Shown here: positions 1 through 25,257 of the stretch, one piece after another
How the letters are laid out: the number at the start of each line of letters is the position of its first letter
Position numbering within the stretch: position 1 is the stretch's first letter
Origin: a virus
Lineage: Duplodnaviria; Heunggongvirae; Uroviricota; Caudoviricetes
Length of the DNA: 25,257 nucleotides
Direction: 5' to 3' (one strand)
IMG/VR virus record: IMGVR_UViG_3300045921_000484
Coordinates: 1 to 25,257 of that record
The notes under the pieces: generated by a model
What the model saw: the letters and a program-made list of their open reading frames with translations, nothing else
Told to the model about the DNA's origin: nothing
Databases searched by the model: none
Made by a program: the position numbers and the translations under genes

Positions 1-73
1 ATGTGGAAACAAAGGTGAAAATCACTTAGGTAAGATATTAATGAAAGTTAGAAGTGAGTTACGATGTGGATGA
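1..73 (+). CDS. NADAR (YbiA-like) family protein, C-terminal end only
   Basis: Frame starting at base 2 reads CGNKGENHLGKILMKVRSELRCG* (TGA 71-73), matching the G-x-N-x-LG-x-x-LM-x-VR-x-x-L C-terminal signature of NADAR proteins. Confidence 0.75.
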   Translation, partial: CGNKGENHLGKILMKVRSELRCG

Positions 74-129
74 AATGGTTGATTTATCTTATACAAAGAT
101 TCTAAAGTTTTTTGAGTATAAAAAAAAAG

Positions 130-157
130 AAACTTTCAATAAAGTGTTCTCTATAAC
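130..157 (+). promoter_or_regulatory. Putative early/middle promoter AAACT-N17-TATAAC upstream of the methyltransferase
   Basis: The same AAACT...TATA arrangement precedes glnII, gp55 and gp44. Confidence 0.5.
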
Positions 158-184
158 TAAAGAGAAAAAATATAGAAAATAAAT

Positions 185-1156
185 ATGTGCGCAATGATTT
201 CCTATTTTGGGGGAAAGAGTTCTCCTGTTTTTATGGAGTTTATTAATTCTAAAATTCCTAAGACTGGAATAAAAACATATATAGAACCTTTTAGTGGTAG
301 TTTTGCTACTTATATGGATGATGATCAACTTGAATTTGATAAAGTTATCTACAATGATAAGAATCGACATCAGGTGAACTTGTATAAGTGTTGTTCTGAG
401 CCCGAAAAATTTCTTCCATATTTAGAGAATTTAAAAAATACTCTTCTTAAAACAGAAGAAAAGGATCCACTAAAAAAATGGGACTTTTATAAGGGTATTT
501 ATAAAGAATATATCAAAAACGATTTCCTAGATAACAATGATTTTGAAATAGGTGATTTTGAAAAAGCTGCTATATACGCATTTTTAATCACATCAGCTCA
601 TAATTCTGTTTACCCACGAGGAGCGGGTTTCAATGGATATAAGAAAGATAAAGATAAACTAAAGTTAGAAGTTCTTATTGATAAATTAAAGAAGAACAAA
701 TATACTAAGAAATTACAATCTATCACTGAGTTCAATAATATTGATTTTGAAGAGTTAATTAGAAAATATGATTCAGAAGATACTTACCTATATTTAGATC
801 CACCATATGCAAGATTTAATGAAGAAAAGGGAGAGGATGATGCTAAGAGGCTATTCTGGTATGGTGCTGACTCTGATGGTGTATTCGGACCCGCTTCACA
901 TAGAAGATTATTGGAATTACTAAAGACTACAAAATGTAGATGGTCTTTATCATACTACTACTTCCCATTACTCGATGAGTTATTACCAAGAGACCAATAT
1001 GTATGGACTCAGAAAGAAGTTTTCAGAAGTTCAGCACATGGTGGTAATAATTCTAGCCTTAAAGGTGAACAAACTAAAGGGGTTGAGTTACTTATTATGA
1101 ATTATGATCCAAATACTGGATTAAGAACAAATATACAGTATGAGTCTAGAGTGTAA
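185..1156 (+). CDS. dam: DNA adenine methyltransferase, Dam/D12 class
   Basis: YFGGKS, YIEPFSGS (SAM-binding motif I), YNDKN, catalytic YLDPPY and C-terminal ELLIMNY; the start may be the second Met (MISY). Confidence 0.9.
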   Translation: MCAMISYFGGKSSPVFMEFINSKIPKTGIKTYIEPFSGSFATYMDDDQLEFDKVIYNDKNRHQVNLYKCCSEPEKFLPYLENLKNTLLKTEEKDPLKKWDFYKGIYKEYIKNDFLDNNDFEIGDFEKAAIYAFLITSAHNSVYPRGAGFNGYKKDKDKLKLEVLIDKLKKNKYTKKLQSITEFNNIDFEELIRKYDSEDTYLYLDPPYARFNEEKGEDDAKRLFWYGADSDGVFGPASHRRLLELLKTTKCRWSLSYYYFPLLDELLPRDQYVWTQKEVFRSSAHGGNNSSLKGEQTKGVELLIMNYDPNTGLRTNIQYESRV

Positions 1157-1901
1157 TTTGTTAGATAGTATAAATAATTTATCATTTAAATTATTAAATT
1201 TACCAGATTTTTTTAACATTCAGGTGTGTGATTATAGTTTACCTGAGAGATTAGAAGCATCTTTTAGTATAAAAACTATACCTCAAGTTTTTGATATTGA
1301 TATTAAGTCTGAAATATTAAAACAAATATGTAATGACCTTACAACAAAAGTTGTTAATAATTCTCTACAAGAAATGTCAAATTCAAGTAATATAGTAGTT
1401 GATTTTATCGATAAAAGAGGACTGGGAGATATCACAATTATTCCATATTCTGATATAGAGGATTTTGTTTCTGAAATAGTGAATCAGTGTCGAGGTTATA
1501 AAAATATTGTTTGTAGTGGGTCTGTTGCTATTGTAATACAGGATGATTCGAGATTACATTTTTCACCACAAAATGAAAATTTCATAAAGACACAATCATT
1601 TATTTATAAGGTTGGTGTTATATGTGGTATCAATGTGTGGATAGATCCATATATGAAATATAATGATTATAAGATAATGGCTTTTAATGATATTGATATT
1701 AAACTTAGTGGATTATCAAGTAAAATTGTATCTGAATCAAATTTTGACCAAAAAATTATCATAGGTTTTACTAAACTTACGAGTATAGGTGATGTTAAGA
1801 AGTTATATATTATAATTAATGAGTCATCTGAGGGGTGGATGATATTTGTTCAAAAAAATAGAGATTCAAAAATTAATAATATTTTGAATGAGGAAAAGTA
1901 G
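1140..1901 (+). CDS. Truncated, divergent paralog of the gp23-like major capsid protein
   Basis: Collinear matches to the MCP in this window: IVCSGSVAIVIQD vs LITNGGLAAALQD; YKVGVICGINVWIDPYMKYNDYKI vs YPVGSIGDISIYVDPYMKYNDNRI; IVSESNF vs VISEATF. Confidence 0.7.
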   Translation: MSLECNLLDSINNLSFKLLNLPDFFNIQVCDYSLPERLEASFSIKTIPQVFDIDIKSEILKQICNDLTTKVVNNSLQEMSNSSNIVVDFIDKRGLGDITIIPYSDIEDFVSEIVNQCRGYKNIVCSGSVAIVIQDDSRLHFSPQNENFIKTQSFIYKVGVICGINVWIDPYMKYNDYKIMAFNDIDIKLSGLSSKIVSESNFDQKIIIGFTKLTSIGDVKKLYIIINESSEGWMIFVQKNRDSKINNILNEEK

Positions 1902-1946
1902 AAACACGTTTTTAAAGATTTTTAACCAGAATGGATAGATATTCTT

Positions 1947-2450
1947 TTAGAAAGGTATGTCTTTCTCTTCTTTAGAACTATCTTCTTCATCATTAGCATC
2001 GTTTTCTTCTTCTCCATCATATACAAGTTCATCTTTATATGTGAAATTGAATGTTAATATAGGTCTACCATCTTTAGTTTCCCATAATTCGAATTCAGAT
2101 TCATATTGTAATAGTATGTCATTTTTAAGCTTTTTAGCTAAATCAAATACACTCAGTATATTTTTCATTTTTTCTCTTTTGTTGAGAACTACATATATAG
2201 ATATATTTAGACCCTCACTATCAACATCGGCTTCTATACCAACATTTTTGAATAATGATCTAATTAGATATAGTAGATGTTGCATATCCTCACTTTGTAT
2301 ATACTCATCTTCCTTATCGGGATCATATCCAGCATGAATTGATTTTTTTGAATAGTTTGGTCTTCCATATAAGAAGCCATCTGAATTATCATACTCGATC
2401 TCTACTGGATCGATTTCTTCGAATAATTTTTTATATTTTTTTAATTTCAT
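1947..2450 (-). CDS. Hypothetical acidic protein with putative capsid-targeting N-terminus
   Basis: 167-aa ORF directly abutting the peptidase stop; N-terminus MKLKKYKKLFEE. Confidence 0.75.
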   Translation of the reverse strand: MKLKKYKKLFEEIDPVEIEYDNSDGFLYGRPNYSKKSIHAGYDPDKEDEYIQSEDMQHLLYLIRSLFKNVGIEADVDSEGLNISIYVVLNKREKMKNILSVFDLAKKLKNDILLQYESEFELWETKDGRPILTFNFTYKDELVYDGEEENDANDEEDSSKEEKDIPF

Positions 2451-3812
2451 TTATTTCAATTCAATTTTTAGATATGTGTTTGAGAATGTAAGGTCGGGGT
2501 CTAATTTATGTTTTCTTAAAATAACAGACATTGATGATAATGTATTGTGTATTTCATCTATGCTAGAATCTTCTAAATCTATCCTTATAAATACAACGCC
2601 TTCATTACCAACAACTTTTGTTTCTGAATCAAATATAGACTCTTTAATATCCTTAATTAAGTGCTTGTATTTTTTTAATAATTCTTCATCAATTCCAACT
2701 TTTCTAACAGTTGGTAATGAGTTCCAATTAACTCTTAGAGTAGCTTGACATAACTTTATTAGATAAGTCATATTTTGGCTTTCATCTCTAGTATGTTCTT
2801 TATTATAACCAACAGAAACATTTGTGCATTCTGGTATTTGATCAATAAATGAAGCTGAATCAGTATATACACCAGTTGGATCTAATGATAATTTTAGACC
2901 ACTTTTATTAAATTCTTTACACAATGCTGTTGCGAACTCATTTGAACAGCATTTTCTACCCATTTGTTGCGTGATAACAGAGTGTGTTTTTCTTCTATCA
3001 AAAGAGATACATCTTTTGATGTTTTTTAAGTATTCTACTTCATCATACACATATGATAATTGATGAGATCCTATTCCACCTCTTTCTTCCCCAATGAAGA
3101 AATAGTATAGTCCTGGTATATTATGAGCCATCATATACATCATAATAGTTACACCTGATTTATCATCAGCTCCTAATATAGTATTACCATCTGTTATGAT
3201 ATATTCATTTCCTTCATGTATTACACTAAATAGATTAACTTCTGATTGATTTCTATCAGCCGTATCTAAGTGAGATGTGAACATTGTCTCAGGCTTATCA
3301 CCTATTATATAATAGTAGTTACCAACAACATCTTTTTTGAGGTTTTGTGGTAAGAATTTCAATACTTCATGTTCGTGTCCGTGCGGGTACGTCATTGTCA
3401 CCATTGACAGAAATGTTGATCTAACGTCTTTTGGGTTATATTTGAATTCACCCACTGTTATAGGTTTACCTCCAAATCTACTTTCTACTGTATCGCCTTT
3501 TACACCAGTTAATTTATGTATTCTATTTACGAATTTAGCGATATCCGACCTCATTATTGTTCCTTTGAAGAAATATTCAGCGAACCTATCTATCCTCATT
3601 GGACGAACCTTGTCATCAATTGTTACATCAAATGAACCAGGTGTTCTGGATAAATCTACTTTAGTTATTTTTAGACCATTATGATACTCAGCATCCGGTT
3701 CTGTCATCCATAGTAACTCGAAAGCCAAATATAGATTTTCACTTTCTAGTTTTTTTAATACACCTATAAGTGCTTTAGAGAATTCTATCTTTGGTAAACT
3801 GTTTTCTGACAT
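2451..3812 (-). CDS. M28-family (M20/M28 clan) zinc peptidase with N- and C-terminal extensions
   Basis: Metal-ligand motifs FTSHLDT, LGADDKSG, GEERGGIGS, ISFDRR, YTDSASF and SVGYNKEHT. Confidence 0.85.
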   Translation of the reverse strand: MSENSLPKIEFSKALIGVLKKLESENLYLAFELLWMTEPDAEYHNGLKITKVDLSRTPGSFDVTIDDKVRPMRIDRFAEYFFKGTIMRSDIAKFVNRIHKLTGVKGDTVESRFGGKPITVGEFKYNPKDVRSTFLSMVTMTYPHGHEHEVLKFLPQNLKKDVVGNYYYIIGDKPETMFTSHLDTADRNQSEVNLFSVIHEGNEYIITDGNTILGADDKSGVTIMMYMMAHNIPGLYYFFIGEERGGIGSHQLSYVYDEVEYLKNIKRCISFDRRKTHSVITQQMGRKCCSNEFATALCKEFNKSGLKLSLDPTGVYTDSASFIDQIPECTNVSVGYNKEHTRDESQNMTYLIKLCQATLRVNWNSLPTVRKVGIDEELLKKYKHLIKDIKESIFDSETKVVGNEGVVFIRIDLEDSSIDEIHNTLSSMSVILRKHKLDPDLTFSNTYLKIELK

Positions 3813-3837
3813 TACTTATTATAATTTTATAGTAATA

Positions 3838-3846
3838 TATATATTA
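3838..3846 (-). promoter_or_regulatory. Putative late promoter TAATATATA (peptidase)
   Basis: Motif recurs upstream of structural/late genes across the window. Confidence 0.6.
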
Positions 3847-3849
3847 ATA

Positions 3850-4542
3850 TTAAACATCAATTTCGTTGGCATTTATGTAGTCAACTTTTACTTGACCATT
3901 ATTCATCCCCGGCTCTTTTTTGACAAATTTTCTTTTACAGTAAACAACCGTTACTTTATTATCCTTTGGTGATTTACTATTTTTTTTGGCAATTGATGCT
4001 GCTTTTTTTATTACTTCGTTTGTTGGTAATTTATCATTTACTCTTATTACTATGTGACTACCAGGTACACCTTTTGCATGCATCCATATATCTTCTTTAT
4101 TAGCTATATTGAATGTTAAATGGTCATTTGACAAAGCATCTTTACCTATATAGATTGTAAATCCGTCAATTTCCATTTTTTTAATATTAGGAAATTTATT
4201 TTTTTTAGACTCATTAAATAAACTAAAATTCATTATTTTACTTTCTTTTATGTTATCCAAACAAAAATCAGTGAATTTATCCCAGTCACCTTTTTCTATA
4301 TTACCAATTTTTAATGATATCAATTCTTCTTCACCTTTAAATATATAATAATTTGTTTCGTTTTCTTCGATTCTCTCCTCAACACAACTATAAGGTGGAT
4401 TATTAAAATCTTCAATATCCATATCATCATATATTAATTTATTACAAATATATGCGTATATCCCAGTTAAGTTATTAAAGTATTTTATTATTATATTTTG
4501 ATCGTCATTCCGATTTTCAATTAATAGATATTTGCCACTCAT
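3850..4542 (-). CDS. NFACT RNA-binding domain (DUF814) protein with unknown N-terminal domain
   Basis: C-terminal half has IYIGKDALSNDHLTF...DIWMHAKGVPGSHIVIR...AASIA...VVYCKRKFVKK, typical of NFACT-R. Confidence 0.85.
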   Translation of the reverse strand: MSGKYLLIENRNDDQNIIIKYFNNLTGIYAYICNKLIYDDMDIEDFNNPPYSCVEERIEENETNYYIFKGEEELISLKIGNIEKGDWDKFTDFCLDNIKESKIMNFSLFNESKKNKFPNIKKMEIDGFTIYIGKDALSNDHLTFNIANKEDIWMHAKGVPGSHIVIRVNDKLPTNEVIKKAASIAKKNSKSPKDNKVTVVYCKRKFVKKEPGMNNGQVKVDYINANEIDV

Positions 4543-4546
4543 AATG

Positions 4547-4555
4547 TATATATTA
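4547..4555 (-). promoter_or_regulatory. Putative late promoter TAATATATA, 4 nt before the NFACT-R ATG
   Basis: Recurrent motif. Confidence 0.65.
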
Positions 4556-4577
4556 ATTACAAATTATTTAAAAAAAG

Positions 4578-4603
4578 AAAAAAGACTCCGAAGAGTCTTT
4601 TTT
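4578..4603 (-). terminator. Rho-independent terminator downstream of the major capsid gene
   Basis: Minus strand reads AAAAAAGACTC-TTCG-GAGTCTTTTTT: perfect stem, cUUCGg tetraloop and U tract. Confidence 0.9.
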
Positions 4604-4621
4604 CAATATATGGTAACTTAA

Positions 4622-6313
4622 TTAGTTAAGTAAACCTTTACTGTCATCAACTTTGATAGTCATGAACTGCTTTTGAGGGAACCAACCTACCTCAGCGATT
4701 GCATAACGGCTTCTTAATAACATTCTTGGAGCGAATGTTGCTTCAGAAATAACAGTAATAGACTGAGCCATTAAGTAAGGTACGAAAATGATACCTGGTT
4801 GGTCAGGATTGTTCTTTCTACCAAGAACGATTCTGTTATCGTTATACTTCATATATGGATCAACGTAGATAGAGATATCTCCGATAGAACCTACTGGGTA
4901 TAATTGACCTTGAGCATTCATCTTAGATTTAACTGGGTTAATTGTATAACCTGCAATATCTTGAAGAGCCGCAGCAAGACCTCCGTTTGTGATTAGATAC
5001 TGAGCAGGACCAATACGACCTTCAGTTGCTATGTAGTTCGAAGCATGAGCTATCTTAGTGATAAGTTTTCTTTGAACTGCATGTGTAGTTTCACCACCAA
5101 CGTTAGTACCAGCGTAAGCTGTATCTAAGTCAAATATTGTCATATTTGGGATGTTATTTAAACCAGAATTAGAAAGAGGAGCTGATTCTCTGTTAAGATC
5201 ACCCATTTCAAAAATCTTAGCAACTATTTGCTTAGAGATTGTTTGAGATAATTCGTTAACAAGTATAGATTCCATTTTTTGAACTATATCCATACCTGTG
5301 TTAGCTTTAATGTCTTCGATTTCAGTCCTTCTTAATGCTGAACTTACTTCAATAGTACCAACTGCAATTGTTTTAGAAGAAATCTTAGGACCGATAACAC
5401 CTGCGTAGCTATCATCATCTTTTTGACGATCCATTGGGTAGTTTCCAGCGAATCCTGTTGTGCTTGACATCCAGTTAGCTGAAAATCCTGGGATATGATC
5501 TTCAAGAGCTGATACTAATTCAACTGTTAAGTTACCAGAACCAGAAGTTACTGATGCTGTACCGATTGTTGTGATTTGATCAACCATTGATTGTGTTGGA
5601 TTGAATGTGTTTCTTGTTTGATCGAATGACCAAAGTGTGCTTGCTGTATTAACCGCGGTGTGAGCTGTGTTAAATTGTCTGTAAGCTCTGAACATTGGGT
5701 ATCCGTCAATACGAGAGAAACCTAAGAACTCAACAATACCAGCTTTTGAACCAGTTGGCTCAGTAGCTGTATTTACAGTAGGACCGTAGATATTTGTAAA
5801 CCATCTACCAGTTAAACCACCTTGAGTTTGTTGACCAGCGTTTGCAGTTAAAGTAGCGTTAACTAAAGATCTTTCAGTTGCATTAGCAATATTTAATTTG
5901 AAAACTTGTGGTCTTTCATCTTGAGCCCCTAAACGAGTATCATCGTATTGGAAGTCGATGTAAAGTAAATCGATTTTTGGACCCGGAGAAGGCTTAACAG
6001 CTACTAAATCAAGACCAATTGTATGAGCTGCAATTTTCATAGCTACTGGTAAAAGGTTCTGACCAACATCACCTGAACCAACTAATGTTGAGTTATTACC
6101 TATTGTTTGACCAGCTAATAATGATGGTTGAGGAGCAACAACTGCACCCATACCTGCTAAGTTAGATGCGTTAACGTAAGCGTTTTCGTTGATAGAGTGA
6201 TACTCAGCGTATTCAGACATCCAATCAATTTTCTCACTGTTAACACCCATGTTCTCAAGAACTGGAGACCATTTCTTGATTGCTTTTTGTTTGTCTATTC
6301 TAATGTGTGACAT
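4622..6313 (-). CDS. gp23: Major capsid protein, T4 gp23-like
   Basis: N-terminal KKWSPVLE, IGLDLVAVKP, IEDIKA...ILVNELSQTISKQI, IYVDPY, GIIFVPY and TFAPRMLLRSRYAI; adjacent to the protease gene and followed by a strong terminator. Confidence 0.93.
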   Translation of the reverse strand: MSHIRIDKQKAIKKWSPVLENMGVNSEKIDWMSEYAEYHSINENAYVNASNLAGMGAVVAPQPSLLAGQTIGNNSTLVGSGDVGQNLLPVAMKIAAHTIGLDLVAVKPSPGPKIDLLYIDFQYDDTRLGAQDERPQVFKLNIANATERSLVNATLTANAGQQTQGGLTGRWFTNIYGPTVNTATEPTGSKAGIVEFLGFSRIDGYPMFRAYRQFNTAHTAVNTASTLWSFDQTRNTFNPTQSMVDQITTIGTASVTSGSGNLTVELVSALEDHIPGFSANWMSSTTGFAGNYPMDRQKDDDSYAGVIGPKISSKTIAVGTIEVSSALRRTEIEDIKANTGMDIVQKMESILVNELSQTISKQIVAKIFEMGDLNRESAPLSNSGLNNIPNMTIFDLDTAYAGTNVGGETTHAVQRKLITKIAHASNYIATEGRIGPAQYLITNGGLAAALQDIAGYTINPVKSKMNAQGQLYPVGSIGDISIYVDPYMKYNDNRIVLGRKNNPDQPGIIFVPYLMAQSITVISEATFAPRMLLRSRYAIAEVGWFPQKQFMTIKVDDSKGLLN

Positions 6314-6344
6314 AGTTTTTTATTATTTTTTTTTCTTTATAATC

Positions 6345-6391
6345 TATATATAAATCCTAATTTTCTTTATTTTTTCAAGGTGGATTTTTTA
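6345..6391 (-). promoter_or_regulatory. Late promoter TTATATATA (6345-6353) with upstream TAAAAAATCCACCTTGAAAA box (6372-6391) for the capsid gene
   Basis: A near-identical box at the same spacing occurs upstream of the protease gene. Confidence 0.6.
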
Positions 6392-6395
6392 TAGA

Positions 6396-8474
6396 TTAGA
6401 TGTTTTTGAATCTTTCCATTATAGCTTGGACTTCTTTATCAGAAAGTTTATCTTCTTGTATTAAACTTTCATGTGACACAAGCTTCTTAGTAACAGATTC
6501 ATTTTTTTTGAGATTTCTAGTTAACCAGAAATGCTCAATTTGATTTTCAGTTTTTAATACATCTTCTGGGTATAATCTAGCTTGTGATAAGATAGACTTT
6601 TTAGAAGATTCATTTAACTGATTCCAGATTGGCTTAATGTTTTCAGGCATCAATCTGATTATTCTTTCTTCAAGAGATTCATTCTTAGATGAAAGTGCTT
6701 CAGCGATCAAAGAAAGTACATCTTTCTGTGTGAAATAACTTCTTTCGTTTATGTGAAGTTTAACAGTTTCTTGTTCTTCTTCTGATAGTGCATAAAAGCT
6801 ATCAACTTGTGACTTGTTCAAGAATTTTAAGAAATTCAAGTCAGTTGATTCAGAAACTTTACGTTTTTTAGCTTCTTCAATTAATTTATCAATAGATTTA
6901 GATAATTCTGTATCTGATTTGCCTTCGTATGTTGATTCTTCTTCATCTTTATTATCTTCCTCTTCTTCTTTATTATAAACCTTTTCTGAGTTAACTTTAG
7001 AAACACCATTTAATTCACAAGGTTCACATACTTCTTTTTCCTCTTCTTCCTCTTCTATATTTTCAAAACCAGCGTCTTGCAATGAAGGGAAAGATTCTTC
7101 AACAGATTCAAATAATTTACCACTGTTTAATTTCTCAACGATCATTCCTTGATAAGAAATAGATTTGTCAAGATTTTCAGCGATATATTCAGAATATGCA
7201 ATGTTGTCATCTAAATGTTCGGCAATGTACTCAGAGTAAGCAATGTTACCTTCGATATGTTCTGCTAAATATTCAGAATATGCAATTGAGTTATCAACAT
7301 GTTCAGCAATATATTCAGAATAGGAAATATTCTTGTCAAGATTTTCAGCTATATACTCAGAGTAAGCAATATTCTTATCTAAATTCTCAGCTAAATACTC
7401 AGAGTAAGCGATGTTCTTATCAAGATTTTCAGCAATATATTCAGAATAAGAAATATTCTTGTCAAGATTTTCAGCAATATATTCAGAATAAGAAATATTC
7501 TTATCTAAATTCTCAGCTAAATACTCAGAATATTCAATGTTTTTGTCAAGATTCTCAGCAAGATATTCAGAGTAGTTAATTGCTTTCTCTAGATTCTCAG
7601 CTAAGTAGTCATTGTGCTTAATAAGCTTTTCAGCTGTTTCTTTTAGAGATTTATTTTCATTAACAACAACCTGTACTTTTTCAGCCAAGTAATCAAGATA
7701 TTTAATCACTTGTGAGTTAGTTTTGTTTAATTCTTCATAGTATTCAATTAACTGCTCAAGTTTTTTAGGGTTCATATTACCCTTAGTGATGGCACTTTTA
7801 ACTTCTTTTTTAGTAGAAGCTATTTCATTAACTAAGTACTGAGAGTATTCAGTTAATTGTTTTTTTGTAACATAATCGTTCTTATTCATGTTAAATATCT
7901 CATTTATTTTGGACTCATCGGACATTTCATATATCCTAAAGTTAGATTTTGGGTTTGTGTAACCTAGAGACTCATTAAGAACTTTAACACTCATTTTAGC
8001 AGATGAGAAACCCGGATCCGCAACAATGTCATAAGTGAATAGCTTCTTTAATGAAACAGATCCATCAGATTCGGTAATACCTGCTGCTCTGGAAGAAACA
8101 AAAATAGGACACCCGTCATCGACAAGAGCCTTAGCTTCTTTACCCCAGTAAGTATTAAGTAATTTGATTTCACCTTCTACTTTGTTTGATTCTTTTACAT
8201 AAGAAGCTTTGGTAATAATGTGAGATGCTCTTGAAAGAGAAGTGTCAAATACATCGGGGTGATCAAACTCCCCATATACAACACCTAAGCTTTTAATTCT
8301 TTCATTAAGTTCATCAAGAGCAGGAAGGAATTTATCAGCGGTATATATTCTTTCGTTACGGTTTTTAACTCCGAACTCGGTAAAAGTACCGCCTAAAACA
8401 TAATCCTTCTTACCAGCACTGTTCTCTCTTATAAGAGAGCTAGTTGAATTTTCTACAATTAAAACTGGTTTCAT
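6396..8474 (-). CDS. gp21: Prohead protease (gp21-like) fused to a coiled-coil scaffold/core domain
   Basis: N-terminal part has NRNERIY, YGEFDHP, VSSRAAG and TYDIVADPGF (gp21 catalytic His/Ser motifs); followed by about 500 aa of helical, repetitive and acidic sequence. Confidence 0.9.
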   Translation of the reverse strand: MKPVLIVENSTSSLIRENSAGKKDYVLGGTFTEFGVKNRNERIYTADKFLPALDELNERIKSLGVVYGEFDHPDVFDTSLSRASHIITKASYVKESNKVEGEIKLLNTYWGKEAKALVDDGCPIFVSSRAAGITESDGSVSLKKLFTYDIVADPGFSSAKMSVKVLNESLGYTNPKSNFRIYEMSDESKINEIFNMNKNDYVTKKQLTEYSQYLVNEIASTKKEVKSAITKGNMNPKKLEQLIEYYEELNKTNSQVIKYLDYLAEKVQVVVNENKSLKETAEKLIKHNDYLAENLEKAINYSEYLAENLDKNIEYSEYLAENLDKNISYSEYIAENLDKNISYSEYIAENLDKNIAYSEYLAENLDKNIAYSEYIAENLDKNISYSEYIAEHVDNSIAYSEYLAEHIEGNIAYSEYIAEHLDDNIAYSEYIAENLDKSISYQGMIVEKLNSGKLFESVEESFPSLQDAGFENIEEEEEEKEVCEPCELNGVSKVNSEKVYNKEEEEDNKDEEESTYEGKSDTELSKSIDKLIEEAKKRKVSESTDLNFLKFLNKSQVDSFYALSEEEQETVKLHINERSYFTQKDVLSLIAEALSSKNESLEERIIRLMPENIKPIWNQLNESSKKSILSQARLYPEDVLKTENQIEHFWLTRNLKKNESVTKKLVSHESLIQEDKLSDKEVQAIMERFKNI
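7152..7613 (-). repeat. 11 tandem 42-bp (14-aa) repeats SEY(I/L)AE(N/H)LDKNI(S/A)Y inside the scaffold domain
   Basis: Counted directly in the translation and DNA. Confidence 0.95.
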
Positions 8475-8504
8475 TTAAAATATTTATTTTTTGTCGTTGT
8501 ATCA

Positions 8505-8552
8505 TATATATTATCAATAAAAAATCTACTATTTTCAAAGGTGGATTTTTTA
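8505..8552 (-). promoter_or_regulatory. Late promoter TAATATATA (8505-8513) with upstream TAAAAAATCCACCTTTGAAAA box (8532-8552) for the protease gene
   Basis: Matches the box and spacing seen upstream of the capsid gene. Confidence 0.6.
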
Positions 8553-8616
8553 TTGTCTATCTTTAGAGGAAAAAAACAATATTTAATAAATATTAGAAAA
8601 TATCACGGTTTTTTTA

Positions 8617-9015
8617 ATGATTCTTACAAGAGAAATAAACATTAAGATAAATGAATCCAACTATTCTTATTATGAGGATTTGGGATATGATGTTGCTATA
8701 GGTGAAATAATTACAATACCTATTGAACTAATATCAAGAGGATCTCATTATAAGATTAAGTGTAAGTGTGATGGGTGTGGTGTTGAAAAGGATGTCATAT
8801 TTAAGAATTATGTTAAATATGATAATAAGTGGGGTGAATATTTTTGTAGAAAATGTTCAGAGAAGAAAAGAAAAGAAACACTTAGAAAAAATTTTGGTGT
8901 TGATTATCCTATACAGAATAAGATAGTTCTTGACAAAATGAAGACTACTCTTATGGAGAAGTATGGTGTTGATAACATTTCTAAGAGAGATAAGAAAAGT
9001 GAAAAATCTGTTTAA
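8617..9015 (+). CDS. Zinc-ribbon protein resembling the N-terminal DNA-binding part of phage homing endonucleases, no nuclease domain
   Basis: CKCDGC...CRKC followed by (K/N)(F/Y)GVD repeats (KNFGVDYPIQN, EKYGVDNIS). Confidence 0.65.
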   Translation: MILTREINIKINESNYSYYEDLGYDVAIGEIITIPIELISRGSHYKIKCKCDGCGVEKDVIFKNYVKYDNKWGEYFCRKCSEKKRKETLRKNFGVDYPIQNKIVLDKMKTTLMEKYGVDNISKRDKKSEKSV

Positions 9016-9234
9016 TTATAAATTATCAACTTTATGTTAAATCTGATGAGGTTTTCCATCATATTATCCTCTTATAAATTATATATAATAAGAAAATTCA
9101 ATTTGATATTTAATATATTCGATAAGGTTGACATTTTTTCAATTTTTCATTAACTTACCAATACAGAAAAAATATTATGGGAAATTTTACTTATTAAAAT
9201 TATCTATACGATTCTGTAAAAATCATTTTATTTA

Positions 9235-10944
9235 TTAGAATTCGAATTCACCGCTGGATTCTCCAGATTCTCCACCGGCTTCTTCGCTTCCACTTTCGGT
9301 TGTTTCTTGTGATACTCCTGTTTCTCCGCCAGATTCAGGTGTTGCTTGTGATCCGGTCGTTTCGATGCCTTCGGATCCAATTTCACTACCCTCAGATCCA
9401 CTTTCTGTTGTTGATCCAGATGATGATGAATCTTTTAGCCAGTACTTTTTATTTTCCTCTTTTTCTTCTGGTGTTAATTTAAATATGTGATCCATAATAT
9501 AGTCAATATGGAAGTAAGGTTTTTCACCATTCATTATACCAAGCATTGTATTTACAATGTCAGCTTTCTTTTGAATGTTTCCTAATTTTTTCCATTCTTC
9601 AAACACTTGGTTTGAGTTGAAGTTAATATCTATTTGATTCAAGAATGATTCATCATTCTTTAACTCTGGGAACTCTATTAGAATTTGCAGTTTAATTGGT
9701 TTAACAATTAATTCCTTGAAGTTTGCTCTTAATCTATTGATGAAGTTAGAGAACTTAATCTCATCTCTTGTCATCTCAGCAGCATCTGTGAATAGATTAC
9801 CGCCACCATTTTCTTTTTCAAATCTTTGAAATGGTATCTTTGATGCTCTTTTTAATGCATTGTAGAACCAAGTTAACATGTCTGACTCATTCAGGTTGTG
9901 TCCTTCTGGTGACACTAAATCCATTTGTGGTGTACCAGCGTCTCCCTCAGGAAACCATATTTGTTTATTATATGGTAAGTGCTTAGATCCATTTATAGTT
10001 AATGTACCTAAAGTATCATCCCATTCAACCTCTTCTGAATAGTCATGTATTAATTGACCAATTTGTTCTTCGGCTCTTTGTCTTGACATACCTTTAATAG
10101 GTATTGTGAATTTTTGATAAACTGTGGCGTTAATAATATTGAACATTATTCTTGTTTGCTCAAGAATCTTTAATTGATTATAAGGCTTTATTAACCCTTC
10201 AACATAAGAAGTTTCTGAATAGTCATTTTGCGTAGCATATGATATATAAACTATTTGCGAGTCTAAGAATATTCTCCTTAATTGAGGATCTTCTGGATAT
10301 TGAATCCATAAATGTCCTATACTTGGTTCATATGCTGGAACTAGTGTTTCTGGTCTTAATCTATTAAATCCAATGATGTTTTTCTTTTTATCATCATATA
10401 TGATTTCCATTGCAATAAATCCATCAATTAGGAAATCTTTCATCATGTTCCATGCTGTTATATTGTCTGAGAATCCAAATTTATTATAGATTTTCTCGAA
10501 ATATTCTTGATACTTATCTTTTATTTCTTGTGAATAATCATTTGATAATGGTTTAGGTGAACAAAAATCTTTATCGTTATATACGATAGTCTCATCTGCT
10601 ATTGTACTAATAAAGTCTCTAATTTCATCCTTTATCGAATATTCTCTTAATATTCTTCTTTTATCAGCATAAGATTTGTCTAAATATGGAATAGATTTTC
10701 TATTTAATACAGAAGCTACGGCCCTTTGTGAGAAAAAATCGTACATGCTATTTCCTCTAGCAGCTAATGGATCTTCATTTATTCCAATACCTACTTGGTT
10801 TCTGACGATCATATCGTCATAGTTCATTCCATAGTTTGAAAGATTTCTTAATATTCTACTAAATAACCCTTTATTTTCAATAGCTGTATTGATGTATATT
10901 CCGCCTGTGTTTCTTGAGTTAAATGGATTATATGATTGAGCCAT
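9235..10944 (-). CDS. gp20: Portal protein, T4 gp20-like, with acidic S/G/E-rich tail
   Basis: FLIDG, SYVEGLIKPYNQLKILE, WFPEGDAGT, YNALKRASKIP and EMTRDEIKFSNFINRLR match gp20 conserved blocks; located in the head module. Confidence 0.92.
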   Translation of the reverse strand: MAQSYNPFNSRNTGGIYINTAIENKGLFSRILRNLSNYGMNYDDMIVRNQVGIGINEDPLAARGNSMYDFFSQRAVASVLNRKSIPYLDKSYADKRRILREYSIKDEIRDFISTIADETIVYNDKDFCSPKPLSNDYSQEIKDKYQEYFEKIYNKFGFSDNITAWNMMKDFLIDGFIAMEIIYDDKKKNIIGFNRLRPETLVPAYEPSIGHLWIQYPEDPQLRRIFLDSQIVYISYATQNDYSETSYVEGLIKPYNQLKILEQTRIMFNIINATVYQKFTIPIKGMSRQRAEEQIGQLIHDYSEEVEWDDTLGTLTINGSKHLPYNKQIWFPEGDAGTPQMDLVSPEGHNLNESDMLTWFYNALKRASKIPFQRFEKENGGGNLFTDAAEMTRDEIKFSNFINRLRANFKELIVKPIKLQILIEFPELKNDESFLNQIDINFNSNQVFEEWKKLGNIQKKADIVNTMLGIMNGEKPYFHIDYIMDHIFKLTPEEKEENKKYWLKDSSSSGSTTESGSEGSEIGSEGIETTGSQATPESGGETGVSQETTESGSEEAGGESGESSGEFEF

Positions 10945-10966
10945 TTAAAAATTTAAAAATTTAATT

Positions 10967-10975
10967 TATATATTA
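10967..10975 (-). promoter_or_regulatory. Putative late promoter TAATATATA (portal)
   Basis: Recurrent motif. Confidence 0.65.
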
Positions 10976-10996
10976 AAAAATCGCGGCTCTCTCTGG

Positions 10997-11473
10997 TTAG
11001 ATATAGAATGTTCTTGATATAACCTTTATGTCATCAGGCGTTAGGTTCATTTCAATCAACAGCTTCTTTATTTCCTCATTGAAGTTAGCTAACATCTTTA
11101 AAAGTTTTTGGTAGTCATTTACAGATTTTCTATTTGCAAATTTATTGTATTCTCTCCAAGCAACCGAACCATCTTTATTTAGTGTAGCAAGTACTCTATG
11201 TGTATTATTAGGTTCTGATGTAAAAATACATAATATTCCATTTGCGTTACTTTCTCTTGAAACTGTTGCCTTAAAGAATTTTGCATTATTAAATATTCTT
11301 GTTTCACCAACTAGTATATCAAATGATAATTCATTTATCTTATTCATTTCCATTTCTTCAGCGTGTAATCTAATCTTTTCAGCTCTTGATTTCTGACCGT
11401 ATTGTGATAGTTTGTCAGCAGCGCTTTTGTATGTTGAATAATCCAGTTCTTCAAATTTTCTAAGATGTTTCAT
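10997..11473 (-). CDS. Hypothetical protein, putative internal head protein
   Basis: N-terminus MKHLRKFEE; own TAATATATA at 11497-11505; lies between portal and gp2. Confidence 0.75.
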   Translation of the reverse strand: MKHLRKFEELDYSTYKSAADKLSQYGQKSRAEKIRLHAEEMEMNKINELSFDILVGETRIFNNAKFFKATVSRESNANGILCIFTSEPNNTHRVLATLNKDGSVAWREYNKFANRKSVNDYQKLLKMLANFNEEIKKLLIEMNLTPDDIKVISRTFYI

Positions 11474-11525
11474 ATTTTAAGAATATTTTATGTGTTTATA
11501 TATTAATATTTTTCTTCCATATTTT

Positions 11526-12224
11526 TTAAGCTTTTCTTCCATATTTTTTTAAGCTTTTCTGAAGTCTATTAATGTGGTCATTTAATACTACATATTTATC
11601 GGATATATCATTCTCTATTTTATAGAAGTCGCTTATAAGAGATGATACCATCTCTTGATTTCTTTTATCTCTCTTCTCTATCTTAGCATTCCATATATCC
11701 ATTAAGGCATTTGGATCATATTTATTTTTGGGATGTTGAGAATATAAAAATCTCGGAACCATTTCTAGTGATATCTTATGAACATATTCTATTTGTGACA
11801 TATTGAATTCGGTTATTGCATATTCAAATCCTAAACTTCTTAACTCATCATACATTCCTTTATAGTTAACTGATAGTAAGGCATCTTTTTCAAAGTCTTG
11901 TTCCGATATGAATTTGTCAAATACACCAACTCTTATTTCAATTGGAATAAAGTTAAAATTAACACCAAATATTATAATCATATTTGAGAATTTTCTGAAG
12001 TCTACTGTGAATATAGGTGCCCATTTCATCCAATTGGAATCGTCTTTATAGTGTAAAAAGTAAAATCCACCTATCTGCATTTTACCAACAGGTATGTTAA
12101 GAACATATTTATCACTCTTACTATACTTCTCATAGAAGAAAAGTGAATTGTTTTTAAAGTTTTCAACAGGATCATTTCCATTAACTAATAAGTTTAGATT
12201 AACTCTATCTCTTAAAGCACCCAC
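11526..12224 (-). CDS. gp2: DNA end protector protein, T4 gp2-like
   Basis: GGFYFLHY...APIFTVD...GVNFNFIP..IR resembles the gp2 pattern G.MY.F.Y...PLI...GLNLHYLP...R; GTG start; close to gp4. Confidence 0.6.
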   Translation of the reverse strand: MGALRDRVNLNLLVNGNDPVENFKNNSLFFYEKYSKSDKYVLNIPVGKMQIGGFYFLHYKDDSNWMKWAPIFTVDFRKFSNMIIIFGVNFNFIPIEIRVGVFDKFISEQDFEKDALLSVNYKGMYDELRSLGFEYAITEFNMSQIEYVHKISLEMVPRFLYSQHPKNKYDPNALMDIWNAKIEKRDKRNQEMVSSLISDFYKIENDISDKYVVLNDHINRLQKSLKKYGRKA

Positions 12225-12330
12225 TATGTAGATTATTTTCTTTTATATATAAAAAAATGAAGAACACAGTGCGTACTAAATTATTTTTTGGAATTTATAT
12301 ATAGGATATCTGAATTTTTAATATATAGTA

Positions 12331-13920
12331 GTGATGACAACAAATGAAAAAATTATAGAAAGGATTAGGTTAATACATGGTGATAAATATTCACTTGATA
12401 AATTTATTTATTCATCTTATAAAGAAAAGGTAACTCTCGTTTGTAAATTACATGGTGATTTTAGTATAAGTCTAAGTAATTTGATAAGTAATAAAAGGGG
12501 ATGTCCAACTTGTGGAAAATTAAAATCAAAAAACTCCAATAGATCAAATACTGAGGAGTTTATTTCAAAGGCAAATAAAGTGCATAATTTTAAATATAGA
12601 TATGATAATGTTGATTATTATAATTGGAAGAAAAAAGTTTCAATAATATGTGAAAAACATGGTGAATTTAAACAATCGCCATTTAACCACCTAAGAGGAA
12701 GTGGGTGCCCTAAATGCAATAAAGGAAGACCCCCTATGAAAAAAAATATTGAAACACAAGGTATAGATGATAAAATATCATATAGATTAAAAAAGTTTAT
12801 AGAAATTTCAAATAAAGTGCATAACAACAAATATGATTACTCAAATGTTATATATTACTCTTCCAATAAAAAGGTAAAAATAATATGTAAAAAACACGGT
12901 GAATTTGAACAAACACCAAGTCACCATAAAAGAGGCAATGGGTGCCCATCTTGTTCATATGAAAACAGTTTCGGGTCAAGAATAAAGACATCCGACTTTA
13001 TATCAATTTCTAAAAATAGACACCAAGGTTATTATAGTTATAATAAATCTATATACTTGGGAAATAAAGAGAAAATAATAATAACTTGTCCAATACACGG
13101 TGATTTTAAACAATTACCTAAGTATCATATGAATGGTGGTGGTTGTCCAAAATGTAATATAGGAAAACATGGAAGAGGTGGTGGTAAAGGAAATAAAAAA
13201 TTAAAATACACAACAGATGAATTTATAAAAATTTGTAATAATTTACACAACAATAAATATGATTACTCAGAAAGTAAGTATAACGGATCAAAAAGTAAAA
13301 TAAAAGTTAATTGCTTAAAACATGGAACATTCGATGTTTTAGCATATCATCATATGAATGGGGTAGGTTGTGTTTTTTGTTCAATAGACGATAAAAAGAG
13401 AACAAGAGAAGAATTAATAAATGAATTAAATATTATACATAACAATAAATACGAATATATTTTTCTCGATGATTTTATATCTACAAAGGATGATATAAAA
13501 ATACTATGCCCAACACATGGTGAATTTTTTCAAAATGTAGAAGTTCATTTAAGGGGTAGTGGATGCACATTATGTAAAACCAAAAGTAGGGGAGAAATTT
13601 TAATAAAAAATATACTAAATAAATATAATATAGATTTTACAAAAGAAAAAAAATTTGATAATCTTAGTAGATTTAGATTTGATTTTTGGGTACCAAAGTT
13701 AAATACAGTGATAGAATTTGATGGAAAACACCACTTTAAATCTATACCATTTTTTGGTGGTAAAAATACATTTGAAAAAATTAAGAAAAACGATTTAATC
13801 AAAAATACCTATTGTGTAGAAAATAACATAAACTTAATAAGAATAAGTTATAGTGACTTGAAAAATATTGAAGAAATAATAAAAAAACAAATAATAGAAA
13901 ATGTTAAACTCCAAACCTAA
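12331..13920 (+). mobile_element. Free-standing homing endonuclease-like CDS: six zinc-binding repeats plus C-terminal PD-(D/E)xK/Vsr-like nuclease
   Basis: Six C-x-x-HG-x-F...G-C-x-x-C repeats preceded by KY(D/R)Y motifs; C-terminal SRGE...FDFWVP...IEFDGKHH...LIRISY; own TAATATATA at 12319-12327; sits between gp2 and gp4 and overlaps the gp4 start. Confidence 0.8.
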
Positions 13921-14436
13921 TAATAACGATAAATATTATCAAGGTAATTATTTACCAATAAATAAAGAAAAAATATTGAAATTGAACAACCAGGGCGGAA
14001 TCTTTTACCGTAGCTCCTGGGAAAAAAAAAAAAAATAATGACTTGGTTGGATCATAATCCAAATATAATAAAATGGGGAGCTGAATGTATTAGAATACCA
14101 TATCAAATGACTCACTTTGAAAATGGTGATTCTAAGATAAAGGAGCACTCCTATTATCCAGATTTTTATTATGAAATAAAGCTATCTGATGGTAGAGTTG
14201 ATAAAGTTGTTGCTGAGGTTAAACCAATGAAAGAATATAAAATGGTTTTGGATCTTAATGAGGGAAAACTATCTGTTCCAGATAAGGGTTTGAAGAAATT
14301 GAAGAATTTCGAATATGATCTAAAGATGGCTTATAAGAATAAGAATAAATGGGAGACTATGATTAATTGGTGTAATTTAAAAGGTTATAAGTTTATTGTT
14401 ATAACTGAGGATATTCTTAAAAGGTTTAACATATAA
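13901..14436 (+). CDS. gp4: Head completion protein, T4 gp4-like (TnsA-like nuclease fold), frameshifted at an A14 tract (14022-14035)
   Basis: ATG 13901 gives MLNSKP...YQGNYLP.NKEK...IFYRSSWEKKKK*; the next frame (14038) gives MTWLDHNPNIIKWGAE...IPY...YYPDFY...EVKP...NKW...F.VITE; together they form a complete gp4. Confidence 0.85.
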
Positions 14437-14767
14437 AATGTAGTAATATTATTACCGATATGTATATAGATGATATTATTGGTAGAATAGTATCATATAT
14501 AATGTACAGTTTTCTATTTATATGATATAAAGGGGATTTTAATAATTTTAGGATTAATAATATTGAGAAGCTTAATGGATTAATGAATAATCCAATTACT
14601 ATAAATATCCACATTAATAATCTTGTAAAATAGAAAAGGAAGTCAGTTACTGGTGTTGATTCTATGTCTTTATTTTTGAAATTTATATCTAATCTGTCTC
14701 TATTGTAGAGATAGTATATTTCATTCCAAATGAATAGTGATGAAAATATGTAGAAAAGTGTAATCAT
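14426..14767 (-). CDS. Hypothetical membrane protein
   Basis: 113 aa with several hydrophobic segments; ATGA overlap with the upstream ORF. Confidence 0.7.
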   Translation of the reverse strand: MITLFYIFSSLFIWNEIYYLYNRDRLDINFKNKDIESTPVTDFLFYFTRLLMWIFIVIGLFINPLSFSILLILKLLKSPLYHINRKLYIIYDTILPIISSIYISVIILLHFIC

Positions 14768-15069
14768 GGTTTTATTATTAATTCGCCCATATTTATTAGG
14801 TTGTTTAGTTGATTTTCAGCTATTTTGATTGACTTCTCCTTTTGTAGTATTGTAAATAATTTATCGTCTATAAATACTTCCATTTCTTCACCAAGTGTAT
14901 TTTCATATTCATTTGGAGCTGGTTCCATTCTTTCTGAATATATAGAGTTGATATATTTAATTCTCTCTTCACTATTTGTGTGTATCGAACATCCACTAGA
15001 TCTAATGTTTGATTTGTCATCAGAGCATTTTTCGTAATATTCCCAAAGTTGCATAATTGCTTTATTCAT
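14764..15069 (-). CDS. Hypothetical protein
   Basis: Likely start ATG 15069 (MNKAIMQLWE...GCSIH); coupled to the downstream ORF. Confidence 0.65.
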   Translation of the reverse strand: MNKAIMQLWEYYEKCSDDKSNIRSSGCSIHTNSEERIKYINSIYSERMEPAPNEYENTLGEEMEVFIDDKLFTILQKEKSIKIAENQLNNLINMGELIIKP

Positions 15070-15106
15070 ACTATTCAAATTTATAAAAAATTGTATGTTT
15101 TTGGAC

Positions 15107-15133
15107 AAACTAAGTTTTAAAAATTAATATAAT
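15107..15133 (+). promoter_or_regulatory. Putative early/middle promoter AAACT-N16-TATAAT upstream of glnII
   Basis: Shared arrangement with dam, gp55 and gp44. Confidence 0.5.
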
Positions 15134-15156
15134 AAACAAAAAAAATAACTGAATTT

Positions 15157-16245
15157 ATGAATAAAATAATGCTAGAGTATATTTGGTTGGATGGTAATAA
15201 CCCTCAACAACTAAGAAGTAAGACTAAAATCGTTGATAAAGTAGATACTTTTCTAGCTAAGGATTATCCTGTTTGGTCATTTGATGGTAGTTCAACCAAT
15301 CAAGCTAACTCTGGAAAGGGAAAGAATACAGATTGTTTATTGAAACCTGTATATGTCACATTGGATCCATTTAGAGGTGGTAATAATAGATTAGTTCTGT
15401 GTGAAGTGTTGAATCCTGATTTAACACCGCATTCGTCAAATAATCGACATAAATTAGTTTCCAAATTAAAAGAATTGAATATTGACGAGAATTCAACACC
15501 TATGTCATTATTGCCTTGGTTTGGATGGGAGCAAGAATATACTTTGACACACAAACCAGTTTCGCCATTTTCAGAGGGTGTTGGATTGCCACTTGGCTTT
15601 TCACCTGGTATGTCACCAAGACCACAAGGTGATTACTATTGCGGAATTGGATCAGATTCTGTTGTTGGTCGTGAAATTGTAGAAGAACACATGCGTAAGT
15701 GCATTGAGATAGGATTAAATATTTCTGGTATAAATTCTGAAGTTTTATTGGGTCAATGGGAATATCAAATAGGACCTGTGAAACCACTTGATGGTTCTGA
15801 TCAACTATGGATATCAAGATACATATTACAAAGAGTTGCTGAGAAACACAATGTCAATGTTTCATTACACCCAAAACCTATTGAGGGTGATTGGAACGGA
15901 ACGGGATGTCATGTTAATTTCTCAACTAATGAGATGAGAAGTGAAGGTGGTATAGATATTATCGAAGAAACAATGAAGAAGTTAGAAAAAGCACACAATG
16001 AACACATCAGTGTTTATGGTTTACATAATGAAAAGAGATTAACAGGCAAACATGAGACATCTGGTATACATGAATTTAGTTATGGATACAGTACTAGAGA
16101 TACATCTATAAGAATCCCAGCTCAGGCTATTATAGATAAGAAAGGGTATTTTGAAGACAGAAGACCAGCTTCTAATTGTGATCCTTATTTAGTGTCTAGT
16201 AGGATGTTACAGACAGTTTATAGTAAAGTAGAAGAGTTAGTATAA
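15157..16245 (+). CDS. glnII: Glutamine synthetase type II (auxiliary metabolic gene)
   Basis: EYIWLDG, LRSKTK, WSFDGSST, PWFGWEQEYTL, PQGDYYCG, QWEYQIGP, PKPIEGDWNGTGCH, RLTGKHET, SIRIP and YFEDRRPASNCDPY. Confidence 0.96.
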   Translation: MNKIMLEYIWLDGNNPQQLRSKTKIVDKVDTFLAKDYPVWSFDGSSTNQANSGKGKNTDCLLKPVYVTLDPFRGGNNRLVLCEVLNPDLTPHSSNNRHKLVSKLKELNIDENSTPMSLLPWFGWEQEYTLTHKPVSPFSEGVGLPLGFSPGMSPRPQGDYYCGIGSDSVVGREIVEEHMRKCIEIGLNISGINSEVLLGQWEYQIGPVKPLDGSDQLWISRYILQRVAEKHNVNVSLHPKPIEGDWNGTGCHVNFSTNEMRSEGGIDIIEETMKKLEKAHNEHISVYGLHNEKRLTGKHETSGIHEFSYGYSTRDTSIRIPAQAIIDKKGYFEDRRPASNCDPYLVSSRMLQTVYSKVEELV

Positions 16246-16247
16246 TC

Positions 16248-16278
16248 AAAAAACCCACTCAATTGAGTGGGTTTTTTT
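16248..16278. terminator. Bidirectional rho-independent terminator between glnII and gp55
   Basis: AAAAAACCCACTC-AATT-GAGTGGGTTTTTTT. Confidence 0.88.
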
Positions 16279-16404
16279 ATTCCATATACTTTTTTTATTG
16301 CATTTCTTCTTTTTGTTATTCTCAGTGGTACTAGTTTAATGTGATTTGCTACAGATGGTGGTTTTATGACAATATCGAATGTTTTAATATTAACAATACT
16401 AAGA

Positions 16405-16770
16405 TTAGATTGAGTGTAATCCTTGTCCGTCATTTGATCCTTCAATAGATATTAGTTTTATTTGATGTTCGTTGTCTCCTTTTTTCTTATAAAGTTCGTT
16501 ATAGCCTTTAGCTATACCTCTTTTGAACACTTCTGTGAAGTATGCAAATGCATTTACTGATTTATCTTCGTTAAAGTTATACCAGTTTTGAAACATATCG
16601 AGTAGTCCACTTTGATAACAGTCTAGTTTATCATCGTTTGACCAGTATCTCATTTTTTTGATCGTTTTCTTTGCTAGAAGTTCTAGCATTTTCTCAGCAT
16701 TTTTTGTTAATTTTCCTTGTGCTTTTGACACGATGATCTCTATATAGAGATCTTTATTATTTAGATAAAT
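16405..16770 (-). CDS. gp55: Late-transcription sigma factor, T4 gp55-like, probable ATT start
   Basis: Frame extends upstream of GTG 16731 to IYLNNKDLYIEII (gp55 YVNNKEL-like motif); also YWSNDDKLDC, NFNEDKSVNAFAYFTEV. Confidence 0.8.
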   Translation of the reverse strand: MYLNNKDLYIEIIVSKAQGKLTKNAEKMLELLAKKTIKKMRYWSNDDKLDCYQSGLLDMFQNWYNFNEDKSVNAFAYFTEVFKRGIAKGYNELYKKKGDNEHQIKLISIEGSNDGQGLHSI

Positions 16771-16865
16771 AAGCGTTGGATTATTTTTTTAGAGTTATTA
16801 ACTCTTAAATTTATTCATTTATTATATATTTTTTTTAATAAAAAAAGTTTAATTAATTCAATATT

Positions 16866-17134
16866 TTAATAAACCTTTTCAAATTTTATTTTAACACAAT
16901 CATATATTTTAAAAATTCCATTATCTTTCATATATTGATTTTCTGTTATCTCTTTTATTTTAAAAATTTTTCCTGAATATCTTTAGATTGCATTAAAAAT
17001 TCAACACCATATCTTTCTGAATTTTCTATACTTATTTCAAAAGTATCACCGGAAGTATCATATCCAAGGTTTTTGAAATAATCTAACCTCCTGTTTCCAA
17101 AAGTATTTAAAATTATTTTCTTATTAATTATCAT
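16866..17134 (-). pseudogene. Internally deleted homing endonuclease remnant
   Basis: 59-aa ORF 17134-16955 (MIINKKI...YFKNLGYD...ERYGVEFLMQSKDIQEK), paralogous to the 8617 ORF, then a frameshifted ITENQYMKDNGIFKIYDCVKIKF, like the (R/K)IYDCG end of Hef-like endonucleases. Confidence 0.7.
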
Positions 17135-17181
17135 ATTTTATATACTAATTATTAAATGGTATGGTGATTTCTTTTAATAAA

Positions 17182-17213
17182 AAAAATCCAGAAATTAATA
17201 TTTCTGGATTTTT
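17182..17213 (-). terminator. Rho-independent terminator downstream of 17230-18513
   Basis: Perfect inverted repeat AAAAATCCAGAAAT-TAAT-ATTTCTGGATTTTT. Confidence 0.8.
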
Positions 17214-17229
17214 AATATTATAAATTAGA

Positions 17230-18513
17230 TTATAATTTAATTCTTTCTTTATATTGTAGCTCCTTGACTGCTTGCAATTCACTATTAAGATTTGAACTTC
17301 TTTTTTCTAAATTTTCAAGAGCGGTTTTTAATATCTCTGATTCACCAATCATTTGAATGGAACTTTTAATTTTATCAATATTAAATTTAATATCTTCTAA
17401 TTTAAGAGTAATTTCTCTTTCTTTATCTTCGAGTTTTCTTTTAATAATTAGTTCTTTACTTAATTTATTTTCATAAAAATAAGTCAAGTCATAATTTAAT
17501 TCATTTTTCACCTCGTTAACCAACTCAAGAGCTGATTCATATTTGAAGAAGGAGTTACCATATCTTTCATCGCATCTATAAACAAAAATATTATTTTTGT
17601 AATTAAATGCAAATATTTCAAGATAAGGGTTTATTAGGTTGTTAACTTTTTTAACAACGTCTAATTCTACGAATTTATCAAGATTTTTAGATACTTCTAA
17701 TAAGATAGGGTAGAAGTTTTTATTTACTATTGGAACAATAGGTGATGAGAATAGGCTTTCTAATGTAGTTTCTTCGTTTAATTCTTCATCATTTATGAAG
17801 ATAGCGCCTTTTTTATTAACAGATAATCCAACTGTTAGATACTCAGAAATTCTAAAATTAATTTTGTCTTCTGATATAGAAGCATATTTCATAGCTGTTT
17901 CTAACATCCTTAGAGATCTTAAATCTTGTTCATTTTTAACATTATTTTCTAGAAGAGTTTTCTCGATTGTGTTTTCACTTAAAAGGAACCAAGAATCTTT
18001 AACAAGTGCAATATGACCATCTTCCACTTGCTCTACAATTGTGTAGACTGACTCACCCTTACCTCCACTTAGAAGGTTAGCTTTTTGTTCAGGGGATTTT
18101 GTTAAATTGTGTACGAATAGTTTTATTTCTGGGACCCAGTCATAAACAGCTAATTCATTAAGAATCTTAGACATTCTATCTTGATCTGAATCAAGGTTTA
18201 TTGTTTGTAATAGAACATTTATTGGTTGTCTATAAAGCTCTCCTTGATTCTTAGAGTTAAGGACATTATATAAATTCTTTAATTCATATAAAATCTCATA
18301 TTTCTTTATATCATTATTAAGATTTTCAAGTAAAGATTTAACACTTTTATCATAAGTATATGGCTTAAGCTTTTCGTTTAATGAATTTATGATTGTCTTC
18401 TCCGACATACTATTACATACATTCATATGTGCCTCAATAATTACTGATATCTCTTCTTGGTCAAGAGAAAGTCCTTTTTTGAAGTTAAACAATTCAAGTT
18501 TAAGATTCTTCAT
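17230..18513 (-). CDS. Hypothetical late protein with C-terminal coiled coil, probably virion-associated
   Basis: 427-aa ORF, TAATATATA at 18541-18549, own terminator. Confidence 0.8.
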   Translation of the reverse strand: MKNLKLELFNFKKGLSLDQEEISVIIEAHMNVCNSMSEKTIINSLNEKLKPYTYDKSVKSLLENLNNDIKKYEILYELKNLYNVLNSKNQGELYRQPINVLLQTINLDSDQDRMSKILNELAVYDWVPEIKLFVHNLTKSPEQKANLLSGGKGESVYTIVEQVEDGHIALVKDSWFLLSENTIEKTLLENNVKNEQDLRSLRMLETAMKYASISEDKINFRISEYLTVGLSVNKKGAIFINDEELNEETTLESLFSSPIVPIVNKNFYPILLEVSKNLDKFVELDVVKKVNNLINPYLEIFAFNYKNNIFVYRCDERYGNSFFKYESALELVNEVKNELNYDLTYFYENKLSKELIIKRKLEDKEREITLKLEDIKFNIDKIKSSIQMIGESEILKTALENLEKRSSNLNSELQAVKELQYKERIKL

Positions 18514-18576
18514 ATTTTAAAATATTTTTTTTATATAAACTATATATTAATGTTAAAAAGTCATTTTTTACCACTT

Positions 18577-19341
18577 TTAATTATTCGGTTTTGCTTCGTC
18601 TCCGTTTGGATTTGTGTTCCTAATAATTGACTTTTCCCTTGTTTTTAACATATTATTATACCATCTTGTCCTCTTAGGGGCTATTATATAATTTGGATCA
18701 TATGATCCCCTGTCTTTTCTTAATGCGGGGTAGTATGTATGTACTTCAAATGAAACAGTTAATTTTATTGTATTATCACTTGTTAAATTTTTCTCCCTCG
18801 CAATTTCTATTTGTTTTGAATCAGGTAGTATCATAACAGCATCTATATTCATGAAGTTATGTTCAAAGTACATAAATCTATATAACCATAGAGTATCCAT
18901 TATCGCCTGACTACACTTGAATATATCAACCTCATTCGATAATAGTATTGCTAGATCATAGTTTACAGATATTGGAACAGCTCTTACTTTAGCAAGAACT
19001 CTTCTTATTTCTTTGGTATCTTCAACTACCATTCTTAACCAAACATTTGGATTGGCAAACTCATCAGACTTTATATTAAACCCAGTTAATGTTAAGTGAC
19101 CCCTAGGTATTATATCAGTATTCAACTCAACAAATCTGTTGTTTGATACTATATCATCTTGAAAAGAGTCTAATAGGAATCTTTCATCTCCTGTAAGTGA
19201 ATAGTAGAAAGGTACATTAACATAAACATCTCCGGTTGAAAACCTATTTACCCAATTAATTTGACCTTCCATTGTATCTAACACACAAGTGGTTAAGTCT
19301 CTGAAAAAGACATCTTCGAAATTAAATCTTTCACCAATCAT
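18577..19341 (-). CDS. gp15: Tail terminator/sheath stabilizer, T4 gp15-like
   Basis: VPFYYS...ERFL...IPRGHL...VP.SVNYDL.I pattern of gp15; TAATATATA at 19346-19354. Confidence 0.7.
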   Translation of the reverse strand: MIGERFNFEDVFFRDLTTCVLDTMEGQINWVNRFSTGDVYVNVPFYYSLTGDERFLLDSFQDDIVSNNRFVELNTDIIPRGHLTLTGFNIKSDEFANPNVWLRMVVEDTKEIRRVLAKVRAVPISVNYDLAILLSNEVDIFKCSQAIMDTLWLYRFMYFEHNFMNIDAVMILPDSKQIEIAREKNLTSDNTIKLTVSFEVHTYYPALRKDRGSYDPNYIIAPKRTRWYNNMLKTREKSIIRNTNPNGDEAKPNN

Positions 19342-19388
19342 ACTTTATATATTAATAAACTTTCTTTCCTTTTTTCTATACATGAAAT

Positions 19389-20357
19389 ATGACAAGCGTT
19401 AAATCACTTTTACTCTGGGAGAAATGGAGACCCACTAAAATAGATGATATTATCCTTTTACCTAGAATCCGTAAGCATTTTGAAAACGGATTAACACAGA
19501 ACTACATATTTTACGGCCATTATGGTACAGGAAAAACATCATTGGCTAGAATTTTAATTGGTAAATATACAAAGGATAAGCCATTTTTAGAGATAAATAG
19601 CTCATTATATACATCAATTGATGTTCTTAGAAATGAGATAGAGGATTTCTGTAAAACAAGACCAATTATGGAGTACGACTCCGATGTTAAGTATGTGTTC
19701 CTTGATGAGTTTGAGAGAGTTTCTGCTCAATTTCAAGACGCATTTAAGGCATTTATTGAAAAGTATAGTAGGCTTGGTGTTAGGTTTATAATAACAACTA
19801 ATCATATAAACAAAGTTTCAGATGGTATAAAATCAAGAATAGCTAAGATAGATTTCAATTGCCAAAGTTTGGAAGAGGAAAAATATCTTAAAATGGAGAT
19901 TTTTAAGAGAATAAATGGAATTATATTACCAACCGAGGGTAAGGAAGTACCTAAGGGAGAACTAATTTCTATTATTAATAAGAAGTTTCCAGATTTTCGT
20001 TCCATAATGGTTGAATTACAAAACTATTTGGAAACAGGTAATTCTGTATCTGGTTCTTCTAATATATCAAATAAAGTTAAGATGGATTTATATAACTGTA
20101 TCTATAATTCATCTCTTTCATATGATTCAATTTACCATTTCCTAATGAATACATTTGGGGCTGATAAGATAGATGTTATGATAGGTTTGTTGGGAAAGCC
20201 ATTTATTGAATGGAGTATCGCTGAGAAAAAGAATGTAGATAAACTATTCCAGTGTAATTATGTAATTGCTGATTGTGCTTCTAAGTTGGATACAAATACT
20301 GATCCGATTGTATTGGGTATGACAATTATTGGAAAGTTTAGAGATATACTACTTTAA
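19389..20357 (+). CDS. gp44: Sliding clamp loader AAA+ subunit (gp44/RFC small subunit-like)
   Basis: LWEKWRP, Walker A GHYGTGKTS, Walker B VFLDEFE, FIITTN, IKSRI and FPDFRSI. Confidence 0.92.
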   Translation: MTSVKSLLLWEKWRPTKIDDIILLPRIRKHFENGLTQNYIFYGHYGTGKTSLARILIGKYTKDKPFLEINSSLYTSIDVLRNEIEDFCKTRPIMEYDSDVKYVFLDEFERVSAQFQDAFKAFIEKYSRLGVRFIITTNHINKVSDGIKSRIAKIDFNCQSLEEEKYLKMEIFKRINGIILPTEGKEVPKGELISIINKKFPDFRSIMVELQNYLETGNSVSGSSNISNKVKMDLYNCIYNSSLSYDSIYHFLMNTFGADKIDVMIGLLGKPFIEWSIAEKKNVDKLFQCNYVIADCASKLDTNTDPIVLGMTIIGKFRDILL

Positions 20358-20399
20358 TATTCATTTGTAATTTCTCTGTAAAATTATAGTTTTATATGA

Positions 20400-20736
20400 T
20401 CACTTGAGTAATTTATCTCTTAGGTCAAGTATAATATCATCACTATGTGATAGTATATGTGGTAGGTAGTCATGATAAGTTTCTAATATATCATTTATTG
20501 ATCTATCACACGTTCCAGACACATCATTTAGTAGTATTGTTATACATTCTTTATACATTCTTCGTCTATCTTTTTAATATCATGCATCCTGTTACTTGCC
20601 TCCTTTCAGTGTGACCAAAGAAGATTAACTATTTTTTGAGATATAGATTCATCATATTCGTTAGAGTATTTTGATCTCAATATTTTTCTAATTTTTTTTG
20701 TTGGGTTCTAGATTCTAATTATTTTATGTATTTCAT
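20400..20736 (-). pseudogene. Decayed late gene with a capsid-targeting-like start
   Basis: TAATATATA at 20742-20750, then ATG AAA TAC ATA AAA TAA TTA GAA TCT (MKYIK*LES); protein-like frames continue across an A8 frameshift, a TGA and a short GAATGTATAA duplication to ...DLRDKLLK*. Confidence 0.55.
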
Positions 20737-20741
20737 ACAAG

Positions 20742-20762
20742 TATATATTATTTTTATATATA
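20742..20762. promoter_or_regulatory. Back-to-back divergent late promoters
   Basis: TAATATATA on minus (20742-20750) and TTATATATA on plus (20754-20762). Confidence 0.6.
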
Positions 20763-20766
20763 GTTT

Positions 20767-21144
20767 ATGGCAACATTTAACTTCACTGACTTTTATATAG
20801 CTTACCCTGGTCATCCAAGATTCACCGATAAGGAATTAATAGAGGATGAGGTTGTTAGGGTTATTATTCAGAAGTATGAAATGATAGTATTCACTAATAA
20901 AGGAGAACTTTTTGGTGATCCAAATTTTGGAGCAGACTTGGTTAAATTATTACATGAGACCAAAGTATCAGCTAAAGTTGTTGAGAACGATATTAGAAGT
21001 CAGATAATAGAGTATATTCCTGAAATTAAAGATATATCATATGAGCTTTCTGTTTCCTTCTATCAGGATCCGGAGAATTACCAAGACGTTATGGAAATAT
21101 TTTTCAAGATATCTGAATATGAAGTTTTTTTAACGGTTTCATAA
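20767..21144 (+). CDS. gp25: Baseplate wedge subunit, gp25/GPW-like
   Basis: IVFTNKGELFGDPNFGADLVKLLHE...I..YIPEI signature; 125 aa. Confidence 0.8.
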   Translation: MATFNFTDFYIAYPGHPRFTDKELIEDEVVRVIIQKYEMIVFTNKGELFGDPNFGADLVKLLHETKVSAKVVENDIRSQIIEYIPEIKDISYELSVSFYQDPENYQDVMEIFFKISEYEVFLTVS

Positions 21145-21198
21145 AAAAAATTTTTCGGATTATTTTATTAACATGTTATTTTAATATATAGAATTTGT

Positions 21199-22326
21199 AT
21201 GAAGCATCTTTTACGTTTTTCATTATTCGAGGAGGTTAATCCAAGAGACATTTCATTCGTTACACAAATGGATGACTATTTCACAGTCGCGTTTGAATTT
21301 GAAATAGAAACAGTTGATAAAAAAAACATCAAAATTGACTTTAGTATATTGTATGATGATGATGATGTTATTGATATGTTGGATATTATAATAAAGGAAA
21401 TGAATCTTAGAAAGAAATCCGAGAAGAAACTTGTTGAGGATATAATCTACTCTGTAATTGATGTGCTGGAGGAAGGGATAATAACAAAAAAATTAAAAAC
21501 AAATTACAAGATAATAGATGAGATGTTATTTGATATCTTCAATCCTGATAATTTTAAATCTAGTAGAGATGCCGAGATAGCTTCTTTTACTAAATCAATA
21601 TTAATGAGTCATATATTTAGCGAAGATTTGAGTTATATGAAGAAGCAAGCTAAAAAATATTTGCCGAATTTTACAAGAAAATGGGCTAGGAAAATAGACT
21701 ATGTTGGGGACGTGACTTTAGAAAGAGGAATAGAGATAAAACCTAAGAAATACCTTATTGGTTTGTCAGAAGGTATAGAAATGATAAATGATTTCTTCAC
21801 TGATTTCGAATCGCAGGATTATTGGAAATTCACCGATAGAACAGGATTGCATATTAACATTGGTGTTAATAAAAAAAATGTTGAGTGGAATCCTATAAAG
21901 GGTTTACTTATGTTGAATGATGTTGGTAAAGATGATTCAGTTCCATTGGTATTTAAGGATATGAACTGGAGAATGAATAATAAATTTTGTGGATCATTAA
22001 TTACATCTATTAGAAAAATAGATCCATCTAAGATAGATGATATCAAGAAGTCTATTAATATGAATGACATCAATTCAACAGAAGATTTTTTTAATAAATT
22101 TTTAACAGATAAGATAAAAGAATGGGGTTATAAGAACTTCGGATTTAATATTACAAAATTGGATCATAATTATGTAGAGTTTAGATATGTTGGTGGTGTT
22201 ATATCTAGAGAGTTGCTTATAAATAAATTAAAGTATTTTTCATTTATTGTATATGCCATGACTAACAAGGATTATAAAAGAAGAGAATATCTAAAGAAGT
22301 TATATAAGTTTGTTGATAGCTTATAA
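21199..22326 (+). CDS. Putative amidoligase (COOH-NH2 ligase family) with capsid-targeting-like N-terminus
   Basis: FTVAFEFEIE, GDVTLERGIEI, TGLHINIG and YVEFRYVGG; N-terminus MKHLLRFSLFEE; TAATATATA at 21182-21190. Confidence 0.75.
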   Translation: MKHLLRFSLFEEVNPRDISFVTQMDDYFTVAFEFEIETVDKKNIKIDFSILYDDDDVIDMLDIIIKEMNLRKKSEKKLVEDIIYSVIDVLEEGIITKKLKTNYKIIDEMLFDIFNPDNFKSSRDAEIASFTKSILMSHIFSEDLSYMKKQAKKYLPNFTRKWARKIDYVGDVTLERGIEIKPKKYLIGLSEGIEMINDFFTDFESQDYWKFTDRTGLHINIGVNKKNVEWNPIKGLLMLNDVGKDDSVPLVFKDMNWRMNNKFCGSLITSIRKIDPSKIDDIKKSINMNDINSTEDFFNKFLTDKIKEWGYKNFGFNITKLDHNYVEFRYVGGVISRELLINKLKYFSFIVYAMTNKDYKRREYLKKLYKFVDSL

Positions 22327-22339
22327 TCAATTATTGCAT

Positions 22340-23170
22340 TTAATTAATAAAAGAATATTTTTTTATCAATTTTATCAATTCACTTTCTGTTTTAGGCTTT
22401 CTTATTTGGTCTAGAAAATCGATTAATCTATCAAGAAAAATTGAATCTCCTTGAATAATATCCATATCGTTAAATAATTCTATTTTATCTTTATCCTTAA
22501 ATAAATTCCATATTTGAAATACTGGGTTAAATTGACAGTAGAAATCACCACCAATCCATTCTGGACTGCCTTCTAGTGAAATTAATTTGTTATTGTCACA
22601 GTAGAAATTTCCACCAACCGATTTAGGACTTCCTTCTAGTGAAATTAATTTGTTGTTGTCACAGTAGAAATCACTACCAACCGATTTAGGACTACCTTCT
22701 AGTGAAGTTAGGTTGTTATTGGAACACCAGAAATCCCTACCAACTGATTTAGGACTACCTTTTAGTGAGGTTAGGTTGTTATAGGAACAGTAGAAACCCC
22801 CACTAATCGATTCGGGACTGCCTTCTAGTGAACTTAGATTGTTATTACGACAGTAGAAATCATCACCAACCCATTCAGGAGCATCTTCTAGAGAGGTTAG
22901 GTTGTTAAAAGAACAGTCGAAATCTCCACCAACCGATTTAGGACCTCCTTCTAGAGAGGTTAGGTTGTTAAAGGGACAGTAGAAATTACCGGTAACATTT
23001 CTAAATTTAATGGGTATTTTATCCAATTCTTTATAGGATAGATCAACATCACCATCTACATCAATAGATCCATCACTATTTATAGTAAAATTTTGTATAC
23101 TGTACTCACTACATGTTGATTCAATATCCTTGTTGGATTCAAATAATCTGTATTGAATTAGGTGTTTCAT
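22340..23170 (-). CDS. Leucine-rich repeat protein, paralog A (7 full 21-aa repeats)
   Basis: Start reassigned to ATG 23170 (MKHLIQYRLFES) by parallel with paralog B and the promoter at 23175-23183; repeats xFxCxxNxL(T/I)SLEGxPxxVGx. Confidence 0.85.
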   Translation of the reverse strand: MKHLIQYRLFESNKDIESTCSEYSIQNFTINSDGSIDVDGDVDLSYKELDKIPIKFRNVTGNFYCPFNNLTSLEGGPKSVGGDFDCSFNNLTSLEDAPEWVGDDFYCRNNNLSSLEGSPESISGGFYCSYNNLTSLKGSPKSVGRDFWCSNNNLTSLEGSPKSVGSDFYCDNNKLISLEGSPKSVGGNFYCDNNKLISLEGSPEWIGGDFYCQFNPVFQIWNLFKDKDKIELFNDMDIIQGDSIFLDRLIDFLDQIRKPKTESELIKLIKKYSFIN

Positions 23171-23180
23171 TATGTATATA

Positions 23181-24074
23181 TTAAAGGATAAATTTATAAT
23201 CATTAATTAACTTTCTTAATTCAATTTCCGTTTTTGGCTTGCCTATTTGGTCTAGAAAATAGATTAATCTATTAAGAATAACGGAATTACCTTGGATAAT
23301 ATCCATATCATTAAATAATTCTATTTTATCTTTATCTCTAAATAAATTCCATATCTGTTCTACTGGGTTATTTTTACAGTCGAAACGACCATCAATTGAT
23401 TCCGGAGCACCTTCTAGTGAAATTAGTTTGTTATTAGAACACCAGAATTCACTACCAACCCATTTAGGACTGCCTTCTAGTGAAATTAGTTTGTTATTGC
23501 AACAGAAGAAAACACCACTAACTGATTTAGGACCGCCTTCTAGTGAGGTTAGTTTGTTATTAGAACAGAAGAAACCACCACTAACCGATTTAGGACTGCC
23601 TTCTAGTGAGGTTAGTTTGTTAAAGGAACATTCAAAATTTCTACCAACTGATTCAGGACAGCCTTCTAGATAGGTTAGATTGTTATAGGAACAGTTGAAA
23701 TCACCGCTAACTGATTCAGGGCCTCCTTCTAGTGAAGTTAGGTTGTTATAGGAACAAATAAAATCCCCAAAAATCAATTTAGGACATCCCTCTAGTGAAG
23801 TTAGTTTGTTATTACGACAGTATAAATGACCACCAACCGATTTGGGACAACCTTTTAGTGAAGTTAGATTGTTATTGGAACAGTAGAAATTACCACTTAC
23901 ATTTCTAAATTTAAGGGGTATTCTATCTAATCCTTTATCAGATAGATTAACATTACCATTCACATCAATAGATCCATCAATATTTATAGTAAAACTTTGT
24001 ATACCATATTCTTTACATATAGATTTAATATCCTTATTAGATTCAAATAATCTATATTTAATTAAATATTTCAT
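23181..24074 (-). CDS. Leucine-rich repeat protein, paralog B (8 full 21-aa repeats)
   Basis: MKYLIKYRLFES start, promoter at 24079-24087, same N- and C-terminal caps as paralog A. Confidence 0.88.
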   Translation of the reverse strand: MKYLIKYRLFESNKDIKSICKEYGIQSFTINIDGSIDVNGNVNLSDKGLDRIPLKFRNVSGNFYCSNNNLTSLKGCPKSVGGHLYCRNNKLTSLEGCPKLIFGDFICSYNNLTSLEGGPESVSGDFNCSYNNLTYLEGCPESVGRNFECSFNKLTSLEGSPKSVSGGFFCSNNKLTSLEGGPKSVSGVFFCCNNKLISLEGSPKWVGSEFWCSNNKLISLEGAPESIDGRFDCKNNPVEQIWNLFRDKDKIELFNDMDIIQGNSVILNRLIYFLDQIGKPKTEIELRKLINDYKFIL

Positions 24075-24084
24075 AATGTATATA

Positions 24085-25257
24085 TTAAAGGATAAATCTA
24101 TAATCCTTAATAACCCTTCTTAATTCTTCTTCACTTTTAGGCTTGCCTATTTGGTCTAGAAAATCGATTAATCTATTAAGAATAATTGAATCCCCTTGAA
24201 TAATATCCATATCATTAAATAATTCTATTTTATCCTTATCCTCAAATAATTTCCATATTTGATAGACTGGGTTATATTGACAGTTGAAATAACCTCCAAT
24301 TGATTCCGGAGCACCTTCTAGTAAAATTAGTTTGTTATTAGAGCAATAGAAATCTCTAACAACCGATTTAGGACCGCCTTCTAGTGAAGTTAGGTTGTTA
24401 TTGTAACACCAGAAATCTCTACCAACCGATTTAGGACCGCCTTCTAGTGAAGTTAGGTTGTTACTGTGGCAGTAGAAACCACCATCAACCGATTTAGGAC
24501 CGCCTTCTAGTGAAATTAGTTTGTTATTAGAACACCAGAAATCTCCACCAACACATTTATGACCGCCTTCTAGTGAAATTAGTTTGTTATTGTTGCAGTA
24601 GAAATTCCCACCAACCGATTTAGGACCGCCTTCTAGTGAAGTTAGGTTGTTATTGTAACATTTGAAATGACCACCAACCGATTTAGGACCGCCCTCTAGC
24701 GAAGTTAGATTGTTATTGAAACAGTGGAAATCTCCACCAACCGATTTAGGACCGCCTTGTAGTGAAGTTAGGTTATTATTGTTGCAGTAGAAACTCACAC
24801 TAATAGATTCGGGACAACCTTCTAGTGAAGTTAGGTTGTTATAGGAGCAGTAGAAACTACCACCAACCGATTTAGGACCCCCTTCTAGTGAAGTTAGATT
24901 GTTATTGTCACAATAGAAATCCCTACCAGCCGATTTAGGACAGCCTTCTAATGAAGATAGGTTGTTATAGGAACAAATAAAATCACTACCAACTGATTCC
25001 GGTGATCCTTCTAGTGAAGTTAGGTTGTTATAGGAGCAGTTGAAATCACTACCAACTGATTCCGGTGACCCTTCTAGTGAAGTTAGATTGTTATTGTAAC
25101 AGTAGAAATGACCACCAACCGATTCAGGACAGCCTTCTAAAGAGGTTAATTTGTTATAGGAACAGTTGAAATTACCACTTACATTTCTAAATTTAATGGG
25201 TAGTTTATCTAATTCTTTACCGGATAGATCAACATCACCATTTACGTCAATAGATCC
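24085..25257 (-). CDS. Leucine-rich repeat protein, paralog C (14 full 21-aa repeats), 5' end outside the window
   Basis: Frame is open from the window edge (GSIDVNGDVDLSGKELDKLPIKFRNV...) to TAA 24085-24087. Confidence 0.88.
   Translation of the reverse strand, partial: GSIDVNGDVDLSGKELDKLPIKFRNVSGNFNCSYNKLTSLEGCPESVGGHFYCYNNNLTSLEGSPESVGSDFNCSYNNLTSLEGSPESVGSDFICSYNNLSSLEGCPKSAGRDFYCDNNNLTSLEGGPKSVGGSFYCSYNNLTSLEGCPESISVSFYCNNNNLTSLQGGPKSVGGDFHCFNNNLTSLEGGPKSVGGHFKCYNNNLTSLEGGPKSVGGNFYCNNNKLISLEGGHKCVGGDFWCSNNKLISLEGGPKSVDGGFYCHSNNLTSLEGGPKSVGRDFWCYNNNLTSLEGGPKSVVRDFYCSNNKLILLEGAPESIGGYFNCQYNPVYQIWKLFEDKDKIELFNDMDIIQGDSIILNRLIDFLDQIGKPKSEEELRRVIKDYRFIL

Follow-up and report, generated by a model that had tools for sequence, protein, structure and literature searches.

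The stretch of DNA analysed here (the window, 25,257 nt) is the opening 25 kb of a viral contig of 195 kb, the completeness of which is estimated by CheckV at 34%. Its minus strand carries a T4-type head module, comprising the gene of a gp23-like major capsid protein (MCP) of 563 amino acids (4622–6313; Pfam Gp23, PF07068, E = 4.4e-29, with T4 gp23 as the best PDB match), a protease-scaffold fusion (6396–8474) and the portal (9235–10944). The MCP shares 76–77% identity with its counterparts in the uncultured 635–642 kb phages LR745206 and LR756502, and about 28% with the MCPs of Tenacibaculum phage PTm1 and the Lak megaphages. On the plus strand, the contig starts inside a NADAR-domain gene, of which the 3′ end is present (2–73; the last 23 codons match the C-terminus ...GENxLGKILMxVR... 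of the NADAR proteins of relatives). It is followed by a D12-class N6-adenine DNA methyltransferase (Dam; 185–1156; PF02086, E = 1.7e-16; phrog_56, E = 1.4e-29) and by an open reading frame for a protein of 253 amino acids (1140–1901) that overlaps the dam stop by 17 nt, as the sequence-only reading of this DNA had described. We refer to its product, a compact paralogue of the gp23-like MCP, as mini-HK97.

Sequence comparison indicates that mini-HK97 is a real homologue of the phage MCP, because residues 123–208 align with residues 440–533 of the window MCP at 26% identity (BLASTP, E = 2e-9), it is one of a family that counts at least 143 clusters, and the family profile (124 sequences) aligns over positions 44–203 with MCP 336–539 at an hhalign probability of 99.3% (E = 1.9e-20). 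The homology spans the spine helix, the A-domain and the P-domain, and includes the motif DPYMKYND, which had been picked out by eye and is the same in both proteins in the BLASTP alignment; the MCP counterpart of this segment aligns in turn with ...YIDQYAKQDY... of T4 gp23. Gp23 (PF07068) is the sole Pfam family matched, with residues 57–182 aligned to profile positions 180–307 at a score of 18.5 bits, which is under the gathering cut-off of 24.4. The protein belongs to no encapsulin sequence family, Pfam giving Gp23 only, and its nearest sequence relatives are the phage MCP and T4 gp24; when the family profile was compared with PDB sequences, the top three matches were all gp24 (the same protein deposited three times), with a weak E-value of 0.06 and an alignment covering the E-loop and spine-helix region (gp24 residues 150–294). 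Mini-HK97 lacks the leader (delta region) as well as the N-arm and the insertion domain, such that roughly residues 1–300 of the MCP are missing; the match begins at MCP 336, and in the structure model described below the spine helix is preceded by no more than a 12-residue helix and a short hairpin. Most likely, mini-HK97 arose from the gp23-like MCP of the phage through loss of these three parts and gain of a C-terminal helix.

The structure predicted by AlphaFold2 from the family alignment (pLDDT 93.7, pTM 0.88) consists of an N-terminal helix (aa 3–12) and a short E-loop hairpin (aa 25–44), which together occupy 1140–1271, are recovered in the gp24-profile alignment and have an information content of 1.0–1.4 bits; the HK97 spine helix of 26 residues (aa 55–80; 1302–1379), with MCP 336–370 as its hhalign counterpart; the A-domain helices and sheet, with a core (aa 120–182; 1497–1685; 2.0–2.7 bits) that is also defined by the alignments to the MCP and contains the DPYMKYND loop (1644–1667); long P-domain strands; and an extra C-terminal helix (aa 231–251; 1830–1892; pLDDT 95–96) that is absent from the MCP, all encoded on the plus strand. 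Foldseek matched the model to 232 PDB chains at E ≤ 1e-3 and, among the matches listed, all are HK97-fold capsid or encapsulin shells, while the structure matches in BFVD are all MCPs. An exhaustive structure search with VIA gave 59 chains at Z ≥ 8 and placed T4 gp24 first (1yue_A; Z 11.2, rmsd 3.8, 211 residues, model residues 2–228), ahead of the encapsulins at about 10 and of T4 gp23 at 9.7; the lead of gp24 over gp23 is thus 1.5 Z units. Given the predicted elements and the Foldseek and VIA matches, mini-HK97 is, as modelled, a complete compact HK97 core and a member of the HK97-fold superfamily. The sequence-only reading had called it a truncated copy, a description that is apt at the level of sequence but not for the predicted fold. 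Profile and AlphaFold comparisons with gp23 and gp24, which it had proposed, return a significant match to the MCP and gp24 as the best PDB match.

These matches raise the question of whether mini-HK97 is a reduced vertex (penton) protein, or another minor shell protein, that serves as the counterpart of T4 gp24. In such an arrangement, pentamers of mini-HK97 would occupy the eleven corners that have no portal in the giant capsid, and their C-terminal helices might be bundled on the five-fold axis. There is precedent for this in T4, where gp24 (PDB 1YUE; 5VF3 chain a), likewise a paralogue of a gp23-type MCP with an HK97 fold, is shorter than that protein and has its gene further downstream. 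The first rank of gp24 in both the profile and the structure search, the predicted completeness of the core with E-loop and P-domain, and an A-domain loop identical to that of the MCP, which suits capsomer-type contacts, all favour a place in the shell, and short vertex proteins are known, such as the 297-aa 'head vertex protein' of Vibrio phage nt-1 (BFVD). However, gp24 has 427 residues compared with 253, and mini-HK97 lacks an insertion domain and a long N-arm and has an extra C-terminal helix with a tail that it shares with other proteins. Together with the patterns of divergence, distribution and gene order described below, this leads us to regard a vertex role as possible but rather unlikely.

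Exhaustive HMMER searching (E ≤ 1e-3) recovered at least 143 representative clusters, nearly all of 215–270 aa (typically about 240 aa) and aligning end to end, whereas a word-indexed protein search with mini-HK97 had returned the query alone. The family is acidic (median pI 5.2) and none of the sampled clusters carries a functional name. Related loci were located with an 11-sequence alignment of the family, and the MCPs and Dam proteins of the related contigs are 72–79% and 60–88% identical, respectively, to those of the window (tblastn; 10 contigs for Dam). Median pairwise identities computed among ten genomes are 80% for the protease-scaffold protein, 77% for the MCP, 72% for Dam, 69% for an NFACT-R protein, 56% for a peptidase, 45% for a protein of 140–190 aa (167 aa in the window) and 29% for mini-HK97, whose gene diverges far faster than any other in the block. 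All pairs of mini-HK97 proteins are 24–38% identical, with the sole exception of contigs L043 and L045 (about 85%); even in L001 and L008, the closest pair by MCP (86%) apart from these two, the mini-HK97 proteins are only 29% identical. As judged from these comparisons, the pattern looks like one of old allele classes swapped among otherwise similar phages. Divergence that runs about three times faster than that of the MCP, and without co-variation with it, also sets mini-HK97 apart from gp24; it speaks against a vertex protein and in favour of one that has its task outside the regular shell.

The gene is nevertheless intact, and its sequence evolution indicates that it is functional and under purifying selection. 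In the single close pair, L043/L045, dN/dS is 0.16 for mini-HK97, compared with values of 0.32 for the MCP and 0.02 for Dam, and this result, taken with the constant length of the 143 clusters, argues for selection rather than decay. A functionless remnant of a capsid gene duplication, decaying or arisen by chance, might have been suspected from the low identity to the MCP and from the Pfam score below the cut-off; however, end-to-end alignment across the family, a confidently predicted fold (pLDDT 94), the invariant tail residues described below and a position kept in 11 related contigs, in addition to the dN/dS, refute neutral decay and leave this explanation with virtually no probability. 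The view of the sequence-only reading that this is a highly diverged MCP copy is therefore borne out without any sign of neutral decay.

Conservation within the family is distributed unevenly. It is highest in the DPYM loop, in the A-domain core (G159, 99%; D169, 90%) and at the end of the C-terminal helix, and lowest in the N-helix, the E-loop, helix 103–116 and much of the P-domain. The elements that would contact neighbouring capsomers in a lattice are therefore among the most variable, which counts against a vertex protein and agrees with a capsid mimic. The distribution of the gene among complete huge-phage genomes points the same way. LR756502 carries it (E = 5.5e-61), LR756500 encodes a 313-aa divergent relative that lacks the tail and lies near recombination and polymerase genes, and the relative in LR756501 is fragment-like, with 188 aa; searches of LR756504 and Lak-B5 matched nothing but the MCP itself, and no mini-HK97 was found there. 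The distribution is thus patchy, the gene is not conserved jointly with the MCP across the clade, and close relatives therefore need no special capsid paralogue, a further difference from gp24.

In 11 related contigs the genes for the protease-scaffold protein, the MCP, the NFACT-R protein, an M28-like peptidase and the 140–190 aa protein lie in this order on one strand and, after a variable stretch, are followed by NADAR (PF08719; E = 4e-26 and 2e-27 for genes preceding Dam), Dam and mini-HK97, which closes the head module on the strand of the MCP. Only in the window is the NADAR–Dam–mini-HK97 block inverted relative to the head block. The opposite orientation to the MCP, noted from the sequence alone, is therefore real but confined to this contig, and an argument built on it does not extend to the 11 relatives. 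The association with Dam likewise stands in part. Mini-HK97 follows NADAR and Dam in nine of the 11 related contigs, and in these the dam and mini-HK97 genes overlap, as in the window, or are at most 6 nt apart; however, L010 has no Dam and in L011 the two genes are separated by 792 nt, which rules out obligatory coupling. Phage NADARs are described in one report as counter-defence against DarTG1 (PMC11825919), and the company of NADAR and Dam would suit an accessory protein. Closing the head module on the MCP strand would, on the other hand, suit a vertex protein, although the gene lies 5–7 kb downstream of the MCP gene, behind the non-structural NFACT-R, peptidase, NADAR and Dam genes, an arrangement that again differs from that of gp24.

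The expression programme was approached through upstream motifs. The motif TAATATATA is strongly enriched in the window (15 copies versus 2.5 expected), with copies 5–31 nt before the starts of the head genes and of other tagged genes, and the MCP gene carries the variant TTATATATA. No copy of TAATATATA stands directly before Dam or, as first noted from the sequence, before mini-HK97 on the plus strand of the window; the one copy in the vicinity lies on the minus strand within the mini-HK97 ORF (1804–1812). The lack of a late motif directly upstream agrees with an accessory role. The proposal that the gene lies outside the late programme rested on this absence and on the strand in one rearranged contig, however, and finds no support in the relatives. 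There the gene is co-oriented with the head genes, and in eight of nine loci the same strand carries a late-type motif, T[AT]ATATATA, 1.5–3 kb upstream, just past the preceding head-module gene and upstream of the co-directional block. This arrangement makes late expression possible on sequence grounds; it would suit a vertex protein and is a point against a mimic. A simple sigma-70 scan gave 11 promoter-like sites, fewer than in shuffled sequences (mean 18), and the three terminator-like sites found (mean in shuffles 0.3) are all within coding sequences, with none at the ends of the dam–mini-HK97 unit.

The C-terminal helix ends in the motif R-D-x-K-I-D/N-x-I-L (1860–1886, plus strand). This tail had been described as unrelated, which is correct with respect to the MCP; within the family it is the most conserved motif, R241 being invariant in 124 sequences, with I245 at 91%, K244 at 86% and L249 at 83%, and it lies 0–5 residues from the C-terminus in 103 of the 124 members. 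A 28-column HMM of the tail shows that it also stands at the very end of no fewer than five further, unrelated ORFs on the contig (E = 8e-5 to 1.5e-3), besides weaker cases. Synonymous codons vary between the copies, indicating that conservation acts on the peptide and not on the DNA, and ruling out an origin at the DNA level, such as a recombination box or a terminator common to the copies. In LR756502, small genes that follow one another 8–14 kb downstream of the mini-HK97 gene end in the same tail, which is kept in their orthologues (45–50% identity), and in an independent family of 180-aa proteins (64 homologues, 36–88% identity) the sequence S-Y-x-R-D/N-K-K-I-D-D-I-F is nearly invariant; the model of this family has a predicted RecA/KaiC-like fold, in which the tail ends a terminal helix of lower confidence. 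Pfam and PHROGs gave no match for the other tail-bearing ORFs, and phmmer gave none for the 25-aa tail against the PDB. The sharing of one tail by unrelated small proteins points, at the sequence level, to a common docking partner, as yet putative, within the clade. No support was found for a resemblance of the tail to a T4 gp24 or internal-protein targeting peptide, to a PIP-box (spacing with hydrophobic residues at positions 4, 7 and 8) or to the MuA ClpX tag. The replication enzymes examined in the contig are without the tail.

A shared terminal peptide could alternatively be a loading signal for the inside of the shell or for the scaffold, in which case the tail-bearing proteins, including mini-HK97, would be cargo or internal head proteins that are packed and injected, in the manner of encapsulin cargo peptides and scaffold C-termini. 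Several unrelated proteins do end in one conserved peptide, and in LR756502 their genes are grouped in the roughly 15 kb that follow the head module; T4 internal proteins also diverge fast, as mini-HK97 does. However, the 90 nt that precede each of the tail-bearing ORFs contain no late motif, and the ORFs examined sit among peptidase, phosphoesterase, glycosylase, thymidylate synthase, polymerase and helicase genes. We therefore consider a cargo role unlikely. The same setting among DNA-metabolism genes agrees with an accessory function, and a tail found on proteins without a structural look is unfavourable to a vertex protein. The likeness to encapsulins is nonetheless worth noting, since modelled mini-HK97 resembles their shell proteins in its compact HK97 fold of about 250 aa, N-terminal helix and Z-score of about 10, and the phage, as in encapsulin systems, encodes several unrelated proteins with a common C-terminal peptide. 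In contrast to encapsulins, mini-HK97 descends from a phage MCP, itself carries the peptide, and is known here as a monomer model. The cargo peptides known from encapsulins differ from the R-D-x-K-I-D/N-x-I-L motif.

Two further ORFs of the contig encode MCP-derived proteins. P0007 (249 aa; contig positions 68503–69252, minus strand) matches MCP 406–514 (BLASTP, E = 2e-6) and has orthologues of 29–30% identity next to a glycosyltransferase gene; in an hhalign comparison with the mini-HK97 family profile, its capsid part was not aligned. P0008 (152 aa; 172127–172585, plus strand) matches MCP 8–111 (E = 8e-8). Each contains a tail-like motif, near the N-terminus in P0007 and internal in P0008, where it is kept in orthologues.

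Taken as a whole, the features of mini-HK97 fit an accessory role better than that of a standard shell brick, because of its very fast divergence, its patchy distribution, its NADAR and Dam neighbours and a tail common to small proteins of non-structural appearance. Our preferred interpretation, to which we assign a probability of about 40%, is that mini-HK97 is a soluble accessory mimic of the capsid protein with an addressing tail, rather than a regular component of the shell. The protein keeps the A-domain face of the MCP, as far as alignment and model indicate, including the identical DPYMKYND loop, and this face would bind whatever binds unassembled MCP, whether further MCP or a capsid-recognising factor of the host; through its R-D-x-K-I-D-x-I-L tail it would be docked on the putative partner that the other tail-bearing small proteins of the clade also use. 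The analysis itself shows the homology, the fold, purifying selection, strong divergence, synteny with NADAR and Dam and the sharing of the tail, whereas solubility, binding partners, timing and purpose are inferred. Certain observations sit less well with a mimic. The whole HK97 core is retained, E-loop and P-domain included, which a pure A-domain mimic would not need, and the protein that ranks first in the PDB, in the profile search as in the structure search, is a vertex protein.

A role in conflict with the host can be envisaged, given that the MCP is a target of bacterial immunity. Such sensing is exemplified by Lit and the Gol region of T4 gp23, a region that lies in the N-terminal part missing from mini-HK97. 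Host sensors that recognise unassembled HK97-fold MCPs include CapRelSJ46 (PMC9712102) and Avs7/Dsr1 (bioRxiv 10.64898/2026.01.04.697583). These systems provide the premise for a decoy, which the sequence-only reading had proposed as a possible role; in the literature searched on capsid sensing, no phage-encoded MCP paralogue was reported to act as one. A look-alike made alongside the DNA-protection enzymes NADAR and Dam could bind and blunt sensors of the Avs7/Dsr1/CapRel type, with the allele classes reflecting an arms race and the tail marking a counter-defence set addressed to a common partner. This more specific proposal appears unlikely to us, and a look-alike of a sensed protein could also trigger host sensors instead of blocking them, which weighs on the mimic interpretation in general.

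Paralogues of the MCP are known mainly as vertex proteins, as in T4. Our results describe a large family, as yet without a name, of pared-down HK97 proteins from huge phages, which combines a fold maintained by selection, divergence far above that of the shell protein and an address-like tail common to unrelated small proteins. If mini-HK97 is a true vertex protein, it would represent a minimal penton and a new mode of building the corners of giant capsids. If it instead acts as a mimic in soluble form, mini-HK97 would be the first protein of capsid fold with a task outside the shell, in phage–host conflict or in the control of assembly.

Besides mini-HK97, the compact paralogue that follows Dam, the contig G000 encodes two additional paralogues derived from the gp23-like major capsid protein (MCP), P0007 and P0008. 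P0007 (249 aa; G000:C1:68503-69252, minus strand, equivalent to L006:1432-2181) matches MCP residues 406-514 (E 2e-6), is fast-evolving and is adjoined by a GT2 glycosyltransferase gene, while P0008 (152 aa; G000:C1:172127-172585, plus strand, equivalent to L005:1477-1935) is a copy of the MCP leader and N-arm, matching residues 8-111 (E 8e-8). A motif resembling the C-terminal tail of the mini-HK97 family is present in both. Other capsid-derived genes were found in more distant huge phages, namely a tail-less relative of 313 aa in LR756500.1 (247.7-248.3 kb, minus strand; L028:1372-2313), adjoined by recombinase-like and polymerase genes, and a 188-aa A-domain-like ORF with a coiled-coil N-terminus ahead in LR756501.1 (542.3-542.8 kb; L034:1528-2094).

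The tail itself, a helix of ∼20 aa (...R-[DE]-x-K-[IL]-[DN]-x-[ILV]-[LIF]), is common to the C-terminal ends of unrelated small ORFs, both in G000 outside the window (173569-173783, 86527-86757, 75707-76249, 79490-79987, 50806-51030 (+), 194818-195150 (-) and 128572-128949 (+)) and in LR756502.1 (∼243.1-249.3 kb). Its conservation is at the peptide level, not the DNA level, and it is nearly invariant in an independent 180-aa family whose predicted fold is RecA/KaiC-like.

Within the head block, the gene at window 6396-8474 (minus strand) encodes a fusion of a prohead protease (S77-like, phrog_207) with a scaffold-like region that contains ∼12 repeats of 14 aa, Y-S-E-Y-[IL]-A-E-N-L-D-K-N-I-[SA], each containing an [IL]-x-E site, the type of site cleaved by the T4 gp21 protease. 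In the close pair of related contigs L043 and L045, the MCP (L043:3607-5367) has the highest dN/dS in the block (0.32) and is only 80% identical, versus 85-98% for its neighbours; together these values suggest a variable segment within the MCP, perhaps the insertion domain.

The motif TAATATATA occurs 15 times in the window (2.5 expected), preceding head genes and tagged genes by 5-31 nt, for example at 3838, 4547, 8505, 10967, 11497, 18541, 19346 and 24079 on the minus strand and at 12319 and 21182 on the plus strand. Some copies are near enough to the ATG to imply leaderless mRNAs. Only in the G000 contig does the NADAR-Dam-mini block (window 1-1901) have the opposite orientation to the head block (1947-8474); the contig start falls within the NADAR gene, and the inversion is either a true rearrangement or a contig-end assembly effect. 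Upstream of Dam, a shared box, TTTTGAGTA, followed by AAACT-N15-17-TATA, is found in the window (∼100-184; Dam starts at 185) and in the related contigs L001 and L008, and could be a non-late promoter.

Follow-up and report, generated by a model that had tools for sequence, protein, structure and literature searches.

A recombining family of leucine-rich repeat genes in a T4-like megaphage and its possible loading into the phage head

The window, i.e. the whole 25,257-base stretch of DNA that was analysed, ends in a tandem array of leucine-rich repeat (LRR) genes. On balance, we lean towards reading these genes as belonging to a family of small LRR binding proteins that a T4-like megaphage inherits and carries at several loci, and that would be loaded into the head and ejected in the manner proposed below. 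The reality of the feature, the LRR fold and the recombination are each very likely. The window represents the first part of a linear virus record of 195,295 bases (28.8% GC). Since CheckV puts this record at 34% completeness, the whole phage genome probably exceeds 500 kb. Profile matches in the window identify genes for a T4-type major capsid protein (Gp23), a portal protein (Portal_T4) and a prohead protease (Peptidase_S77/phrog_207), and the contig is that of an uncultured T4-like megaphage.

The three LRR genes of the window all lie on the minus strand. Paralog A (22340–23170) encodes 276 residues and has its seven full repeats at 22556–22996; B (23181–24074) encodes 297 residues with eight full repeats (23397–23900). 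Paralog C (24085–25257 in the window) encodes 423 residues with 14 full repeats (24301–25182) and starts past the window edge, at position 25356 of the record. Behind the leader, all three share a 58-residue N-cap, 7, 8 or 14 full 21-residue repeats, a final half-repeat of 10 residues and a C-terminal domain of about 61 residues. We thereby re-derived from the sequence the three capped paralogs of the preliminary description, in which adjacent peptide duplicates within A and C (both present) and a common start of A and B had also been noted; this start is real, and C begins with the same leader just past the window edge. A fourth copy, with a 1-nt frameshift near position 26008, is situated upstream of C just outside the window (record 25364–26133), and separate loci hold copies D–E (record 109171–110842), F–G (record 131136–133199) and H–I (record 176977–178777), which brings the 195-kb contig to ten copies at four loci, or 4.8% of its length.

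Another 17 genes of the same close family were found on contigs of two JGI samples, with 3–13 repeats each and grouped into arrays, the largest of seven or more genes. Their flanks do not overlap the 195-kb contig, their GC content is similar and tetranucleotides do not discriminate; the sister loci concerned (L010, L011, L013 and L015) could come from the portion of this genome that the contig lacks or from a sister phage. All 27 genes contain a whole number of repeats, ranging from 3 to 14, and 26 of the 27 have intact frames. No two of the 80 repeats on the 195-kb contig are alike in DNA (80/80 distinct), and the 204 repeats of the 27 genes display 118 different four-residue combinations at the face positions described below.

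Residues F5, C7, N10, L12, S14, L15, G17 and P19 of the repeat are nearly invariant (entropy 0–0.3 bit), which bears out the near-constant scaffold (F, C, N-x-L-x-S-L-E-G-x-P) described before. Of the four positions originally called hypervariable, 4, 6 and 8 deserve the term (2.4–2.7 bits), whereas position 9 reaches only 1.4–1.8 bits, and position 18 (G/S/C/A; 2.0 bits), with a variability like that of position 9, had been missed. Moderate variation is seen at positions 2, 3 and 11. Among the 204 repeats, V1 is present in 90%, G3 in 74%, and F5, C7, N10 and L12 in about 99% each. The repeat thus contains the 12-residue core VxGx(L/F)x(L/C)xxNxL, with Gly between the first Val and the second hydrophobic residue, that defines a 'novel' LRR class (Miyashita et al. 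2014, PMID 24164306, as summarised in PMC8181103), and it agrees with that core letter for letter (V1, G3, F5, C7, N10, L12). Judged by sequence and model, it can be assigned to this class of the LRR superfamily. The class, as given in that summary, was described from unicellular eukaryotes and bacteria, whereas the present copies belong to tailed phages and differ by a 21-residue unit with its own variable segment, a phage leader and an unnamed C-terminal domain.

An AlphaFold model of B (pLDDT 95; residues 1–9 disordered) shows periodic strands, with two short strands per turn. In structure searches with this model, all top matches are LRR proteins (SDS22, YopM and IpaH; Z 17–18, TM-score about 0.5), in support of the proposed LRR fold. 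The best sequence match among solved structures is Listeria internalin J (PDB 3bz5; E 5e-17), which has the same 21-residue register with its Cys aligned. Both the DSSP register and the internalin J alignment place positions 4, 6, 8 and 9 at canonical x sites, as the earlier account had anticipated; by register, the buried Phe of the strand lies between positions 4 and 6, and the Cys is followed by 8 and 9. The x positions of an LRR strand are the exposed residues of the sheet face, and positions 4, 6, 8 and 9 are accordingly predicted to form the exposed face of the β-sheet.

The phage proteins share the LRR solenoid with internalin J, YopM, IpaH and SspH, but differ from them in overall shape (the TM-score given above) and in the second strand per turn of the model. 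Unlike bacterial-type LRR effectors, they lack a secretion signal, an anchor and an E3 ligase domain. Membership of the internalin J or IpaH–SspH effector families was rejected, as scores of 34–74 bits compare with NCBIfam cut-offs above 1,200. Pfam matches to MYEOV2, LRRNT and hemopexin are noise below cut-off, and tblastn matches to a Lak phage and a Listeria 'phage' are weak and generic for LRRs. The C-terminal 61 residues (minus strand; 22340–22525 in A, 23181–23366 in B and 24085–24270 in C) are modelled as a confidently folded α/β domain (pLDDT 96). No solved structure matches this domain at Z ≥ 5 (best PDB match, Z 3.5), which in itself is not evidence of a new fold, and its Atlas matches are unnamed viral clusters only. 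The domain is also found on a few non-LRR phage proteins.

The sequence statistics of the copies point to pervasive short-tract gene conversion and unequal crossover across the whole gene. A 38-bp tract that had drawn attention earlier (23410–23447 in the last repeat of B, identical to 24503–24540 in repeat 11 of C) proves to be a perfect match with just these two occurrences in the genome, but a single match of this kind is weak evidence, with 2.5 and up to 12 expected under codon-column permutation. The 195-kb contig as a whole contains 25 in-register identical runs of at least 38 nt (2.5 expected under the same permutation), and the 27 genes contain seven of at least 80 nt (0.35 expected under whole-repeat permutation); among these is a 188-nt run common to D (six repeats) and a nine-repeat gene at another locus. 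In a tree of repeats, the gene label changes 56 times, compared with 58 for shuffled labels and a minimum of 9, so that repeats do not cluster by gene, the outcome expected from exchange among copies.

Linkage (r2) falls to background beyond ∼ 12 nt and is confined to neighbouring codons, and recurrent mutation may add to this low value. N-cap and C-cap distances are uncorrelated (Mantel rho 0.015), as are the two halves of one cap, while the first and last repeats retain position-specific signatures. Of the 160 cross-gene identical tracts of at least 40 nt, 127 cover no whole face block. The idea of module shuffling therefore stands as regards exchange among copies, but the intact 63-bp cassette has to be given up as its unit, given the sub-module tracts, the linkage of neighbouring codons only and caps that recombine as freely as the repeats. 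Since length changes in whole 63-bp steps and sequence in shorter patches, both unequal crossover and gene conversion are likely to have contributed. A RecA/UvsX-family gene is present at record positions 122645–123421.

Pairwise dN/dS at positions 4, 6, 8 and 9 is 1.57 (95% bootstrap by gene 1.41–1.76; 27 genes), a value to be read with an uneven synonymous baseline and a bootstrap that treats recombining genes as independent; the other repeat positions give 0.28 and the caps 0.29–0.34. The excess of amino acid change suggested for the face is thus seen in the per-position comparison. On the 195-kb contig alone, the face value is 1.43. Position 6 (2.45) and position 8 (1.91), both with a lower bootstrap bound above 1.6, exceed positions 18 (1.40), 4 (1.30) and 9 (1.02). 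Close independent repeat pairs give only 1.3 for the face and 1.0 for position 9, and the face varies less than the third, synonymous base of G17. From these ratios, purifying selection on the scaffold is firm, and we regard diversifying selection on the face as likely. The face consists mainly of Asn (28%), Tyr (20%), Ser (15%) and Asp (14%), with additional His, Trp and Phe and almost no aliphatic residues; Thr, Lys, Ala and Val are almost missing although they are one step away. The same positions vary, with similar residues, in 120 distant homologs.

The leader of A (23138–23170, minus strand) comprises 11 codons ending in L-F-E and, like that of B (24042–24074, minus strand), resembles a capsid-targeting sequence. 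Upstream of each lies the late-type promoter motif TTTAATATATA (minus strand; 23175–23185 for A, 24079–24089 for B), whose TAA is the stop codon of B and C, respectively. This overlap with the stop codon is found for each upstream copy, and the motif is absent at copies D and Z. It occurs 45 times compared with 5 for a control, with sites in front of the capsid, protease, portal and sheath genes among them, and leader and promoter are associated in non-LRR genes too (p 0.03). The gene that flanks the array (21199–22326, plus strand, convergent with it) carries a leader and promoter of the same kind. A leader pattern of Met-Lys, paired aromatics and Glu, composed with knowledge of both the T4 and the contig leaders, is found at 42 of 206 ORF starts on the 195-kb contig in comparison with 10 of 774 internal Met, and selects only IPII and IPIII among 28 T4 ORFs. 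These results uphold the earlier suggestion of a packaging tag to the extent that the leader resembles a T4 capsid-targeting sequence and follows a late-type promoter.

The LRR leader is common to about 34 unrelated genes and predicted to be disordered. It has the Lys/aromatic/Glu propeptide and (I/L)-x-E cleavage site of the T4 type, with a spacing unlike T4, as the Glu of L-F-E directly follows the second aromatic residue; some other leaders of the 195-kb contig have the exact T4 spacing. A gp21-type protease and a T4-type head are provided by the window genes named above. The leader is eroded in three copies (G and the first genes of L013 and L015) and present in just 3 of 30 long homologs, and the Vibrio phage homologs have neither leader nor caps; among these phages, the cultured VB_VaC_SRILMA has a single homolog of the repeat class (WXB48033.1). 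The LRR proteins are acidic solenoids of 21–47 kDa, and their sequences show neither a signal peptide nor a membrane segment.

In T4, the internal proteins IPII and IPIII bear a 10-residue capsid-targeting sequence that gp21 cleaves off, and IPI acts as an inhibitor of a restriction enzyme (PMC9026906). The two systems share a short Lys/aromatic/Glu leader on unrelated proteins, a phage of the gp20/gp21/gp23 type and variable accessory cargo. However, the T4 proteins are small, basic and non-repetitive with unrelated mature parts, whereas the phage LRRs are acidic, recombining paralogs with a different leader spacing. Head paralog family B of SPN3US (PMC5694885) likewise comprises about 20 paralogous head proteins, of a role not known, in one jumbo phage; this phage is phiKZ-like and the proteins are not LRRs, and they were found in virions by mass spectrometry. 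By analogy with such systems, late expression and head packaging of the LRR proteins seem fairly probable, and an injected anti-defence role rather doubtful; PADLOC returned no match for the LRR proteins.

We propose the following scheme. Each gene is self-contained, because the stop codon of one copy sits in the promoter of the next with a 10-nt spacer, and it is as whole genes that copies multiply in tandem and found new loci. Homologous recombination, for which the phage's own RecA/UvsX is the candidate enzyme, changes repeat number in 63-bp steps and carries short patches, kept in register, from repeat to repeat and from cap to cap, thus homogenising the scaffold and recombining face residues. 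Selection keeps the scaffold and probably favours new Tyr/Asn/Asp/Ser/His/Trp face combinations, as for binders of a variable partner. Through late transcription and the leader, the proteins would enter the prohead and there be cut after L-F-E by the gp21-type protease. Finally, and most tentatively, the proteins might be ejected with the DNA and bind strain-variable proteins of the host, probably a member of the Bacteroidota; on the precedent of T4 IPI*, defence proteins would be the first candidates.

The family works like other inherited, recombining LRR families. Tetrahymena LRR genes with 90-bp exons (PMC6564038) and FNIP proteins of giant viruses (PMC9525666) are also inherited and shaped by unequal crossover and gene conversion; unlike the phage family, they are eukaryotic or eukaryote-infecting and have no capsid-targeting leader. 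Lamprey and hagfish VLRs (PMC3900441, PMC12264053) share constant caps, a variable LRR number, diversity on the same strand face and patchwork exchange with the phage genes, but are put together in somatic cells from donor cassettes, with the involvement of cytosine deaminases. Each phage copy, in contrast, is a complete inherited gene, with about 10–30 variants per genome.

A programmed diversifier, acting in each infection through VLR-like donor cassettes or DGR-like retro-mutagenesis, is the reading closest to the 'antibody-like' mechanism first suggested, and is largely refuted. The face codons do resemble AAY codons altered at bases 1–2 with base 3 fixed, the contig is only 34% complete, and hundreds of variant contigs map to the array in the reads, though paralogs account for these. 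Nevertheless, 89 of 92 nhmmer matches on the 195-kb contig fall inside complete genes (the other three have E > 0.3), leaving no orphan donor cassette, and its ten N-caps pair with ten C-caps (10:10), leaving no empty germline gene. No non-coding repeat copy that could serve as DGR template is present in this contig, and no reverse transcriptase (RVT_1) in the contig, in G001 or in the complete relatives LR756501 and PP083314, all three of which bear arrays or homologs; in none of the 204 repeats do the synonymous adenines of L12 and L15 vary. Moreover, two strains with 23 flank SNPs show zero differences across 1.7 kb of array, and another array-bearing phage differs at a single site of 7,253 nt when two samples are compared. 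Because cassettes are missing from the 195-kb contig and reverse transcriptase from the records searched, and arrays are identical in close strains, neither a VLR- nor a DGR-type system fits, and the repertoire, on this sequence evidence, is passed on by descent and changes over evolutionary time. Equally improbable is an assembly artefact, in which repeat number and order would be chimeras of a tangled graph. The reads were represented by Logan contigs from at most two samples, with no RNA run among those listed; these contigs fragment inside the array, none spans it, and 574 of 1250 pieces fit two places; the joints between pieces are uninterpretable because paralogs cross-map. The exact repeat order given for B and C is that of the assembly. 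However, pieces of single-copy depth match the right flank of A, A repeats 1–3, the B N-cap and the region upstream of the array without differences, and separate assemblies reproduce the sister arrays exactly, so that wholesale misassembly is unlikely; the distinct repeats and the open frames with whole-number repeats also argue against it.

Two further alternatives, each unlikely in our view, accept both fold and recombination. In one, the expansion is largely neutral or selfish and driven by recombination-dependent replication, and the surface drifts while only the fold is selected. The promoter that overlaps the stop codon would ease duplication, one copy is frameshifted, and the low face dN/dS of close pairs together with unevenly constrained synonymous sites weakens the case for selection. 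A relative also has no array at the syntenic position: an ortholog of the flanking gene (70% identity) is found there in the same gene order, but next to it stands another leader-type gene; this closest relative lacks the array, and the searched records contained no orthologous allele of this exact array. Against drift stand the 26 of 27 intact genes, the dN/dS of 0.28–0.34 in scaffold and caps, the bootstrap bounds at positions 6 and 8, the strongly non-random face residues and the recurrence of the same variable positions in the distant homologs. The other alternative keeps selected binders but not their injection, and assigns them a late role inside the infected cell, directed for instance at superinfecting phages, satellites or host proteins that act late, or a place as head filler or surface decoration. 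A late-type promoter suits any late role, size and acidity are unlike those of T4 internal proteins, leaderless homologs exist, and docking might be the task of the conserved C-terminal domain. The proposed loading and ejection are favoured over this by a disordered, L-x-E-terminated leader that is shared with so many unrelated genes and matches T4 IPII/IPIII, and by sequences in which signal peptides and membrane segments are not visible.

Phages seldom have paralog families, yet here LRR paralogs fill about 5% of the contig. The wider family consists of thousands of unannotated viral proteins: 6,973 of 8,000 candidates match at E 1e-10 or better (hence more than 6,900 clusters), with the same variable positions, and its Atlas clusters are 98–100% viral. 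Arrays of their own are also present in other megaphages, where the leader is of another type (28 matches in G001 and 7 in LR756501). A search of open-access text yielded no published description of this family in phages, and the combination of LRR, recombination and leader in tailed phages appears to be undescribed, while every ingredient has precedent. If packaged and injected, the proteins would make up a large class of cargo for counter-defence or host takeover that is open to testing, and would offer a handle on megaphage head contents; their face residues would point to fast-evolving host targets. It is a doubtful extrapolation that T4-like megaphages widely carry a packaged, injected library of recombining LRR binders that neutralises strain-variable host defence proteins; such a library would amount to 'adaptive' counter-immunity at the level of the phage population, and its compact scaffolds, with a C-terminal docking domain not described before, would be a natural source of binders. 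Even without packaging, the family is a clear case of NLR/VLR-style face diversification in a phage through ordinary recombination. The sequencing runs that contain DNA of the contig are hot-spring or microbial-mat metagenomes, probably from a single campaign.

The leader of the LRR genes is also found on other cargo. On a contig with a sister array (L011), a non-LRR gene that directly follows the LRR array (L011:6355-6909) begins with the 12-residue leader of the LRR genes and shares their spacer, which indicates that the promoter-plus-leader unit is swapped onto other cargo. The LRR family's C-terminal domain appears to be a mobile, unnamed phage domain, since it also terminates the leader-bearing non-LRR proteins P0187 (L028:846-1457) and P0165; DUF7448 is present in one of the leader-bearing proteins with this ending. 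In a relative, the slot that corresponds to the array and the adjoining 541-aa DUF7487 gene of the megaphage contig (G000) is occupied by a different leader-type gene (L022:1468-1857).

The cultured Vibrio phages SRILMA and TDDLMA have one protein of near-identical repeats of the same LRR class, without caps and without a leader (L009:5947-6582 in a Vibrio phage), and the variable positions in its repeats are those of the G000 family. In another phage, 12 LRR genes lie in tandem and overlap one another (L017:3751-12724). Their leader differs from that of the G000 genes and their C-cap is short, and this array seems to be an independent expansion.

In the G17 codon of the repeats (window 23397-23900, for example), all four bases occur at the synonymous third position, each at high frequency, whereas the synonymous third bases of L12, L15 and codon 9 are almost invariant.

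The fourth LRR copy (G000 25364-26133, minus strand; L001:5365-6134) comprises six repeats and has a 1-nt frameshift near G000 26008. In two runs, contigs spanning this site contain the extra base, with a depth of approximately twice that of single-copy sequence. The extra base may reflect a misassembly, an allelic variant or signal from a paralog.

A Bacteroidota host is hinted at by the near-absence of Shine-Dalgarno motifs at G000 ORF starts (AGGAG in 2 of 206) and by a CHU_C (T9SS-type) protein encoded on a sister contig (L015:144-2762).

A protease-scaffold fusion (window 6396-8474) contains approximately ten 14-aa tandem repeats in its scaffold part, rich in (L/I)-A-E sites that fit T4-type cleavage specificity. 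The phrog_4191 peptidases form a second paralog family of three to four members with ∼46% identity (window 2451-3812; G000 76303-77436 and 144363-145481; L011:11778-13031).
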